Shown here: piece after piece, positions 1 through 64,000 of the stretch
Numbering within the stretch: the first letter of the stretch is position 1
How the letters are laid out: every line of letters starts with the position of its first letter
Source of the DNA: Blastocatellia bacterium
GTDB taxonomy: Bacteria > Acidobacteriota > Blastocatellia > HR10
NCBI GenBank assembly: GCA_035573895.1
Contig: DATLZR010000073.1
Coordinates: 2,028-66,027 of the forward strand
Direction of reading: 5' to 3'
Length of the DNA stretch: 64,000 bases
The notes under the pieces: model-generated
What the model was told of the DNA's origin: nothing
Seen by the model: only the letters and a program-made list of their open reading frames with translations
The model's database searches: none
Translations under genes and position numbers: made by a program

Positions 1-173
1 TCTGGGAACACGCGAGATCCCGACTGCAGGACAAAGTCCTCTTCGGCAGCGACTATCCGTTCATCACGCCGGACCGATGGATGTCGGATTTCGAGAAGAT
101 CGAACGACTCTCAGACGAAGTCAAACGGAAGATCCTCTACACCAACGCCGCCCGGATTCTCAAGCGGGAATGA
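1..173 (+). CDS. C-terminal fragment of an amidohydrolase-family (amidohydrolase_2/ACMSD-like) protein; the 5' end lies outside the window
   Basis: The frame is open from position 3 to TGA at 171-173. It translates to ...KVLFGSDYPFITPDRWMSDFEKIERLSDEVKRKILYTNAARILKRE, a typical C-terminal end of metal-dependent amidohydrolases. Confidence 0.6.
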   Translation, partial: WEHARSRLQDKVLFGSDYPFITPDRWMSDFEKIERLSDEVKRKILYTNAARILKRE

Positions 174-234
174 CGGGTCGGCTCGTCAGCCGATTCAAGG
201 GTCACGCCGGGTAGGCCCCCTCTGTGCGTGCTTG

Positions 235-264
235 AAAAAAGTCTCTTTCTCGGACCTGAAAGAG
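235..264 (-). terminator. Candidate intrinsic terminator downstream of the 591-aa acyl-CoA dehydrogenase
   Basis: On the minus strand, a 7-bp stem CTCTTTC/GAAAGAG (243-264, 8-nt loop) is followed by AC and TTTTTT (235-240). The stem is AT-rich and lies 174 nt after the stop codon, so support is only moderate. Confidence 0.4.
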
Positions 265-437
265 CAGGATGCAATTAACCTGGCACTGCACGTCAGGATG
301 GCCGACCTTTTCCGAGCCCCGAAGGGGCGCGATCACCTTTTGGAATCATGGCCGCTCAGGCCTTGAACCATCGTCCCGGCATTTCCTGTTGCATCGCGCC
401 CCGGTGGAGCTTCGGCGTGAGATTGGCGGACGGCTTT

Positions 438-2213
438 TTAAACGGCGTATTGGCCCGCCTGAATCATTGCGTTGGCGATGCGGCGTCGCGCGGCGATGGT
501 GTTGAAAGGTTCATGGCGAGTAAACCGGCGAAGCGCCGCCAGAAGCATTCGCAGATCGTCTCCCTCGGCCAAAGCCGACAGGGCCATTCGCGCTGTGGCA
601 TCAATCCGGGTTATAGCAGATGCGACATAAGTCCGGGCAATATCGCAGGGGATCTCGGCCCGCTTCTCCCCCTCCCGCTGGAGGAGTTTTAGCGCCCGGA
701 GGACGGCGCTCTCCATTGCAAAGACCTCCATGGCGATGTCACTCAACGCCCCGACGATCTCCTGCTCCTCGGTCAACCGTTCCCCGTACCTCTGGAGCGC
801 CACGCCCGCGACCAGCAGGAAAATCTTCCGCGCACGAGCGACGACTGCCCGCTCCGGCCCGAGAGTATCGCCTGACTCCTCCTCGGGTGCAGGTGGCGCC
901 AGCAACTCATCACGCAGACGCAGCGCGGCCGGGATGAGCGGCAGCTCTCCTCGTGTGGCTCGCCGCAGGACCATTCCCGTCGTCAGCAGCCGATTGATCT
1001 CGTTCGTCCCTTCGTAAATGCGGTTGATGCGCGCATCCCGGTAGGCTCGTTCCGCGGGATACTCCTGGCTGTAGCCGTTACCGCCGAAGATTTGAACCGT
1101 CTCGTCAACCACATAGCCCAGAGCTTCGCTCGCCATGACCTTATTGATAGCGCATTCGACGGCGTACTGCTCGATGGCTTTCACCTGAGCATCGGGATCA
1201 TCGGAACTGATCCCGGCCAGCGCCTGATCAATGAGCCATGTCGTGCGGTAGACCATCGCTTCGCACACCCACGTGCGGATCACCATCTCAGCGAGCTTGT
1301 GCTTGATCAGACCGAATTCGCAGATGGGTCGGCCAAACTGTCGCCGATCTTTGGCGTACCCCAGCGCATGATTGAAGGAGAGTTTCGCTCCACCCACACA
1401 CCCGGCGGCCAGCTTGAGGCGACCCAGATTGAGGATGTTAAAGGCAATCTTATGTCCCTTGCCGATTTCCCCCAGGACGTTCTCCACAGGGACGGGGACG
1501 TTCTCCAGAAGGAGCGGGCAGGTGGATGAACCCTTGATGCCCATCTTCTTCTCTTCTTTTCCGACGGTAAACCCGGGGAAGCTTCGCTCGACAATGAAGG
1601 CGGTGAAATGCTCCCCGCCGACTTTGCCGAAGACGGTGAAGATATCGGCAAAACCGGCGTTGGTGATCCACATCTTCGTCCCGTTGAGGATGTAGTATCG
1701 CCCATCGGGGCTGAGATCGGCCCGCGTTTTGGCCGCCAGCGCATCGGAACCGGCTTCAGGCTCCGTCAGCGCGTAGGCGCCGATCAGTTCTCCCGTGGCC
1801 ATGCGAGGTAAATACTTGCGCTTCTGCTCCTCGCTGCCGAAAAAGACGATGGGCTCGGTTCCGATCCCGGTGTGTGTCCCCAAGGCGCTGGTGAAGCCGC
1901 CGCCTCCGGCGATCTTTTCCATAATGACCATCGTGCTCATCTTGTCCAGGCCCAGACCTCCGTATTTTTCCGGGATATGAGCCGAGACGAGCCCGATGTC
2001 ACTTGCCCGACGGATCAGATCGCGCACGAGTTCAAAATTGTGATTCTCGATCTCCTCGTAGTGCGGCAGCACCTCGGTCCGCATGAACTCTTCCGTGGTT
2101 TTGGCTATGAGGCTATGTTCGGGACTGAGTTCCTCAGGGATGAAAACAAAATCCAACGGTGTTTCTTCCAAAAGGAACCGTCCTCCCCGAAGCACTTGAA
2201 CATCTGTCGTCAT
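438..2213 (-). CDS. Acyl-CoA dehydrogenase, long form with a C-terminal extension
   Basis: The 591-aa ORF carries ACAD motifs GAYALTEPEAGSDA and QIFGGNGYSQEYPAERAYRDARINRIYEGTNEI. Confidence 0.9.
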   Translation of the reverse strand: MTTDVQVLRGGRFLLEETPLDFVFIPEELSPEHSLIAKTTEEFMRTEVLPHYEEIENHNFELVRDLIRRASDIGLVSAHIPEKYGGLGLDKMSTMVIMEKIAGGGGFTSALGTHTGIGTEPIVFFGSEEQKRKYLPRMATGELIGAYALTEPEAGSDALAAKTRADLSPDGRYYILNGTKMWITNAGFADIFTVFGKVGGEHFTAFIVERSFPGFTVGKEEKKMGIKGSSTCPLLLENVPVPVENVLGEIGKGHKIAFNILNLGRLKLAAGCVGGAKLSFNHALGYAKDRRQFGRPICEFGLIKHKLAEMVIRTWVCEAMVYRTTWLIDQALAGISSDDPDAQVKAIEQYAVECAINKVMASEALGYVVDETVQIFGGNGYSQEYPAERAYRDARINRIYEGTNEINRLLTTGMVLRRATRGELPLIPAALRLRDELLAPPAPEEESGDTLGPERAVVARARKIFLLVAGVALQRYGERLTEEQEIVGALSDIAMEVFAMESAVLRALKLLQREGEKRAEIPCDIARTYVASAITRIDATARMALSALAEGDDLRMLLAALRRFTRHEPFNTIAARRRIANAMIQAGQYAV

Positions 2214-2263
2214 CGCTTTTTCCTCCGTTGCCCTTGAACTGTCACTTTCCTCAGAACCACCTG

Positions 2264-2917
2264 TCAGGATTCCGCCGAAGCGGTGGGGTCAGCTTTGGCG
2301 ACGATCTCGCCCATGGAGACGGGGCGCAAGATCCCGTGAAAGGCGATCTTTGCTACCTCCTCGGCGACCTGCTCGCTCGTCAGTCGGCCTTCGGGCCGAT
2401 ACCAACGTGAGAGCGTCAAAAGCATCCCGAAGAGGCTGAACGCGGCAACCGTCACATCTACGTCCTGAAGTTTCCCTGCGGCCTGCAGTTCCTTGAGCGT
2501 ATCGCGGAGGAACTCATAATACGCGCGCTTGCGTTTGGTGATCGCTCGACGGTGAGCCGGAGTAAGGGCCGCAACTTCATCCACGAGGATGGTGAGGGCT
2601 TTTCCTCGCTCGGTGATCAGCCGCGCGTGTTTGACGAGGATGGTTCGCAGGCGTTGTTCGGGATCGGAGATTTGACGCGCCGGTTCAATCACCTCTTCCT
2701 CCAGCCGCTGCATGCCATAGTTCATAATGGTGAAGAGCAAGCTCTCCTTGCCGGTAATGTAATGATAGAGGCCGGGCTTGGTCAGTCCAACAGCGTCAGC
2801 AATATCATTGAGGGAGGTAGCGTCATATCCTTTGGCGCAGATGATTTCGGCAGCAGTGGTGCAAATTTGCCCCAGCCGATTGTTCTCTTCCACCTTAAGC
2901 TGCCGTTTTCGTCTCAT
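2264..2917 (-). CDS. TetR/AcrR-family transcriptional regulator, likely a fatty-acid degradation repressor
   Basis: The 217-aa ORF has an N-terminal HTH (ICTTAAEIICAKGYDATSLNDIADAVGLTKPGLYHYITGKESL). It lies between two acyl-CoA dehydrogenase genes. Confidence 0.9.
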   Translation of the reverse strand: MRRKRQLKVEENNRLGQICTTAAEIICAKGYDATSLNDIADAVGLTKPGLYHYITGKESLLFTIMNYGMQRLEEEVIEPARQISDPEQRLRTILVKHARLITERGKALTILVDEVAALTPAHRRAITKRKRAYYEFLRDTLKELQAAGKLQDVDVTVAAFSLFGMLLTLSRWYRPEGRLTSEQVAEEVAKIAFHGILRPVSMGEIVAKADPTASAES

Positions 2918-2974
2918 CGTTCCAGCCTCTCCTCACCAAACCTCCGGTCAGTCATCGCCTTGCACCATGCTCCA

Positions 2975-2988
2975 ACCGACCGGTCGGT
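2975..2988. promoter_or_regulatory. Perfect 14-bp palindrome ACCGACCGGTCGGT, candidate TetR operator (autoregulation)
   Basis: The palindrome is read directly from the sequence, 58 nt upstream of the tetR start. A related 8-bp palindrome AACCGGTT at 4330-4337 abuts the candidate fadD-like promoter. Confidence 0.4.
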
Positions 2989-3061
2989 AATGTATTCCCC
3001 GCACGCGTTCGATGTCAAGCCGAGGCTCGGCGGGATGTCGGTCGCAATGGGTGGATCCTCC

Positions 3062-4210
3062 TCATGGGAGTTTGCCGAACAGCTCGCGGGCCATGATCAG
3101 ACGCTGAATTTCCGACGTTCCTTCGTAAATCTGAAACACCTTCGCATCTCGCATGAGTTTTTCCACAGGATACTCCCTGATGTAGCCGTAGCCGCCGAAC
3201 ACCTGGACGGCTTCAGTGGTTACGCGCATGGCCGTGTCGGCGGCAAAACACTTGGCGTAGGCCGCCTCCAGCGTATTGCGGAGTCCCCTGTCGGCCAACC
3301 ACGCAGCATGCCAGGTGAGCCAGCGGGCGGCGGCCGTTTCCATGGCCATTTGCGCGATTTTGAAACTGATTCCCTGATGGCGAGCGATGGGCACACCAAA
3401 GGTCTTACGCTCACGGGCATAGGTGATAGCTAATTCGGTGGCCCGTCGCGCGACCCCCACTGCCGCGGCGGCGACGGCCGGGCGGGAGTAATCAAAGACC
3501 CGCATGGCGATCTGAAAACCGTCGCCCTCCTGACCCAGACGATTTGTCGCCGGGACCTCCACCTCCTCCAAAATTACCTGGGCTGCATCGGCGGCCCGCT
3601 GGCCCATTTTGTCATCCTTTCGCCCGACAACGACGCCTTTCATCTCTCGCTCCACGATGAAGGCGCTGATTCCCCGATGGCGCTTCTCCTTGTCCGTGTA
3701 AGCGAAGACGACATACCAGTTGGCGACCGAGGCGTTGGATATGAAATTCTTCGTCCCGCTTATCACATACACATCCTTCTCCCGACGGGCGGTGGTCTGA
3801 ATCCCGACCACATCCGATCCGGCAGCCGGTTCGGTCAGAGCGTAGGCAGCCAACTGCCGTTCCTCTGTCAAACGGGTGAGGTATTTTCGCTTCTGTTCCT
3901 CTGTCCCGGCCAACAGCACGGGCAATGCCGCCAGTTGATTGAGCGCAATCGCTGAGCGAATCCCGGCACATCCCCAGGCGAGTTCCTCCCCGATCAAGCA
4001 CTCATCGAGCAAGGATAACCCCGGACCTCCATACTCCGGTGGAATGTTGACGTTCATCAGACCCACCTCATACGCCTTCTCCACAACCGGCCAGGGGAAT
4101 TCCCCGGTATGATCGTAGGTCGCTGCAACGGGAATGATTTCCTTCTCCGCGAACTCGTGAGCGAGCTTTTGAATCGCCCGCTGCTCGTCGGTCAGTGCGA
4201 AATCAATCAT
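3062..4210 (-). CDS. Acyl-CoA dehydrogenase (short/medium-chain type)
   Basis: Motifs AAYALTEPAAGSDV and QVFGGYGYIREYPVEKLMRDAKVFQIYEGTSEIQRL are present. The start is set at MIDFALTDEQ (ATG 4208-4210) rather than the ORF-track start at 4282. Confidence 0.9.
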   Translation of the reverse strand: MIDFALTDEQRAIQKLAHEFAEKEIIPVAATYDHTGEFPWPVVEKAYEVGLMNVNIPPEYGGPGLSLLDECLIGEELAWGCAGIRSAIALNQLAALPVLLAGTEEQKRKYLTRLTEERQLAAYALTEPAAGSDVVGIQTTARREKDVYVISGTKNFISNASVANWYVVFAYTDKEKRHRGISAFIVEREMKGVVVGRKDDKMGQRAADAAQVILEEVEVPATNRLGQEGDGFQIAMRVFDYSRPAVAAAAVGVARRATELAITYARERKTFGVPIARHQGISFKIAQMAMETAAARWLTWHAAWLADRGLRNTLEAAYAKCFAADTAMRVTTEAVQVFGGYGYIREYPVEKLMRDAKVFQIYEGTSEIQRLIMARELFGKLP

Positions 4211-4342
4211 GGCCGCCTCCTGCACACAGCGGTGAAACGTCATTGATAGAGGTTGCCATTTTAGGCCAGTTCGTCTTGCCAAACAAGCAGGACATGTCTC
4301 TCAAAAAACGAAGAGGCTGCCCGACAGAGAACCGGTTGGCGC

Positions 4343-4372
4343 TTGACACGCGAGACCTGAACTGATTATTGT
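4343..4372 (+). promoter_or_regulatory. Candidate sigma70-type promoter for the acyl-CoA synthetase gene
   Basis: TTGACA (4343-4348), an 18-nt spacer, then TATTGT (4367-4372). The site is about 100 nt upstream of ATG 4476. The inverted pentamers TGACA and TGTCA bracket the spacer. Confidence 0.3.
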
Positions 4373-4475
4373 CACGGTGCCTGGCGAGGGCGGAGGGGAT
4401 GCTCAAGTCGGGGAGCGAAAATCAAAGATGTGGCCAACGCACTGATGTCATCTCATCCACTGCGGAGGGAAAACG

Positions 4476-6071
4476 ATGAACATTCCACTCACACCGTTGC
4501 GCTTTCAGCGCCGCGCCGCGACGCTTTATCGGAAGAAGGTCGGCGTCGTCTGCGGCGGCGAACGATTCACATACGGCCAATTCAACGAGCGGGTCAATCG
4601 CCTGTCGCGAGCCCTTCAGTCATTGGGAATCCGCAAAGGCGACAGGGTGGCTTTCTTGAGCTACAACTGTCATCGCCTGTTAGAAGCCTACTACGGCGTG
4701 GTTCAAATCGGTGCGGTCCTCATGCCGCTGAATATCCGCCTGAGCCCGGGTGAGTTTACTTACATTCTCAATGATGCCGAAGCCTCGATCCTCTTTCTCG
4801 ATCCCGATTTCATCCCCGTTGTAGATGCCATTCGAAGCAATCTGAAAACGGTCTCAACGTTCATCCTGCTCGCTTCGGCAGAGAGGCCGGGCTGGGCCAT
4901 TCCCCGCACCTACGATGACCTTCTGGCCGAGCAGTCGGGCGAAGATGTTGACACGTCAGGAATCCAGGAAGATGATCTGGCCGAACTCTTTTACACCAGC
5001 GGAACGACCGGAGATCCGAAAGGCGTGATGCTCACCCATCGAAATCTCTATCTCCATGCCATGAGCGTGCTCGCCGCACATCATGTTACAGAGAACGACG
5101 TACAGCTTCACACGATTCCGCTTTTCCACGTCAACGGTTGGGGAACGCCGCAGACGTTGACCTGCGTCGGCGGGACCCATGTGATGCTGCGCCGCTTCGA
5201 TCCCACAACCGTTCTCGAGCTGATCCAAACCGAGCGCGTGACGATCTTCTCGCTCGTTCCCACGATGGCTACCGCGCTGGTGAATCATCCCGACATCGCT
5301 AACTATGATGTTTCCAGCGTAAGGCTCATCCTCATCGGTGGAGCTGCCTCTCCTCCTGAGCTGATTCGGGCGGTGGAGGAAAAGTTCCCCTCGGCTCAAT
5401 GCTATAGCGGCTATGGCCTATCGGAGACCTCCCCCGTACTCACCGTTTCCTTCCTCAAACATGAGCACCAATCCCTCACCGGGGACGAGCGGTATCGCCG
5501 TCAGGCCATGACCGGATTCGCCATTCCGGGCGTCGAGGTGCGCGTCGTCAACGACCGGGGCGAAGATGTCAAACCCGATGGGAAGGAAATCGGCGAAGTC
5601 ATTGCACGAAGCGATGGGATAATGCTCGGGTACTGGCGGCGACCGGAAGAGACGGCTGCAATCATCCGTGACGGCTGGCTTTACACGGGAGATATGGCCA
5701 CGATTGATGAAGACGGCTACATCCTCATCGTGGACCGCAAGAAGGATATCATCGTCAGCGGCGGAGAGAACATTGCGTCCATTGAGATCGAGAAGGTGCT
5801 CGCCTCGCACCCCGCGGTTTATGAGTGCGCCGTCATTGCCGTACCCGATGACAAATGGGGCGAAGTTCCCAAGGGGCTGGTCGTCCTCAAGCCGGGGATG
5901 ACAGCCACCGAACAGGAGCTCCTGGAGTTCTGCAAATCAAAACTCGCGGGATTTAAGGTTCCAAAAAGCATTGACTTCTACGAATCTCTTCCCAAAGGTG
6001 GGACGGGAAAGATCCTCAAACGCGAACTTCGGGAAAAATACTGGAAGGGGTACGAAAAGCGCGTGCACTGA
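4476..6071 (+). CDS. AMP-dependent acyl-CoA synthetase / long-chain-fatty-acid--CoA ligase
   Basis: The 531-aa ORF has AMP-binding motifs LFYTSGTTGDPKGVMLTHRNL, GYGLSETSP and GWLYTGDMATIDEDGYILIVDRKKDIIVSGGENI. Confidence 0.9.
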   Translation: MNIPLTPLRFQRRAATLYRKKVGVVCGGERFTYGQFNERVNRLSRALQSLGIRKGDRVAFLSYNCHRLLEAYYGVVQIGAVLMPLNIRLSPGEFTYILNDAEASILFLDPDFIPVVDAIRSNLKTVSTFILLASAERPGWAIPRTYDDLLAEQSGEDVDTSGIQEDDLAELFYTSGTTGDPKGVMLTHRNLYLHAMSVLAAHHVTENDVQLHTIPLFHVNGWGTPQTLTCVGGTHVMLRRFDPTTVLELIQTERVTIFSLVPTMATALVNHPDIANYDVSSVRLILIGGAASPPELIRAVEEKFPSAQCYSGYGLSETSPVLTVSFLKHEHQSLTGDERYRRQAMTGFAIPGVEVRVVNDRGEDVKPDGKEIGEVIARSDGIMLGYWRRPEETAAIIRDGWLYTGDMATIDEDGYILIVDRKKDIIVSGGENIASIEIEKVLASHPAVYECAVIAVPDDKWGEVPKGLVVLKPGMTATEQELLEFCKSKLAGFKVPKSIDFYESLPKGGTGKILKRELREKYWKGYEKRVH

Positions 6072-6521
6072 TCGGCCAGCGCTTTTGAGCGGAGGGGGCA
6101 AATTGTCGTGGCCGTAACCGCGAGGTGTGCCCTTCATTCAGTGTCTCTGAAACCCGCCCAACCGGCTTTCTATCACGGGCGGCTGCACGTGGAGCGGGGG
6201 ATTAAACGAGGAGACTGGTCCCACGGTAAATAATCGGCTCGCGTTAAGCCACCCTGCTTTTCGCGGAGGCTTTTCAAAGAAAGCTGTTCAGCGGGGACGA
6301 ACCGGCACTGCCTGTTATGACAGGCAGAGCAGGACGTCAAAGGTGAACCCCTTTGTTCGCCGATTCGCAGCGCCAGGAGCGGGCCAGCATGCTCTATATG
6401 GACTTCCCCCGGCCGAAGCGTCAGGCTCCGGATCATACAAGCCCGCCGGTCAGCTTCGTCGCCTGTTATACTAGGAGCGACGAGCCCCCGGCTCGGTGAG
6501 ATGTGGAGGCCACCTCGACAC

Positions 6522-7091
6522 TCACTTGTCCTGAGGAGAAGACTTCTTGCCCGCGAGCAGACTACAGGCGTTCCGTGCACCCGACGGATCAATTGCCGTT
6601 GCTCCCTGTTCGATATGGCGTATGATGCCCTCCTTGTCTATAACGAACGTCGTCCGCCGTGCGACGCCCCGCTCTTCATCGAGAATCCCGTATTTTTTGG
6701 AAACCGCACGATTCAGATCGCTCAGTAGCGGAAAGGTCACGCCGATCTCCTTGGCAAATCGCTGATTGGCAAAGGGGCTATCAATGCTGATGCCGAGCAC
6801 GACGGTATCGGTCTCCTCAAACTTGGCCATATCAGCCTGATAGGCCTGAAGCTCGCGGGTTCAGCCACCGGTGAACGCGAGCACATAGAACGCGAGAACG
6901 ACGTTCTTCTTTCCTTTGAAATCTGACAGCCTGACCGGCTTAAGGTTTTGATCCTGGAGCGTGAAGTCGGGAGCCGGATCCCCAACCTTCACGCTCGTCT
7001 GGGGCGGGGCCGACGTCTGTTGAGCACTCCCGATCATACCCAGAAGCGAGAGAACCACTCCCATCACGACGGTTTGCGATCTGATCCTCAC
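6522..7091 (-). CDS. Exported AhpC/TSA (BCP/redoxin-type) peroxiredoxin with in-frame UGA at 6861-6863 at the peroxidatic Cys position; putative selenoprotein
   Basis: ORFs 6861..7091 and 6522..6830 share one frame. The junction reads VLAFYVLAFTGG-TGA-TRELQAYQADMAKFEETDTVVLGISIDS. There is a GTG start at 7089-7091 with AAGGAGG 9 nt upstream. The signal peptide is MRIRSQTVVMGVVLSLLGMIGSAQQ. Confidence 0.75.
6825..6846 (-). promoter_or_regulatory. Candidate bacterial SECIS hairpin
   Basis: The mRNA sequence GGCCUAUCAGGCUGAUAUGGCC begins at the 15th nt after the UGA. The fold has a 4-bp GGCC/GGCC lower stem, an internal loop, a 3-bp AUC/GAU upper stem and apical loop AGGCU. It was folded by eye only. 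Confidence 0.4.
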
Positions 7092-7294
7092 GGCAGGCGT
7101 CCTCCTTGAGATCGAGATTTCTCACATCTGACACGGCTCCATAGTCTACTGCTGAACGCCCAGGCAAGCAACAACCATTCCCATTACACGGAGCCGCTGC
7201 CCTGACGTCCTCGCTCGAAGCAAGGGCGGAATCAAAGGCCTGAGCTTGTGAAAAGGAAAAAGATAGCGGATTCCTGACACCGGTCGCGCAACAC

Positions 7295-8569
7295 TCACGG
7301 TCGCTCGATCGGTTTCAGGGACCACAACCGATGCCATGACCGACGGTATGGGGCGAAACCCACCAGGGCCATGGCTGCCAGAAGGAGTCCCGCTCCACGA
7401 TACAGTCCCTTGATACCTACAACACCGGCAACGACTCCCGCCAGAGAAACCGACAGGGTTTGAGCAACGAGAAAACATGCCCACGATGCGCTCGTCACAC
7501 GTCCCATGAGTTCCATGGGGATCTCTTCCTGAAGGAACGTCTGAGCGGAGATGATAATGGCGGCTGCTGCCACTCCCATAGCGAAGGCGCAGACGAAAAT
7601 TTTCGTCAGCGACACTACAAAAGTGAGAAATATGAGCCCCCCACCAACGATAAAAATTCCTCCAGCCAGAGCCAGGCGACGGGGAATACGCGAGAGTTTC
7701 CCCACCACCGGAATACCAATCAGCGTTCCCACTCCCGCCAGGGACACAATCAAGCCGAATGTTTGCGGGCCCTGACCAAGAACATCACGCACATAGATCA
7801 CTCCCAGCACGGTCAGTGAGCCGGTCACCAAAAGGGTGAGCGATAGGGAAACGATGACGTAGCGAATCGGACGATGAGTGAGACCAAACCGGATCCCTTC
7901 GGCAAAGAGAGCCCCAATCTCGCGCAGGCTGAAATGGGCTGGGGTCGCTCGAACGCCGCTCAATTGATACCTCCCCTGAAGCCGAATCCCTGAAACAGCC
8001 ATCGCCGAGAAGAGAAAACTCACGCTCAGACAAGCAAGCACTAGGGGATGGTTGAGCTTCTCCAGGAGAAATCCGCTCAGTCCGGGAGCAACGATCAGGC
8101 TCATTTGCATTGCTTGAGTGATTAGGGCATTGGCCGCCGTCAGCTCATTCTGCGAAACAATCTGCCGGGTCATGAACAGTCGCCCAATCAAGAAAAAGGA
8201 TCCCGCCAGACCAAAGAGAACTATCGTTGTCGTGAGGATACCAGGAGAGGCTGAAACCATCGGAACGAGGAGCAATCCCGCCCGCGTTAGCTCACTCATG
8301 GTGAGAAGTCGTATTGGTGAGATCCGGTCGAGGATCACTCCCGCCAGCGGGAGAACCAGCACCTGCGAAAGAAAAAAGAGCGCAGCTAAAAAACTCAGGT
8401 GTTCCGTCCCGACACGCTGCCTGAACCCCACAAGCACGAGCAAGGTATAGACGGCCAACACCCCACCGAGACTACTGACCGCGAAAGCACTCCAGAGAAG
8501 CCGGAAGTCACGATTCTTCAAAAGCCCTCGATAGGTTACTGACGTCGCCGCAGGGGAGAGATGAGTCAC
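7295..8569 (-). CDS. MFS transporter
   Basis: The 424-aa ORF is hydrophobic throughout with about 12 predicted TM segments, the typical MFS architecture. Confidence 0.85.
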   Translation of the reverse strand: MTHLSPAATSVTYRGLLKNRDFRLLWSAFAVSSLGGVLAVYTLLVLVGFRQRVGTEHLSFLAALFFLSQVLVLPLAGVILDRISPIRLLTMSELTRAGLLLVPMVSASPGILTTTIVLFGLAGSFFLIGRLFMTRQIVSQNELTAANALITQAMQMSLIVAPGLSGFLLEKLNHPLVLACLSVSFLFSAMAVSGIRLQGRYQLSGVRATPAHFSLREIGALFAEGIRFGLTHRPIRYVIVSLSLTLLVTGSLTVLGVIYVRDVLGQGPQTFGLIVSLAGVGTLIGIPVVGKLSRIPRRLALAGGIFIVGGGLIFLTFVVSLTKIFVCAFAMGVAAAAIIISAQTFLQEEIPMELMGRVTSASWACFLVAQTLSVSLAGVVAGVVGIKGLYRGAGLLLAAMALVGFAPYRRSWHRLWSLKPIERP

Positions 8570-8611
8570 GATCCCGTCCTAGCGCAGCCATGGCCTGGAA
8601 GATGGGGAAAA

Positions 8612-8685
8612 TGGCTGGGAGCCAGGGATTCGAACCCCGATTCGCGGATCCAGAGTCCGCTGTCCTACCATTGAACGAGCTCCCA
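8612..8685 (-). tRNA. tRNA-Gln (anticodon CUG)
   Basis: The 74-nt cloverleaf was folded by hand: acceptor TGGGAGC/GCTCCCA, D stem GTTC/GGAC, anticodon stem GCGGA/TCCGC with loop CTCTGGA, T arm CGGGG-TTCGAAT-CCCTG, discriminator G, and encoded CCA. Confidence 0.9.
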
Positions 8686-8697
8686 GCAGCGCACGTC

Positions 8698-8727
8698 ACT
8701 ATAGCGAGTAGCGTCCTCCGTTGTCAA
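8698..8727 (-). promoter_or_regulatory. Candidate sigma70-type promoter for tRNA-Gln
   Basis: On the minus strand: TTGACA (8722-8727), an 18-nt spacer, then TATAGT (8698-8703). The -10 hexamer ends 12 nt before the mature tRNA 5' end. Confidence 0.5.
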
Positions 8728-8779
8728 GCGCGGTTCTCGCTGGCCCGAGACCGTTCGTGTCATCGCTCCAGGCATCAGA

Positions 8780-9364
8780 TCAGGAGCTTGAGGAAGGCTT
8801 CTTCTTCCGCTCCTGCTTCTCCTTCTCGATCTGCTCTGCGAGCCGCTTCTCTCCCTCGCTGGCATCGGCATGAGCCAGCCGGGCGGCTTCCAGAGCCCGC
8901 GCAAGCGCCGCTTTCTCTTCGTCCGATGTCAGTGTTCGCTCGAGGGCGGTTAATCGAGCCAGATGGCGCTCGGTTGCCTCACGGAATGCCTTTAATGCCT
9001 TGTAAAGAAGTTCCGTCTCCGCCTCGCGCGAGTGCGCATCTTCGATGTTGATGATCGTCTCATCAACCGCTTTGACGTAATGATTGAGCAGGGTTGCTGG
9101 GGACGCCTTCGGCAACGGGCCCCATTCCTCCTCTTCTTTCTTGGACTGTTGCGCCGAGCGATTCTCCAGAAGCAGCAGCCGTCGCTCGGCAATCTTCATC
9201 AAAACCTTGACCCGGAGGTCTATCTCCTGAGCTTCCTTGAGCTGATTGATTTCCTTGGGCGTCAGGTACTCGTCCGACTCCTGAGCACCACCCGGATAGG
9301 GACACGTCGTGACCAGGGCGATCGCCAAGCCAAAGCCGACGATATAAGATCGCCTTTTCTTCAT
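8780..9364 (-). CDS. Hypothetical secreted coiled-coil protein
   Basis: The start is set at MKKRRSYIVGFGLAIALVTTC (ATG 9362-9364), which gives a signal peptide. The longer ORF-track start would overlap pssA. The remainder is charged and helical with a Lys/Ser-rich tail. Confidence 0.6.
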   Translation of the reverse strand: MKKRRSYIVGFGLAIALVTTCPYPGGAQESDEYLTPKEINQLKEAQEIDLRVKVLMKIAERRLLLLENRSAQQSKKEEEEWGPLPKASPATLLNHYVKAVDETIINIEDAHSREAETELLYKALKAFREATERHLARLTALERTLTSDEEKAALARALEAARLAHADASEGEKRLAEQIEKEKQERKKKPSSSS

Positions 9365-9515
9365 TGGACATCCTCCGCCGGAATTGTAGCGCAACAATGG
9401 TTCGCGGTTTCCCCGCGGCACGGGCTTTCCCGCCTGCGCTTTCTTCGTCTTCGGAGCCCCGAAGGTCTGCGCTCCCGGTGGAAAAGTTTCGCTACTGGAT
9501 CTCCGCCCTCGCCCG

Positions 9516-10418
9516 CTATTTCGTAACCGGTTCAATAGTGGGTGCTTCGGCTTTCCCGAACCGCAAGAAGTTGTAGCCCCGGAGCGCGAGGCCATGCGTG
9601 GCGTAACTCACGGCCAGAATGAGCAAGACCCACCGCGAGTAAAAGTAGATGCCCAATCCGAGCAATACGAGAAAGAGATAGGACCACCGAGCGCTTATTG
9701 CTCCAGAGCCAAGATCTTTGAAACTCCGATGGCGTATCGTACTGATCATGAGGAGACTCAGTCCGCAGACGAGCGCTAGAAAGAGACTGCTCACGATCGG
9801 AATTCCAATGACAACGGTTTCTCCGAGCACCGTCAAATGGAGGCTGTCGCGTACAAAGAGAGGCATCGGACTGAAGTGGACAATGGCCGCGATGAGTCCG
9901 GCGGCAGCGGGAATGGGCAATCCGACGAACTGACGACGCTCCTTTTTCGACGGGGTTGCCATTCGTCGCGCGTGCACGTTGAAACGCGCCAGCCGAAAAG
10001 CCCCACAGGCGAGATAGAGAAATGAGGCCGCCCAGGCGATTTTGGAAAACTCCGGGCCGTATCCTTCGGGGACAGAACCGTAACCCCACGTATAAGCGAG
10101 AACCGCCGCCGCAATCCCGAACGATAATACGTCAGCGAGACTATCAAGCTCAATGCCGAAATCGCTCGTCGTGCGCGTCATTCGCGCGATGCTTCCATCG
10201 AGACTGTCAAAGAGGACGGCAAATCCGATGGCCTTGGCAGCATTATCGAACAGGCGCGCGGCTTCGGCTACGTCGGTGGGTAACACCTGATAGCCTTTCA
10301 TTGCGGCGATTATGGCATAAAAGCCACAGAAGATATTCGCTGTCGTGAAAACGCTCGGCAGGGCATAGGCGCTGCGCCTTCGAGGGGGTGAGCTCGGTCC
10401 GTGGTCCTGGCGGCTCAT
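9516..10418 (-). CDS. pssA: CDP-diacylglycerol--serine O-phosphatidyltransferase
   Basis: The CDP-alcohol phosphatidyltransferase motif DSLDGSIARMTRTTSDFGIELDSLADVLSFG is present. The protein is multi-TM and overlaps psd by 4 nt. Confidence 0.9.
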   Translation of the reverse strand: MSRQDHGPSSPPRRRSAYALPSVFTTANIFCGFYAIIAAMKGYQVLPTDVAEAARLFDNAAKAIGFAVLFDSLDGSIARMTRTTSDFGIELDSLADVLSFGIAAAVLAYTWGYGSVPEGYGPEFSKIAWAASFLYLACGAFRLARFNVHARRMATPSKKERRQFVGLPIPAAAGLIAAIVHFSPMPLFVRDSLHLTVLGETVVIGIPIVSSLFLALVCGLSLLMISTIRHRSFKDLGSGAISARWSYLFLVLLGLGIYFYSRWVLLILAVSYATHGLALRGYNFLRFGKAEAPTIEPVTK

Positions 10419-11035
10419 GATTGAATCCTCGCAATAATGCTACTGCCCGCCCGCACGCGATCTCCCGGACGGACGACGATCTCCGTGTCGGGGGAAAGGA
10501 TGACATCGGCGCGGGAGCCGAATTTGATCAAACCGATTCGCTCTCCCTTTTGCACCGTTTCGCCGACGCGCTTCCAGCAGACTATCCGACGAGCCAGAAT
10601 CCCGGCAATTTGTTTAACGATCACCTCCGTCTTCTCTCCCGAAATGGTGATCACCGTTTGTTCGTTCACGACCGACGCTTCGTCCTTCATTGCCGGTCGA
10701 AACGATCCCGGATGATGCTGAACATCAGTTATTCGCCCGGCAATAGGCGAGCGATTCACGTGAACGTCCAGCGGCGAGAGAAAGATCGAGAGGATTCGCC
10801 CCGCCCGGGGATTGGAGGGGTCCAGTGAGGCGATGCGCACGACTTTTCCGTCTGCCGGAGAAACAATCGCCGCCTCATCCGCTGGAATCGGTCGCTCAGG
10901 ATCGCGGAAAAACCAGGCAACGAAGCCAGTACCGAGGAGAAAAACGAGAGCAATCCAGGGAAAGTCCAGGGCGTAAAAAAGCGACGTCAGTCCCACCCCT
11001 GCCAGAAGCACCGGATAACCGTCCCGCGCAACCAT
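10415..11035 (-). CDS. psd: Phosphatidylserine decarboxylase proenzyme (short type)
   Basis: The 206-aa ORF has LSPLDVHVNRSPIAG and a G-S self-cleavage site in IKFGSRADVIL. It is adjacent to pssA. Confidence 0.9.
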   Translation of the reverse strand: MVARDGYPVLLAGVGLTSLFYALDFPWIALVFLLGTGFVAWFFRDPERPIPADEAAIVSPADGKVVRIASLDPSNPRAGRILSIFLSPLDVHVNRSPIAGRITDVQHHPGSFRPAMKDEASVVNEQTVITISGEKTEVIVKQIAGILARRIVCWKRVGETVQKGERIGLIKFGSRADVILSPDTEIVVRPGDRVRAGSSIIARIQS

Positions 11036-11140
11036 CGTATCAGTTCCTCTCCAAACAGAGATGCGAACTGCTGCCCCTCGGTCCCATGTCTCCCCATTCG
11101 GCCACGAGCCGTGGAACCTCTCCTCACGCCTGTGTCGGTT

Positions 11141-11377
11141 TTATCGAGCGGCCATCTGTCGCCTATAGCGATTGAGGATAGCCTCCATTTTATCTTTGAC
11201 CAGGAGCTTTTTCTTCTTCAACAGCGTCTCTTCCATCATTTCTTCCTGGGTGGGATAGGGTAGCGACGTCAGTTCTTGCAATCGTTTCTCATACTGCTGG
11301 TGCTCAAGCGCCAACTCTCGGAATTCAGGGTCTACCGCCATCAGATGTTCTTTGAGAGACGCAGAGCTATTCTCCAT
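11141..11377 (-). CDS. DUF465 (YdcH-like) small coiled-coil protein
   Basis: The 78-aa ORF has the family-like pattern HLMAVDPEFRELALEHQQYEKRLQEL...LKKKKLLVKDKM. Confidence 0.7.
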   Translation of the reverse strand: MENSSASLKEHLMAVDPEFRELALEHQQYEKRLQELTSLPYPTQEEMMEETLLKKKKLLVKDKMEAILNRYRRQMAAR

Positions 11378-11469
11378 TGCTCCCCTCCTCGCGGTGTGAT
11401 GTTTGACTTGACCAGGGCCATCACAGTTTCCGGCACAATCTTAATACAGCTCACCCGGTGACGCAAGCA

Positions 11470-11919
11470 CTATGTCAGCTCGAGGCGCATGATCAGGGCG
11501 TCTTCGACCGGGTCCGAGTAATAGTTCGGGCGTCGGTGCCAGACGGTGAAACCGAGAGCGCGATAGAATGCCCGGGCGGAGTAATTCGACGCGCGCACTT
11601 CGAGGAAGCCACAAACAGCCCCGCGTGCACGGGCGCGAGCGATTCCCTCCCTTATGAGAGACGACCCAATGCCCTGGCGGCGGAACTCGGGATGCGTTGC
11701 CAGATTGTTGATGTGCCATTCATCCGCTACAACCAGCGAGCAGAGAAAGCCCAGCACCGTCGGCGTCCTCACGGGAGATTCGACCGGACGAGCGACGAGC
11801 AGGATTCGTCCCTCGGCGTCACCTCTGACGATCTCCTTGAGATAAGCCTCGTAGCCCCAGCGGCTGAGACCTGAAGTCTCTTCGATTTCCACGATCTCAT
11901 CGAGATCGTCAAGCCGCAT
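11470..11919 (-). CDS. rimI: Ribosomal-protein-alanine N-acetyltransferase (GNAT)
   Basis: The GNAT acetyl-CoA motif RRQGIGSSLI is present and the gene lies directly after tsaB. The start is set at MRLDDLDEIVEIEE (ATG 11917-11919), which removes a 50-nt overlap with tsaB. Confidence 0.85.
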   Translation of the reverse strand: MRLDDLDEIVEIEETSGLSRWGYEAYLKEIVRGDAEGRILLVARPVESPVRTPTVLGFLCSLVVADEWHINNLATHPEFRRQGIGSSLIREGIARARARGAVCGFLEVRASNYSARAFYRALGFTVWHRRPNYYSDPVEDALIMRLELT

Positions 11920-11923
11920 GTCG

Positions 11924-12712
11924 TCAATCTGAAAGCAAAGAGGACGATTGTTGGATTCGTCGAGCCTCAGCATCTGCCGGCCTCAAGTAAAAGGGACGAA
12001 GTTCGTCTACTCCTGCCGCCGCCCCGCGACGCCACTTCTGGTAGGCCAGAGCGGCGACCGAGGGAGCGAGCCAGGGAGTGACCAGAGCCGCCACCCATCC
12101 CGTTACCGGGTGAGGAATATGGGTGCAGGGATGAAGCGGAAACCCTTCCGCTGCCTGGAGAAGGATCGGAACCCCGTTGCCCACAAAGACGATGTCCCGC
12201 TCGGTGAGCGACTGCAGCAAGACATCGGCGCGAAGGACGTCCGGCTCACCAAGACTCTGAATGTCGCCTTCCGGTGAGACAGAAAAAAGTTGGGCGTAGA
12301 CCTCCCCTCGCAGGGCGTTGATTGAACAACAGATCGTGCCACTCAGGTGAGTGGCATGAGCGAGCGCTTCAAGCGTTGTCACGGTCACGACTTCTCGCCC
12401 CAGCGCATGAGCGAATCCTTTGACCGTTGCCAGTCCCACTCGAACTCCGGTGAAAGAGCCAGGTCCGCAGGCGACGGCGAAAAGAGTAACATCTTCGATC
12501 GTTGCACCAATCCGTTTGAGGAGATAATCAATGTCGTTGAGTACCACGCGAGAATGGCTCGCCGGAGAAGTGGAACCGAGCCAGGATAGCGTCATGGTCC
12601 CCTGACTCAGAGCAACGCTTCCCCGATCGGTGGTTGTATCAAGCGCCAAGATAAGAGGCTCACGCTGCGCTCCTGTGCGAAAACTCGTTTCCGGATGGCG
12701 TGTTTGACACAT
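11924..12712 (-). CDS. tsaB: tRNA t6A37 threonylcarbamoyl-transfer protein TsaB
   Basis: LILALDTTTDRGSVAL and GPGSFTGVRVGLATVKG are present. The true start is probably downstream of 12712. Confidence 0.85.
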   Translation of the reverse strand: MCQTRHPETSFRTGAQREPLILALDTTTDRGSVALSQGTMTLSWLGSTSPASHSRVVLNDIDYLLKRIGATIEDVTLFAVACGPGSFTGVRVGLATVKGFAHALGREVVTVTTLEALAHATHLSGTICCSINALRGEVYAQLFSVSPEGDIQSLGEPDVLRADVLLQSLTERDIVFVGNGVPILLQAAEGFPLHPCTHIPHPVTGWVAALVTPWLAPSVAALAYQKWRRGAAAGVDELRPFYLRPADAEARRIQQSSSLLSD

Positions 12713-12731
12713 GTAACGGGCAAATTATATA
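12704..12731 (+). promoter_or_regulatory. Candidate sigma70-type promoter reading toward mutS
   Basis: TTGACA (12704-12709), a 16-nt spacer, then TATATA (12726-12731). The site is about 150 nt upstream of the mutS ATG. Confidence 0.35.
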
Positions 12732-12879
12732 TTTCACCGGTCACGCCGAGCAACGTTATCACATGCTGGCGTTCCGACGAGGGGGCGTCACGATTCGCCA
12801 TGCCGGCTGACAAGCTGATATCAGCGCAATTCCAGAATTTCAGTGGATCGCTCGGGAACGACCCGATCCGGAGAGGGAC

Positions 12880-15561
12880 ATGGAGATAAAGGGACCCACC
12901 AAGCTCACGCCGATGCTCAAGCAATATCACGAGACGAAGCGTCGCTATCCGGGGACGCTTCTTTTCTTCCGCCTCGGCGACTTTTACGAACTGTTCTACG
13001 AGGATGCCCTCATCGGATCGAAGGAGCTTGAAATCACACTCACAGCACGACACAAGGAACGAGGCGCTCCTGTCCCGATGTGCGGCGTTCCTCATCATGC
13101 CCTCAATGCCTACGTGGCCAAGCTCATTCGCAAGGGCTATCGCGTGGCCATCTGCGATCAGGTCGAGGAGCCGACGGGCCGTAGCAAACTGGTGAAACGC
13201 GAGGTCGTACGAATTGTCACGCCGGGAACAGCGATTGAGAGCCAGCTTCTGGAGGCGAGCGATCATAATTATCTGTCGGCCATCGCCGGAAATCTGACCG
13301 AAATGGGAGCGGCTTTTCTCGACCTCTCCACGGGGGATTTTCAGGTCACCGAATTCAGCGGTGAAGATGCCTGGGAACGCATCGTCGAACAGCTCGACGC
13401 CTTTGGGGTCCGAGAAATCCTCTATCCAAAGTCACTCGAAGACTTCTTGAACGCACGCGTCTCCGGCCCGGCGTCGGATGAGCCGTCGGGAGCCACGGTA
13501 GACCAGTTCCGACGGGAAGCGGTCGTCCTTCAGCGAGCCACGCGAACGCCGCTCGACGACTGGGCCTTCGATGAGGATTACGCCGCAACTCTCCTGGTTG
13601 ATCATCTGGGCGTAGCAACGCTCGATGGGTTTGGACTCACGGGCCATACGCAGGCCATTCGCGCAGCGGGAGCGGCCCTTCATTACGCGCGCGAGACGCA
13701 ACAGGCGCAGGCCTCGCACATCACGGAGATTTCTTTCTTTCAGCCATCCGACTACATGATCCTCGATCCCTCCACCGTTCGCCACCTTGAACTCGTCCAA
13801 CAGTTGGATGGAGGGAAGGACCACACTCTCTTTGCCGTCCTCAACGCTACAGAGACGGCCATGGGAGCCCGGTTGCTCAAACAGTGGATTCTTCGTCCCT
13901 CGGTGAACCTGGCGGAGCTGAACACGCGACTGGACGCTGTAGAGGACCTCAAAAATGCCCTCGTGCGGCGCGACCAACTTCGTCAGCACCTGAAGAGAGT
14001 CCAGGATGTGGAACGACTGCTGGCCCGCATCAACCTGGGGACGGCAACCGCGCGCGACCTGATCGGGCTCAAACAGAGCCTGTCCGCCGTTCCCCTCATC
14101 AAAGAGGTGCTGGCTGAGAGCAGCTCCTCCCTCCTTGAGGTTCTCCGAGAGAGCCTCGACGAACTGAACGATGTCTGCGACCTGATCGGTCGGGCGATCT
14201 CCGATCACCCTCCAGCCTCCCTCGCTGAAGGGGGAACTATTCGTCCGGGATATTCGGCGGAGCTTGACGAACTGCGGGCGCTGGCGGGCGACAGTAAAGG
14301 TGCCATTGCGGCCATCGAACGACGCGAGCGGCAGCGAACGGGAATTTCTTCGCTCAAGGTTAAATTCACCTCCGTCTTCGGCTATTTCATTGAAGTGAGC
14401 AAGGCCAATCTTCATCTCGTCCCTCCCGATTACGAACGCAAGCAGACGCTCGTCGGGGCCGAGAGGTTCACCACGCCGGAACTCAAGGAGTACGAACGAA
14501 AGATATTGAGCGCGGAGCAGCGCATTGCCGAACTCGAAGCGGAACTCTTTCACGATGTTCGGCGTCAAGTGGCCGGCGCAACCCGACGCATCCAACAGAC
14601 GGCGCGGGCATTGGCTCAACTCGATGTCCTGACGGCCCTGGCTGAAACGGCTGCCCGGCGCAACTATTGTCGTCCCCTTCTCACCGAGGACGACGAGATT
14701 GTCATCAAGGACGGGCGGCACCCGGTCGTCGAGACACAGGTTGATCGTTTCGTCCCGAACGATCTCTTCATCAACAACACGACCGACCGACTCCTCATCG
14801 TGACCGGTCCGAACATGGGAGGCAAGAGCGTTTACCTGCGCCAGGCGGCGCTCATCTGTATCCTCGCCCAGATCGGATCGTTCGTTCCCGCCCGTGAGGC
14901 GCGACTCGGTCTGGTGGATCGGATCTTCACGCGCGTCGGAACATCAGATGATGTCGCCCGGGGCCGATCTACCTTCATGACCGAAATGATCGAGACGGCC
15001 AAAATTCTCCACACGGCCACGCCCCGCAGTCTCGTTCTTCTGGATGAGATCGGTCGCGGGACGGCAACTTTCGATGGTCTGTCGCTCGCCTGGGCCGTCG
15101 CTGAATATCTGCATAATAACGCGAACCACGCCGCCAAGACGCTCTATGCCACACACTATCATGAAATGACCGATCTGGAGAAGGTTCTCCCCGGCGTGCG
15201 TAATTACCAGGCGCTGGTTAAAGAAACGCAGGGCGGGATCGTCTTTCTCCATAAGATCGTTGAGGGGCGTGCGAACAAGTCCTATGGGATTGAGGTCGCC
15301 CGCCTCGCCGGACTTCCGCAATCGGTGATCGCGCGTGCACGAGAGATTCTGGCCAATCTCGAAGCCAACGAGCTGGATCCGATGGGGCGCCCCAAACTCG
15401 CCCGGCATTTGCCGAGCCGTGCCGATTGGAAAGAGCAACCCACCCTCTTTGATTCCACCCATCAGCAGATCATCGAAGAACTCCGCCAGATTGATCTCGA
15501 CCGGTTAACACCGGAGGAGGCTAAGGAAGTCCTCGCTGCGCTCAAACGAAAACTCATCTAG
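12880..15561 (+). CDS. mutS: DNA mismatch repair protein MutS
   Basis: The 893-aa ORF has the N-terminal mismatch-binding region MLKQYHETKRRYPGTLLFFRLGDFYELF, Walker A GPNMGGKSVYLRQ, and LLDEIGRGTATFDG. Confidence 0.95.
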   Translation: MEIKGPTKLTPMLKQYHETKRRYPGTLLFFRLGDFYELFYEDALIGSKELEITLTARHKERGAPVPMCGVPHHALNAYVAKLIRKGYRVAICDQVEEPTGRSKLVKREVVRIVTPGTAIESQLLEASDHNYLSAIAGNLTEMGAAFLDLSTGDFQVTEFSGEDAWERIVEQLDAFGVREILYPKSLEDFLNARVSGPASDEPSGATVDQFRREAVVLQRATRTPLDDWAFDEDYAATLLVDHLGVATLDGFGLTGHTQAIRAAGAALHYARETQQAQASHITEISFFQPSDYMILDPSTVRHLELVQQLDGGKDHTLFAVLNATETAMGARLLKQWILRPSVNLAELNTRLDAVEDLKNALVRRDQLRQHLKRVQDVERLLARINLGTATARDLIGLKQSLSAVPLIKEVLAESSSSLLEVLRESLDELNDVCDLIGRAISDHPPASLAEGGTIRPGYSAELDELRALAGDSKGAIAAIERRERQRTGISSLKVKFTSVFGYFIEVSKANLHLVPPDYERKQTLVGAERFTTPELKEYERKILSAEQRIAELEAELFHDVRRQVAGATRRIQQTARALAQLDVLTALAETAARRNYCRPLLTEDDEIVIKDGRHPVVETQVDRFVPNDLFINNTTDRLLIVTGPNMGGKSVYLRQAALICILAQIGSFVPAREARLGLVDRIFTRVGTSDDVARGRSTFMTEMIETAKILHTATPRSLVLLDEIGRGTATFDGLSLAWAVAEYLHNNANHAAKTLYATHYHEMTDLEKVLPGVRNYQALVKETQGGIVFLHKIVEGRANKSYGIEVARLAGLPQSVIARAREILANLEANELDPMGRPKLARHLPSRADWKEQPTLFDSTHQQIIEELRQIDLDRLTPEEAKEVLAALKRKLI

Positions 15562-15691
15562 AGACTCTCGGCTGGGCGCCATCCGCCATTCCGGGAATTT
15601 TTCCCGTCATTCACCTGCGCTTTCCACGACCGGATGGATTATAATGGCAGCCGCAAAATGCCAGACACATTTACAATTAAGGAGGCACTCC

Positions 15692-16078
15692 GTGCGACAA
15701 ACACGAACTCTGCTCAGCATTACGATCGTGATTTTGCTCATTCCCGGTTTGCTCGCCGCACAGGAAAAGACGCCTGATGTCACAGGAACCTGGGAGCTGA
15801 CTGTAGAAACGCCTCAGGGGACGGGCAATCCAACAATCGTCCTCAAACAAGAGGGCGAAAAGCTCACTGGCGTTTACAAGGGTCGCTTCGGCGAAGTCAA
15901 TCTTCAGGGATCCCTCAAAGGCAACGACATCACCTTCTCCATCACGGTGAACGCGCAAGGAACTGAGCTGACGATCACCTATAAGGGGACCGTTGAAACC
16001 GATTCCATGAAAGGAACGGTTGATTTCGGTGGCTTCGGCGAGGGGACCTGGACCGGGAAGAGAAAGAAAGAGGGGTAA
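15692..16078 (+). CDS. Hypothetical exported beta-rich protein
   Basis: GTG at 15692 is preceded by AAGGAGG at 6-nt spacing. The signal peptide is (M)RQTRTLLSITIVILLIPGLLAAQE. Confidence 0.6.
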   Translation: MRQTRTLLSITIVILLIPGLLAAQEKTPDVTGTWELTVETPQGTGNPTIVLKQEGEKLTGVYKGRFGEVNLQGSLKGNDITFSITVNAQGTELTITYKGTVETDSMKGTVDFGGFGEGTWTGKRKKEG

Positions 16079-16219
16079 CGGTTAGGGCCCTCGGACCCTT
16101 CAGAAGACACGGAATCGGTCCGGGTCGGCGATTTGCCGCCGAAGCCGATATTTCCTCCTGCGCAGTCAGGAGACATTGCTCTACCTTCTCGCTGAAAATT
16201 CCATCATGCCAGGGAATTC

Positions 16220-17089
16220 TCAGCGAGCGGTAGCACGACTGACGTGCGCGCGGACCATTTCCCGGAAGGCCTGCGAGAGGTCTCGATAAATCGGTCCAGG
16301 GACACCCGATCCGATAGGCGTGCCGTCTACCGCGATGACCGGCGCCACTTCGAGTGTCGTGCTCGTCAGCAGGACTTCCTGAGCCGCGATAACCTCAGGC
16401 GGACGGATGTCTCGCTCGACGACCGTATACCCTCGACCACGTGCGACTTCGATGAGGTGAGCGCGGGAAATGCCATGAAGGATTCTCTGATCAGCTACCG
16501 GAGTGATGAGGGCCGTCCCGTCATAGATGAAGAGATTACTGCTTGCGCCTTCGAGCACACAGCCGTCGCGGACAAACAACGCCTCGTAGGCTCCTGACCG
16601 GCGGGCCCGTTCTTTCGCCAGAACATGTGGCAGAAGGCAAATGGACTTCACATCCGAACGTCGCCATCGCTCGTCCGGCACAGTAATGACGGCAATTCCC
16701 TTCTCCCACACTTCGGGCGGAATTGTCCGGAGCCGCCGGATCGTCATGACCACTGTGGGCGTCGCATCAGAAGGGAAGAGATGCGCGCGGGGAGCAACAC
16801 CCCGCGTCACTTGAAGGTACAGCTCAGCGTCACCGAGCTGCGTCCGTTCAATCAGTTCGTATCCGACATCCCGGAGGGCATCCAGACTATACGGCAGCGT
16901 GAGTTCAATGGCGTCGGCGCTTCGTTGTAACCGCTGCAGATGATCTTCAAAGGCAAACGGCTTCCCCTGATAGACGCGAATAACCTCATAGATGCCATCG
17001 CCGAACTGGAAGCCTCGATCTTCGACCGACACTTTCGCGGAAGCGAAATCGAGAAACTCGCCGTTGAGCCAGACAAGTCCTTCTGTCAC
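16220..17089 (-). CDS. Class IV (fold type IV) aminotransferase, D-amino-acid / branched-chain type
   Basis: WLNGEFLDFASAKVSVEDRGFQFGDGIYEVIRVY is present. The start is set at GTG 17087-17089, preceded by GGAGGGAGGA, rather than the ORF-track start at 17113. Confidence 0.85.
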   Translation of the reverse strand: MTEGLVWLNGEFLDFASAKVSVEDRGFQFGDGIYEVIRVYQGKPFAFEDHLQRLQRSADAIELTLPYSLDALRDVGYELIERTQLGDAELYLQVTRGVAPRAHLFPSDATPTVVMTIRRLRTIPPEVWEKGIAVITVPDERWRRSDVKSICLLPHVLAKERARRSGAYEALFVRDGCVLEGASSNLFIYDGTALITPVADQRILHGISRAHLIEVARGRGYTVVERDIRPPEVIAAQEVLLTSTTLEVAPVIAVDGTPIGSGVPGPIYRDLSQAFREMVRAHVSRATAR

Positions 17090-17108
17090 GTTCCTCCCTC
17101 CAACAATG

Positions 17109-17166
17109 GCCACAGGTTTCCCAGATTCCTCGATTTCTCTCTTTGAAAATCGGCGAAACCTGTGGC
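17109..17166 (-). other. Extended RNA hairpin in the 5' leader of the aminotransferase gene
   Basis: A 12-bp perfect outer stem (GCCACAGGTTTC / GAAACCTGTGGC, 17109-17120 with 17155-17166) encloses a 6-bp inner stem CGATTT/AAATCG (17131-17136 with 17147-17152). It ends 19 nt upstream of the preferred start codon. Confidence 0.5.
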
Positions 17167-17398
17167 TTGCTATTTGTCGTCTCTTGCATCAGCAACATCA
17201 AAACTCCTCGTACTAGCGGTGAACTGACGCCTCAGCCTCGAATGATCATGAAAGGGCAGTCGTAATCCGCAAGCGGTCACAGTGTTCCCAACGTTCCGAG
17301 GTGTGGCGTCAGTTTCCTTCCCCCGCATGACCTGAACCATTGCTCCGAACCTGTGACACAAGCGTTCGAGTCCGGGCACTGTCGCAGGCGTGCGCGAC

Positions 17399-18394
17399 TT
17401 ACGGAGAATATTTCACCGGGAGATCCATGACCGTCCGGAGTCCGGGGCGGGCTGAAACGATGAGCGGGATGGTATTGACGACAACGGCGGCGGTGGCCAG
17501 GTCTCCGTGGGTTCCGCCGGGGATCTGCAGCGTGATGTTCGGACGCCCCGTGATGCGGATAGTGTCAGCCGCATCGCGAGCACCGACGGCCATTCGCAGA
17601 TCGAGGACAATCCGCTCCCGACCGTTGGAGACCCCCCGACACACCTGTTTGACGCCCGCGACGAATCCCTTTTTCACCTCCAGATATTGCGTCCGCATAT
17701 CTTCCTCGGCAAGGACGGGTTCGATGGTCTCCGTCAAATCATCCAGGTGAATCCCCAATCCATCGGCGATCATGGCGGCCGATTCAGGGAGACCGTGATG
17801 TTTAATGGTGCCGGAAGCGACGGCCCGGGAGAATTCGTCCGGCGTCATCCCGGCGCCGATTTTCTTTTGCAAAGGAAGTCGGCGTTCGGAAGCGTCAACG
17901 ACCCGGCTGACAAAAATGGAATCAACTTGCTGGCAGACGGTCGAAAGCGTCAGCACCAGTTTATCCATTACGAACCCGGGATTGACGCCCGTGCCAACGA
18001 CGGCAACGCCTCGCGCATGTGCCCGCGCATCCAGTTCGCGCGAGAGTTCCGGATATTTACGAAACGGATACGCCAGTTCCTCACAGGTCGAGATGACGTG
18101 CGAACCTGCTTCGATACAACTGTAAAGCTGATCGAGTACGGTGGTCAGGTATGAAGACGTAGAATGAATGACGACATCCGCGCGGTGACGGAGCACGTCG
18201 GCTGCTCGGTCGGACACCTGCACGCCGAGCGGCCGATCGAGCCCCACGACCTCGCTCACGTCGCGGCCCACTTTGGCCGGATCAATGTCTATGGCTCCAA
18301 CGATTTCGGCGGTCCCTTTTTCTACAACCAACCGAGCGATGGCTGCCCCGATGGGGCCGAGCCCATAGTGGATGAGGCGAAGTTTTGATGGCAT
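17399..18394 (-). CDS. DapB-like NAD(P)-binding amine dehydrogenase family protein (2,4-diaminopentanoate-dehydrogenase-like)
   Basis: The 331-aa ORF has an N-terminal Rossmann motif LIHYGLGPIGAAIARLVV. The family call is from overall resemblance only. Confidence 0.65.
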   Translation of the reverse strand: MPSKLRLIHYGLGPIGAAIARLVVEKGTAEIVGAIDIDPAKVGRDVSEVVGLDRPLGVQVSDRAADVLRHRADVVIHSTSSYLTTVLDQLYSCIEAGSHVISTCEELAYPFRKYPELSRELDARAHARGVAVVGTGVNPGFVMDKLVLTLSTVCQQVDSIFVSRVVDASERRLPLQKKIGAGMTPDEFSRAVASGTIKHHGLPESAAMIADGLGIHLDDLTETIEPVLAEEDMRTQYLEVKKGFVAGVKQVCRGVSNGRERIVLDLRMAVGARDAADTIRITGRPNITLQIPGGTHGDLATAAVVVNTIPLIVSARPGLRTVMDLPVKYSP

Positions 18395-18418
18395 CGTTTT
18401 AATCCTCCCGAAGAAGTG

Positions 18419-19426
18419 TCAAAAGACTTCGACAAGCGCGGAGCGGACATGATCCCGGGCGAGGAGCGCGGCACCGATGACGCCCGCCATTTCCCCCAGT
18501 TCACTTCGAACGAAACGACATCGCCGAAAGGAGAGGGCGAAGCTATGTCGGGACGCTTCTCGCCGAATCGCCCGCAAAAGCAGATCACCCACTGCCATGA
18601 CCGGTCCACCGATGACGATGACGTCAACGTTGAGGAGGTTGATGACGTTGGCGATGGCCAGTCCCACAGCCGCTCCCGCTTCGCGGAGCGCAGCGCGAGC
18701 CAGCCGATCCCCATTGATGGCTGCCTCAATCACTCGCTGAAGCGTCAGGACGCCGGCCATATCGGTGGCCAGCGACGACAGCGAATAGGCTGGATCGGTG
18801 AAGAACATTTCGCGCACACGCCGCACAATGTTTGGTCCTGAGGCTACCGTTTCCAAACAGCCCACTCCTCCACACCCGCATTCAATACCCCGTGGATCCA
18901 CCTTACAGTGACCGAACTCGCCCGCATAGCCCGCTGCCCCTCGATGAAGCCGCCCATCGAGAATGAGGGCTGACCCGATCCCGGTACCAAAACTGACGAA
19001 AAAGACATGGCGAGCCCCACGAGCGGCCCCGCACGTCCATTCCCCATAGGCCGCCATATTCGCATCATTGTCGAATACCAGTGGCACTCCAATTGCCCCC
19101 GAGAGTTCTCGATAAACATCGAACCCGGAGAGATCAACAAGGTGGGGAGCCAGTTCGATATGTTGGGTCTGCTGATTCACGAGTCCCGGCCAACCAATCC
19201 CGATGGCGCCAATAGTGCCGGCGTCCGGTAACTGACACAGCTCCGTGATGACTTCGATGAGTTGCCGGAGGAAGATGCGCGGCATGCGCGTTTCCGCCAG
19301 GAGATCTCTTTGAGCAACGATCTCTCCGTCGACGGTCACAATAGCGGCCCGGATGGTGCGGCCAATATCAACGCCGATATATCGTCCGGCAGCGCTGTCA
19401 TGGCGCTCACTCATCACCCGACTCAT
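18419..19426 (-). CDS. ROK-family sugar kinase (glucokinase-like)
   Basis: GVDIGRTIRAAIV is present, and ROK motifs include the zinc site CGCGGVGCLETVASG. It overlaps the upstream kinase gene by 20 nt. Confidence 0.85.
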   Translation of the reverse strand: MSRVMSERHDSAAGRYIGVDIGRTIRAAIVTVDGEIVAQRDLLAETRMPRIFLRQLIEVITELCQLPDAGTIGAIGIGWPGLVNQQTQHIELAPHLVDLSGFDVYRELSGAIGVPLVFDNDANMAAYGEWTCGAARGARHVFFVSFGTGIGSALILDGRLHRGAAGYAGEFGHCKVDPRGIECGCGGVGCLETVASGPNIVRRVREMFFTDPAYSLSSLATDMAGVLTLQRVIEAAINGDRLARAALREAGAAVGLAIANVINLLNVDVIVIGGPVMAVGDLLLRAIRREASRHSFALSFRRCRFVRSELGEMAGVIGAALLARDHVRSALVEVF

Positions 19427-21476
19427 CGGTGATTTCCCTCGCGAGCGCAGGGGAGGACCCGGTAGATGAAGGGACCGCGGATTTCAAGCGAGAGAGGGCC
19501 CACCGCACCTTAGCCCGGATGCCCTCATCCGGATCGGAGAGAAGGTCGCCGAGCGGATCCGCGGCACGCCCATCGCCGATCTGACCGAGCGCCTCAACTG
19601 CCGCAAACCGGAGATTGCTGTTGGAACTCTTGAGGAGCGGCACTAAAGCTTCCACGGCTTCACTGCTTTTCATCTGACCCAACGCCACGGCAGCCTCGCA
19701 TGCGACGAAGACATCCTCGCAGGTGAGCAGGGCCACGAGAACAGGGACGATCTGTTCATCGCCGATGAGTCCCAGGGCGCGCGCAGCAAATCGCGCTGTT
19801 ACATAATCTCCGGCATCGAGAGCTTCATTCAGTTCCTCGATGATCATCCCACTGGCGCGTGAGCCCTGGGAGACGAGAGCGGCGACGGCTGCCGCTTTCA
19901 CCCGGAGACTGGAATCGCGTAATGCCGAGACGAGCGCTGAAATTGCCCGAGGATCTTCGGAAACTTCCAATAGTCGCACTGCGCGCAACCGTTCCGCCTC
20001 GCGCTCATCCGACAGCATTGCATAAGGATCGAGTGTCGCCGATCCTCCGGCCATTCCGCTGACGATCTTCCGGGTGATGTGGTCCAGGACAGTGAGAATA
20101 TCTTTGGGATGGGCATCCACCTTCTCCGTCCAGAGAAGATCGCCGGTCCGCGTCTCAATCAATTGAGCCGTCACGCGAAACCGCTCTGGGGAACGCAGGA
20201 AAGCTCCGACCAAAACCGCATCTACGCGCAGATCGCGCCCGACCTGTCGCGGATCAACGAGTCGGTGTTGATAGCGGGCGATGCGGCTGGAGGGTTGCAC
20301 ATTGACGGTTTTGAGTTTCCCCAGTTCGGTGATCAAACTGTCGGCCAGCGAAAGACTGTAGACATCGTCATCGGGATTACTGCTCAGATTCTTAAACGGC
20401 AGGATAGCGAGCGAGCGCGTCGGACCGCTGGTGAGCGAAAACTCGGCCTTCTGGCTGCCCGATGAGTGAGCGGCAGCCACCGAGGAGCGAGGCGATGTCC
20501 CCCGCCAAACGGCGCGAACCACCCGCCGCAGTTCACGAATGAGCGGCCAGAAGAACCACTTGCGCACCGGAGGATGAAACGGCACGCGAAGTCCATCGGG
20601 GATTCCGCTGACCCGCCCGATGTCCGGAGCGATGGCCAGCAGGTCATCGCGCAAGTCTCGCATGGTCTGATAGCGATCCCGCGGGTCCTTCTCCATCGCT
20701 CGCTCGATCACGGCCTCAAGGGCTTCCGGAATCAAGGGGTTGAGCTGCCGAACCGGACGCGGCTCCTGATGAATCACTGCGGCCATCGTCTCCACGCGCG
20801 TTTTCGCTTTGAAGGGGACTCGCCCCGTCGCCATCTCATAGAGAACGACCCCGAAGGAAAAAATGTCCGTTCGATGATCCACGCGCTCGCCTCGCGCCTG
20901 TTCCGGTGACATGTACGAGGGCGTACCCAGAGTCGCGCCGATTTCCGTCAGGTCCGCCCGAGCTTCTTCCTCCGCAGACGAAATCTGCTCGGCCGAGAGC
21001 TTGGCCAGACCGAAGTCGAGAATCTTCACCTGCCCGCGTTCGGTGATGAGGATGTTCGTTGACTTGATGTCGCGGTGAATGATTCCCCGCGCATGAGCGG
21101 CCACTAACGCATCGGCAACTTGAAGAGCAATGCTCATCCAGCTTTCGAGATCAAGCGGCTTGCCCCCGATGACGCGCTTCAACGTCTGACCCTCGACATA
21201 CTGCATGACGATGAAATAATGTCCGTCGGTCTCGGCAATCTCGTAGATAGAACAAATGTTGGGATGATCGAGAGCCGAAGCCAGCCGCGCTTCTCGAAGG
21301 AAACGACGCCGGGATTCGGGATCCCCCACGAGATCCCCCGACAGAATCTTCAACACGACCGTGCGTTCGAGGTTCAGGTCATAGGCTTTGTAGACGACAC
21401 CCATCCCCCCTCGACCCAACTCGGCGAGCACCTTGTAATGAGAGATGACCTGGCCGATCAGATGATCTTGTGCCAC
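19407..21476 (-). CDS. Ser/Thr protein kinase with C-terminal HEAT (PBS-lyase-type) repeats
   Basis: Hanks kinase motifs GRGGMGVVYKA, HRDIKSTNIL, DFGLAK and GTPSYMSPE are present. The C-terminal repeats read DPRAISALVSALRDSSLRVKAAAVAAL / SSEAVEALVPLLKSSNSNLRFAAVEALGQIGD. Confidence 0.9.
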   Translation of the reverse strand: MAQDHLIGQVISHYKVLAELGRGGMGVVYKAYDLNLERTVVLKILSGDLVGDPESRRRFLREARLASALDHPNICSIYEIAETDGHYFIVMQYVEGQTLKRVIGGKPLDLESWMSIALQVADALVAAHARGIIHRDIKSTNILITERGQVKILDFGLAKLSAEQISSAEEEARADLTEIGATLGTPSYMSPEQARGERVDHRTDIFSFGVVLYEMATGRVPFKAKTRVETMAAVIHQEPRPVRQLNPLIPEALEAVIERAMEKDPRDRYQTMRDLRDDLLAIAPDIGRVSGIPDGLRVPFHPPVRKWFFWPLIRELRRVVRAVWRGTSPRSSVAAAHSSGSQKAEFSLTSGPTRSLAILPFKNLSSNPDDDVYSLSLADSLITELGKLKTVNVQPSSRIARYQHRLVDPRQVGRDLRVDAVLVGAFLRSPERFRVTAQLIETRTGDLLWTEKVDAHPKDILTVLDHITRKIVSGMAGGSATLDPYAMLSDEREAERLRAVRLLEVSEDPRAISALVSALRDSSLRVKAAAVAALVSQGSRASGMIIEELNEALDAGDYVTARFAARALGLIGDEQIVPVLVALLTCEDVFVACEAAVALGQMKSSEAVEALVPLLKSSNSNLRFAAVEALGQIGDGRAADPLGDLLSDPDEGIRAKVRWALSRLKSAVPSSTGSSPALAREITDESGDE

Positions 21477-21570
21477 CTACCGATCTCCATCGCTTCCTGA
21501 CGTCCAACGAAGACGCTCGAATATGACCATCAATTCTACGTATCTGGCCACGAGTTGGCAATTGAACCGG

Positions 21571-21599
21571 TTGACGACGCCGATCTCCCCACATAAAAT
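21571..21599 (+). promoter_or_regulatory. Candidate sigma70-type promoter for the BNR-repeat gene
   Basis: TTGACG (21571-21576), a 17-nt spacer, then TAAAAT (21594-21599). The site is 45 nt upstream of ATG 21644. Confidence 0.4.
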
Positions 21600-21643
21600 T
21601 GCCGCTGATTTAAAAAACCATTCGTGGGGCATATTGAGGTGTT

Positions 21644-23479
21644 ATGAAACGACTGAAGATGACCGTTGTGACTGTGACGCTCGCGCTTCTTTCCTTCCTC
21701 CTCGTCCTGGGGGCTCCGCTCCGCGTTCGATCACAATCCGATGTCGTGTGGCAGCAGATGGCCGGACCCTTTGGGGGACGCATTCTCGCCCTCGCTGCTG
21801 ATGACGCGGGCGTATTCTATGCCGGAACTGATGGAGCAGGCGTGTTTCGCTCGACAAATAACGGTGCGCTCTGGGTCGAGTTCAACAACGGACTGTCGGC
21901 CCGGCGCATTCAAGCCATCCTCCCGACGTCGTTTGGTCTTTACGCAGGCACCGCGGGAGACGGGGTTTACCGCTTCGACGAGAGCACACAGACCTGGCGC
22001 GTCGTCAGTGAAGGACTGACCAATCGCAATGTTTCATCGCTTGCCGTGACCCCATCCGGGGATTTGATTGCGGGCACTCGAGGAGGAGGAGTCTTTCTTT
22101 CCCGCGACCAGGGGAGCACCTGGATGCCGCTCAACGAAGGGCTGAGCGATAGCGATGTGCGAGCGGTCCTCGTCAACGATGTTGGACATATCTTAGTTGG
22201 AACAGCAAGCGGACTTTTTCGATCCGTTGACAACGGTGACTCGTGGCTGCCGACAAACCTCAAAGGGTTTGCTCTTACGTCTCTCGCCATGACGCGCAGG
22301 GGCACGCTTCTTGCCGCCGCCGATGGGACGGGACTCTTTCGTTCCACTGATCGCGGGGTTAACTGGACGACGAATAATGCTTCGCTCTTTACATTGACGA
22401 CGCGGGTGCTGGCAGTCTCGCCTAGCAACATCGTCTATCTGGGCACGGGTTCAGGCGTTTTGCTCTCGTCGGATGATGGCATATCCTGGCTGTGGCTCAA
22501 CGGAGGCCTGGATAACCGGTCGGTACTTTCCGTTGCCTCCTCGGAGCAAGGTGTCGTTCTTCTCGGGACCGATGGTAATGGAGTCTTCCGATTCGAGCCG
22601 GAGGAGGGTGAATGGGCCGCTGCCAGCACGGGTCTTCGCAGTGCGAGAATCATTTCGTTTCTCAGGGAGTCGGGAGGCGAAATCCTGCTCGGCACGGAAG
22701 GCGCAGGGATCGCGCGATCGCTCGACCAGGGAGCCAGTTGGACCACTATTAATACCGGCCTTCGAAGTTTCGTCGTTCATGCCATCGTCAGAGACGACCG
22801 AGGACGACTCTTCGCCGGGACGGACCTGGGAATTTTCCGCTCGACTAACGACGGTGCCCGATGGAACCCGGTCAATTTCGGCGTGACCAATCCCTTTATC
22901 ATGGCCCTGGCGGTGAAGCCACCGTATGTCTTCGCCGGGACGCTTGGTGGTGGGGTGATGCGCTCGGGAACTGGAGGCGCAGCCTGGGGACCCGTCAACA
23001 ATGGCCTTCGCAATCGCAATGTTCGAGCCCTGACGGTCAACAGTGCCGGCGTCCTTTTTGCTGGAACCGAAGGCGGCGTCTACATGTCCACTAATAACGG
23101 GGGACGATGGACGGCTGTCAATACCGGCCTGGCCAGTCAAAACGTTCGGGCCCTTGTTGTCAATGCCCGTGATGTTCTGTTTGCAGGGACGGACGGAGGC
23201 GTCTTCCGGTCGGCCAACAACGGAGCCTCCTGGGTGCGGGTCAATACGGGATTGACCAACACGATGATCAATGCCCTGACCGTCGGACCCAGCGGCGAAA
23301 TTTATGCGGCCACCGAAGGGGGACTGTTTATGTCCACCAACGATGGCACTTCATGGATAGCGATCACGGGCAATCTCCCCCCGCTGCCCATCGGATCAGT
23401 GACGGCGACGTCCCGGTTTGTCCTCGCCGGCACGAAAGGAGCGAGTGTGTTCCGCGCAGTCCGTCCGTTGAGTCCCTGA
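21644..23479 (+). CDS. Secreted BNR/Asp-box (sortilin/Ycf48-like) beta-propeller repeat protein
   Basis: A signal peptide is followed by about 13-14 tandem repeats of roughly 43 aa, of the type G(V/L)FRSTNNGASW..VN.GL. Confidence 0.8.
   Translation: MKRLKMTVVTVTLALLSFLLVLGAPLRVRSQSDVVWQQMAGPFGGRILALAADDAGVFYAGTDGAGVFRSTNNGALWVEFNNGLSARRIQAILPTSFGLYAGTAGDGVYRFDESTQTWRVVSEGLTNRNVSSLAVTPSGDLIAGTRGGGVFLSRDQGSTWMPLNEGLSDSDVRAVLVNDVGHILVGTASGLFRSVDNGDSWLPTNLKGFALTSLAMTRRGTLLAAADGTGLFRSTDRGVNWTTNNASLFTLTTRVLAVSPSNIVYLGTGSGVLLSSDDGISWLWLNGGLDNRSVLSVASSEQGVVLLGTDGNGVFRFEPEEGEWAAASTGLRSARIISFLRESGGEILLGTEGAGIARSLDQGASWTTINTGLRSFVVHAIVRDDRGRLFAGTDLGIFRSTNDGARWNPVNFGVTNPFIMALAVKPPYVFAGTLGGGVMRSGTGGAAWGPVNNGLRNRNVRALTVNSAGVLFAGTEGGVYMSTNNGGRWTAVNTGLASQNVRALVVNARDVLFAGTDGGVFRSANNGASWVRVNTGLTNTMINALTVGPSGEIYAATEGGLFMSTNDGTSWIAITGNLPPLPIGSVTATSRFVLAGTKGASVFRAVRPLSP
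21800..23450 (+). repeat. Tandem coding repeats of about 129 nt encoding the BNR/Asp-box blades
   Basis: Recurring GVFRS(T/A)(N/D)NG.SW motifs in the translation. The period was estimated from motif spacing. Confidence 0.7.
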
Positions 23480-23566
23480 ACGGGGGAGGCGCTTGCGTCA
23501 AAACTCTTCCGCTGAGAGGGTGACCATGAGGTGGGGCGGGCCGGCTCGCCACAGGACAACGGGATC

Positions 23567-24115
23567 CCGATGATGAGGTTGTTCCCGATGGAGGTTTCGC
23601 TCGATCACTGGAAGGAATACGCGTGTCGGCAGATGACGCGCGCACGAGAAGCGACGCTCCGGTTCATCATGCGTCTTCCCGAGCGCGTCATCATTGAGCC
23701 GCACACGCAGGGTCAGTGGTCAATCAAAGACGTTCTCGCCCATCTCATCGCCTGGGAAGAAGAGGCCATCAGGCGACTCGAGCTGATCTTGCGCGATCAA
23801 GGGGATCGGATCGTTTTCATTGATGATCGCCGGGCAGCCGACGCCTTCAATGCCGATGCGGTGCGGCGGATGCGACGAACGTCCCTGAAGACGTTGCTCC
23901 ACCGGATGGCGCGAACGCGGGCTCGCCTGACTCAACGATTTCAGCAGCTCCCGATCTCCGCCCTTAACGATCCCCGCCATCGCTATCCGGTGATCGAGTG
24001 GTTCCCGGAATTTGCCTGGACGCATGAGCACGATCACCTGCGCCGGATGCAACGATGGTGGTATAACCGACGACGAACCATTCGGCGGAAATCGAGCAAG
24101 GAGAATCCAGCTTAG
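23567..24115 (+). CDS. DinB-superfamily four-helix-bundle protein
   Basis: Motifs WSIKDVLAHLIAWEEEAIRRL and the His-rich EHDHLRRM are present. The start is uncertain: GTG 23531 or ATG 23567. Confidence 0.65.
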   Translation, partial: PMMRLFPMEVSLDHWKEYACRQMTRAREATLRFIMRLPERVIIEPHTQGQWSIKDVLAHLIAWEEEAIRRLELILRDQGDRIVFIDDRRAADAFNADAVRRMRRTSLKTLLHRMARTRARLTQRFQQLPISALNDPRHRYPVIEWFPEFAWTHEHDHLRRMQRWWYNRRRTIRRKSSKENPA

Positions 24116-24116
24116 G

Positions 24117-25673
24117 ATGCCTCGGCCAAGACTGATCCGAGGAGCAATCTCTGCCATTCTGCCTCTGGCCGATAGCCTTATCGCCGCCGGATCGTTTCTC
24201 TTCTCCTTTCGTCTGAGGATGCTCAATCACGTTCCTTCAGTGGATGAGGTCATCGGTTTGCTTGGCGCCGGTGAACTTCTGTCAACGCTGAAGTGGGAGA
24301 CGTTTCAGCCCTACCTTCACCTGTTCCTCGTCGCTGTGCCGCTTCACCTGTTCTGGCTCTCTCGCAACCGGTTCTACCTTCTCAGAGGGGAATTTTCGCT
24401 GCTGGACGATTTCGTCGGCCTGATCAAGGCGACGACAATGGCCACGCTCTGGCTCATCGTCATTGCCTTCATGTACCGGGGCGTCTTTGCCTTTCGCGAG
24501 TATTCATATTCTCGAGGGATATTTTTGCTTCACGCGGTATTCACGTTCACGGGATATATGGTGCTGCGCCTCGGCCTCCGGTGGGCCCAGACGATGCTTC
24601 GGCGTCGTGGCCGAAATCTGATTCCTGCGCTCATTGTCGGAGAAGGAGACCTCGCCGAGCTTTGCTTGAAGGAAATGACATCGAAACCGCACCTGGGGTA
24701 CCGTGTGGTCGGTGTGGTGACGTCGCCGGGAGCCACGCGATCCAGCCCGACCCGCTCCTCGAAGTATTCTCTTCTGGGAGACCTCAATGATCTGCCTGAG
24801 ATCGTGCGCCGGTGGGGCATCGAAGAGGTCTTCATCACGGATTCGACGATCAATCCCGATGTTCTCTTTGAGACCATTATGAAATGCTGGCGGTGGCAGC
24901 GGGTGAGTTTCCGCGTGGTGCCTCATCTTCTGAACTGCTTGCCGAGCAAAACCGCTCTCGATCATATCGGCAGTCTGCCGATGGTTCAGCTCTTTCAAGA
25001 GCCGCTTCGGGGCCCCGCGCGACATCTGAAGCGGGCGTTCGATCTCGTGGCGTCAGCTCTCGGCCTCATTGTGCTCAGCCCGTTGCTTGCCATCATCGCC
25101 GCGATCGTGAAGTTGACCTCGCCCGGACCCATACTCTTTCGCCAGGAGCGTGTGGGAATGGATGGCCGAATTTTCCTCGCCTACAAGTTTCGGACGATGT
25201 ATCCGGATGCAGACGACCGGCCGCATCGTGAGGTGGCTATCCGATTGATTAAAGGGGTCGGCTCCCCCCCATCGCCGGGGATGTCACTCACGCCGACAAT
25301 GACCGTAACGCAGAACGTTCTTTACGGCAAAGTGCCGGGGGACCGACGCATCACCCCTGTGGGACGATGGTTGCGGCGGTGGAGTCTCGATGAACTCCCC
25401 CAACTGATCAACGTCCTCAAGGGCGAGATGAGCCTCGTGGGTCCGCGTCCGCCAATCCCTTACGAAGTTGAGCTTTATTCCCCCTGGCACCGGAAACGGC
25501 TCGATGTCAAGCCCGGACTCACGGGCCTGTGGCAGGTCAGTGGCCGCAATCGCCTCCCGTTCGAACGAATGGTCGAACTCGATCTCTACTACATCGAAAA
25601 CTGGTCGTTCTGGCTCGATCTTCTCATTCTCCTCAAGACCATCCCCGCTATCCTCCGCGGGGACACGGAATGA
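24117..25673 (+). CDS. Exopolysaccharide-type polyprenyl-phosphate glycosyl-1-phosphate transferase (bacterial sugar transferase, WcaJ/EpsL-like)
   Basis: An N-terminal multi-TM region and Rossmann-like linker precede the C-terminal catalytic domain, with FRQERVGMDGRIFLAYKFRTM and PGLTGLWQVSGRN. The start is set at ATG 24117, just after the DinB stop. Confidence 0.85.
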   Translation: MPRPRLIRGAISAILPLADSLIAAGSFLFSFRLRMLNHVPSVDEVIGLLGAGELLSTLKWETFQPYLHLFLVAVPLHLFWLSRNRFYLLRGEFSLLDDFVGLIKATTMATLWLIVIAFMYRGVFAFREYSYSRGIFLLHAVFTFTGYMVLRLGLRWAQTMLRRRGRNLIPALIVGEGDLAELCLKEMTSKPHLGYRVVGVVTSPGATRSSPTRSSKYSLLGDLNDLPEIVRRWGIEEVFITDSTINPDVLFETIMKCWRWQRVSFRVVPHLLNCLPSKTALDHIGSLPMVQLFQEPLRGPARHLKRAFDLVASALGLIVLSPLLAIIAAIVKLTSPGPILFRQERVGMDGRIFLAYKFRTMYPDADDRPHREVAIRLIKGVGSPPSPGMSLTPTMTVTQNVLYGKVPGDRRITPVGRWLRRWSLDELPQLINVLKGEMSLVGPRPPIPYEVELYSPWHRKRLDVKPGLTGLWQVSGRNRLPFERMVELDLYYIENWSFWLDLLILLKTIPAILRGDTE

Positions 25674-25681
25674 CCAGGGGG

Positions 25682-28105
25682 CTAATTGTAAAGAAGATAC
25701 TTCCGCCGGAGGCGGCGGAACTCCTCGAGCGAGCTTTGCCAGGACCTCTCGATTTGATCGGCATCAGCTCCCTGAAGGAGCAACTCCAGTGCTCGACGGT
25801 TAGCCAGCAATCGCCCGAAGTCCTCGGCCCGCCACGACTCTCGAAACAGCTTTCGAAGGGCAACGGCTATTTCTATCCCCAGCCGCACGGGCCGAAGCGC
25901 TGAACGATCCGTGATGACGATCATGATTCCGCCGCACTCTTCCCCAGCGAATTTCGACGCCCGGGGTGTAAATCGGATCGGGATGAAACGCACGCCCGGG
26001 ATGCTTTTCTGATTCAGCTCAAAAGCCAATCGCTTTCCATCGAGCCAGGGAGCCCCGATCTGTTCGAAGGGTCGCTCGGTTCCACGCCCGACGGAGAGAT
26101 TGGTCGTTTCCAGCAATCCGATGCCGGGATACAGCGCCGCCGCATTCATACTTCGCATGTTCGGCGACGGATTGATCCATTCCAGAGATGTGGCGTCGAA
26201 CCACTGATCTCGCCTCCATCCCTCTATCCGGACGATGTCTAACTCGACACCGATCTTTCGTTCCTCGTTGAAGAGCTGCGCCAGCTCGCCGACGGTCATT
26301 CCGTGACGAATTGGGATGGAATGATAAGCGGTGAAGGACAAAGAATCCGCATCGGCCAGCGGGCCCTCGACGTCCACCCCGTTGATTGGATTGGGCCGAT
26401 CCAGAACAACGAACCGGATCCGACGTCGAGCGGCTTCTTCCATCGCATACCCCATCGTGGTGATGTACGTGTAGAAGCGAGCGCCGATGTCTTGAATGTC
26501 AAAGACGAGCGTATCAATTCCTTTGAGCGTCTCCTCGGTTGGTCGTCGTCGCTCACCGTAAAGGCTGTAGATGGGCAGCCCTGTCTTCTCATCTCGCGCA
26601 TCTCCGACCGGTTCATCGGCATGGCCGCGAATCCCGTGCTCGGGGCTGAAGAGGGCAACGAGGGTCAGACCTTTCGCTCCGGCGAGAAGATCAATCGTAC
26701 TCGTCCCATCGCGCGCTCGCCCGGTATGATTCGTGATGAGTCCGATGCGCCGTCCCGCTAATCGAGCGAAGGCTTCCTGACGAAGGACGTCAATTCCCGT
26801 CAAAACCGTCGAGACCGCCGGTGCTGACGCGCGAGTGGGCATGCTGTCAGAAGGAATGGCCGGAGAGGCCGGCCTCTCCCAGGCCGGCAAGGGGGGAGCA
26901 ACAATCGCGGCGGCAACAATGCTTGCCACTCGACCTCTCAGTGATGTGACGTCACCGCGCCCATCAGGGTGGACCCGATTACTCAAGAAGATGACGAACG
27001 TTTGACTCCCGGGATCGATCCACAAAGAGGTGCCTGTGAACCCCGTATGACCGAACGAGCCGAGGGGGAAAAGATCTCCTCGGTTGGAGGAATACCCCGT
27101 GTTAATATCCCAGCCAAGACCTCGCATCTCGTTCAGGGGAAGTCCGCGCGATTCCGTCATCCGTCGGACGCCAAGTGGACTGAGGATGCGCACGCCCTGG
27201 AATTCTCCACCGTTGAGAATCATTTGAGCATAGATAGCCAGGTCATCGGCAGTGGAAAAAAGTCCCGCGTGACCGGCGACACCCCCCAGGGCATAAGCGC
27301 GCGGATCGTGAACTTCCCCGATCATCCACCGTCCCTCTCGTCGTTCGGTCGGAGCACACCGCTGGCGTCGAAGCTCATCCGGACGAAACATGGTGTCCTT
27401 CATTCCGAGAGGGCGAAAGATATTTTCAGACGCAAACACATCGAGCGGCTGGCCTGAGACGCGTCGGACCAGTTCGCCCAAAACAATATACCCGACATCG
27501 CTGTAGATGAACCGGGTTCCCGGTTCGACGATCGGGGCAAGCTGATAGATTCGCTTCATTGCCTCGACGGGACCGTCTCGGTAGTCGTCCAGATCATTGT
27601 CGGCAATGAGCCCGCCCCGATGAATGAGCAGTTGCTCGACGGTGATTCGCTGCTTTCCGTTTTGACCGAATTCAGGGATGTAACGGGCCACCGGATCACC
27701 CAATCGCACTTTACCTCGTTCGACGAGAATCAGCACAGATGTCGCCGTCGCCACGACCTTGGTCAACGAGGCCAGATCGAAAATCGTATCTACGGTCATC
27801 GGGACGCGCTCCGGTTCGACAGCTCGAGAGCCGAGCGCCTTGCGATAAACAATGCGACCTCGTCGTCCAACGGCGATCACAGCTCCCGGCAGTTCCTTTC
27901 GGCTAATGGCCTCTTGAACGACATGGTCAATTTCGCTCAGGCGCTCGGCCGACATCCCGACCGCTGCCGGTGGTGCGAACGTTAACTCCCCAGCTTTTGG
28001 TCTTTGAGCCGCCGGCTGAACCGGTTGATACAGTAGGACAATCAAAAGGACTCTCCCGACTCCGCTCACCCATCGTTTCATGGCATCTCCGAAAAATCTC
28101 TTCAA
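25682..28105 (-). CDS. Fusion protein: N-terminal beta-lactamase-fold serine hydrolase (AmiE/AmpH-like) plus C-terminal DUF1343 (NamZ-type exo-beta-N-acetylmuramidase family)
   Basis: The N-terminal half has S-x-x-K (DLASLTKV), YSD and HTG motifs. The C-terminal half has GIDVL...RIGLITNHTG...LFSPEHG...VFDIQDIGARFYTYI...LDRPNP. A signal peptide is present. Confidence 0.85.
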   Translation of the reverse strand: MKRFFGDAMKRWVSGVGRVLLIVLLYQPVQPAAQRPKAGELTFAPPAAVGMSAERLSEIDHVVQEAISRKELPGAVIAVGRRGRIVYRKALGSRAVEPERVPMTVDTIFDLASLTKVVATATSVLILVERGKVRLGDPVARYIPEFGQNGKQRITVEQLLIHRGGLIADNDLDDYRDGPVEAMKRIYQLAPIVEPGTRFIYSDVGYIVLGELVRRVSGQPLDVFASENIFRPLGMKDTMFRPDELRRQRCAPTERREGRWMIGEVHDPRAYALGGVAGHAGLFSTADDLAIYAQMILNGGEFQGVRILSPLGVRRMTESRGLPLNEMRGLGWDINTGYSSNRGDLFPLGSFGHTGFTGTSLWIDPGSQTFVIFLSNRVHPDGRGDVTSLRGRVASIVAAAIVAPPLPAWERPASPAIPSDSMPTRASAPAVSTVLTGIDVLRQEAFARLAGRRIGLITNHTGRARDGTSTIDLLAGAKGLTLVALFSPEHGIRGHADEPVGDARDEKTGLPIYSLYGERRRPTEETLKGIDTLVFDIQDIGARFYTYITTMGYAMEEAARRRIRFVVLDRPNPINGVDVEGPLADADSLSFTAYHSIPIRHGMTVGELAQLFNEERKIGVELDIVRIEGWRRDQWFDATSLEWINPSPNMRSMNAAALYPGIGLLETTNLSVGRGTERPFEQIGAPWLDGKRLAFELNQKSIPGVRFIPIRFTPRASKFAGEECGGIMIVITDRSALRPVRLGIEIAVALRKLFRESWRAEDFGRLLANRRALELLLQGADADQIERSWQSSLEEFRRLRRKYLLYN

Positions 28106-28183
28106 GCCCGTTACGGGCGGAACGCAGGTTTTCTCGTATCTGCGCTCGCCGGGGGAAGCTCTAAGCTCGGTGGCGCCGCGCGT

Positions 28184-28516
28184 TCATAGGCGCAGCGTCT
28201 GGGTGAAGCATGTTCTCGTTCCCTGATGGCAGGCCACACCTGTCTGATCCACCAGGTAGATCAGCGCATCGGCATCGCAGTCAACCAGGATTTCCCTGAC
28301 CCGCTGGACATGTCCCGAAGTCGCGCCCTTGCGCCACAGCTCCCGGCGCGAGCGGCTGAAATAATGGGCATAGCCCGTCCGAAGGGTCTCTTCGACCGCC
28401 TCGCGATTGGCGAAGGCCACCATGAGGACTTCACCGGTTGTGGCATCCTGCGTGACCACGGGAATGAGCCCGTTCATTTTGGCGAAATCAAGAGCGTCAA
28501 CAGTCACCTCGCTCAT
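28184..28516 (-). CDS. hisI: Phosphoribosyl-AMP cyclohydrolase (monofunctional)
   Basis: The 110-aa ORF has [24 protein letters not shown] and CHQGTRTCF. No HisE domain is attached. Confidence 0.9.
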
Positions 28517-29283
28517 CTTCGCACCTCGATGCCTCGTTCATAAAGGTAGTGCTTAACGACCGGCAGGGGGAAGCGGTCGTAATGGAAAATGGACGCCGCC
28601 AGCGCCGCATCTGCTCCCCCGACCGTGAATGCTTCCCAAATGTGATGAGGATGACCGCAGCCGCCACTAGCAATAACAGGAATGGGCACAGCCTCCGCAA
28701 CAGCGCGTGTCAGTTCCAGATCATATCCCTGCTCCGTGCCATCACGATCAATTGATGTGAGGAGAATTTCGCCGGCTCCGAGGGCGGCCACCTCTTTGGC
28801 CCATGCGACCGCATCCCGCCCCGTCGGTTTCTTCCCCGCATGGGAGTATACTTCAAACCAGAGGTGATCTCCGTCGTACCGTCGGCGGGCATCAATGGCC
28901 ACGACGACGCATTGTTGTCCGAACAGATGACTGAGTTCGGCGACAAGTTCGGGTCTCTCCAGGGCTGCTGTATTCACCGAGATTTTATCGGCTCCGCTGC
29001 AGAGAATCGTTCGCGCATCCTCGACCGTGCGAATCCCTCCACCGACCGTAAACGGGAGATCGAGGTGCGCCGCCACCCGCCGGACAACTTCCACGAGCGT
29101 GGCGCGAGCTTCAACCGATGCCGTTATGTCGAGGAACACCAGCTCGTCAGCTCCATCATCTCGATACCGAATGGCCAATTCGACGGGATCGCCGGCGTCG
29201 CGCATCTGGCGGAAATGTGTCCCCTTGAGGACGCGCCCACGATCCACATCGAGACAAGGAATGATGCGCTTGCTTAGAGCCAT
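28513..29283 (-). CDS. hisF: Imidazole glycerol phosphate synthase, cyclase subunit
   Basis: The protein begins [21 protein letters not shown]. The start is set at ATG 29281-29283. There is a 4-nt overlap with hisI. Confidence 0.95.
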
Positions 29284-29290
29284 ACCCGAA

Positions 29291-30019
29291 CTAGTTGGAC
29301 CCGGCGTGCGACGTGAACGCCCGAAGCTCAGCGAGCCGTATCTGTCCCTCATAGACGGCTCGTCCCACGACGACGCCCTTCACCCCGATGCGCTGAAGCT
29401 CGGAGATGTCGCCGATATGGCCAATTCCTCCACTCGCAATCAGATGAATATCGGGAACAGTTGCCAGGCGTCCCAGAAGATCAAAGTCCGGTCCCGCTAG
29501 AGTCCCATCTCGGTCAACGGCGGTGACGAGAAAGTGCCGTACTCCGAGGGCTGCGAAATGACGGACCGCGTGCTCGATGGCGATTCCCGTCTCCCGCGTC
29601 CATCCCTCGATGAGGACGCGTTCGCGAGCCCCATCCAGGGCGACGACGATCCGATCACGGTCGTATCGCTCAAGGAGTCGGCAGAGGACGTCTTCATGGC
29701 GGAAAGCAAGCGTGCCCAGAACGACCCGACTCACGCCACGATCGAGCAGCTCGCACACATCTTCCTCACGCCGCAGTCCCCCACCGACCTGGACAGGGAT
29801 TTTGACTTTTTGCGCAATTTTCACCACTACCTCTCGCTGCGACCCGCGCGACAGCGCCGCATCGAGATCTACGACGTGCAGCGCCCCGGCTCCTTCCCTT
29901 GCCCACCGGACAGCCATTGCCAGGGGATCATCACCGTAGACCGTCATCTGTGACGGATCGCCTTGCCGCAACCGGACGACCCGTCCTCCGAGGATATCAA
30001 TGGCCACATAAATCTCCAT
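29291..30019 (-). CDS. hisA: ProFAR isomerase
   Basis: The protein begins [17 protein letters not shown]. The start ATG 30017-30019 overlaps the hisH stop by 1 nt (TAATG). Confidence 0.9.
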
Positions 30020-30618
30020 TACGACTTTGCCAGACGCAGAAAATTCCGCAGAATTTTCCGTCCCGTCGGACCGGATTTCTCGGGGTGAAATTGGGTACCG
30101 AAGAGACTGCCCTGCCCCACGATGGCGGGAAAGCGAACGCCGTAGCTGCACCGAGCGAGCACGATCTTCTCGTCAGCGGGTGCGGGGTAGAACGAGTGAA
30201 CGAAATAAACCCATTCGCCGTCGGCGACGCCCTCCAGCAGAGGATGGGGCTGGGCGATTTCTAGCGTATTCCATCCGATGTGAGGCACCTTCACCGACTG
30301 AGGCAAACGGACGACGCGACCCGGGAAGAGATGCAATCCTTCCCCCGGCGCTTCCTCACTCTGATCGAACAGCAGTTGCATTCCGAGGCAGATACCCAGC
30401 ACGGGGAGCCCTCGCTCGATGAGTTCCGCCAGCGACTCGCGCAGGGAGCGCACGTGTGCGGCGGCCGGTGCGAAATTCCCCACCCCAGGCAAGATCACGG
30501 CATCATAACCGCACGAGGGAAGCTCCGACACAACGAGGGGTCGCGCGCCTTCTCGTTCGAGAGCCGAGCGCAGGCTGAAAAGGTTTCCCACCCCGTAATC
30601 CAGGATCACGATGCGCAT
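30019..30618 (-). CDS. hisH: Imidazole glycerol phosphate synthase, glutamine amidotransferase subunit
   Basis: MRIVILDYGVGNLFSL is present. The catalytic Cys lies in GICLGMQLL, and the FHPEKS motif is present. Confidence 0.95.
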   Translation of the reverse strand: MRIVILDYGVGNLFSLRSALEREGARPLVVSELPSCGYDAVILPGVGNFAPAAAHVRSLRESLAELIERGLPVLGICLGMQLLFDQSEEAPGEGLHLFPGRVVRLPQSVKVPHIGWNTLEIAQPHPLLEGVADGEWVYFVHSFYPAPADEKIVLARCSYGVRFPAIVGQGSLFGTQFHPEKSGPTGRKILRNFLRLAKS

Positions 30619-30621
30619 CTT

Positions 30622-31197
30622 TCAGATCACCCCTTTGGAACTCGGAACACCCGACCGGCGCGGATCGGCTGACACTGCCTGTCGGAGAGCCAGCGCGAGC
30701 GCCTTCACCCCGGCCTCGACCTTATGGTGATCGTTCTCGCCATAGTGTACGATGACGTGGATTGTCGCTTCAAGCGCCGTCGCCAGCGATCGCAGGAAAT
30801 GATAGATATCCTCCCGCGGCATATCTTCCACGCCGTCTCTCTCGATCTTCAGGTCAACTACCGCATACGGACGACGCGCAAGATCAACACTGGCTGAGGC
30901 GAGAGCATCATCCAGCGGCACAACCGCCCATCCGAAGCGAGAGATTCCTTCCCGCCCTCCCAATGCCCGATTGAGGGCCTCGCCAACCGCCAGCGCCGTA
31001 TCCTCGACGATATGATGCACGAGATCCCCGTCCGCCGATACCTCCAGATCAAAGAGCGCGTGGTGGCCGATCAACTCCAGCATGTGTTTGAGAAAGCCAA
31101 TTCTCGTCCGGACGGATGCGGCCCCCGTCCCCTCAATACGAACGGTGGTCGTGATTTCCGTCTCGCGTGTCTTTCGCTCAACGTGACCGGTGCGCAT
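30622..31197 (-). CDS. hisB: Imidazoleglycerol-phosphate dehydratase (monofunctional, no phosphatase domain)
   Basis: The 191-aa ORF has RKTRETEI, HHIVEDTALAVGEA and the His-rich motifs of IGPD. Confidence 0.95.
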   Translation of the reverse strand: MRTGHVERKTRETEITTTVRIEGTGAASVRTRIGFLKHMLELIGHHALFDLEVSADGDLVHHIVEDTALAVGEALNRALGGREGISRFGWAVVPLDDALASASVDLARRPYAVVDLKIERDGVEDMPREDIYHFLRSLATALEATIHVIVHYGENDHHKVEAGVKALALALRQAVSADPRRSGVPSSKGVI

Positions 31198-31204
31198 AGG
31201 GTCC

Positions 31205-32392
31205 TCACCTTTTTAACGAAGACAGGACGCCGGGCAGCTCATTGACCGAAGGGAGAATGAGCGCCGCTCCGGCATCCATGAACAGGCGGATCCTGGCTCC
31301 CGGGTTGTAGCCATAACGATAGACTCCACAAAAGAGGCATCGAATGCCGCTCATCTCCGCCCGCCTGACCATGATGAAATCTTCGGCGGAATCGCCGACA
31401 TACAGCAGTGCCGGTGGATGACCGAGTGCACTCCTGGCTTTCAGCAATCCATAGGGACTCGGTTTTCCGATGGACTCCGCGTGTTCCCGGTCATATTCGT
31501 CTTCGAGAAAGACGAGCGCCGACGAGTCAAAGACAGTCAGCCGATCACCGAGCGTTTTCTCGGCGGTACTACGGCGCCGACCGGACACAATGCCAAGCCG
31601 TCCAGAGAAAAGAGCAGCTAAGCGACGACCGACAGTGTCGGTGAGAATCGGTCGCTCGTGATCCACACACCCCGACCCGCGAGCGAATCGCGGTTCGATC
31701 CCGAAGACGGTGCGACAGTACTCCTCTCCATAGAAAAACTCATTGAAAACCGTGACGACGAGACTCTCGCCCATTGCTCCGGGATAGGCGAGAAATCGCT
31801 GAAACGCTGAAAGGGCGGTGAGCTTCCAGGAAGGAAGTTCCCATGACTCACGGATCTGTCGTTCGACCGATGGCAAGCCAGAGCTATCGGCTGCGTCCGC
31901 CAGCGCCAACAAACGGGCACGCGCCTGGTGGACATTGAGCGGCGAGCGCCATCGAATCGCTTCGACGAAAGCATCCTTCCGCCTGATCTCTCGCACGTAG
32001 GCGATCAGCCGCTCGGTCGCCTCCGTGATAAAGGCCCCCCCCAGGTGCTCATCGGTCTCCAGAAAAACTCGTAGCAGCGCGTCATCAAGTTGAACAAACG
32101 TCCCCAGCAAAAGAGCACATACCGTATCCCAATCGTTGTTGAACCCGCCGCTCTGGCGAAAGCGATAAATCATGCGCCGGGTCGCCAGCGGGGAAAAATC
32201 CCGGTAGAAGAGTTTGCTGAGGAGGTATCGAACGGTTCGACTTATGGCCACATCGTACGAGGGACGAACATCAATAAGTACCCCGTCGCAATCGAAAACG
32301 AGAGCAGAAATCGAAGCAAGTGCCTCCCGTTCGTCCGCGCGAATGTAGGCACGTCCCCCCTCCGTCGGGACTTCGGAGTAGACGACGTTCAT
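31205..32392 (-). CDS. HAD-superfamily hydrolase with a very large cap insertion; candidate histidinol-phosphate phosphatase
   Basis: HAD motif I is FDCDGVLID, motif II GIVSGR, motif III GKPSP and motif IV YVGDSAEDF. The start ATG 32390-32392 overlaps the hisC stop (ATGA), and the stop lies 7 nt before the hisB start. Confidence 0.75.
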   Translation of the reverse strand: MNVVYSEVPTEGGRAYIRADEREALASISALVFDCDGVLIDVRPSYDVAISRTVRYLLSKLFYRDFSPLATRRMIYRFRQSGGFNNDWDTVCALLLGTFVQLDDALLRVFLETDEHLGGAFITEATERLIAYVREIRRKDAFVEAIRWRSPLNVHQARARLLALADAADSSGLPSVERQIRESWELPSWKLTALSAFQRFLAYPGAMGESLVVTVFNEFFYGEEYCRTVFGIEPRFARGSGCVDHERPILTDTVGRRLAALFSGRLGIVSGRRRSTAEKTLGDRLTVFDSSALVFLEDEYDREHAESIGKPSPYGLLKARSALGHPPALLYVGDSAEDFIMVRRAEMSGIRCLFCGVYRYGYNPGARIRLFMDAGAALILPSVNELPGVLSSLKR

Positions 32393-33483
32393 CTCAAACA
32401 CTCCCTCAGAGTCTCGACGACGAGATCGTTCACCTCCGGGACGCCCACCGTTATTCGCAAACAGCCCGACCAACCGAGAACGTCCCCGACGAGCTTGATT
32501 CGAATTCCCCGATCGGCGAGCGCCGAAAGGATTCCTTCAGCTCCGTCCCCAGCGGCCAAGAGAAGAAAGTTTGTTTGCGATGGGAACACCGTCAGTCCCA
32601 ACTGAAGGAGACGATGCCGCAATCGCTCGCGCTCGGCCTTCAGCGCGTCCACGGCCCCACGAACGATCGCCGGTTGAGCGAGAAGCTTCACCGCCAGCCG
32701 AAGAGCAAAGGCATTCAGGGGATAGGGGTATTGAACTTTCTCCGCGAAGACGCGAATCAGTCTCGGGCGACCGATCATGTACCCGAGACGCATTCCGGCA
32801 AGTCCCCACGCCTTGGACATCGTCCGGAGAATTACGACATTGTCATACTCCCTCACGAGATCAGCCAGGCTCTCCTCGGCATACTCGACATAGGCCTCGT
32901 CAACGACGACGAGCGCCGATCTATCAGCAATCAGTTGTTCCACATCGCGACGAGCCAATGAGTTTCCCGTCGGATTATTGGGCGAGCAGAGGAAAAGCAG
33001 TCGGGCTGCCGGTGCGGCTAGTTCTTTTCGCATCCTCTCAACATCCAGCGAGAAATCAGGACGAAGAGGAACCTCGATGAACCGAGCGCCTGTCAGCCGA
33101 CTTCGAATGCGATAAAACGAATAGGTGGGAGTGACCGATACCGCCGTCGTCGTCGGACCGAGGAAAACATCGCACAGGAAGGCGATGAGCTGATCTGCTC
33201 CGGAACCCAGGAGAATATGATCTTCCGGGAAACCTGTTGTCGCTGCGAGCGCTGAAACAAGTGCGGCATAGTCCGCTGCGGGATAGAACCGAGGATCCAC
33301 CTCCCGAGCGACTTCATCCATGAGCGACGCCATGAGCGTTTCGGGGAGATAGCTGTTTTCATTGGCATCGAGTTTCCCTCGAGGGTGAATCCCATCAGAT
33401 CCCGCCCCGGCCCACGGCAAAGGATACCCTTCGGCCAGCGCCAGTTCCTCAAGCCGCCTGTCGAACCAGTCCTTCACCTTCAT
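32389..33483 (-). CDS. hisC: Histidinol-phosphate aminotransferase
   Basis: The 364-aa class II aminotransferase has LCSPNNPTGN, and the PLP lysine lies in RTMSKAWGLAGMRLGY. Confidence 0.9.
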   Translation of the reverse strand: MKVKDWFDRRLEELALAEGYPLPWAGAGSDGIHPRGKLDANENSYLPETLMASLMDEVAREVDPRFYPAADYAALVSALAATTGFPEDHILLGSGADQLIAFLCDVFLGPTTTAVSVTPTYSFYRIRSRLTGARFIEVPLRPDFSLDVERMRKELAAPAARLLFLCSPNNPTGNSLARRDVEQLIADRSALVVVDEAYVEYAEESLADLVREYDNVVILRTMSKAWGLAGMRLGYMIGRPRLIRVFAEKVQYPYPLNAFALRLAVKLLAQPAIVRGAVDALKAERERLRHRLLQLGLTVFPSQTNFLLLAAGDGAEGILSALADRGIRIKLVGDVLGWSGCLRITVGVPEVNDLVVETLRECLR

Positions 33484-33558
33484 TCTCGATCACGACGCGT
33501 TCCGTTTATCACCGTTCGAAATGCTGGGGGCGACGACCCCCGCGGCGGTTCAGTGAAC

Positions 33559-34893
33559 TCAATCGTCTCTCCAACGCCTCGCGAGCGCCGCATAATGATT
33601 GGGCAGCCCTTCGGCCCGCGCCAAAAATCCCACAGGCGTGACAAAACGATCGAGCGTTGAATCGGAACACTCAACGGCTGTCATCCGCTTGAGGAAATCG
33701 AATGCGGAAAGACCAGATGCCCGACGAGCCCATCCACCGGTCGGAAGAACGTGGTTGGTCCCCACCACATAGTCAGTCAGTACCACCGATGTATCCGTTC
33801 CCACCAGAATCAATCCCGCTGACGTAATGCGACGGGCAACCTCCCATCCATCTTTCATCATGATTTCGAGGTGTTCGGGCGCGAACTCGTTGACGAACTG
33901 GATGAGGCGATCAACATCCTCATCGTAGACCACGAACCCATGCGTCCTCAGTGCGGTCATCACAAGTTCGCGCCGAGCTACGCCGGGCAGAAGCTGGGCG
34001 ATCATTTCCCTGACTTCCTCGGCCAGTGCTCGGGATGTTGTGACCAGACCGCAGACGCTATCCTCACCATGTTCTGCCTGGGAGATGAGGTCCCAGGCGA
34101 TGGCGCGGGCATGACCTGTGTCATCGGCGAGCACCACCAGCTCCGATGGTCCGGCTGGCATATCAATCGCGACCCGATCAGACACAAGCTGTTTGGCCAT
34201 GGCGACGACGGAACTGCCGGGACCAACGATCTTCTCCACCGGCTGAATCGTCTCCGTCCCAAAGGCCATGGCGGCGATGGCCTGTGCCCCGCCGATGCGA
34301 TAAATCTCATCTACCCCACATTGATCGGCGGCCACGAGCACGAGCGGATGAACCTTTTTTGTTCCATAGACCGGCGGCGTACACAACACAACCCGACGCA
34401 CGCCTGCCAGTTTCGCGGGAATCACGCTCATCAAAACCGAGCTGGGGTAGACGGCCTTCCCTCCAGGGACATAGCAGCCGACACTCGAGAGAGGAGCATA
34501 CCAACTGCGAATCACCACGCCCTGCCGATGAATCTCCCGAACCGGGAGGCGACGGAGCCAGGCGCGCTCGGCTTTTTCGATATTTTTCCGGGCGAGCGTC
34601 AACGCCTTCAGCTCGTCCCGCGAAACGGCTAGATAAGCACGCTCGATCTCTCGCCGAGAGACGCGAAGATCCGACGGACGGAGCGACACCCCATCGAATT
34701 TCTTCGCCCATCGGATAAGAGCACGATCGCCCTTATGAGCGACATCCATGAGGATTCGCTCGACGTCCAAACGCAACTTCGGCAGTGATGGCCGACGATT
34801 CAGCCGGCGGGCGAGAAGCTGTCGAACCGAGAGATGACCTCTCGCCGGACGCGAGTCGAGCCGTTCGAGGCGAAGAATCTCACGACTTCTCAT
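33559..34893 (-). CDS. hisD: Histidinol dehydrogenase
   Basis: The 444-aa ORF has YVPGGKAVYPSSVLM, SQAEHGEDS and VGTNHVLPTGG. Confidence 0.95.
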   Translation of the reverse strand: MRSREILRLERLDSRPARGHLSVRQLLARRLNRRPSLPKLRLDVERILMDVAHKGDRALIRWAKKFDGVSLRPSDLRVSRREIERAYLAVSRDELKALTLARKNIEKAERAWLRRLPVREIHRQGVVIRSWYAPLSSVGCYVPGGKAVYPSSVLMSVIPAKLAGVRRVVLCTPPVYGTKKVHPLVLVAADQCGVDEIYRIGGAQAIAAMAFGTETIQPVEKIVGPGSSVVAMAKQLVSDRVAIDMPAGPSELVVLADDTGHARAIAWDLISQAEHGEDSVCGLVTTSRALAEEVREMIAQLLPGVARRELVMTALRTHGFVVYDEDVDRLIQFVNEFAPEHLEIMMKDGWEVARRITSAGLILVGTDTSVVLTDYVVGTNHVLPTGGWARRASGLSAFDFLKRMTAVECSDSTLDRFVTPVGFLARAEGLPNHYAALARRWRDD

Positions 34894-35866
34894 AAGCTTC
34901 GTCCCGGGCGATTTCTTCCAGCGGGAGGATCTGGCGCGGCTCGTGCACCACCAGCCCCTGCGCGAGTTGCCGTAACACGGGCAGCAGGGTGAGGAACTCT
35001 TGTTTCTCCACCACGGTATTCACAGAATACCACCCCTTAACCGAGAGCGCGCTTATCGTCGGTCGCTTCAAGGCCGGTAATCGCTGGAGCAGCGTGTCGA
35101 GATTTTCCTCCTTGACGTTGACGAAGATGTGGAGTTTCTTAGCGCCGTCAATGACGCCCTTCAAAAGCGTCATGATGTCATAAATTTTCTCCCGCTTGGC
35201 CCGCTGCCGTAGCGCCTGACGATTGGCGATGAGAACGGCCGAAGACTCAAGGATCGTCTCAATGGCTTTGAGGTTATTGCGCTCCAGCGTAGTTCCCGTT
35301 TCAATGAGATCAATGATGGCATCCGTATCTTCAGGAGGCTTGGCCTCGGTGGCCCCAAAGGACAGGTAAATCCTGACCTTGTCATTTGTGCCCCGCCGCC
35401 ACCAGGGAGTGATTACCATCGGTTCCCGCTTGCCGAAGGCTCTACGGTAGGTGGGATTGGCCTTGACGTACTCTGCCGAGATGTTGAGATACTCCGCGGA
35501 AATGCGCACCGGTTTCCCCTGCCGCCAGAAGTGACGAAAGAGATCGGACAGCGACGTCACGGGTAAGGTGGTCGGCACGGCAATGACGAGTTTTACCTTT
35601 CCGTACTCGAGATCGAGAAGGGTCTCGACGTTGGCGTGGGTCTCCTGAATCCAATCCTGACCCGTAATGCCCACATCGTGAAGTCCTTCGGCAACGAAGA
35701 TCGGGATCTCCTGCGGGCGAAGCATCTTCAGCTCGATCTCGGGATCGCTAATTCGTGGCCGGTAAGTCCGCTCCCGGCCCGAGATCGTGTACCAAGCTCG
35801 TTCCAGCAAGTCAAACGTTGCTTTTTCGAGCGACCCTTTCGGGATGGCGAATCGAACTCTACTCAT
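34880..35866 (-). CDS. hisG: ATP phosphoribosyltransferase, long form with C-terminal regulatory domain
   Basis: The protein begins MSRVRFAIPKGSLEKATFDLL, and DLIETGTTLERNNL is present. It overlaps hisD by 14 nt. Confidence 0.9.
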   Translation of the reverse strand: MSRVRFAIPKGSLEKATFDLLERAWYTISGRERTYRPRISDPEIELKMLRPQEIPIFVAEGLHDVGITGQDWIQETHANVETLLDLEYGKVKLVIAVPTTLPVTSLSDLFRHFWRQGKPVRISAEYLNISAEYVKANPTYRRAFGKREPMVITPWWRRGTNDKVRIYLSFGATEAKPPEDTDAIIDLIETGTTLERNNLKAIETILESSAVLIANRQALRQRAKREKIYDIMTLLKGVIDGAKKLHIFVNVKEENLDTLLQRLPALKRPTISALSVKGWYSVNTVVEKQEFLTLLPVLRQLAQGLVVHEPRQILPLEEIARDEAYEKS

Positions 35867-35955
35867 GGGCGACCGTGAGTGACCATCACAGAAGATGGGG
35901 TAAATGGTTTCGTTCTCTTACCGCTGTTTTTCATCGTGACGCTACAAAAGCCTAC

Positions 35956-35985
35956 AATTTAAGAGGATCATCGGGCGACTGTCAA
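35956..35985 (-). promoter_or_regulatory. Candidate sigma70-type promoter of the his operon
   Basis: On the minus strand: TTGACA (35980-35985), a 17-nt spacer, then TTAAAT (35957-35962). The site is about 90 nt upstream of the hisG ATG. No His-codon leader peptide was seen. Confidence 0.3.
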
Positions 35986-36404
35986 GCAACTCAAGAAGGT
36001 GATCCATTCCGAGCGAGTGGCACCTTTGTTCAAGCCAGAAAAATGACGACAGACGTTCGATCCACCATTGGAGGAAAATTCTCTCGGGGACGAAACTGAA
36101 ACAAATCAAAGAGCACACCCCCCACGTCTTATCCACGTGTATGTGAGATGATTTGCGTGCAGGACGACGATTGAGCGATCTGCTTCTTTGGAGAGAGCCC
36201 GAGAGGAGAGAGGTTTCCAGGCCTTTAGCTATGAGTTATCTTCTCCCGCCTCACGCATTGATTCTTCCAAATAAATGCCCCCTCGTACGATTTGGAATCT
36301 CGGGACACAAAGAGCCCTGTTCTGCACAGACTGTGTATGGTGCGATCCTCTGTCCCCGGTCCTTCGGCCACGTGGAGACGGTCTGGTTCCTCTCCGCAAT
36401 CCGG

Positions 36405-36599
36405 TTAATCGGCGGACGGCACAGGGGGTTTTTCTTTGCCGCGCTGGAGTAATTCGTCAATAACTGCGACGCCACTTTCGATAACGGCTTGAACAGCTAA
36501 GAGCATTTCCTTCTGAGCCCGCAGCAGGTGGTCAACGCTCGCCCGGGGAACACCCAGACATTCAATGGCTTCAATCAGTTGTGATGCCAGCTCCTTCAC
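36405..36599 (-). CDS. Small hypothetical helical protein (64 aa)
   Basis: The GTG start is preceded by GAGGGAAGAAG. The translation is amphipathic and helical (KELASQLIEAIECLGV...LLAVQAVIESGVAVIDELLQ). I recognise no family. Confidence 0.35.
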   Translation of the reverse strand: MKELASQLIEAIECLGVPRASVDHLLRAQKEMLLAVQAVIESGVAVIDELLQRGKEKPPVPSAD

Positions 36600-36683
36600 C
36601 TTCTTCCCTCATGTATACGGCGAGCAGGAGCGCTCTGGCTCCTGGAATTGCTCCTCTCTCATTCACAGGAGGCAGAAGGGGAA

Positions 36684-36768
<85 letters not shown>

Positions 36769-36784
36769 ACCCTTTGAGCATCTT

Positions 36785-37102
36785 TCACTTTTGTTGCGGC
36801 GGCTGAGGCGGTTGCGTGGGTTGAGCCTGCTGCTCTATGGGTTTAACCCGCTGGACCACCGACGAAGGCCCAAGGACATTGGGCAGGCTAAAAAGAAGTC
36901 CCAGGGTCATGAAAATGGCAGCCGCGACAATGGTAACCCAGCCGAGGAAGTGTTGAGTGCCGCGCGGACCAAACGCCGTCTGGCTCCCTCCCCCACCAAA
37001 GAGGGCAGCGGCATCCGCTTTCCCCGGTTGAAGCAACACGGCAATGATTAGAATCAAGCAGTTGAGTACGTATAGTCCAAGCAGGACTCGAACCCACCAC
37101 AT
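36785..37102 (-). CDS. secG: Preprotein translocase subunit SecG
   Basis: The 105-aa ORF has two TM segments and [23 protein letters not shown]. It lies downstream of tpiA, as in many bacteria. Confidence 0.85.
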
Positions 37103-37109
37103 AAGTGAA

Positions 37110-37868
37110 TCACCTCGCGTAATTCACGATCTCCGCGAAAGTCCGCGCCTCCAGGCTCGCTCCCCCGACCAAAGCACCATCAACATCAGGCTGACTCATA
37201 AGCTCGCCAATATTATCCGGCCTGACGCTCCCTCCGTAAAGAATTCGCACGGCGTCGGCCGTCACTTTCCCAAAAATTCGCGCGATGAGACGGCGAATGA
37301 ATTCATGCATCACCTGCGCTTGTTGCGGCGTGGCCGTTTTCCCCGTCCCAATCGCCCATACCGGTTCGTAGGCGATGATCATATTGGACATATCCTCGTC
37401 TGTCAAGCCAGCCAATCCCCCGGCGATTTGCTGTTCGACAACAGCGAACTCCCGTCCGGCCTCTCTTTCAGGCAGGGTTTCCCCTACACAGACGATTGCC
37501 TTCAGGCGACCCTCCAACGCGGCTCGTATCTTTCGGTTGACCATCTCATCGGTTTCTCCGTAAAAGAGCCGACGTTCCGAGTGACCGATGATGACGTATT
37601 CGCACCCGGCATCCCGCAGCATGGCGGCGCTCACCTCGCCTGTTCGCGCGCCGAATCCCCCGATATCGCAGACGTTTTGAGCGGCGACCTTAATCGCTGA
37701 CCCATCCAGTCGGTCAGCAACCGCCCGTAACGCCGTAAACGGTGGGGCAACAATAACCAGACAGTGCGAGACGTGTCCAACCAGTGATCGAAGTTCTCGC
37801 GCAGTTTCCGTCGCCTCCGGTAGAAGTTTATGCATCTTCCAGTTTCCCGCGATAATTGGCTGCCGCAT
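37110..37868 (-). CDS. tpiA: Triosephosphate isomerase
   Basis: [16 protein letters not shown] and [11 protein letters not shown] are present. Confidence 0.95.
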
Positions 37869-37888
37869 TGACCAATCCCCTCGCTCCT

Positions 37889-39076
37889 CTAAGTCTTCTC
37901 TGTCAGTGCCGCGACACCTGGAAGATCCACGCCGGCCAGGAACTCCAGCGTTGCACCACCACCCGTTGAGAGATGCGTGATTCGGTCCGCAACTCCCGCG
38001 CGATGAATCGCGGCCACGGAATCCCCTCCACCGACAATAGTGACTCCCTCCACCGATGCCACTTCATGCGCCAGCGCCACCGTCCCCTGATCGAACGGTG
38101 GGCGTTCAAAGACGCCAACGGGCCCGTTCCAGATCACCGTTCGAGCCTGACGAATCCTTTGCCCGAACAACTCAATCGTGGTCGGGCCAATGTCCATACC
38201 TATTGCTGAAGGGGGAAAGGCGTCTCCGCTCACAACGCGAGGGGGTGCCGTGGGATCGGTTGAATCAACAACCACATGGTCAACCGGTAATACGAGGGGA
38301 ACCTGTCGAGCCTCCGCCCTCACAAGCAAATCACGAGCTGTGGAGACGTAATCTGTTTCAACCCGAGACGCCCCGACGTCTCCTCCCCGGGCCACCAGGA
38401 AGGTGTAGGCCATGGCTCCCCCAATCAGGATGGCATCCGCGTGATTGAGAAGATTCGTCAACACGGGAATCTTATCCGAAACCTTCGCTCCCCCCAAGAG
38501 AACAACAAAGGGATGCTCCGGATGAGTGAGCGCACGACCGAGATAGTCTAATTCCCTTTCCATGAGCAAACCGGCAGCGGCCACCGGCACAAAGGACGTG
38601 ATTCCGACTGTCGAGGCATGGGCTCGGTGGGCCGTCCCGAAGGCGTCGTTGACATAGAGATCGGCCAGCCGCGCCAGGGAGCGAGCGAATTCGGGATCAT
38701 TTTTCTCTTCGCCCGGATGAAATCGCAGATTTTCCAAAAGGAGAACGTGTCCTTCGGCAAGGCTGCTCGCCAGGGCCTCGACCTCTGGACCAACGCAATC
38801 CAGAGCGAACGTGACGATCGGTCCGAGCCGCTCGGTGAGCACATCGGCCACGGGCCGAAGGGAATACCGAGAGTCACGCTGACCTTTGGGGCGTCCCAAA
38901 TGAGACGCAACGATCACTCGGGCGCGGCGCTCTATCAGGTAGCGAATGGTCGGAAGTGACGCGTCAATCCTGGAGGCATCGGTGACGCGCCCGGCCTCGA
39001 TCGGGACATTAAAGTCAACCCGAAGGAAGACGCGCTTGCCGCACAGATCGAGATCTCTCACCGACAGTTTCGCCAT
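37889..39076 (-). CDS. pgk: Phosphoglycerate kinase
   Basis: [16 protein letters not shown] and [11 protein letters not shown] are present. Confidence 0.95.
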
Positions 39077-39079
39077 ACC

Positions 39080-40105
<1,026 letters not shown>

Positions 40106-40146
40106 TTACAGAGCTGTCACGACGACCGGGCGTCGCATGAGAGGGG

Positions 40147-40175
40147 ATTATAGAGAACTTCCTGACGTTTTGAAA
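40147..40175 (-). promoter_or_regulatory. Candidate sigma70-type promoter of the gap-pgk-tpiA-secG cluster
   Basis: On the minus strand: TTTCAA (40170-40175), a 17-nt spacer, then a perfect TATAAT (40147-40152). The site is about 60 nt upstream of the gap ATG. Confidence 0.4.
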
Positions 40176-40257
40176 GGTCACACGGATTTTCCCCACCCGC
40201 TTGCATCGCCGTTCTCGACGGTGTTATTGTGACAGTTTCATCGAGGAGGACAGGGAG

Positions 40258-41967
40258 ATGAAAGCGGCTCTAAGGGACCGACTCGATCGGATGATTGAAG
40301 AGTTTCTCTCCTGCTATTTCACATTTCATCCCACATCCGCGACAGCCGTCGGGTTCCACCAATACGATCACCTTTTGGAAGACCGGTCCGACGAACTTCT
40401 CGCGGACCAACGCCGGCGTCTGGAAGATGTCCGTCAGCGGTTGCGACGGGAGATTGACTGGACGCAACTTGATCCGGATTCACAGGCGGACTACTGCGTT
40501 GTCGTCTCGGAGATTGAAGCGGAGATCCTGTCTCTTGATTCCGTTCGCTGGTGGGCCCGTGATCCGAGCTGGTACAGCGACGTCGCCTGCTGGTCCGTCT
40601 ACAGTCTGCTCGCGAGGGAATACGCTCCGAGCGAAACACGGATCATGGCGGCGTGCCAGCGGATGGATGCCATTCCTCGCCTCTTCGACCAGGCCCGGAG
40701 CGCTCTTCTCAATTACGCCCGCACGTCCTCTCCCACGGCGCCCGCGGGAATTCCGCCAATCTATATCGAGATTGCCCGGCAGGAGCTGACCGGGGCGAAA
40801 TCGTTCTTCGATTCCCTCGTGCCGACCTTTGCCGAGAATATCTCCAACCGTGATCTGGCGGATCAGTTCAAACGCGCAAGTGCGCGAGCAGCCGACGCCT
40901 GTCAGGACCTCCTTCAGTTTCTGGATGTCGAACTCCGACGTGAGGCAAGTGGGACATTCGCGCTGGGTGGTGATCTCTTCCATCGCCTCCTTCGCCTTCT
41001 GGAGCACATCACCACGCCGGTGGAAAAAATTCTTGCTTGTGGCCTCGAACGGTTGCGGACCACACAACGAAAAATGGAGGACATCGCCTCGCGCATTGCC
41101 CCGGGCGTCCCCCTGCCGACACTCCTGGAACAACTATCCGAGGATCACCCCACAGGGGAGGATCTGATTGCCTCCTACCGCCACCGTACTCAGGAGATCC
41201 GGCGCTTCATTGAGGAACGCGAGCTTGTCACGATTCCCCCGGGAGATGATCTCCTCATCGTGGAAACACCGCCTTTTTCTCGCAGTCTCATCTTTGCTGC
41301 GCTCGATGCTCCCGGACCTTTTGACCCCGACGGCCTTCCGACGTTTTTCTATGTGACCCCCGCTGACTCAGCGCAGCCCCCGGAGAACCAGAGAGAATAC
41401 CTTCGCGCCCACAACCGGTTCGCTCAGGTGGCTACGATTATTCACGAAGCCTATCCCGGTCATTACGTCCAGTCTCTCCATCGTCGGCGAACCCCCTCGC
41501 GGGTGCGAAAGATCTTTGGAACGGGAAGCTTCATCGAAGGGTGGGCGCACTACTGCGAGGAGATGGTGCTCGACGAAGGGTATGGCGAAGATGATCCGCG
41601 CCTCCGATTGTTTCAGCTCCACGAAGCCCTCTGGCGCATTGGCCGTCTCATCGTTGGAACCAGGATGCACACGGACAATCTGTCGCTGGATGAAGGGATC
41701 GAGTTCCTCGTTCGTGAGTGCTACCAGCAACATGACAATGCTCGTCGTGAGGTCTGGCGGTACACACGCGACCCCTTCGTCCTCGTCTACTCCTGGGGGA
41801 AGTGGCAGATTCAGGAACTGCGAGAGGCCGCACGCAAGCAGTGGGGATCGCGCTTCTCTCTCCGGGAGTTCCACGACCATCTTCTGGCTTATGGGGAACC
41901 CTCGGTGACGCTCTTGAGATTCCTTCTTCTGGGCGATACAATCCCGGCCTGTGTGGCTGATGCTTAA
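40258..41967 (+). CDS. DUF885-family protein
   Basis: The start is set at ATG 40258, with GAGGAGGA upstream. The family-typical HEAYPGHY and FIEGWAHY motifs are present. Confidence 0.8.
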   Translation: MKAALRDRLDRMIEEFLSCYFTFHPTSATAVGFHQYDHLLEDRSDELLADQRRRLEDVRQRLRREIDWTQLDPDSQADYCVVVSEIEAEILSLDSVRWWARDPSWYSDVACWSVYSLLAREYAPSETRIMAACQRMDAIPRLFDQARSALLNYARTSSPTAPAGIPPIYIEIARQELTGAKSFFDSLVPTFAENISNRDLADQFKRASARAADACQDLLQFLDVELRREASGTFALGGDLFHRLLRLLEHITTPVEKILACGLERLRTTQRKMEDIASRIAPGVPLPTLLEQLSEDHPTGEDLIASYRHRTQEIRRFIEERELVTIPPGDDLLIVETPPFSRSLIFAALDAPGPFDPDGLPTFFYVTPADSAQPPENQREYLRAHNRFAQVATIIHEAYPGHYVQSLHRRRTPSRVRKIFGTGSFIEGWAHYCEEMVLDEGYGEDDPRLRLFQLHEALWRIGRLIVGTRMHTDNLSLDEGIEFLVRECYQQHDNARREVWRYTRDPFVLVYSWGKWQIQELREAARKQWGSRFSLREFHDHLLAYGEPSVTLLRFLLLGDTIPACVADA

Positions 41968-41986
41968 TGACGATGTTGAATAGCCT

Positions 41987-43903
41987 ATGAGCCATCTCGC
42001 TGAACTTCGCGCAATTGCACAGCGACTGCGGAGACACGCAATTCTCATGACAACCGAAGCCGGTTCCGGTCATCCGACGTCCTGCTTGTCCTGTGCCGAC
42101 CTGATCACGGCTGTTTTCTTCCACGCGATGCGGTACGACGTGGCCAACATCGCCCATCCGATGAACGATCGCTTCATCCTCTCGAAAGGCCATGCTGCAC
42201 CCATCCTGTACGCGGCGTGGGCGGAAGCAGGAGCCTTCCCGGCTGAACGTCTGATGACGCTCCGACGTTTCGAGAGCGAACTCGAAGGTCATCCGACCCC
42301 TCGTTTCCCCTGGGCGGAAGTTGGGACGGGTTCGCTCGGTCAGGGCCTCTCGATTGGCGTCGGCATGGCAATAGCCGGAAAATACCTGGACCGTCTGCCA
42401 TACACCGTCTATGTGTTGCTCGGCGATGGAGAAGTCGCGGAGGGATCGGTCTGGGAAGCGGCATCGCTGGCGGCCTATTATCGCCTGGATAACCTTATCG
42501 CCCTGGTAGACGTCAACCGGTTAGGCCAGAGTCAAGCCACCATGTACGGTCATAACCTGGCTGCCTACGAGGCGAAGTTTCGCGCTTTCGGCTGGCACGC
42601 CCTGACCGTTGATGGACACGACATGGGGCAGATCGTTGCTGCTCTGGATGAGGCTCGGAGGGTCGAAGGACAGCCTTCGGTCATCATCGCCCGGACGATC
42701 AAAGGGAAAGGCGTCTCGTTCCTCGAAGACCGCGAGGGCTGGCACGGGAAACCCCTCAAAAAAGGCGAGGAATCGGACCGAGCCCTCGAGGAGCTGATGA
42801 CTGACGGTGACGGATTCGCCCGACCGTCGGCGTCTCGGTCACTACGGCGCCCTCCCTCGACCGGCGAGGAGAAGCAACGCCTGGCCTCCGCTGAACCTGC
42901 AATCCCCTCGCTTCCTCCACCGAGCTACTCCCTCGGCGAGATGGTAGCCACCCGCGAAGCCTACGGCACAGCTCTGGCCAAACTCGGCCATCTGTGCCCT
43001 CGCGTCGTCGTCCTGGATGGCGACACGAAGAATTCGACCTTCTCCGAAAAGTTCCTCCAGGAGCATCCGGATCGGTTCTTTGAAGCCTTCATCGCCGAGC
43101 AAAATATGATCGGGGCGGCCGTCGGTCTCGCTGCCCGAGGCTACCTCCCCTTCGCATCTACGTTCGCCTGCTTCCTCACGCGGGCTTTCGATCATATCCG
43201 AATGGCGGCCATCTCACGGGCGAACATCAAGTTGTGCGGATCGCATGCCGGTGTCTCTATTGGAGAAGATGGGCCTTCTCAGATGGGGCTGGAGGACCTT
43301 GCCATGATGCGGTCTATCCCCGGTTCAGTGATCCTCTACCCGGCGGATGCGGTTTCCGCCGAACGCGCCGTCGAACTGGCAGCTCGTTACAAAGGCATCG
43401 CCTACATCCGCACAACGCGCCCTAAGACTCCGGTTTTGTATCGTCCCGACGAACCTTTCGATCTCGGACAATGCAAGATCCTGCGCGAGAGTCCAGCCGA
43501 CCTTGTGACTGTTGTGGCTGCCGGCATCACCGTGCACGAATCCTTGAAGGCTCACGAGCTTCTCGCTCAGGAGGGCATCCCCGTCCGCATCATTGATCTT
43601 TTCTCGGTCAAACCGATTGACGTGGAAACCCTCCGCCGGTCGGCTAAGGCCACCGGAGGACTGGTGCTGACCGTGGAAGATCACTATCGTGACGGTGGGC
43701 TTGGAGACGCCGTGGCCCAGGCTCTTTCAGGGGACGGAATTCGGGTGGTTTCACTTGGGGTCACGGAAATCCCTCACTCAGGAACACCGGACGAACTACT
43801 CGACGCCTATGGCATCGGCGCACGACACATTGTCCGCCACGTCAAACAGCTCGTCGGTAAGAAGACATCGGCTGCTACCGATGACAGACCAGCAATCCTA
43901 TGA
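41987..43903 (+). CDS. tkt: Transketolase
   Basis: GSGHPTS is present, as are the TPP motif LLGDGEVAEGSVWEA and the pyrimidine-binding and C-terminal domains (GEDGPSQMGLEDLA). Confidence 0.9.
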   Translation: MSHLAELRAIAQRLRRHAILMTTEAGSGHPTSCLSCADLITAVFFHAMRYDVANIAHPMNDRFILSKGHAAPILYAAWAEAGAFPAERLMTLRRFESELEGHPTPRFPWAEVGTGSLGQGLSIGVGMAIAGKYLDRLPYTVYVLLGDGEVAEGSVWEAASLAAYYRLDNLIALVDVNRLGQSQATMYGHNLAAYEAKFRAFGWHALTVDGHDMGQIVAALDEARRVEGQPSVIIARTIKGKGVSFLEDREGWHGKPLKKGEESDRALEELMTDGDGFARPSASRSLRRPPSTGEEKQRLASAEPAIPSLPPPSYSLGEMVATREAYGTALAKLGHLCPRVVVLDGDTKNSTFSEKFLQEHPDRFFEAFIAEQNMIGAAVGLAARGYLPFASTFACFLTRAFDHIRMAAISRANIKLCGSHAGVSIGEDGPSQMGLEDLAMMRSIPGSVILYPADAVSAERAVELAARYKGIAYIRTTRPKTPVLYRPDEPFDLGQCKILRESPADLVTVVAAGITVHESLKAHELLAQEGIPVRIIDLFSVKPIDVETLRRSAKATGGLVLTVEDHYRDGGLGDAVAQALSGDGIRVVSLGVTEIPHSGTPDELLDAYGIGARHIVRHVKQLVGKKTSAATDDRPAIL

Positions 43904-44387
43904 CAAGATCATGGCGCGGGCGCTGCGTCTTCTGGCACTCCGTCCTCGCAGCCGGGAGGAACTCCGTCAGAAACTTCTTGAGAAAAATCCCAGGTACGAG
44001 TCCATCATCAGCCAGGTCATCGCTCGACTGGGAGAGCTTGGCTACCTGGATGATGTTCGGTTCGCTGCGGACTACGCCCACATGCGCGTCGAAACGAAAC
44101 CCGTCGGTCGCCGCCGGTTAAAAAACGAACTGCGCAAGCGAATGATCGCTGAAGATCTCATTGATCGAACCCTCGATGACATCTATACCCGGGAGACGGA
44201 AACCACCCTTATGGACCGCGCCGTTGAAGGGTGGATTCGTCGCCGGGGTCACCCTCACACCCGCGCTGAAATGAAAAGACTTTTTGACTATCTCCTCCGG
44301 CTTGGATTTGAGCCCTCTCAGGTGAGGGAAAGACTTCAAAAAATCAGTTCCATTGCTATCGAGGATGACCCTCAGGGCAACGAGTGA
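43881..44387 (+). CDS. recX: Recombination regulator RecX
   Basis: ALRLLALRPRSREELRQKL and the three-fold helical repeat pattern are present. The start at ATG 43881 overlaps the tkt end by 23 nt. ATG 43911 is an alternative start. Confidence 0.8.
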   Translation: MTDQQSYDKIMARALRLLALRPRSREELRQKLLEKNPRYESIISQVIARLGELGYLDDVRFAADYAHMRVETKPVGRRRLKNELRKRMIAEDLIDRTLDDIYTRETETTLMDRAVEGWIRRRGHPHTRAEMKRLFDYLLRLGFEPSQVRERLQKISSIAIEDDPQGNE

Positions 44388-44591
44388 AACCCTGTTTCCC
44401 GACCATTAGCTCGCACAACATTGCTTCCGGTCAGAACGTTTTCAAGGATATCACGCCTGCCCGTTAGTACCACTGTTCTTATTTGCTCACCACTACAACG
44501 GTTCCAACGAAATATTCCCAGGCTCGTAAATTTCCATCTCCTTGACGGCTCCGGAGCCTCTCCTTGTGATCTCGCAAGGGGAAAGGACCCT

Positions 44592-45016
44592 ATGGAAATG
44601 CTTTGTCTGGCAGCAGTGATGGCCTCGGTGTCGAGACTAACCTTGACCAGATATGGAGTTCTTTACTACGGGCGAGCCACCCGTGCTCTCATCGAGACGA
44701 TTGGTCAGGATACTCTCGCCGTTCACGAAACCACTCGTACCGCTCTCGGAACGACCCAGGCCCTCCAGGAAACCACCCCTGCACTTCAACCAACGCCCAG
44801 GCAATTGATGAGACGACCCAAGCCATGCTAGGGACGATTCAGGCCGTCCAGGAAACGACTCACGCTGTCCATGAGACAACCCAAGCCATCCACGAAACAA
44901 CCCGCACCATCCACGAGGATGCCCAGCGCCGACAGGAAGAATTGCTCATTTATCTTCGCGACATGAATCGCCGTTACACGGGACTGATGGCTGCTCTGGC
45001 CGAACGTCGCCCGTAG
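44592..45016 (+). pseudogene. Heptad-repeat (x-A-x-H/Q-E-T-T) small protein gene interrupted by a 1-nt frame change between about 44770 and 44800
   Basis: ORF 44421..44831 and ORF 44603..45016 carry the same 7-aa repeat. The distance between consecutive E-T-T units across the junction is 41 nt instead of 42. The ATG at 44592 is preceded by GGGGAAAGGA. Confidence 0.5.
44712..44945 (+). repeat. About 11 tandem 21-nt (heptad) coding repeats
   Basis: The units read TLAVHET / TRTALGT / TQALQET / TPALQP. / .AQAIDET / TQAMLGT / IQAVQET / THAVHET / TQAIHET / TRTIHED / AQRRQEE. Confidence 0.6.
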
Positions 45017-45172
45017 GCTTTGCGCGGAATTGGAAGAAATTGTTAAGTGCAGTTCCCTCGCCTGAGGTATTGTCCGGAGTGCCCCAGCTCACCCCGTGGG
45101 TGAGATTCGAACCGGGAAGTAGGGCAGCCGCGTGCTGGAGTTTTCGCCCGTTCGTGCTGGCTCCCTTCAGCA

Positions 45173-45853
45173 CTAAAACTGAACCTTCGGAGGCTGGCTG
45201 GCTGACGGAGCAGCAGTGAAATAGTTCTCCATATTTCTGAACCCGAAGAGCCGAGCAATGAGCACCGTCGGAAACCGAGACGCGGTGACGTTATAGTCCT
45301 GAACGGCCTGGATATAATCCCGGCGGGCCACAGCGATTCGATTTTCTGTCCCGGCCAGCTCATCCATCAATCGCTGGAACGTCTCGTTCGACCGCAACTG
45401 TGGATATTGTTCGGCAAGGGACAGGACCTGAACGCGGAGCTGCGGCAAGGCTTGCTCGATTTCCGCATTTGCCTGCACGCGTTCTTGTGGGGTCGCATCG
45501 GGACGCAACAGCCGCGACCGTGCCTCGGCGATGCGACTGTAGACCTCAAGCTCCTGGGCCGTAATTCCCTTGACCGTGTTCACCAGATTAGGAATCAGAT
45601 CGGCCCGGCGTTGCATCTGGTTTTCAACCTGTGACCAACTGCTGCGCACGACCTCCCGCTGTCGGACCAGGGTGTTGTAGGTGGACGCCGATCCGACGCC
45701 GAAGACAAGAATCAAGCCTGCGAGGACGAAGGCGAGAATAGCTCGTCGGCGCGTCCGGGCAGCCCGTGCTTGCGCCAACTGCTGTTGTTCACGGAGGTAG
45801 GCCTGTCGGAAGTCCTCTCGACTGCTTTGATTCTGCTCGAAGATATCACTCAT
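45173..45853 (-). CDS. lemA: LemA-family protein
   Basis: The 226-aa ORF has an N-terminal TM segment followed by the LemA helical domain (YNTLV...WSQVENQMQRRADLIPNLV...RRDYIQAVQDYN). It overlaps the upstream gene by 4 nt. Confidence 0.85.
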   Translation of the reverse strand: MSDIFEQNQSSREDFRQAYLREQQQLAQARAARTRRRAILAFVLAGLILVFGVGSASTYNTLVRQREVVRSSWSQVENQMQRRADLIPNLVNTVKGITAQELEVYSRIAEARSRLLRPDATPQERVQANAEIEQALPQLRVQVLSLAEQYPQLRSNETFQRLMDELAGTENRIAVARRDYIQAVQDYNVTASRFPTVLIARLFGFRNMENYFTAAPSASQPPKVQF

Positions 45854-46611
45854 GGTCTCTCCTCCAAAGCATCAACTCTCCGGATGACCGTCTCGATCGC
45901 CGCGAGATACCGGGCGAAGAGATCGTCAGCATCCTGCAAGGAAAGGTGGAATTTCTTCTCTCGCGCGTCCAGCACGGCATGAAAGGGCGATACATCCATC
46001 CCCAGAGTGCGGCCCAGTTGATCAATTACCTTCCTCTTGGCGTGCTCAACATCGGCCACACCATACAGGCGAACAACGTGACGAAATAACGTGGCAAAAC
46101 TGACGATGGAATCAGTCATTAAAGCGAGAAGTCGGTCGGCTCTTTGACTGGCCGGGATATAAAGCTCCCGCAGTCGGATGAGCTTGCCCCGGAGTTCAAA
46201 CTCAAGCTGGTGCCGCAAATTGTGAGTCGGAATGTCAAGTCCGGTGAAGGGATCCTCCCCATAAAGAACCCGATGGGCCGCGCTCATGTCGAGGAACTCA
46301 ATGGGGAAGACATCACGCGCATCGAGCATTTCCTCCCGGGTGAAGTACAGCGGCAAGGGATGGCGTCGTTGCCAAACCTCTAGAGAGCGGCGCGCTAAGC
46401 GCAGATCTTCTGGTGTAATTCGTTGAAGGACGACCAGGATATTTGGCTGGGAACGATCCGGCACATGGTCACCGACAACCAGAGACCCGTAGAGAACGAC
46501 CGACACGAGATTCTCACCATGCGCGCGCTTCAAGGAAGCTACCAATTCTCTCAGTTCCTCATCCATCTTATGGCTCCCCCACCGCAAATGAGCCATTGGA
46601 AGATTCAGCAT
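45850..46611 (-). CDS. Nucleotidyltransferase-fold (KNTase/MNT-like) protein with a degenerate catalytic motif
   Basis: The translation reads VVLYGSLVVGDHVPDRSQPNILVV where active members have G-S-x(9-13)-D-x-D. A helical C-terminal domain is present. MDEEL at 46566 is an alternative start. Confidence 0.6.
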   Translation of the reverse strand: MLNLPMAHLRWGSHKMDEELRELVASLKRAHGENLVSVVLYGSLVVGDHVPDRSQPNILVVLQRITPEDLRLARRSLEVWQRRHPLPLYFTREEMLDARDVFPIEFLDMSAAHRVLYGEDPFTGLDIPTHNLRHQLEFELRGKLIRLRELYIPASQRADRLLALMTDSIVSFATLFRHVVRLYGVADVEHAKRKVIDQLGRTLGMDVSPFHAVLDAREKKFHLSLQDADDLFARYLAAIETVIRRVDALEERP

Positions 46612-46629
46612 CCGATGAGTCTAGAGCAC

Positions 46630-47463
46630 TCACCAACTCCCACTGGCTCCTCCCCCGCCGAATGACCCTCCGCCAAATCCACCGAAGCCACCGCCACTCC
46701 AGCCGTGCGAGCTTCCTCCCCGGCGGCCACCGAAACCGCCCGAACCACCACCACCAAAAATGATGGGATACCAGTACCAGTCGGATCCGACCCCCCATCG
46801 GCGACGGCCAGCCCATCGGCTCCGCGAGCTGGCAGCGATGATGGCGAAAACGAAAGCTCCGATGACGAAAAGAAAAACGAGAGCCGTAAAAAGACCGACC
46901 AGGACGCCGCCCGTGGCTTTCCTCGCTCGACGAGCAGGAGCGACGGGCCTTTCCGCTCCCTCAATGGTGAGCCCTCGTTTCGCCGCAATAGTCTGGACCA
47001 CACTCCGAACGCCAAGAAGTAACCCTTCGCCGTATTGCCCGGCGCGGAAGTACGGAGTCATGCGCCGCCCGATCTCTCCGGCCAGTCCGTCGGGGATGTC
47101 CCCCTCTAGCCCATACCCCACCTCCAACCGCCACTTCCGTTCGGAGGGAACAATGAGGATCATGAGGCCGGTATTTTCCTTCTTCTGTCCGATACCCCAC
47201 CGCCGCGCCAGCTCAATCGAATACTCTTCAATGGGCATTCCGCCGAGCGAAGGGATCGTTACAACTGCAATTTCAATCCCCGCTTGTTCCCGGAACCGGC
47301 GAATGAGTGTTTCCATCGCCTCCTTACTTTCACTGTCAATCACTCCGGCAAAGTCGTTGATGTATCCAACAGGCGATGGAAAATCTGACGCGGCGACGCA
47401 CTTTATCAAGACCGCAGCGACAATGACCGCGACTTTCACACCCCGTTGTCCCCGGCAGTTCAT
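46630..47463 (-). CDS. TPM-domain (YgcG-like) protein with a TM segment and Gly-rich C-terminal tail
   Basis: A signal peptide is followed by the TPM domain (YINDFAGVI...IAVVTIPSL...IGQKKENTGLMILIV...EVGYGLEG) and a C-terminal GGGGSGGFGGRRGG... tail. Confidence 0.8.
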   Translation of the reverse strand: MNCRGQRGVKVAVIVAAVLIKCVAASDFPSPVGYINDFAGVIDSESKEAMETLIRRFREQAGIEIAVVTIPSLGGMPIEEYSIELARRWGIGQKKENTGLMILIVPSERKWRLEVGYGLEGDIPDGLAGEIGRRMTPYFRAGQYGEGLLLGVRSVVQTIAAKRGLTIEGAERPVAPARRARKATGGVLVGLFTALVFLFVIGAFVFAIIAASSRSRWAGRRRWGVGSDWYWYPIIFGGGGSGGFGGRRGGSSHGWSGGGFGGFGGGSFGGGGASGSW

Positions 47464-47541
47464 CGGGAAATAGAGTATCAGAGAACCGACCCCCTATGCC
47501 AGCCCCTCGACCTCTAGTGGCGCGCCGATCCAGCTTCCTAT

Positions 47542-50500
47542 TCAGCCACATCGGTCTGGCAGAGGTCTTGCCCCGGCCAGATACTGGATCAAGCGGACTG
47601 CGTCTTGTTCGTTGACACGCCCATCGCAGTTCACGTCAGCCGCTTTCAGCCCATTGCCTGTGAGCGGGCTTTCCCCTGTGAGGTGGCGAATCAGTCGAAT
47701 CAAATCCTGCTCGTTGATCTTCCCGTCAAGATTCACATCGCCGGGACGAACATTGGTGATGCGCACTCGTCCATCCCGTGTCTGGACGGAAAGAGGATTG
47801 GCATCTGGATCAGACGCCGAGATGGCTGAGAACAAGATCGTTGTGACCGATCCATCGGGCACCGTAGGGGCAATTTGCAGAGGGATGAAAGCCACAGGGC
47901 CGCCTGCGCTCGGAAGAGTCGGTACGGGGAATTGAAGAGGAGGCAAAATGAGAATGGTCACCTGACCCCGAATCGCCGTGTTCACGGAGAACTCAAAATC
48001 TGTCGGGACAGCCGCGCCCCGTGTTATGGCTTGAGGATTTGACACCGAGAGAATCGCTGGATCGAATTCGATGGTGAATCGCAGAGCGGAAATACCCGTT
48101 CCATCACTGAGCATCACGGGGAGGGCGATCACACTTCCTGCAACAGCATCAAGATCAGGAACACTGAGCATCCGAACTCTCACACCCTGACCCAATGCGG
48201 CCACATCAACTCTCGTCATCCCGGCATCATCTCCCGTGAACGTAATGACGCCACTTTCGGCTCCTTCCTGGGTTGGGGCAAAGCGAACGAGAACAACCTG
48301 TTCGCTGCCGGCGGTAAGTGTGAAGGGAACGGCAGGTGAACTCACCTGGAATCGGGGATTGTTGCTGACGGCGTTTATGATGACGGATGCCGCCATGCGA
48401 TTACGAATCGTCAGCGGGCGATCAACGCTTTGCCCAAGGGCGACCGACCCGAAGTCAAGACTGAGTGGAGACACCTCGAACGCAGGTGCGAATATCCCCT
48501 CTCCGGTCAGGGATATATCAATTGCGGGCTGCTCGTCAGCGTTGCTTCGGATCGTGAGAAGGGCTGTCTGCGGTCCCCGATTTCGCGGGGCGAATCGTAT
48601 CACCGTCTCCGCCTCAGTCCCGGGGCGTAGCCTCAGTGGAAGCGGCGGAGAATGAAAAACGAATTGAGCGTCGCTCATCACCGCCTGCTCCACGGTGAGC
48701 GTGGCATTGCCCGTATTGCGGAGGGTCAGCGTTCGATCGGCAAAACTGCCCACCATCACCGTTCCAAAATCGAGCATCATGGCCGACACGGACAGCCGTC
48801 GTACAGCTCGTTCCCCGCTGCCTGTTAGGGTGACGACAATTGATGGACGATTGGGATCGTTAGAAGAGATACGGGCAGTGGCTTGCTGAGGGCCTTCGCC
48901 GACTGGGCTGAAGCGCAGCATCACGTCCTGATTGCTGCCGGGATCCACCGTGAAGGGAATCGAGGGGGCGACGACGGTAAATGATGAGGCACTTATATCA
49001 ACGCCGTTCACAGTGAGCGGCAGATCTCCTTCGTTAACGATGTTCAACGCCCGCTCGCTAGCTTCTCCCACAGCCACGCTCCCGAAATCGAGTGAATCGG
49101 GCGTTGCGCGGATACCCGGCCCCCGCGCCCCCCGACCTGTTAGTGCCACCAGCACCGTCGGCCGTTCCGGATCATTACTGGTGATTGTGAGCCGGCCCGT
49201 ATGCTCGCTCCTGTCCGGAGGGGTATAGCGAACCGTGATCGTTTGACTGGCTTGACTCGACAGAGTGAACGGCACAAGGGCTCCGCTCAACGTAAAAACG
49301 AAACTCTCGCTCGCTATCCCGGTCACCGTCAGGGGAGCTGTCCCCACGTTTTGCACTGTCAGCGTGAGGCTCTTCGATTGACCAACCATCACCGGGCCGA
49401 AATCCAGCGCCTCGGGCGTTACCGCGATGACGGGCCGAATGGGAAGGAGTTCTACACACCTGGAGAATTCTGACGTATTTCCCCCGCTGCTTGTGACGGT
49501 TGCCGTAATGAACTGGCGTGCCGTCGAAGGGAGAGAAATCGTGATGAAGAAATTGGTGGCGCCGGTGCCGTCGGTCGCTATACTCGTTACCGTGAGCGGT
49601 CTTTGGCCCTGTCCGAACCCGGACGCATCGCACGCAGTGTTGGAGAACACCTCCAGTCGAAAGCCCGTCCCCGGAGTGCTATTGAGACTTCCGCGAATCG
49701 TCGCCGTCGTATCTGAATACGTCGCCGCCGTGAGGGTGGGGGAATTTTGTAAGTCATTGGCTCCTCCGTCGAGGTCTCGCTCATCATTGGGCGTCACGCC
49801 GTCGCCGCCCAGATCAATCCCCAAACCGGTATTGGAAAAGATCGAGTTCGAGAGGATGGAGTTCCCGGTCCCTGACTGAACAATCACCCCGCCGCCTCCG
49901 TTGAATGCAATGATATTACCGGCAGTATCCGTCGCTCCACCGATGAGCGTCGTGCTCGCTGAGGCCGTCACCAAAATTCCCGCTCCGCCATTGCCCAGGG
50001 GTGACGTTGCGTCAACGGCCACCCCAATGGCATTGCCTTGCACAAGATTGCCCGTCGCACTGCGTCCGTAAATTTGAATGCCTTCACCACGATTGGCAGC
50101 GATGATATTTCGTGCTCCGCGACTCGTCCCCCCCACCGTATTGTTTTGAGTTTCTCCGAGAAAAACTCCCGGCCCACCGTTGCCTAAGGCTGCCATTCCT
50201 GTTACGGTCGTACCGATGAAGTTTCCTTGAATGAGATTCCCCGCGGCACCCTGAAAGGAATTCAGATTCCCCACAGCAACGCCTCCGGACACGCTCAGCG
50301 TGGGGACGGGCAGCGGTTTGGTATTTCCCGAAATGATATTTCGCTCAGCCGCCGTTGTACCTCCGACGACATTGTTGACCCCACCGAGAATGACCACACC
50401 ACCCGAATTGGCTATGGAACTCGAGCCGCTGACATCCGTACCCAGATAATTCCCCTGAACGCGATTCTGCCGTGCCGTGGCCGTAGCAATACCAACGGCG

Positions 50501-52470
50501 ATGAGATTGCCGGAGATCACATTTCGAGCGGTCGCAGTCGTCCCTCCGATGATGTTTTGGGGACCGGTCACGATCACGCCTGCCAACCCATTGCCGAGAG
50601 CGCTCCGCCCGGCGGCATCCGTGCCGAGGAAATTGCCCTCAACGATATTGTTCGCCGATGCAAGAACAATTGCGCTCCCCCCCGAATTCAGAAAATCTCC
50701 GGACACGAGGCGCACAAAATTCACATTGAACCGATTGATGACAAGTCCCCGTAACACCGAGGTTCCTCCCCGAACGGTCAACCCGTTGACACCCTGGCCG
50801 GCCCCGGCCCCATTGATCTCCACCTTGCCAGCCGCCTGCGTTGTTCCGTCAATCGTGACTGATTCGGTGATATCGGGCAGCGGTGATCTCAGTGCAATCG
50901 TGGGGACTTGGTCCCCCGGGATCGCAAACTGAATGACATCGGGACCGGGACTCGAATTGGCATCCAGAATGGCCTGGCGCAACGATCCCGGCCCGCTATC
51001 GCCGGTGGTGGTCACGGTGAATGTCTGGGCAGCCGTTGACATCACCAGTGTTGGTGCGATATCTCCCTGGCGCATGACAACAAGGTCACTGATGGCATCC
51101 ACATTTAGGCGGAGGGACTGGATGCTCACTAGTACCTCTCTGAGCTTAAGCGAAGCGATCAAATCTAGAGATGCCCGTCTCCGGATAGAGCCGCGATCAT
51201 TTTCTCCTGAAAGCGGCTGCGAAAAGATCCGGATTTCCCGCTCCATCGGTGATACAACGAGAAGTTCCTCAGCCGACAAGCCCGATAGGCGGCTGGCAAG
51301 AAGATGATTACCAGGTCCGGGATCGGGTATGGCAGGGACCGGACTCTGCCATTGCTCCTTAAGGAGCGCGGGCCTTGGGGAAAGACTCCCTTCCGCACCA
51401 AGCTCACCACTTTCTTCCCCGAACAGATGGAGTATTCCGAACTCATCGAGCACAGCAACCTCAGAGCGATAATCCGGATCGCGAACAAAATCACCAACAG
51501 CGAGCGAGACTATCCGAGCCGGAAAAGGCACGGCTTCAATCGTGGGCGGTGGGACAGAACGGCTTACAATCTCCGGCTGCGATAGCTTTCGGTCGCGCCC
51601 CCTGAGGAGAAAAAGGTGCTGTCCCGCTCCGACAACAAGGTCAATTGTGTAGTCGTCATCGAGCGGACCCACACCCAGAGCAGTAACCAGATCCGGTAAA
51701 GGGATCTTTTCCGGGAGACTCCAGGCTGCTCCGTTCGGTCCCTCAAATATGAGAAGTGCGGATTCGTCCTCCCGCTCGACGGCGACAATGACATCTCCCA
51801 GTCCATCTGTGCGGTTGATGTCCCCACCGGCCAGGGCTGTTACTCGCCCGCCGAGATCAACCTGTTTGCGTCGGAGAAATCCGCCACGCCCATCTCCAAA
51901 GAGATAGTGAAGCGTCATGCCACCGCGCCGGGCAACAGCAAGATCCTGATGACCATCAGCATCGAAATCTCCCGAAAGTATGAAATCAGGCGCTTCGGCG
52001 GCGACAAACACCGTTGCGGGTAGCTCGAAAGGTTGAGCGCGTCCAGGCTCCTGATCAAAACCGGGCGTCTGTTTTCCTCGTTCGGCCCACGCCGCATGGC
52101 TTCCCAGCATAAGCGCCAGAAGCCCCCCACCGGGACCGATATAACCGCATACCAGATCTGTTGTCCCATCCTCGTCAAAATCGCCCGCCACCAATGCAGA
52201 AGGACTGACGAGTCCCCGGTTGAACAACGCCTTAATCCCTGCCGGAGCCTCAAAATGAAGAGGCAGCGGGGAGACCTCCTTCAATCTGATTCGATTCGCC
52301 TGCTCGTGCAGCCGGACAATCCGAAGATCAGGCTCGCGAAGGTCCGCGAATCGCAAGTCAGCAAGCCCTTGACGACGGAAGGATTCTTCCCCCCCGGAGA
52401 TGACGCGCGGAACCAGGCCGCAACAGATCCCAACGGACGCAACGAGACAAAAAAGTTCTTTTCTCCGCAT
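47542..52470 (-). CDS. Giant secreted multidomain protein: FG-GAP/VCBS repeats, CSLREA-type N-cap plus right-handed beta-helix, four Ig-like (ASH/HYDIN, choice-of-anchor-D-like) repeats, cohesin-like domain, type I dockerin
   Basis: The start is set at MRRKELFCLVASVGICCG (ATG 52468-52470), giving 1642 aa. Domain motifs are GDFDEDGTTDLV and GDFDADGHQDLAV for FG-GAP, GSLRQAILDAN for CSLREA, four LDFG.V.VG.....L...N.G...LTV units, and the dockerin GDVNLDGKINEQDLIRLIRHL...ADVNCDGRVNEQDAVRLIQYL. Confidence 0.85.
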   Translation of the reverse strand: MRRKELFCLVASVGICCGLVPRVISGGEESFRRQGLADLRFADLREPDLRIVRLHEQANRIRLKEVSPLPLHFEAPAGIKALFNRGLVSPSALVAGDFDEDGTTDLVCGYIGPGGGLLALMLGSHAAWAERGKQTPGFDQEPGRAQPFELPATVFVAAEAPDFILSGDFDADGHQDLAVARRGGMTLHYLFGDGRGGFLRRKQVDLGGRVTALAGGDINRTDGLGDVIVAVEREDESALLIFEGPNGAAWSLPEKIPLPDLVTALGVGPLDDDYTIDLVVGAGQHLFLLRGRDRKLSQPEIVSRSVPPPTIEAVPFPARIVSLAVGDFVRDPDYRSEVAVLDEFGILHLFGEESGELGAEGSLSPRPALLKEQWQSPVPAIPDPGPGNHLLASRLSGLSAEELLVVSPMEREIRIFSQPLSGENDRGSIRRRASLDLIASLKLREVLVSIQSLRLNVDAISDLVVMRQGDIAPTLVMSTAAQTFTVTTTGDSGPGSLRQAILDANSSPGPDVIQFAIPGDQVPTIALRSPLPDITESVTIDGTTQAAGKVEINGAGAGQGVNGLTVRGGTSVLRGLVINRFNVNFVRLVSGDFLNSGGSAIVLASANNIVEGNFLGTDAAGRSALGNGLAGVIVTGPQNIIGGTTATARNVISGNLIAVGIATATARQNRVQGNYLGTDVSGSSSIANSGGVVILGGVNNVVGGTTAAERNIISGNTKPLPVPTLSVSGGVAVGNLNSFQGAAGNLIQGNFIGTTVTGMAALGNGGPGVFLGETQNNTVGGTSRGARNIIAANRGEGIQIYGRSATGNLVQGNAIGVAVDATSPLGNGGAGILVTASASTTLIGGATDTAGNIIAFNGGGGVIVQSGTGNSILSNSIFSNTGLGIDLGGDGVTPNDERDLDGGANDLQNSPTLTAATYSDTTATIRGSLNSTPGTGFRLEVFSNTACDASGFGQGQRPLTVTSIATDGTGATNFFITISLPSTARQFITATVTSSGGNTSEFSRCVELLPIRPVIAVTPEALDFGPVMVGQSKSLTLTVQNVGTAPLTVTGIASESFVFTLSGALVPFTLSSQASQTITVRYTPPDRSEHTGRLTITSNDPERPTVLVALTGRGARGPGIRATPDSLDFGSVAVGEASERALNIVNEGDLPLTVNGVDISASSFTVVAPSIPFTVDPGSNQDVMLRFSPVGEGPQQATARISSNDPNRPSIVVTLTGSGERAVRRLSVSAMMLDFGTVMVGSFADRTLTLRNTGNATLTVEQAVMSDAQFVFHSPPLPLRLRPGTEAETVIRFAPRNRGPQTALLTIRSNADEQPAIDISLTGEGIFAPAFEVSPLSLDFGSVALGQSVDRPLTIRNRMAASVIINAVSNNPRFQVSSPAVPFTLTAGSEQVVLVRFAPTQEGAESGVITFTGDDAGMTRVDVAALGQGVRVRMLSVPDLDAVAGSVIALPVMLSDGTGISALRFTIEFDPAILSVSNPQAITRGAAVPTDFEFSVNTAIRGQVTILILPPLQFPVPTLPSAGGPVAFIPLQIAPTVPDGSVTTILFSAISASDPDANPLSVQTRDGRVRITNVRPGDVNLDGKINEQDLIRLIRHLTGESPLTGNGLKAADVNCDGRVNEQDAVRLIQYLAGARPLPDRCG
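48181..49428 (-). repeat. Four tandem Ig-like domain repeats of about 100 aa inside the giant protein
   Basis: The repeat units start near ORF-track aa 1037, 1141, 1247 and 1352. Each begins (A/S)LDFG(P/S/T)V and ends ..L(T/L)G.G. Confidence 0.7.
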
Positions 52471-52784
52471 GATGACCCTTCCCGAACACCCAAGGGCGCC
52501 AAGCTCGGCCAGCATTATATCCCTGACTCAGGTGCTGTCAAGCACATCTTCAAAAGCAGCTGGTGCTCGCAGGCGTCGCGTGCGGCGATAATGCCCGTCG
52601 AGGACTTGCGGCGTCGGCTCAGGATGCATCCGATGCCGCTTGATTGTTTTTCTCAAAGGCCTCCGCACGGGATTCGCTCACGATAGCCTTGCCATGCGGC
52701 AGGCTCGCTTACCGGCAGAGCTGGCTTCTCGCCCCGTCACTGGTCACAGCACTCCTGGCCCTGGATTTGCTATCATTTTTCCTC

Positions 52785-53999
52785 ATGTTCTCGCGGAGAA
52801 CAGAATGGCATCTCACCGTCAACAGACTAACCCGGAGGCTCCGCGAGCGCCGACAGATGGGACTTCCCCTGTGGGACCTCACCGAATCGAATCCCACGCG
52901 GTGCGACTTCGCCTATCCGTCGAATCTCTTGGCAGCTTTGACCGATGCCGACGCTTTCCTTTACGAACCCCACCCCAAAGGACTCTTTAAAGCGCGGCAA
53001 GCCATTGCAAGATACTATGAGGAAAAGGGGTGGAGCGTGGATGAAGAACATCTGTTGCTTACGGCCAGTACGAGTGAAGCCTATGCATTCCTCTTCCGCC
53101 TGCTGTTAAATCCTGGCGATCGAGTTCTCGTTCCCCGGCCGAGTTATCCCCTCCTTGATTTCCTGGCCGATCTCAACGATGTTCGGTTGGATGCGTATCC
53201 TCTCGTTTATGATGATTCCCGGTGGCGCATAGATATGGAACGACTGGCCGCAGCCATTTGCTCGGACACCCGAGCCCTGGTTCTCATCAATCCCAATAAT
53301 CCCACCGGCTCCGTCATTACTCTGGCTGAGCGAGAAGCTCTTGTGGAGCTTTGCCATCGCCACAACCTCGCACTCATCAGCGATGAGGTCTTCGGGGATT
53401 ATCTCTTCCCGGCGGATGTCGCAGGCGAACCGAGATCCACCCACCACAGCCAGAGTGACGATCAACGGGTGCCAACCCTCGTCACGACATCTGAAGTTCT
53501 GACATTTACGGTGAGCGGAGTCTCGAAGGTCCTGGGCCTCCCGCAGATGAAACTCGCCTGGATCGTCGTGACGGGTCCGGCTCATTTGGCCGATGAAGCA
53601 CTCTCTCGCCTGGAGATCATCTCTGATACATATCTCTCGGTCAGTACACCCGTCCAGCATGCCCTTCCCAGATGGATGACCCAACGAAACGTGCTGGCGG
53701 ACCAGATTCTCCATCGTCTGATTGCCAATCGCACCATGCTGGCAAAGGTCGTTTCCCTCAGCTCGAGCTGTCGTCTTCTGGCTGCCGATGGAGGGTGGTA
53801 TGCCGTCCTCCAACTTCCGGGCGTCGAAGATGAGGAGGAGTTCGCGTTGAATCTCCTTGATTCAGATGGAGTGCTTGTTCACCCCGGCTATTTCTTTGAC
53901 TTCGCCGAGCCGGGTTACGTCGTAATCAGCCTGCTCCCGCCTGATGAAATATTCCGGACAGGTGTCGGAAAGTTGATCGAACGGCTTGCCCGTGGGTGA
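52785..53999 (+). CDS. Class I/II pyridoxal-phosphate-dependent aminotransferase
   Basis: DLTESNPT and LINPNNPTGS are present, and the PLP lysine lies in SGVSKVLGLPQMKLAW. The start is set at MFSRRTEW (ATG 52785). Confidence 0.85.
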   Translation: MFSRRTEWHLTVNRLTRRLRERRQMGLPLWDLTESNPTRCDFAYPSNLLAALTDADAFLYEPHPKGLFKARQAIARYYEEKGWSVDEEHLLLTASTSEAYAFLFRLLLNPGDRVLVPRPSYPLLDFLADLNDVRLDAYPLVYDDSRWRIDMERLAAAICSDTRALVLINPNNPTGSVITLAEREALVELCHRHNLALISDEVFGDYLFPADVAGEPRSTHHSQSDDQRVPTLVTTSEVLTFTVSGVSKVLGLPQMKLAWIVVTGPAHLADEALSRLEIISDTYLSVSTPVQHALPRWMTQRNVLADQILHRLIANRTMLAKVVSLSSSCRLLAADGGWYAVLQLPGVEDEEEFALNLLDSDGVLVHPGYFFDFAEPGYVVISLLPPDEIFRTGVGKLIERLARG

Positions 54000-54101
54000 A
54001 GAACGGCTTACCGATAATACGGGTGGATGCATTTATCCACCTGTCGGTGCAGGATTTCGTGATTCGACGGCCAACAGTCTTTTCCCTGCCCGCGCTACGC
54101 G

Positions 54102-54554
54102 TCAGTCACAGCTCATGCGTGAACTTGAACTATCCTTTCCCTCGATCTTCAGTGCCCGAGATCGGTAGCCGGCGCTTCCATCAGCGTATCTTCCCCAGAG
54201 ACGCTCTGACAAAACAGTCAAGATACAGCTTCCCAGGATCACGGCCAGACCAATCCATATCCACCCACGTGTCCCGAGCGGAAGCACCCCCAATCCATCA
54301 GCCACAGAAGCGGCAGCGCCGATCAAAAAGAAAGGTCCGGTGAAATAACAATGTACCCTGCGGCAACGATGGGCATTGATGAGGCACGCCGTACCGGCCA
54401 CAACGAGTGAAGTTGCCCAGATCACCGTGCGAGTGATTGAGCTGACGAAGAACCCCGCAACGAATACTGCCAGGGGTAATTTCCAGAGCAGGAGCGACGC
54501 GCGTCTGTTTGCCACGAGGTCACGTGGATCAGTTGTGCAACATGGCGTCCTCAC
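54102..54554 (-). CDS. Hypothetical 4-TM membrane protein with Cys/His clusters
   Basis: The 150-aa ORF has an N-terminal CC and the in-membrane motif C-x4-H-x-C-x3-H-C (ACLINAHRCRRVHCYF). It is the last gene of the metal cluster and overlaps the upstream gene by 26 nt. Confidence 0.5.
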   Translation of the reverse strand: MRTPCCTTDPRDLVANRRASLLLWKLPLAVFVAGFFVSSITRTVIWATSLVVAGTACLINAHRCRRVHCYFTGPFFLIGAAASVADGLGVLPLGTRGWIWIGLAVILGSCILTVLSERLWGRYADGSAGYRSRALKIEGKDSSSSRMSCD

Positions 54555-55086
54555 AGTTCACCTCCTGTGAACATAACAGTTTCATCGCTCGTGGAGGATC
54601 ATTGGGCTCATGGGCGATCCCTCGTAATTTCAATCCCCTGCGCACGACTTCGGTCACAACTCCCAGACAGCAGCGGCCCGAAGGGTTTTTGATTTCGCAG
54701 GCGCAGCGGCCTGCTTTGACCTGCGCCCGGATGTAGTCGGGGATCGTCGTTCGCCCCGTCGCTTCGATCTCGTCATGAATCATCTTCTCGGTGATATTGA
54801 AGCAGTAGCACACGGGCACGGGGTCTTCAGTTTCCTTCAGTCCGACGCGGACCTTCACATCGGCTTTGTGAAAGTACGAATCGGCCTCATTGGAAAAATA
54901 AACGACCGAACAGGTCGGCGTCGCGCAAAAGAAGTAAGGATGATCGGTCAAGCGTGGCAGAGAGGACTCCTTGAGCAGGTGCTCTATGGTCCTCCGCTTG
55001 ACGGGCTTCCCCGTCTCTCCGCAGACGCGACAGCGAGAGTGAATCTTCGCCGAAATAGGGGGCATATCGTCGCCTCCCTCTCTCAT
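54529..55086 (-). CDS. Cys-rich metallochaperone-like protein resembling the Zn/[2Fe-2S] N-terminal domain of archaeal CopZ (BFD-like)
   Basis: A Zn-ribbon-like region (CRVCGE...FFCATPTC) is followed by CYCFNITEKMIHDEI...AGRCACEIKNPSGRCCLG. The start ATG overlaps the upstream stop (ATGA). Confidence 0.6.
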   Translation of the reverse strand: MREGGDDMPPISAKIHSRCRVCGETGKPVKRRTIEHLLKESSLPRLTDHPYFFCATPTCSVVYFSNEADSYFHKADVKVRVGLKETEDPVPVCYCFNITEKMIHDEIEATGRTTIPDYIRAQVKAGRCACEIKNPSGRCCLGVVTEVVRRGLKLRGIAHEPNDPPRAMKLLCSQEVNCEDAMLHN

Positions 55087-55892
55087 AATCCTGGCTTAAA
55101 TCCCATCTGACCGATCAGTTCAATCAGGCGGTCGAGTGTGATCTTCTCCGGGTCAAAAGCCACGACAGCCTGTTTCTTTTCAAAGGTGACTTCAACGTAT
55201 TTTACTCCCTCGGGCTGGGTGAGCGCCTGTCGGACCGACTCAGCGCAGCCCGCGCAGGTCATCCCCTCGATGGGAATTGTCGCCGTCACAGATTCGACCG
55301 TAAATCCTCCCTTCTTGAGCGCTTCGACCAAACGATCCATCTTCACCCGCGCTGGCTCGTACTCGACGATGGCCTCGCCTTTTTCGTAGCTCGCCATCGC
55401 CGAGTGCACGCCGGAAATTTCCTTGAGCGCAGCCTCCAGGCTCGTTGCGCAGCCGCCGCAGGTCATGCCTTTGACACCGAGTCGCAGCTTCATCAGCCGC
55501 TCGGTCGCTGCCGGTTGCCTTGACTGTAAGAGTTCGCCTGGCCGACGATTCAAAGCCGCCGAGAGTCGTTCCGAATAATAGGGAAATGTCGCCAACAAAA
55601 GGATCACAACCGTTACAATCCAGAGGGTGATCTTATTCCAGCGCGAAGCGCTTCCGATTGTACACGCGCCCTCCCCACATGCGATCTCCCGCTTCCGATA
55701 GGAGAAAAAGAAAGCGGCGGCCAGCAGCACGAAGGCAATGCCCAGTAAATACGGTCGCCACGCTTCAAACACAGTGGCCAGACCAAGGCTGCCAATACCA
55801 AGGAGTGCGGTCGCCAACGACCCGATGCAACAAAGTGACGCCGTGACCGCAGCTATGATGGATGCGCCCAGTGTCAACTTTTCTCTCATCAT
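55083..55892 (-). CDS. MerT-like 3-TM metal transporter fused to two C-terminal HMA (MerP/CopZ-like) domains
   Basis: TM1 carries a CC pair (TASLCCIGSL), and the loop between TM2 and TM3 carries CGEGAC. Two GMTC(G/A)GC HMA domains follow. SD GGAGG precedes the ATG. Confidence 0.75.
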   Translation of the reverse strand: MMREKLTLGASIIAAVTASLCCIGSLATALLGIGSLGLATVFEAWRPYLLGIAFVLLAAAFFFSYRKREIACGEGACTIGSASRWNKITLWIVTVVILLLATFPYYSERLSAALNRRPGELLQSRQPAATERLMKLRLGVKGMTCGGCATSLEAALKEISGVHSAMASYEKGEAIVEYEPARVKMDRLVEALKKGGFTVESVTATIPIEGMTCAGCAESVRQALTQPEGVKYVEVTFEKKQAVVAFDPEKITLDRLIELIGQMGFKPGL

Positions 55893-55940
55893 TATTCCTC
55901 CCCGAAAATGACCTCATCCCCCGCCGGAGGAAAGGCTCCT

Positions 55941-56022
55941 GCGGATTGCTTATCCGCCAGCACTTTTCATCCGCTGGCATGTCTGTCTTCTTCAGGCACA
56001 GAGTGCGCGAAAGATTCATGAC
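55941..56022. promoter_or_regulatory. Cluster of overlapping dyad symmetries upstream of the merT-like gene; candidate MerR-type operator region
   Basis: The elements are GCGGAT (55941-46) / ATCCGC (55952-57), a second ATCCGC (55969-74), GCCAGC (55955-60) / GCTGGC (55973-78), and GCAC-AGA-GTGC (55996-56006) inside a longer imperfect dyad. I could not place a convincing -35/-10 pair with a 19-20 nt spacer. Confidence 0.25.
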
Positions 56023-56080
56023 AATCCCCGTTCGCTTCAGGGTTTTTCGTGATCTCTCCTCATTGATTCTGTCTGGCTTT

Positions 56081-56533
56081 TCATTTTACCTTCGTTATGG
56101 AGGCGCCTCCGAGGGCGAATAAAATCCTCAATGAGGGGGCAGGATTTACGTTAGCGATGGCACGTTCACATTCGGTTTTGTAAACCGACAGTTCGCGCCG
56201 AAGCCGTTGAATTTCCTGGTAGCGACGACCGAGTTCTTCGAGTTTTCCCTCGATCATCTTAATGACCTGAGAACAGGTCTGGGGATCGGCCCTGTCCAAG
56301 CTCAGCAGTTGCTTGACCTGATCGAGCGTGAAGCCGAAGCTCTGCGCCCGCTTGATGAAACCGAGCCGTTCCACCACGCGTGTCTCGTAGAGGCGATACC
56401 CGCTCAGGGTCCGCATGGGTCTCGGCAAAAGGCCCAGCCGCTCGTAATAGCGGATCGTATCCCGGCTCAGGCCGCTTCGCGCCGCGACTTCGCCGATCCT
56501 GAGCCGGTTGCCTTCTTCCCGGTTCACCTTCAT
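56081..56533 (-). CDS. MerR-family transcriptional regulator
   Basis: The HTH reads LRIGEVAARSGLSRDTIRYYERLGLLP and a coiled-coil dimerisation helix follows. The start is set at MKVNREEGN (ATG 56531-56533); the ORF-track start is 56656. Only two Cys are present (QTCSQ, TECER). Confidence 0.8.
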   Translation of the reverse strand: MKVNREEGNRLRIGEVAARSGLSRDTIRYYERLGLLPRPMRTLSGYRLYETRVVERLGFIKRAQSFGFTLDQVKQLLSLDRADPQTCSQVIKMIEGKLEELGRRYQEIQRLRRELSVYKTECERAIANVNPAPSLRILFALGGASITKVK

Positions 56534-56947
56534 CAGCAGTAGTATAAACCCTCGAGCCTGCTCCAAAGTCAATAAAGAAGTTTTCAAGTCCACCATCAAA
56601 GCTCCCCGGGAGTAAATATCCCGGGATGTTATGTGATCCCCAAAATGTCTCCACACGAGAAATCACGGGTGCAGTCAGGGGGCAAGAATTTCTCACGAAC
56701 GCCCTATTCCAGACGCAACCAATGGTCAGTAATCGCCCTCATGGAGAAGGTCACGATTGCAGGAGCCTTTAATCGGCGCTGGTTCCGAACATGTTTCATG
56801 AATCCTTCCGGCTAAACCTCATCCACTGGGCAGCAATGGTCGGCTCTTTACCTCCTCCGTGAGCAAATGTCCTGACAGAACTTTGAGGCGGTCCCTTTCG
56901 GATGGAAGTCGGTCCCGTGGACTCGCCGAATCGTTGGTGTCCTGCCC

Positions 56948-56976
56948 TTGAATCGCCACACGAGGCAGCGTAGAAT
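56948..56976 (+). promoter_or_regulatory. Candidate sigma70-type promoter for the SurA-like gene
   Basis: TTGAAT (56948-56953), a 17-nt spacer, then TAGAAT (56971-56976). SD GAAGGA lies 6 nt before ATG 56998. Confidence 0.45.
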
Positions 56977-56997
56977 GTCGCTCTCGAAGGAACGATC

Positions 56998-58080
56998 ATG
57001 AAGATGACCGGTCACCTGTGCGTCGTATTTATCGGCTGGATGATGGCATCTCTCCCCTCACCTGGATCACCTCTCGGCCAGGAAGAGCGCGTGTTAATTG
57101 ACGAAGTCATCGCCCGGGTCAACAGCGACATCATTACGCTCTCGACCTATCGGCGGGCACAAATGGAAATTCGGCAGGAGCTACAGCAATCCGGGCTCAC
57201 CGGCCAACAGCTCGAACAGGCATACCAGCAGGCGACGAAGAACCTCCTCCAGCAGTTGGTTGATAATCAGCTCCTCGTACAAAAGGCTAATGAGCTGGGG
57301 ATCAACGTCGAGTCGCAGATCAACGAATTCATTCTCAACTGGTGCAAGCAGCAGAACATCCCTCCGGCGGACTGTGAGAGGCGACTGTCTGAAGCGGGGC
57401 TTGATCCGGATCAGGTGCGACAGACCCTGCGCATGCGCTTCCAGCGCGAAGCCGTCCTCAGCCGGGAGGTTTACTCGCGGATCTTTCAAAATATCTTTGA
57501 CCGGGACATCGAAGAATACTACAAGAACCATCTCGATGAGTTCGCCGAACCCGAGACAGTTCGCCTCAGCGAAATATTCGTGCCCTTTACCGAACGAACG
57601 AGAGCCCAGGCCGAGCAGACGGTCCGGGAGATCATACAGAGGTTGCGCGAGGGTGCGGATTTTGGTGAGTTAGCCGAGCGATATTCGTCCCGGCCCTCGG
57701 CCAAAATGAAAGGAGACATCGGGACCTTCGCCCTGGGGCCCCGGCGGACGCTGGGCGATGCCCAAGCTAAGGCCATCGAGGGGAAGAAGGTTGGCGACGT
57801 AACCGATCCCATCGAACTTTCCGACGGGTTTCAAATCCTCAAGGTGACCGATCGCCGGGAGCGCACGTTGAAGCCGCTCGATGCAGAATTGAAACGACGG
57901 ATCCAGATGCGGATCGTTCAGGAGCGGGCCGAACCCGCGGTGACTGCTTACATCGAGAATCTCCGGAAGGATGCCTATATCTGGGTTGCGCCAGATTACC
58001 GCGACCAGGTGACTGCACTCGCCGCAACCGAGACCAAAGAGGGCAAATCGTCCAAGGACTCAAAACCGCAGAAGAAGTGA
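56998..58080 (+). CDS. Periplasmic parvulin-type peptidyl-prolyl isomerase / chaperone (SurA-like)
   Basis: A signal peptide and SurA-like N-terminal helical domain are followed by a PPIC-type rotamase region (SEIFVPF...FGELAERYSSRPSAKMKGDIGTF). Confidence 0.8.
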   Translation: MKMTGHLCVVFIGWMMASLPSPGSPLGQEERVLIDEVIARVNSDIITLSTYRRAQMEIRQELQQSGLTGQQLEQAYQQATKNLLQQLVDNQLLVQKANELGINVESQINEFILNWCKQQNIPPADCERRLSEAGLDPDQVRQTLRMRFQREAVLSREVYSRIFQNIFDRDIEEYYKNHLDEFAEPETVRLSEIFVPFTERTRAQAEQTVREIIQRLREGADFGELAERYSSRPSAKMKGDIGTFALGPRRTLGDAQAKAIEGKKVGDVTDPIELSDGFQILKVTDRRERTLKPLDAELKRRIQMRIVQERAEPAVTAYIENLRKDAYIWVAPDYRDQVTALAATETKEGKSSKDSKPQKK

Positions 58081-58117
58081 AAGAACGGCCATTCCCACTC
58101 CACCATCTGTCACCGCA

Positions 58118-58963
58118 ATGATCGAGACTCGCGCCACGGTCGTCAGCAATGACCCCGAAGGACAGAATTATTGGCGGCTGCGTCTCTCGCTGAAGATTCC
58201 CCTTCGGCCTCAGCCCGGTCAATTTGCCATGCTTCGCCCCAGCGACCAGATCGAGCCCATTCTTCGTCGCGCGTTTGTCTTCTATCGCGTAAAGGAGCGC
58301 GACACGGGAACCGACTGCGAGTTCATCTATAAGATCGTGGGCCGGGGGACACAACAACTCCGGCGCGCACGACCGGGCGACACGATTGATTTCCTCGGCC
58401 CCCTCGGCCGGGGCTTTCATTTTGAGACGCTCACTCCTTCGACGGGAGAAGTGTACCTCGTCTCCGGTGGCGTGGGGTTACCGGCCCTCTACATGCTGGC
58501 TGAAGAACTCTCCCTGCGGGGCATCCACGTGAAACTGTTTCACGGCGAAGCCACTGCTCGACCGGAGATGGAACCGGCGGGGCTGAGTGATTTCACTCTC
58601 CTTCTGGGGAGAGAGGCCATTGTCTGCACGACTGAAGATGGCTCGTTTGGTCGCCGAGGACTTGTGACCGAACCACTCGAAGAAGAGCTTCGCCAGGGCG
58701 CAACGTGTCCGGCTCGGATTTTTGCCTGCGGCCCCTCAGCGATGCTTCGGGAGATCACCCGCTTATCACGGGAGTTCCGGGTTCCGGCGGAGATCTCGGT
58801 CGAGGCGGCGATGGGCTGCGGGTTCGGCGTATGCCTGGGCTGCGTCGTCCCGGTGAGAGACTGCACGACACATCGAGTCACGTTCAAACGGGTCTGTATT
58901 GAAGGGCCCGTTTTCTCTGCCGACGAGCTGGCATGGGAGGACCTCCCGGCCAGCGCATCATAA
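58118..58963 (+). CDS. pyrK: Dihydroorotate dehydrogenase B electron-transfer subunit
   Basis: An FAD/NAD-binding fold (FACGPSAML) is followed by the C-terminal [2Fe-2S] motif CGFGVCLGCVV...C. Confidence 0.9.
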   Translation: MIETRATVVSNDPEGQNYWRLRLSLKIPLRPQPGQFAMLRPSDQIEPILRRAFVFYRVKERDTGTDCEFIYKIVGRGTQQLRRARPGDTIDFLGPLGRGFHFETLTPSTGEVYLVSGGVGLPALYMLAEELSLRGIHVKLFHGEATARPEMEPAGLSDFTLLLGREAIVCTTEDGSFGRRGLVTEPLEEELRQGATCPARIFACGPSAMLREITRLSREFRVPAEISVEAAMGCGFGVCLGCVVPVRDCTTHRVTFKRVCIEGPVFSADELAWEDLPASAS

Positions 58964-58976
58964 AATGGGCTGAGGC

Positions 58977-59939
58977 ATGGTTGACCTCTCGGTGACAATT
59001 GCCGGCATTCGTTTCAAGAATCCGGTGCTCACGGCCAGTGGAACCTTCGGATACGGAGTGGAATTCGCTCCCCTTCTTGATCTCAACGCCCTGGGCGGGA
59101 TTTGTACCAAGGGTCTCTCCTACCGCCCACTGGAGGGTAATCCTCCTCCCCGAATCGTTGAGACACACGGCGGGATGATCAACTCCATCGGTCTGCAGAA
59201 CATCGGTGTGGAGGCGTTTGTGCGCGATGTGTTGCCTCAGTTGCGGCAATACGATACCCGGATTATCGCCAATGTCTTCGGCTTCAATCGAGACGAATAT
59301 CTCGACGTCATCCGTGTTCTCAACGATGCTGACGGTGTGGACGCCTACGAACTGAATATTTCCTGCCCCAATGTCTCGTCGGGCGGAATGGAGTTCGGAA
59401 ATGATCCCGGTGAGGCGGCACGACTGACGGAAGCCTGCAAACGCCTGGCCCACCGTCCGGTCTTCGTCAAACTGTCGCCCAATGCCCCCGATATTGGAGA
59501 TGTCGCAGTGGCAGTGGAGAAGGCCGGAGCTGATGCCGTCTCGGTAACCAATACGATCCTCGGCATGTCCGTGGATATTTACACGCGACGACCCCGGCTG
59601 GCTACAGTCATGGGTGGCGTGTCAGGACCGGCCATTAAACCCATTGCCCTGCGTATGGTCTTTCAGGTTGCCCGCCGCGTAGCAATCCCGGTAATTGGCA
59701 TCGGGGGCATCGCCACGGCAGAAGATGCCCTCGAATTTCTCATCGCGGGAGCGACTGCCATCCAGGTGGGGACGGCGAATTACTATGATCCACTGGCCTC
59801 CATCAAGATCATTGACGGGTTGAACCGATACTGTAAGCAGCGCTCGCTCGATTCGATACTCCCGCTCATCGGCTCGATCGAACTTCCAACCAACTTACGC
59901 AATGCGGAAGGATGTCAGCAACCAGACGTCGCATCTTGA
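58977..59939 (+). CDS. pyrD: Dihydroorotate dehydrogenase B catalytic subunit (class 1B)
   Basis: [15 protein letters not shown] and IGIGGI are present. Confidence 0.95.
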
Positions 59940-59963
59940 CACTTTCGAAAGCTGACACGTAAA

Positions 59964-60533
59964 ATGCCTACCTTTCATGAAAACTCCCTCATGAACGAGG
60001 AAAAAGCTTTGTCGCCGAACAAGGAACATCTGGATTCAACAACGGAGTCAACATTGCTGGAGGATGATCCCCCGGAAGTCCCCCTCGTACAAGAGCTGAG
60101 TCCGTCACCCTGTTCTCCGGCGGCGAGCCGGTTGGACTCCCAAGCCCGATCACTGACGCAGGCGCTCAAAGCCATTGCCGCCGTGGTCGCCGGATTTGTT
60201 TTTCCCGGCGGCGGTCATTTCATTCAGGGTCGCTGGGGGCGGGGACTGGCACTGGGATTGAGCGTCGTCGGGATGTTCGTGTGCGGACTCTTCTGGATGG
60301 CGGGACATCTCTACGTTCCCGAAAAAGGCGAGTGGCTTTCGTTTTTCCCTTTCCTGGCCAATGTGGGGCTTGGTGGGCTCTATGTCCTTTGCCTCCTTCT
60401 CCGTGTGGGACTGACGGTCAACGCCGATGCGCCTACTTACGAGTACGGCAATACGTTCGTTCTTGTGGCTGGACTGTTGAACTTTCTGGTCATTCTCGAT
60501 GCCTACGATCTCGCTATCGGGAGGAAGAAGTAG
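59964..60533 (+). CDS. Hypothetical membrane protein (acidic N-terminal region plus about 4 TM segments)
   Basis: The 189-aa ORF has hydrophobic segments from about aa 70 onward. I recognise no family. Confidence 0.55.
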   Translation: MPTFHENSLMNEEKALSPNKEHLDSTTESTLLEDDPPEVPLVQELSPSPCSPAASRLDSQARSLTQALKAIAAVVAGFVFPGGGHFIQGRWGRGLALGLSVVGMFVCGLFWMAGHLYVPEKGEWLSFFPFLANVGLGGLYVLCLLLRVGLTVNADAPTYEYGNTFVLVAGLLNFLVILDAYDLAIGRKK

Positions 60534-60698
60534 ATGCATCTGGCAGCAATGGTTCTTTTCGCACTCTTTGTTTCGGTCGTCTTCGCCGTGACGACCAAGG
60601 ACGAGCTGAAAGACCGGGTCACTTACGGAGCCAAGGTCTTTGGGGCTTTCCTTGGGATCGCGCTGCTGCTTGGGTGGATCATGTACCCGTTCACCTAG
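60534..60698 (+). CDS. Small (54 aa) two-TM membrane protein, below the ORF-track cutoff
   Basis: ATG 60534 immediately follows the TAG of the upstream gene. The translation is MHLAAMVLFALFVSVVFAVTTKDELKDRVTYGAKVFGAFLGIALLLGWIMYPFT. Confidence 0.45.
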   Translation: MHLAAMVLFALFVSVVFAVTTKDELKDRVTYGAKVFGAFLGIALLLGWIMYPFT

Positions 60699-60776
60699 CA
60701 TTTATCGGGAGACGCCCCCTGGCCGCATCATTGAGCCACTGACCGAGATTTTTTGGAAACTGGACCCCTGTTTCCG

Positions 60777-61367
60777 ATGGAGTCACTTGACGAGTTGATC
60801 GAGCAAGCGGCAAAGGCTCACGGGCACCTCTGCCCCGGCCAAATCCTGGGCCTCCGCATGGGCATTCTCGGCTGCCGCCTCGTTGGCGTCGAGGATCCAA
60901 AGAAAGAGAAAAGCCTCATTGTGTGTGTGGAAATTGATCGGTGTGCTACCGACGCCCTGAGCGTTGTGACCGGCTGCCGTCTGGGAAAGAGAACGTTGAA
61001 ATTTTTCGATTATGGGAAAGTTGCGGCAACATTCATCAACACGAGGACCGGCTGCGCCTATCGCGTTGTGGCGCGCGACAGCAGTCGGGTTCTGGCCGAT
61101 GAGCTTTTCTCCCACTTGCCGACAAAGAAGGACAGACAGATGGCCGCCTATCGAACGCTGCCGGATGACGAACTTTTCACCTACGAACGGGTTCGCATCG
61201 CCCTGTCACCGGAGGATCTCCCCGGTCGCCCTCGATCGCGTGTTTTCTGCGCCCGGTGCGGCGAGGGAGTCAATGACCACCGTGAAGTAGTGGTGAATGG
61301 CCAGCCTCTTTGTCGCGCTTGTGCCGGTAACGCCTACTACGAGAAAATCCCCCCTTCGGTGGATTGA
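60777..61367 (+). CDS. FmdE-family protein with C-terminal zinc ribbon
   Basis: [36 protein letters not shown] and the C-terminal CARCGE...CRAC are present. The start is ATG 60777; TTG 60753 is possible. Confidence 0.75.
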
Positions 61368-61950
61368 CCTATTGGTGGGGACGTGATCGTCAGGGGTCAA
61401 CCATCCGCTCGCCCTAAGGAATGATGACGTGCCTCTGGATCTCATAAGGCTGATCTCTTCACCTAACCCTTTTGGGTCATCTCCTGGGAAACCTGGAAGA
61501 ACGGACACGTCTTGTGTGTACGCTGGAACTCAGTACCACGTATGCGCAAAGCGCACGCTACCAAGTTTTCAGCGCTCGTCCGGCCGCCGAGAACGAGCGA
61601 CTTCTCTCAACAGGTTGAGCAAGCTGTTGTCTGGGGGCTCGTTCGCAGGCCCAAATCTGCGCCGCTCATTTCCGGTGTTGGGCCGGCAGGGCTCGCTCTC
61701 ATGAAACCCTTGATTGAGAAACCATCGGTGAAGCGCCCCAAGTCACACGGCGCGTCCGTTCTCGTCTTGGGGCCGGATATCACAATCATGGAGGTGATCG
61801 CGCTCAGATGGTCGGCGCATTGCAAGAGCATCTCGCATGCGTGTAAAATCCACCTTTTCCGTCAAGCAGTAGAGCTGAGGGCTTCCACTGATTCGGAACG
61901 GGTGGGGGCAATGAATTCAAACAGCCTGTGAGTGAGTAGGGACGCCGGAT

Positions 61951-63342
61951 ATGATCGTGATGAAATTTGGCGGCACGTCGGTCGGGAGCGCTCAGAACCT
62001 CCGCCGCGTCACGGACATCATTCGTAATCATGTGAAGCAGCGGCCCGTTGTGGTCGTCTCGGCGATGAACGGGATCACGGATCTCATCCTGTCAGCCGCG
62101 CAGGCGGCGGCCATGGGACAGGAGCAGGAATTGAAGACGCGCCTCATCCAATTTGAAGAAAGGCATGCGACGGCGATCCGATCCCTCTTCCCCGAAGAGA
62201 AGGAACGCACCCGGCTGTTAAACCTGGTTGATCGGTTCAAAGAGGAATTACACCGGATTCTTATCGGCATGAGTTACCTCGGCGATGCTCCGCCCCGGGC
62301 TCTCGATGCCATCGTTTCCTTCGGGGAGAGGCTGCTGGCAGAAATTCTCGCGGCATACATGAATCGGCAGGGGCTTGTCTCCCGCGCCATCAATGCGCAC
62401 AAGCTCATCGTCACGGATGATCATTTCGGAGCGGCCTCTCCGCTGATGGAACCGACGACCAGGCGTTGCCGGCGAATCATTCTCCCGCTGGTTCGGAAAG
62501 GAATTGTCCCGGTCATCACCGGCTTCATCGGGGCCACCAGGGAAGGTGTTCCCACGACCCTCGGACGTGGAGGTTCGGATTATTCGGCCGCGCTCATCGG
62601 TGCCGCATTGCGGGCACATGAGATCTGGATCTACACGGATGTAGACGGCGTGATGAGTTCCGATCCCAAGGTCGTACCCAACAGTCGCCCGCTCGAAGAA
62701 CTCTCCTATCACGAGGTCGCCGAGTTGGCTTACTTCGGGGCTAAGGTCGTTCACCCGAAGACAGTCTTTCCCGCCATCGAACACCAGATCCCCTTGCGCA
62801 TCAAGAACACATTCAATCCGGACTTCCCCGGCACCCGAATCGTTCGTCGCACATCGCCGATGAATCATATCGTCAAAGCGATTTCCGCCATCGGCCATCT
62901 GAGCCTGGTGACCGTCGAAGGAGCGGGAATGCTCGGTGTGCCGGAGATGACGGCCCGGGTTTTCGATACCATAGCGCGAGAAAAGATCAACGTATTACTC
63001 ATCACCCAGGCATCGTCTCAGCAGAGCATCTGTTTCGTCGTGCGGCAGAGTGATGCGCCCGTCGTTCAGAAAGCGTTGCGAGAAGAGTTTGCGCGGGAAC
63101 TTCGTCGGGGTGACCTTCAACGCATTGGCGTTCAGGATGGCGTGGCGATCATCGCCGTCGTCGGCGAAGGAATGAGAGGAACGCCGGGCGTCGCCGGACG
63201 ACTCTGTTCGGCGCTCGGACGCGATGGCATCAACATCATTGCCATCGCCCAGGGATCATCCGAGCGCAATATCTCCCTTGTTGTGAGCGACAGGGAAAGA
63301 GCCCACGCCGTGCGGAGCATTCACAAGGAGTTCATCGGATGA
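61951..63342 (+). CDS. lysC: Aspartate kinase (with C-terminal ACT domains)
   Basis: MIVMKFGGTSVG, GRGGSDYSA and the ACT region IIAVVGEGM are present. Confidence 0.95.
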   Translation: MIVMKFGGTSVGSAQNLRRVTDIIRNHVKQRPVVVVSAMNGITDLILSAAQAAAMGQEQELKTRLIQFEERHATAIRSLFPEEKERTRLLNLVDRFKEELHRILIGMSYLGDAPPRALDAIVSFGERLLAEILAAYMNRQGLVSRAINAHKLIVTDDHFGAASPLMEPTTRRCRRIILPLVRKGIVPVITGFIGATREGVPTTLGRGGSDYSAALIGAALRAHEIWIYTDVDGVMSSDPKVVPNSRPLEELSYHEVAELAYFGAKVVHPKTVFPAIEHQIPLRIKNTFNPDFPGTRIVRRTSPMNHIVKAISAIGHLSLVTVEGAGMLGVPEMTARVFDTIAREKINVLLITQASSQQSICFVVRQSDAPVVQKALREEFARELRRGDLQRIGVQDGVAIIAVVGEGMRGTPGVAGRLCSALGRDGINIIAIAQGSSERNISLVVSDRERAHAVRSIHKEFIG

Positions 63343-64000
63343 GGAAGGAGAAGATTGCGGTCGGAATTCTCGGAGCCACCGGAGCCGTCGGTCAGCGATT
63401 GGTGGCGCTGCTGGAAAATCACCCGTGGTTCGAGCTTACCGAGGTGGCCGCCTCGGATCGGACGGCCGGTCACTCCTATGGGGAAGCCGTTCACTGGTTG
63501 TTGCCCTCACCGATTCCCGAAAAAATCAAGACCCTGAAAATCAAGGAATGTCTTCCCACCTTGAACTGCCAGCTCGTCATCTCCGCGCTTCCTGCTGATG
63601 TCGCCCGGTCGGTCGAGATGGAATTCGCTCGCGCCGGATATGTTGTCTCCAGTAATGCGAGTGCCTTTCGGCTCGAGCCGGATGTTCCTTTGGTGATCCC
63701 CGAAGTAAATCCCGATCACCTTCAATTGATCCCGCGGCAAAAGCAGCGACGAGGATTTGACCGAGGCTTCCTCATTACCAATCCCAATTGTTCGACCATC
63801 AGCCTCGTGCTCGTGCTCAAACCCCTTATGGAACGGTTCGGCGTGCGACAGGTCATGGTCACGACTCTTCAAGCCGTGTCAGGGGCCGGATACCCCGGCG
63901 TGGCATCATTGGACATCATTGATAACGTCATCCCCTACATCCCCCAGGAGGAAGACAAACTCGAGCGTGAGGCGTTGAAACTTCTGGGGCGTTGTGACGG
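63339..64000 (+). CDS. asd: Aspartate-semialdehyde dehydrogenase, N-terminal part; runs off the window
   Basis: ATG 63339-63341 overlaps the lysC TGA (ATGA). The translation begins MRKEKIAVGILGATGAVGQRLV, and the catalytic Cys lies in ITNPNCSTI. This frame is absent from the ORF track because no stop codon falls inside the window. Confidence 0.9.
   Translation, partial: MRKEKIAVGILGATGAVGQRLVALLENHPWFELTEVAASDRTAGHSYGEAVHWLLPSPIPEKIKTLKIKECLPTLNCQLVISALPADVARSVEMEFARAGYVVSSNASAFRLEPDVPLVIPEVNPDHLQLIPRQKQRRGFDRGFLITNPNCSTISLVLVLKPLMERFGVRQVMVTTLQAVSGAGYPGVASLDIIDNVIPYIPQEEDKLEREALKLLGRCD

Follow-up and report, generated by a model that had tools for sequence, protein, structure and literature searches.

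A probable selenocysteine-containing, AhpE-like peroxiredoxin with a predicted signal peptide in a Blastocatellia bacterium

The minus-strand gene at 7091..6522 of the stretch of Blastocatellia DNA analyzed here (64,000 nucleotides, hereafter the window) very probably encodes an AhpE-like peroxiredoxin that is exported and has selenocysteine (Sec) as its peroxidatic residue. In the list of open reading frames (ORFs) for this strand, the gene appears as two short entries, one at 6861..7091 (76 aa, GTG start) and one at 6522..6830 (102 aa, ATG start). A reading made earlier from the letters of the sequence, hereafter the sequence-only reading, had taken these two entries for a single frame broken only by TGA, and both the sequence and the ORF list agree with it: positions 7091..6522 form one frame of 189 codons, in which the TGA at 6863-6861 is the sole internal stop, the junction running from ...KKNVVLAFYVLAFTGG on the upstream side of the stop to TRELQAYQADMAKFEE... 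on its downstream side. The two short ORFs are a single peroxiredoxin gene.

A single reading frame with a conserved in-frame UGA

The read-through coding sequence (6522..7091, minus strand), with Sec proposed at the UGA of codon 77, begins at GTG 7091 and ends at an ordinary TGA (6522..6524, minus strand) that has no conserved hairpin motif behind it. A Shine-Dalgarno (SD) sequence, AAGGAGG, can be read from the DNA 9 nt 5′ of the GTG (7101..7107, minus strand), and the strong SD and GTG start described in the sequence-only reading are thus both in place. The upstream ORF ends one residue short of the active site. As that reading had also stated, the downstream ORF starts at an internal Met: its ATG is the 11th codon past the TGA and has nothing resembling an SD ahead of it.

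Next, we evaluated the conservation of this arrangement among relatives. The relatives search listed 80 genome loci, which belong to different GTDB species and are nearly all from Acidobacteriota MAGs, and these loci, together with other homologous contigs, yielded 85 distinct gene segments that were 41-82% identical to the window protein. The column of codon 77 was TGA in 80/80 genome loci, as well as in all other homologous loci examined. From codon -41 to codon +100, none of the 85 distinct segments contained a further in-frame stop, none was frameshifted, and amino-acid conservation acts on both halves flanking the TGA; the decay that the sequence-only reading had suggested looking for in relatives is not seen, i.e., the gene is intact. 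Two complete chromosomes of Pyrinomonadaceae, OY970389.1 and OZ244585.1, also carry this TGA-containing gene, and the best peroxiredoxin match in the searched genome collection was 74% identical. As for the Cys-or-Sec check on this column that had been suggested along with it, the close genome loci invariably have TGA, and Cys appears there in more distant homologues (~55% identity; P0008, P0045, P0056, P0061, P0075, and P0083).

Peroxiredoxin identity, active site and predicted export

With Cys set at the position of the stop, the protein matched the Pfam AhpC-TSA family (PF00578) over residues 36-160 with E = 9.4e-42 and a score of 142.3 bits (cut-off 26), covering profile positions 1-124 of 124. 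The top PDB match was AhpE of M. tuberculosis (E = 5e-32; 62/135 identical, 46%), with archaeal BCP-type proteins next (1.5e-30), and the other good PDB matches beside AhpE, i.e., BCP and 2-Cys Prx, are bona fide peroxidases; “AhpE-like” denotes here a placement by PDB search. No NCBIfam model attained its cut-off for the window protein, and weak matches to ResA and TlpA were among those obtained.

In the alignment with AhpE, T74-G-G-[UGA]77 stands opposite T-G-I-C. The in-frame UGA (6861..6863, minus strand; motif V70-L-A-F-T74-G-G-U77) hence faces the catalytic Cys of the M. tuberculosis enzyme, which is where the sequence-only reading had located it when it placed the TGA exactly at the peroxidatic position. 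The Thr74 column varies very little, with Thr in at least 90% of sequences. The peroxiredoxin active-site arginine corresponds to Arg146 (codon 6654..6656, minus strand), which is invariant in alignments A1 and A2 and lies opposite the Arg of ...ANRGTF... in AhpE. Toward the C-terminus, Cys176 (codon 6564..6566, minus strand) is a candidate resolving residue: Sec forms and Cys forms alike keep it without exception (alignments A1 and A2), and among the 85 DNA-derived segments, Cys is the majority residue at position 176, in 99%. AhpE is a cytosolic 1-Cys enzyme. Cys176, which is additional to that scheme and invariant, may point to a 2-Cys-like (Sec/Cys) cycle in the window protein instead of a 1-Cys one. 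The active site departs from the PxxxTxxC/U pattern at position 70, where the Pro is replaced by Val in the window protein (YVLAFTGGU) and in nearly all Sec forms, by Ile in a few Sec forms, and by I or V in paralogues, while Cys forms retain the Pro (YPAAFTGGC).

The first 23 residues constitute a predicted Sec-type signal peptide, MRIRSQTVVMGVVLSLLGMIGSA (7023..7091, minus strand), with a positive start, a 14-residue hydrophobic core, and small residues at -3 and -1, and cleavage is predicted past Ala23, ahead of QQ. This call was made by visual inspection and from conservation: all full-length homologues in alignment A1 have a comparable hydrophobic N-terminus that closes with A-x-A/Q. The N-terminal signal peptide proposed in the sequence-only reading is thereby upheld as a signal-peptide-like N-terminus kept across homologues.

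Given the Pro-to-Val replacement in nearly all Sec forms, one may ask whether Sec is inserted into a product that is not a peroxidase, i.e., an envelope thiol:disulfide oxidoreductase or a redox sensor. The weak NCBIfam matches to ResA and TlpA would fit such a function, as would the genomic neighborhood, in which no conserved neighbor naming a reductant was found across the 80 loci: the commonest neighbor family, Bax1-I, occurred at 16/80 loci only, and the others were HSP20 or without known family. However, both TxxU and an invariant Arg in the active site are characteristic of peroxidases, the UxxC/CxxC motif that marks Prx-like oxidoreductases is absent from the window protein, and the top matches are all established peroxidases. 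We thus consider an oxidoreductase or sensor improbable, and retain a peroxiredoxin as the preferred reading.

A covarying hairpin behind the UGA and the decoding of codon 77

Starting 15 nt past the UGA, the mRNA can form the hairpin GGCC-U-AUC-(AGGCU)-GAU-AU-GGCC (6846-6825). This is the upper hairpin of a proposed SECIS stem-loop (6815..6858, minus strand), whose apical loop A-GGC-U lies at 6838-6834 and whose bulged U lies at 6829, with a weaker lower stem flanking it. Folding of the region, which the sequence-only reading had recommended, recovered the hairpin at 6846-6825 with a minimum free energy (MFE) of -18.5 kcal/mol over 49 nt (z = -2.5) and -9.3 kcal/mol for the 22-nt core. Across 80 distinct homologous 49-mers, MFEs averaged -10.9 kcal/mol (range -4.8 to -18.5), with a few relatives weaker than -7.5.

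The model of bacterial SECIS elements comprises an upper stem of 4-16 bp capped by an apical loop of 3-9 nt, a G at loop position 1 or 2 that is usually followed by G/U, a spacing of 16-37 nt between UGA and apical loop, and an MFE <= -7.5 kcal/mol (PMC13188914). In the window, the loop is GGC (3 nt) or A-GGC-U (5 nt), depending on whether A26 is taken to pair with U30, and the stem has 8-9 pairs with one bulged U. Column 27 of the alignment is G in 84/84 sequences and column 28 is G or U, such that the loop fits N1-G-[G/U]-N-N2. The UGA is separated from the apical loop by 23 nt (columns 4-26), and the energies of both the 22-nt core and the 49-nt segment lie below the limit of the model. The sequence-only description of a SECIS-like hairpin beginning 15 nt past the UGA, with a G-containing loop, therefore agrees with the model on every count, and is further strengthened by covarying pairs and by the suppression of synonymous changes.

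Specifically, an RNAalifold consensus across relatives gave the same hairpin. Of the cells, 96% were paired, compared to 11-63% when the partners were slid, and 0/500 shuffles were as good in pairing or covariation. Pair 21:36 is compensatory and occurs as three Watson-Crick types (GC 58, AU 13, CG 8) plus GU 2, while pair 24:32 is UA in 82 sequences and CG in 2. Covariation is concentrated at pair 21:36, with a few sequences contributing at 24:32 and 18:39, as most hairpin pairs never vary. The codons within the hairpin are frozen (TAT 83/85, CAG 85/85, GAT 83/83), and normalized synonymous entropy was 0.49 in codons +1..+14 versus 0.83 elsewhere (p = 8e-4). Nucleotide identity across relatives reached 91% in the hairpin core against 65% in the remaining gene, an unusual conservation for such an element over a whole phylum. 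The combined pattern of TGA and hairpin core occurred once in the window (6863-6826) and in 0/100 shuffles.

Two further results bear on how this hairpin is to be read. In Rfam, it was without a match at gathering score, and permissive thresholds gave chance-level matches only (E about 9) in 6750-6900. Among the four distinct Cys-form DNA sequences, two likewise form a hairpin in the same place, at about -13 kcal/mol, so that the Cys-form control is not clean. Compared with the bSECISearch model and the SECIS of E. coli fdhF, the window element shares the position of a coding-region stem-loop right after the UGA, a G followed by G/U in a small loop, a spacing within 16-37 nt, and a bulged U in the upper stem; it differs from the fdhF element in being unrelated in sequence and in carrying its bulged U on the 3′ side.

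The search for the Sec machinery extended over the window and related loci. ARAGORN, run on the window and 60 related loci for tRNA-Sec, returned ordinary tRNAs only; none of the 40 window ORFs scanned with Pfam was SelA, SelB, or SelD; and motif scans for sel genes over 744 kb, made up of the 64-kb window and related loci, gave nothing. In a separate scan for further selenoproteins in the window, 153 stop-to-stop pairs were joined by a single TGA, a count without discrimination in DNA of 58% GC, and these candidates were rejected. A scan for promoters and terminators yielded nothing beyond chance.

The absence of the machinery from the scanned loci would also fit a UGA that is read without Sec-tRNA(Sec), i.e., by a selC*-type tRNA or an allo-tRNA charged with Cys or Ser, or by near-cognate reading, in which case residue 77 would be Cys or another amino acid. 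Candidates for such decoding have been reported, namely allo-tRNAs in Acidobacteria as possible nonsense suppressors and, in delta-proteobacteria, a selC* tRNA(Cys) that occurs along with a paralogue of SelB and may place Cys at UGA (PMC5389517). However, selC*/SelB* are unreported in Acidobacteria (same source), while Sec use is documented in Acidobacteriota in the literature. The retention of TGA together with a costly conserved hairpin in 80/80 species is moreover the classical selenoprotein signature, and we favor Sec over a Cys product because a plain TGC or TGT would suffice for Cys, as it does in the Cys-form homologues. Taken together, we regard decoding by a suppressor as highly improbable, and Sec as the residue most probably inserted.

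Explanations in which codon 77 is no genuine recoding site fare far worse. A pseudogene in decay, or two independent small genes, arising through a nonsense mutation would account for the two fragments (76 and 102 aa) produced by gene callers, but we reject it as extremely improbable because the TGA is present in all 80 loci while the 85 segments lack any further stop or frameshift, with both halves conserved, the upstream piece stopping one residue before the active site and the downstream ORF lacking an SD. Scarcely any credence can likewise be given to a TGA that stands for TGC/TGT through faulty sequencing or assembly, or that is a sense codon under code 4 or 25: several database homologues do carry Trp at codon 77, but these “W” entries are TGA in the DNA; the assembly error raised as a caution in the sequence-only reading is excluded because the gene (570 nt) shows no difference between two independent Logan assemblies, which come from different sequencing runs; and TGA is not reassigned, since it ends 31/44 Pfam-supported ORFs in the window, this gene included.

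Known relatives, proposed mechanism and wider meaning

Sec-peroxiredoxins with TxxU are an established selenoprotein family (Zhang, Gladyshev and colleagues), and a homologue from the Sec-using Anaeromyxobacter dehalogenans (“Anaeromyxobacter_dehalogenans_2”) is given as a selenoprotein in a 2006 list (PMC1794560), consistent with the earlier remark that the Sec Prx-like family is not new. The window protein shares with that family the AhpC/TSA fold, the T-x-x-U motif, and a coding-region hairpin directly behind the UGA. It is 46% identical to the Anaeromyxobacter protein over 147 residues aligned without gaps; both are non-Pro at the motif (FYTKAFTPGU in Anaeromyxobacter, FYVLAFTGGU in the window), and both have the C-terminal AIDPxGAxxxC. 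The window protein differs in its Acidobacteriota-like phylum and its VLAFTGGU motif, and the listing in PMC1794560 is silent on export and sub-clade.

Two other peroxiredoxins are close enough to warrant comparison. PrxU of Eubacterium acidaminophilum, verified experimentally (Söhling et al. 2001; NF040737), is likewise a peroxiredoxin with Sec in place of the peroxidatic Cys. However, the window protein is nearest to AhpE and BCP, begins with a predicted signal peptide, and keeps an invariant Cys toward its C-terminus, and it is not a PrxU orthologue, since it scored 87.3 bits with the PrxU equivalog NF040737 against a curated cut-off of 270. AhpE itself (Rv2238c; PDB 1xvw, 1xxu, 4x0x, 5id2) has in common with the window protein the ...LAFTGxC... 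segment and the conserved Arg, but it has Cys and retains the canonical Pro (FFPLAFTGIC), and it aligns with window residues 30-162 only, without a counterpart for the signal peptide or the tail bearing Cys176.

With respect to cellular compartment, a third comparison can be made with exported enzymes. Some envelope peroxiredoxins receive their electrons from transporters in the membrane, as does Caulobacter PprX from TlpA/ScsB, and these PprX-type enzymes are Cys-based and have a known reductant chain. The window protein resembles them as a peroxiredoxin predicted to be exported into an oxidizing compartment, but differs in that its gene has no conserved partner gene alongside.

For the preferred reading of an exported selenoperoxiredoxin, we propose the following course of events. 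Translation would begin at GTG 7091, and the UGA at 6863-6861 would be decoded as Sec: SelB with Sec-tRNA(Sec) would bind the stem-loop 15-37 nt 3′ of the UGA (6846-6825, loop A-GGC-U) and deliver the tRNA to the ribosome, which would continue to the ordinary TGA at 6524-6522. The 23-residue signal peptide would direct the product to the cell envelope by way of the Sec translocon. There, the U77 selenolate, activated by Thr74 and Arg146, would reduce a hydroperoxide and be converted to a selenenic acid, which Cys176 would probably resolve as a selenenylsulfide, before a putative envelope thiol reductant recycles the enzyme.

The sequence-only reading had further expected the locus to be mis-annotated, and the databases bear this out. 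In the public protein collection, the gene is present as fragments and as versions in which Trp stands at the TGA, GenBank GBC77913.1 being the C-terminal fragment alone, and at 80/80 listed genome loci the gene is split, truncated, or given Trp at the Sec codon in databases. While knowledge of the selenoprotein mechanism is unchanged, the main value of the finding is for annotation: a clade-specific protein model combined with the conserved SECIS would repair many records. In addition, alignment of the relatives gives a large natural data set on one SECIS element, useful for work on SelB recognition.

A broader reading, to which we give tentative and clearly lesser credence, is that the gene belongs to a phylum-wide clade of exported selenoperoxiredoxins in Acidobacteriota that is undescribed as such. 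This clade may span Blastocatellia/Pyrinomonadaceae, Terriglobia, and Chloracidobacterium, and may be characterized by VxxxTxxU, a resolving Cys that is invariant toward the C-terminus, Sec paralogues that often lie in tandem, and a near-invariant SECIS. If so, the conserved SECIS could serve as a probe for more acidobacterial selenoproteins, and Sec decoding, and with it a need for selenium in peroxide defense at the envelope, would be far commoner in dominant soil bacteria than annotated. Overall, the gene and its relatives suggest that many soil Acidobacteriota may use selenium for extracytoplasmic peroxide defense.

A predicted exported peroxiredoxin: one frame interrupted by one TGA

On the minus strand, positions 7091..6522 form a single frame of 189 codons whose sole internal stop is a TGA at 6863-6861. 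ORF listing divides this frame into an upstream ORF of 76 aa with a GTG start (6861..7091, minus strand) and a downstream ORF of 102 aa (6522..6830, minus strand) whose ATG lies 11 codons past the TGA. A Shine-Dalgarno (SD) sequence, AAGGAGG (7107-7101, minus strand), is located 9 nt 5' of the GTG, and inspection revealed nothing SD-like before the internal ATG. The sequence-only reading of this locus as one gene with a strong SD and a GTG start, split by ORF calling into two pieces of which the downstream one lacks an SD, is therefore upheld. With Cys put at the stop, the read-through protein matched the whole AhpC-TSA profile (Pfam; E = 9.4e-42) and likewise Redoxin (Pfam). Its best solved relative was M. 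tuberculosis AhpE/Rv2238c (E = 5e-32; 62/135 aligned residues identical), whose catalytic Cys (...LAFTGIC...) aligns exactly with the window TGA, as had been proposed for a stop at the catalytic position of an AhpC/TSA-type peroxiredoxin.

The active site reads V70-L-A-F-T74-G-G-U77, U77 being the proposed selenocysteine (Sec). Across homologue alignments, Arg146 is invariant and Thr74 nearly so (≥90% of sequences). The canonical Pro of PxxxTxxC (here the Val70 codon, 6882-6884, minus strand) is Val in nearly all Sec forms, i.e., homologues with TGA at the codon 77 position, and Ile in a few, while Cys forms (TGT/TGC there) retain Pro; in both protein alignments (A1 and A2), Sec presence and Pro loss coincide. 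Cys176, within the C-terminal AIDPxGAxxAC motif, is invariant in Sec and Cys forms alike and would resolve the selenenic acid. The N-terminus (MRIRSQTVVMGVVLSLLGMIGSA, then QQ) is charged at its start, has a hydrophobic core 14 residues long, and places small residues at positions -3 and -1; every full-length homologue carries an equivalent segment ending A-x-A/Q. These residue features and their conservation fit the Sec-type signal peptide predicted previously, so that the mature enzyme is predicted to act in the periplasm or cell envelope.

Conservation of the TGA and of a downstream hairpin

A sequencing or assembly error was ruled out, as two independent assemblies from different runs (loci L100, SRR7882662, and L101, ERR14841024) carry the 570-nt gene without a single difference. 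A reassigned codon was likewise ruled out: TGA is an ordinary stop codon of this genome, terminating 31 of the 44 Pfam-supported window ORFs, including this gene at 6524-6522. A search for relatives in a collection with a single genome for each species yielded 80 loci, which come almost entirely from Acidobacteriota MAGs (Pyrinomonadaceae, Blastocatellia, Terriglobia, and Chloracidobacterium), and all 80 have TGA at the codon 77 position. No other in-frame stop occurs from codon -41 to +100, counted from the UGA, in 85 distinct gene segments 41–82% identical to the window protein, which rules out a pseudogene and the decay in relatives that would have betrayed one. In the UGA column, more distant homologues (~55% identity; their motif is YPAAFTGGC) carry Cys and thereby form the classical Cys/Sec pair with the Sec forms.

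The hairpin following the UGA had been likened to a bacterial SECIS element, and folding bears this out. In an alignment of 84 distinct sequences of 63 nt each, taken from the window and from relatives (alignment A3; column 1 is the U of UGA), RNAalifold pairs 19:38, 20:37, 21:36, 22:34, 23:33, 24:32, 25:31, and 26:30, with a bulged U at column 35 and an apical loop GGC, or A-GGC-U when the closing A-U pair counts as loop. All features fall within the published bacterial model (PMC13188914): the loop has 3 or 5 nt (model, 3–9 nt), the upper stem 8–9 bp with one bulge (4–16 bp), the spacing from the UGA is 23 nt (16–37 nt), and the G required within the first two loop positions is G27 in 84/84 sequences. 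The minimum free energy, for which the model demands -7.5 kcal/mol or lower, is -9.3 kcal/mol for the 22-nt core (6846-6825, minus strand) and -18.5 kcal/mol for the 49 nt from the UGA (z = -2.5). No Rfam family matched the element.

Standard pairs fill 96% of cells, compared to 11–63% after shifting the 3' partners by 1–3 columns, and none of 500 shuffles attained the observed pairing or covariation score. Covariation is seen at pair 21:36 (GC 58, AU 13, CG 8, GU 2), where both columns are third codon positions, as well as at 24:32 (UA 82, CG 2) and 18:39 (GC 65, AU 3). Most remaining pairs are invariant and hence uninformative on pairing, but this invariance shows strong nucleotide-level constraint at synonymous sites. 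Inside the hairpin, Tyr at codon +7 is TAT in 83 sequences and TAC in 2, Gln at +8 is CAG in 85/85, and Asp at +10 is GAT in 83/83; outside it, Tyr at -8 is split (TAC 43, TAT 42), Gln at +20 varies (CAG 58, CAA 21), and most other Asp codons are near-even GAC/GAT. For codons +1..+14 the normalised synonymous entropy is 0.49, vs 0.83 for other conserved codons (Mann-Whitney p = 8e-4); in pairwise comparison, nucleotide sequences of the hairpin core are on average 91% identical, vs 65% for the remainder of the gene. Outside the conserved hairpin, the UGA-A-C context is ≥90% conserved (A3 columns 1–6; window 6859-6863), and of the 77 Thr codons at +1 (6858-6860), 65 are ACG. The Cys-form control, folded on 49 nt from the TGT/TGC codon, comprised only four distinct DNA sequences and is not clean: two lack the hairpin (about -3.6 kcal/mol), while the other two (L105 and L108) have one of about -13 kcal/mol in the same place as the SECIS, which may be left over from an earlier SECIS (Sec-to-Cys conversion) or be due to chance.

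Decoding of the UGA

The decoding machinery is where the case is weakest: neither the window nor 744 kb of related loci encodes tRNA-Sec, SelA, SelB, or SelD. Phosphoglycerate kinase encoded in the window shares 61–73% identity with proteins from "bacterium HR08/HR10" and from Acidobacteriota MAGs, which points to an uncultivated Acidobacteriota-like bacterium. Sec use is documented in this phylum by three publications: Solibacter usitatus, with SelA, SelB, and selenoproteins (PMC1794560), Occallatibacter riparius, as a Sec user (PMC12013277), and Sec-containing hydrogenases of Acidobacteriota (PMC13582414). An unlikely alternative is that a tRNA(Sec)-like tRNA charged with a different amino acid suppresses the UGA. 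Some tRNAs of this kind are known from Acidobacteria, others from elsewhere (PMC5389517), but suppression would leave the retention of both TGA and hairpin unexplained, since TGC would do. We regard SECIS-directed Sec insertion into a peroxiredoxin as very likely at this locus, and take it to be a true selenoprotein gene, of a kind already known, that ORF calling has cut in two.

Known relatives, surroundings, and annotation

TxxU Sec-peroxiredoxins count among the established selenoprotein families of bacteria (2006 survey, 12 proteins; 2016 survey, 91; GOS data, 253), and the Sec-peroxiredoxin PrxU has been verified by experiment. The read-through protein attained the cut-off of no NCBIfam model and scored 87 bits against the PrxU cut-off of 270, hence it is not a PrxU orthologue. 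The 2006 supplement already lists "Anaeromyxobacter_dehalogenans_2" (...FYTKAFTPGUTRELSAY...AIDPAGAITSC...; PMC1794560), 46% identical to the window protein over 147 ungapped residues and, like it, missing the Pro and carrying the C-terminal Cys motif; the sub-family is therefore not new, in line with the initial caveat. What appears unremarked before, and incremental, is the ubiquity of the gene with a nearly invariant SECIS across Acidobacteriota, the conserved predicted signal peptide, and tandem Sec paralogues in at least 8 related loci. This second copy lies about 0.5–2.3 kb from the main one (TGA first base at L045:4663, L047:1903, L061:4643, L071:4715, L077:3492, L078:3391, L093:4754, and L095:4723), with motifs FYI[KR]A[FGS]TPG-U or FYVFANTPG-U and the same SECIS core.

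Neighbouring genes are not conserved around the peroxiredoxin in related loci, so that context names no candidate reductant. A ~450-nt gap (6072-6521) separates the peroxiredoxin stop from a convergent AMP-ligase gene; Rfam gave no match there, no terminator in it is convincing, and its sole content is a 139-aa ORF (6173..6592, minus strand). Elsewhere in the window, a minus-strand metal-handling cluster (54102-56656) includes a regulator of the MerR family (56081-56656), a fusion of MerT with two HMA domains (55083-55892), a protein with a zf_CopZ domain (54529-55086), and an unassigned ORF of 150 aa (54102-54554). A 1657-aa protein (47542-52515, minus strand) with ASH/HYDIN-type Ig-like repeats, FG-GAP, and C-terminal cohesin and dockerin domains has a surface-protein architecture unusual for the lineage.

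The closest protein-database entries show Trp at the UGA position, where the codon is TGA at the DNA level, suggesting that, for short contigs, the gene caller picked a code in which TGA is Trp. Others hold only a C-terminal fragment of 106–107 aa, some named "Putative peroxiredoxin", e.g., GenBank GBC77913.1 (P0241) from bacterium HR08; Trp or fragment versions comprise database proteins P0001-P0007, P0010, P0014, and P0241. The anticipated mis-annotation is therefore real and widespread. The value of this gene is chiefly in annotation repair, and it provides a lead on selenium use in soil Acidobacteriota.

What the first reader, a model, noticed from the sequence alone, without database searches (positions are those of the whole stretch)
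31205..32392. Large-cap HAD hydrolase embedded in the his operon: candidate for the missing histidinol-phosphate phosphatase
The operon hisG-hisD-hisC-X-hisB-hisH-hisA-hisF-hisI (35866 down to 28184, minus strand) encodes a monofunctional 191-aa HisB with the dehydratase domain only. No PHP-type (HisK/HisJ) or IMPase-type (HisN) phosphatase is present in the operon.

Gene X (395 aa) has all four HAD motifs: FDCDGVLID, GIVSGR, GKPSP and YVGDSAEDF. About 240 residues are inserted between motifs I and II, an unusually large cap that usually dictates substrate specificity.

Its ATG overlaps the hisC stop (ATGA at 32389-32392) and it ends 7 nt before hisB, so it is almost certainly co-translated with the pathway. 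It also sits between the enzyme that makes histidinol phosphate (HisC) and the rest of the pathway. It is not simply the detached HAD domain of the bifunctional enterobacterial HisB, which is much shorter.
Basis: partly seen in the sequence, partly recalled or inferred. Interest (0 to 1): 0.6.

Follow-up and report, generated by a model that had tools for sequence, protein, structure and literature searches.

The report
Archaeal-type histidinol phosphatase in acidobacterial operon
The gene between hisC and hisB very probably encodes the histidinol-phosphate phosphatase of this soil or hot-spring acidobacterium, but it belongs to an enzyme family already proven in archaea in 2008 and 2024; the one fresh point is that the whole nine-gene histidine operon looks borrowed from archaea.

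Summary
Window 31205-32392 (minus strand) encodes a 395-residue HAD hydrolase with all four catalytic motifs and a helical cap of about 200 residues. It sits in hisG-D-C-X-B-H-A-F-I, with ATGA overlap to hisC and 7 nt before a dehydratase-only hisB.

X is a full-length homologue (29% identity, E 2e-51) of the Nitrosopumilus proteins that occupy the same hisC-hisB slot. Kinateder et al. 2024 (PMC10804674) showed in vitro that this protein, nmHisN (Nmar_1556), is a specific histidinol-phosphate phosphatase. X carries the published specificity fingerprint in its Thermococcus (toHisN) form: Y46, D47, R79, D87, plus I50 and I75. The genome holds no PHP-type HisJ, no HisN above cut-off and no fused HisB-N.

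In Acidobacteriota, full-length X turned up in only one order (11 of 12 genomes) among about 400 sampled. X, HisD and HisG all group with TACK archaea, not with other Acidobacteriota. The whole operon was therefore probably acquired from archaea and is now the genome's only his pathway.

Verdict: a new (bacterial) member of a known kind. Earlier notes of this scan reached a similar reading on other genomes. Activity is untested.

The parts
31205..32392 (-). Gene X: 395-aa HAD-superfamily phosphatase, nmHisN/toHisN-type histidinol-phosphate phosphatase (predicted)
   Evidence: Translation. Pfam PF00702 and sub-threshold TIGR01548. 29% identity and E 2e-51 to the Nitrosopumilus orthologue. AF2 model with pLDDT 92.8.
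32282..32296 (-). HAD motif I, FDCDG (residues 33-37; nucleophile D34 and acid/base D36)
   Evidence: Invariant in 18 of 18 and 83 of 83 family members.
31658..32266 (-). Single all-helical C1 cap (about residues 43-245, some 11 helices) inserted after motif I
   Evidence: DSSP on the AF2 model. The best PDB fold matches are the large-cap HADs 1qyi and 6iah.
32252..32257 (-). Fingerprint residues Y46-D47, equivalent to Y24-D25 of nmHisN
   Evidence: Alignment counts. The published alanine scan is in PMC10804674.
32132..32158 (-). Fingerprint residues R79 to D87 in the RQSGGFNND motif, equivalent to K56 and E64 of nmHisN and to R and D in toHisN
   Evidence: The spacing I75(+4)R79(+8)D87 equals the published I52-K56-E64 spacing.
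31931..32092 (-). Cap segment (residues 101-154, two to three helices) present in the long form (this genome, Bathyarchaeia, Nitrososphaerales) and absent from the characterised short Nitrosopumilus form
   Evidence: Gap map of the 83-sequence alignment. Helices H104-117, H125-137 and H140-148.
31577..31594 (-). HAD motif II, GIVSGR (S270)
31463..31465 (-). HAD motif III lysine, K310
   Evidence: Invariant.
31376..31396 (-). HAD motif IV, GDSAEDF (D334, D338)
32389..33483 (-). hisC, histidinol-phosphate aminotransferase, which makes the presumed substrate; its stop overlaps the X start (ATGA)
   Evidence: TIGR01141 at 292 bits, above cut-off; junction.
30622..31197 (-). hisB, monofunctional imidazoleglycerol-phosphate dehydratase (no phosphatase domain)
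   Evidence: PF00475 only, 191 aa; it is the only IGPD in the genome.
28184..35866 (-). Whole operon hisG-hisD-hisC-X-hisB-hisH-hisA-hisF-hisI, of TACK-archaeal type
   Evidence: Pfam. Identical gene order in Bathyarchaeia, Nitrososphaerota and Jordarchaeia loci. HisG is 70% identical to Bathyarchaeia and at most 40% to the rest of its own class. HisD tree and AU test.
35956..35985 (-). Sigma-70-like promoter match (TTGACA-18-TAAATT) about 90 nt upstream of hisG; a consensus match only

Best explanation
Gene X encodes the histidinol-phosphate phosphatase (HolPase, EC 3.1.3.15) of this acidobacterium. It is a member of the nmHisN/toHisN family of HAD-superfamily HolPases.

Proposed mechanism. 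The Rossmann-like core supplies the usual Mg2+-dependent aspartyl-phosphate chemistry, inferred from HAD enzymology: D34 as nucleophile, D36 as acid/base, S270 and K310 binding the phosphate, and D334/D338 binding the metal. The single large helical cap closes over the site. The cap residues Y46, D47, R79 and D87 (with I50 and I75) would recognise the imidazole and amino groups of L-histidinol phosphate made by HisC. This role is inferred from the published alanine scan of the Nitrosopumilus enzyme.

The gene is translationally coupled to hisC and lies 7 nt from hisB, so it is made together with the pathway enzymes.

The whole nine-gene operon, X included, was most probably acquired from a TACK archaeon (Nitrososphaerota-like). 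The recipient would have been the ancestor of one acidobacterial order. The operon is now the only his pathway in the genome.
For: Shown here:
1. The ORF, its motifs and its junctions.
2. Full-length homology to the Nitrosopumilus proteins in the same hisC-hisB slot: 29% identity, E 2e-51. All 37 Nitrosopumilales sequences carry Y-D-K-E with the published spacing. They are therefore orthologues of the enzyme assayed in PMC10804674 (kcat 0.79 per s, KM 73 uM, no activity on nine other phosphoesters).
3. X and all 8 sequences of its order carry Y46-D47-R79-D87 plus I50 and I75. This is the YDRD variant that the paper reports for the proven Thermococcus onnurineus enzyme and for 14% of its cluster I.
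4. Sequence match to PDB 6iah, a Thermococcus HAD phosphatase: profile E 1e-20, single sequence E 5e-9, with YD, R and D aligned.
5. A confident AF2 model (pLDDT 92.8) with one all-helical cap; the best folds are 1qyi and 6iah.
6. The hisG-D-C-X-B-H-A-F-I order is conserved in about 70 of 80 loci across four archaeal lineages and this order. X is present in 11 of 12 genomes of the order.
7. The genome (97% complete) has no HisJ match and no HisN above cut-off. Its one IMPase (180 bits against a cut-off of 275) is the paralogue found in 60 of 61 class genomes and scores better as SuhB.
8. The only HisB-N-like HAD is GmhB, which lies between a heptose kinase and a heptosyltransferase. The small PHP protein is TrlF-like.
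9. hisE exists elsewhere in the genome, so X need not replace it.

For the archaeal origin of the operon:
- X nests inside a Nitrososphaerota clade (SH-aLRT 97), which lies within the TACK clade (100).
- HisD of the order nests among TACK archaea, away from 29 other Acidobacteriota. The AU test rejects the alternative, p 0.0006.
- HisG is 70% identical to Bathyarchaeia and at most 40% to the rest of its class. Its named best hits are Nitrososphaerales and Bathyarchaeia.
- Other Acidobacteriota have hisC directly followed by hisB.
Against: - No enzyme assay or genetic test exists for this protein or for any bacterial or long-cap member.
- Identity to the characterised short Nitrosopumilus form is only 29%. 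X also has about 55 extra cap residues (101-154, 188-193) whose effect on specificity is unknown.
- X scores 64 bits on TIGR01548, below the cut-off of 140. The Nitrosopumilus orthologue also fails, at 91 bits.
- I could not obtain the N. maritimus sequence itself. The numbering match required a one-residue offset between Y24 and K56.
- I could not inspect model coordinates, so the position of the fingerprint residues at the active site of X is inferred, not measured.
- The IMPase paralogue and GmhB could still provide some HolPase activity; relatives of both are known to do so.
- The trees are quick searches (SH-aLRT only) with compositional heterogeneity. The AU test was chosen after the tree was seen.
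Confidence: 0.85

Rival explanations
1. X is a HAD phosphatase with a different or broad substrate range (for example sugar phosphates, phosphoserine or a nucleotide-derived intermediate). In this reading it only rides in the his operon, and the real HolPase is another enzyme.
For: HAD caps change specificity readily. X has two to three extra cap helices compared with the assayed enzyme. From my own recollection of the 6iah paper, which is not held in the library, the crystallised Thermococcus relative was described as having diverse substrates. X is below the TIGR01548 cut-off.
Against: The specificity fingerprint and accessory residues are all kept, 8 of 8 in the order. The hisC-X-hisB position is conserved from Jordarchaeia to Acidobacteria. 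The assayed orthologue rejected nine other phosphoesters. No other HolPase passes a cut-off in the genome.
Confidence: 0.08
2. The IMPase-family protein on contig C166 (or GmhB on C52) is the physiological HolPase, and X is redundant or regulatory.
For: IMPase-family HisN enzymes are genuine HolPases in Actinobacteria and plants. The C166 protein scores 180 bits on TIGR02067. From the abstract and evolutionary-model text of PMC9798254, HisB-N and GmhB share an ancestor and a promiscuous HolP side activity is invoked for the GmhB-like precursor.
Against: The 180-bit IMPase is below the HisN cut-off (275) and scores higher as inositol monophosphatase (218 bits). It is not his-linked. It occurs in 60 of 61 class genomes whether or not they also have a 243-293-bit HisN-like copy or X. 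GmhB sits in an LPS-heptose cluster.
Confidence: 0.05
3. The operon is archaeal DNA wrongly binned or assembled into a bacterial genome.
For: All nine proteins are closest to TACK archaeal proteins outside the order. One other 'bacterial' hit (L042, Krumholzibacteria, a 4-kb contig) is nearly identical to a Bathyarchaeia sequence and is probably misbinned.
Against: The operon lies inside a contig of over 100 kb. Its flanking genes are typically bacterial: PBP4B-like, an EPS polyprenyl glycosylphosphotransferase, and gap-pgk-tpi with type I GAPDH. GC is even at 0.56-0.60 across the operon and flanks. It is the genome's only his pathway. It recurs in 11 of 12 genomes of the order, with divergence that tracks family and order.
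Confidence: 0.01

Closest known systems
nmHisN (Nmar_1556), HolPase of Nitrosopumilus maritimus (Kinateder et al. 2024, Protein Sci, PMC10804674)
   Same: HAD core with one large helical cap after motif I. Gene lies between hisC and hisB in hisG-D-C-X-B-H-A-F-I. Homologous over the full length to Nitrosopumilus orthologues (29% identity, E 2e-51). Y, D and both accessory Ile residues of the fingerprint are identical.
   Different: X has R79 and D87 where nmHisN has K56 and E64; the paper reports these conservative changes as compatible with activity. The cap is about 55 residues (two to three helices) longer. The host is a bacterium. X is untested biochemically.
toHisN, monofunctional HolPase of Thermococcus onnurineus (Lee et al. 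2008, J Bacteriol 190:2629, cited), and its crystallised relative Tt82 of T. thioreducens (PDB 6iah)
   Same: Same fingerprint variant, Y-D-R-D. Same family by profile search (E 1e-20) and by fold.
   Different: These proteins are about 240 aa with a cap of about seven helices, against 395 aa and about eleven helices in X. Only about 20% identity.
NCBIfam TIGR01548 (HAD-SF-IA-hyp1), the euryarchaeal 'cluster II' relatives
   Same: It is the best NCBIfam hit and spans X residues 30-345 end to end on the model.
   Different: X scores 64 bits against a cut-off of 140. The model is 197 positions long, so most of X's cap is insertion. According to the paper, cluster II has Arg at the D47 position, as do the Chloroflexi and delta-proteobacterial homologues seen here.
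HisB-N of E. coli/Salmonella and paHisN (PA0335) of Pseudomonas aeruginosa
   Same: HAD-superfamily HolPases with the same core chemistry.
   Different: Unrelated caps. HisB-N has a small zinc-binding loop cap and paHisN has two small insertions. X gives no TIGR01261 or TIGR01656 hit. The paper concludes that these enzymes arose independently.
PDB 1qyi, uncharacterised 380-aa large-cap HAD protein of Staphylococcus aureus
   Same: Best structural match (Foldseek E 6e-11, TM 0.60-0.62). Similar size and cap.
   Different: 19% identity. Function unknown. Only the C-terminal half matches by sequence profile.

Membership tests
nmHisN/toHisN-type HAD histidinol-phosphate phosphatases | HAD catalytic motifs I-IV intact | tested here: met
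   D34, D36, S270, K310, D334 and D338 are present. D34, D36, K310 and D338 are invariant in all 83 aligned family members; the motif II position is S or T, and D334 is N in 6 of the long archaeal forms.
nmHisN/toHisN-type HAD histidinol-phosphate phosphatases | Single large all-helical cap inserted directly after motif I (C1 cap), with no second insertion | tested here: met
   AF2 model with pLDDT 92.8. Helices only from residue 43 to about 245, then the core strands. Fold hits 1qyi and 6iah.
nmHisN/toHisN-type HAD histidinol-phosphate phosphatases | Specificity fingerprint Y24-D25-K56(R)-E64(D) from the published alanine scan | tested here: met
   Y46-D47-R79-D87 in X and in 8 of 8 sequences of its order. 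The control group of 37 Nitrosopumilales sequences shows Y-D-K-E. Definition from PMC10804674.
nmHisN/toHisN-type HAD histidinol-phosphate phosphatases | Accessory hydrophobic residues I28 and I52 | tested here: met
   I50 and I75, 8 of 8 in the order.
nmHisN/toHisN-type HAD histidinol-phosphate phosphatases | Significant full-length sequence homology to the characterised enzyme's orthologues | tested here: met
   BLASTP 29% identity over residues 16-391, E 2e-51, against Nitrosopumilus sp. P0121. The N. maritimus sequence itself was not available.
nmHisN/toHisN-type HAD histidinol-phosphate phosphatases | Gene located between hisC and hisB in a his cluster | tested here: met
nmHisN/toHisN-type HAD histidinol-phosphate phosphatases | Mg2+-dependent, specific hydrolysis of L-histidinol phosphate | not testable with these tools
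   Needs an enzyme assay or complementation.
nmHisN/toHisN-type HAD histidinol-phosphate phosphatases | Fingerprint side chains within contact distance of the substrate pocket | not tested
The placement is inferred from the docking described in the paper.
NCBIfam TIGR01548 (HAD-SF-IA-hyp1) | Score at or above the curated cut-off of 140.2 bits | tested here: not met
   64.2 bits. The Nitrosopumilus orthologue scores 90.9, and Bathyarchaeia and Blastocatellia homologues 65-76. X is a relative of the family, not a member by this cut-off.
HisB-N / GmhB (HAD-IIIA, TIGR01261 and TIGR01656) | Match to the HisB N-terminal domain models | tested here: not met
   No hit at E 0.01 or better for X. The genome's only such protein is GmhB on contig C52.
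HisN (IMPase-type, TIGR02067) and HisJ/HisK (PHP-type, TIGR01856) | IMPase fold or PHP fold | tested here: not met
   X matches only HAD models and folds as a HAD.

The most novel reading that the evidence does not exclude
A complete nine-gene histidine operon of TACK-archaeal type, including the archaeal HolPase and a long-form HisG, crossed the domain boundary into the ancestor of one order of Blastocatellia-like Acidobacteriota. There it displaced the native bacterial pathway. The rest of the class has a differently built hisG-D-C-B cluster with a distant, mostly short HisG and no gene between hisC and hisB. The long-cap form of the phosphatase (extra helices at residues 101-154) may also differ from the assayed short form in specificity or regulation.
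Probability: 0.65. Interest if true: 0.5.

Novelty: new member of a known kind. Interest (0 to 1): 0.35.

Why it matters
Histidinol-phosphate phosphatase is the step most often left unassigned in histidine biosynthesis. GapMind 2026 still misses it in 20% of prototrophs (PMC13759103).

Annotation pipelines call this protein only 'HAD family hydrolase' or 'phosphoglycolate phosphatase-like', and no NCBIfam model names it. Recognising X as an nmHisN-type HolPase closes the pathway for this acidobacterial order. It also shows that the published archaeal fingerprint can be carried over to bacteria.

The apparent wholesale replacement of a bacterial amino-acid operon by an archaeal one is a tidy, testable case of inter-domain pathway transfer. 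It does not reveal a new kind of enzyme or mechanism.

Tried and rejected
- **N. maritimus sequence.** I looked for the N. maritimus protein itself. The paper's supplements are not held, and no hit was named N. maritimus. Nitrosopumilus sp. orthologues were used instead. The published residue numbers fit them only if the annotated start lies 17 residues inside the longest ORF, with a one-residue offset before K56.
- **Detached HisB-N domain.** Rejected: no model hit.
- **X replacing the missing hisE.** Rejected: a PRA-PH gene lies on contig C91.
- **PHP protein on C142 as HisJ.** Rejected: no TIGR01856 match, and the best hits are TrlF-like.
- **C52 HAD-IIIA as HisB-N.** Rejected: it is GmhB in a heptose cluster.
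- **Complementary distribution of X against HisN in the class.** Only partly informative. HisN-like copies (243-293 bits) occur in some families. Many class genomes show neither X nor a HisN-like copy, so their HolPase remains unknown.
- **Rfam scan of the window.** It found only two tRNAs and no leader or riboswitch at the operon.
- **Alignment script.** One script was killed by the sandbox and was rerun with lighter settings.
- **Literature searches.** They found no paper on an acidobacterial or TACK his-operon transfer, and no paper other than PMC10804674 on nmHisN.

Full report
**Observation.** Window 31205-32392 (minus strand) is an uninterrupted 395-codon frame. The longest ORF runs back to a TTG at 32473. 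The ATG at 32392 is the better start. It forms ATGA with the hisC stop and has a GGGAG 8 nt upstream. The encoded N-terminus also aligns from its first residues with 17 homologues. The stop at 31207-31205 is followed by 7 nt and then the hisB ATG. Pfam and NCBIfam confirm the surrounding genes as hisG (long form), hisD, hisC, hisB (dehydratase domain only, 191 aa), hisH, hisA, hisF and hisI (cyclohydrolase only). X matches the HAD Pfam model only in its C-terminal third. It gives a sub-threshold, end-to-end match to TIGR01548 (64 bits, cut-off 140).

**What it is.** A search of 5.8 billion proteins found several hundred homologues of 380-405 residues. Where named, they come from Thaumarchaeota/Nitrososphaerota, Bathyarchaeia and Aigarchaeota, with a few bacteria.

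Scanning one genome per species gave 80 loci. In about 70 of them the gene order is exactly hisG-D-C-X-B-H-A-F-I. These include Bathyarchaeia, Nitrososphaerales, Nitrosopumilales, Caldarchaeales and a Jordarchaeia genome.

The literature then supplied the key. Kinateder et al. 2024 (PMC10804674) followed an earlier remark (Fondi et al. 2009) about an uncharacterised hydrolase gene between hisC and hisB in Thaumarchaeota. They purified Nmar_1556 of Nitrosopumilus maritimus and showed that it is a monomeric, Mg2+-dependent HolPase: kcat 0.79 per s, KM 73 uM, and inactive on nine other phosphoesters. They named it nmHisN and related it to the Thermococcus onnurineus HolPase toHisN (Lee et al. 2008). 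By alanine scanning they defined a cap fingerprint, Y24-D25-K56-E64, with accessory residues I28 and I52. toHisN carries the variant Y-D-R-D.

**Membership.** The Nitrosopumilus proteins in my loci are about 324 residues long. All 37 carry Y-D-K-E with the published spacing, so they are the orthologues of the assayed enzyme. X aligns with one of them over residues 16-391 at 29% identity, E 2e-51.

X has Y46, D47, I50, I75, R79 and D87. That is the Y-D-R-D variant with both accessory isoleucines. The same holds in all eight sequences of its order.

The Chloroflexi and delta-proteobacterial homologues show Y-R-K-D. This reproduces the paper's description of its cluster II and delta-proteobacterial groups, which is a useful internal check on my alignment.

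A profile of the family hits PDB 6iah, the phosphatase Tt82 of Thermococcus thioreducens, at E 1e-20. X alone hits it at E 5e-9, with YD, R and D aligned.

AlphaFold2 gives a confident model (pLDDT 92.8, pTM 0.88). It shows an N-terminal beta-hairpin, a HAD core and a single all-helical cap from about residue 43 to 245. Foldseek ranks the large-cap HAD 1qyi first and 6iah second.

Compared with the assayed short form, X has about 55 extra cap residues (101-142, 148-154, 188-193), which is two to three helices. Bathyarchaeia and Nitrososphaerales share this feature. No NCBIfam model claims these proteins; even the Nitrosopumilus orthologue reaches only 91 bits on TIGR01548.

**Other candidates in the genome.** The assembly is 97% complete.
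- It has no match to the PHP-type HisJ family.
- Its one IMPase-family protein scores 180 bits on HisN (cut-off 275) and 218 bits on inositol monophosphatase. It lies next to an acidobacterial VWA gene, not next to his genes.
- The same roughly 180-bit paralogue is present in 60 of 61 genomes of the class. Some other families carry an additional 243-293-bit HisN-like copy; the window's order does not.
- The only HisB-N-like HAD is GmhB, which sits between a heptose-7-phosphate kinase and a heptosyltransferase.
- The small PHP protein resembles TrlF N-termini.
- hisE is present on another contig, so X is not needed for that step.
- HisA, HisF, HisB, HisD and HisG are all single-copy, so this operon is the working pathway.

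**Origin.** The genome is acidobacterial. The nearest named locus is an uncultured Blastocatellia MAG. The genome encodes the acidobacterial VWA family. The operon's flanks are bacterial: PBP4B-like, an EPS glycosylphosphotransferase and gap-pgk-tpi. GC is even across the operon and its flanks.

Among 401 Acidobacteriota genomes, a full-length X was found only in the window's genome and in one other genome of the same order. Within that order, 11 of 12 genomes have it; the exception is 78% complete.

The evidence that the operon is archaeal in origin is as follows.
- The window's HisG is 81-83% identical within its family and 70-71% within its order. It is at most 40% identical to the rest of its class, whose HisG frames are mostly short.
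- That same HisG is 70% identical to a Bathyarchaeia HisG. Its best named hits in the large database are Nitrososphaerales and Bathyarchaeia.
- Other Acidobacteriota have hisG-D-C-B with no gene between hisC and hisB.
- In a tree of X rooted on the distant bacterial homologues, the order falls inside a Nitrososphaerota clade (SH-aLRT 97) within the TACK clade (100).
- In a HisD tree, the order (99) nests among TACK archaea and away from 29 other Acidobacteriota.
- An AU test rejects the tree in which archaeal HisD forms a clade without the order (p 0.0006).

The caveats are these. The trees are quick searches. Many rows have a deviant composition. Bacterial sampling outside Acidobacteriota is thin. 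The AU test was chosen after the tree had been seen. With these limits, a single old transfer of the whole operon from a TACK archaeon into the order's ancestor is the most economical reading.

**Verdict.** X is very probably the HolPase, working as a Mg2+-dependent HAD phosphatase whose helical cap reads the imidazole and amine of histidinol phosphate. It is not a new kind of enzyme. The family was proven in Thermococcus in 2008 and in Nitrosopumilus in 2024, and its position between hisC and hisB was already the clue used there. Earlier notes of this scan reached a like reading for similar genes on other genomes. What this case adds is a bacterial, long-cap member and evidence that it arrived with an entire archaeal-type his operon. 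No assay exists for any long-cap or bacterial member, so the function remains an inference, though a strong one.

Noticed in passing
L042:2360-3430 compared with L038:5001-6071: The X homologue on a 4-kb contig binned as Krumholzibacteriaceae is almost identical to a Bathyarchaeia sequence (branch lengths about 0.05 in the tree). The contig is probably misbinned, not a true bacterial copy.
   Followed up: partly
L038:641-1756 and L038:5001-6071: One Bathyarchaeia locus carries two X paralogues: one in the usual hisC-hisB slot and a second just downstream of hisI.
   Followed up: no
L119 (G410:C42:24400-34200): In a second family of the same order the operon is split. hisG-D-C-X are together, but no hisB-H-A-F-I follows within about 5 kb.
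   Followed up: no
class-level genomes: Many genomes of the class have neither X, nor a HisN-like IMPase above about 240 bits, nor a PHP HisJ. Their histidinol-phosphate phosphatase is therefore still unassigned. A second IMPase paralogue of about 140 bits is common there.
   Followed up: no
phylum sample: 27 of 61 sampled Acidobacteriota genomes gave no HisD match at E 1e-30 with the window's HisD, although most are over 90% complete. They may be histidine auxotrophs or carry very divergent HisD.
   Followed up: no
G293:C148:415-672, G227:C50:28587-28775 and others (L088-L094): Several other Acidobacteriota have weak matches (42-55 bits) to only the N-terminal motif I and fingerprint region of the family, in ORFs of 257-845 aa. 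These may be short-cap or fused relatives.
   Followed up: no
window 37110-40087 (-): A bacterial-type gap-pgk-tpi glycolytic gene row lies directly upstream of the his operon region. A tRNA gene at 36687-36768 (-) lies between them.
   Followed up: partly
PDB 1qyi (Staphylococcus aureus, 380 aa): The best structural match to X is an uncharacterised structural-genomics HAD protein with a similarly large cap. Its function appears never to have been assigned.
   Followed up: no
window 28184-28516 and G000:C91:35931-36179: hisI in the operon is cyclohydrolase-only. The pyrophosphohydrolase (hisE-like, PRA-PH, 57 bits) is encoded on another contig inside a 239-aa open frame, so it may be fused to or preceded by another domain.
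   Followed up: no
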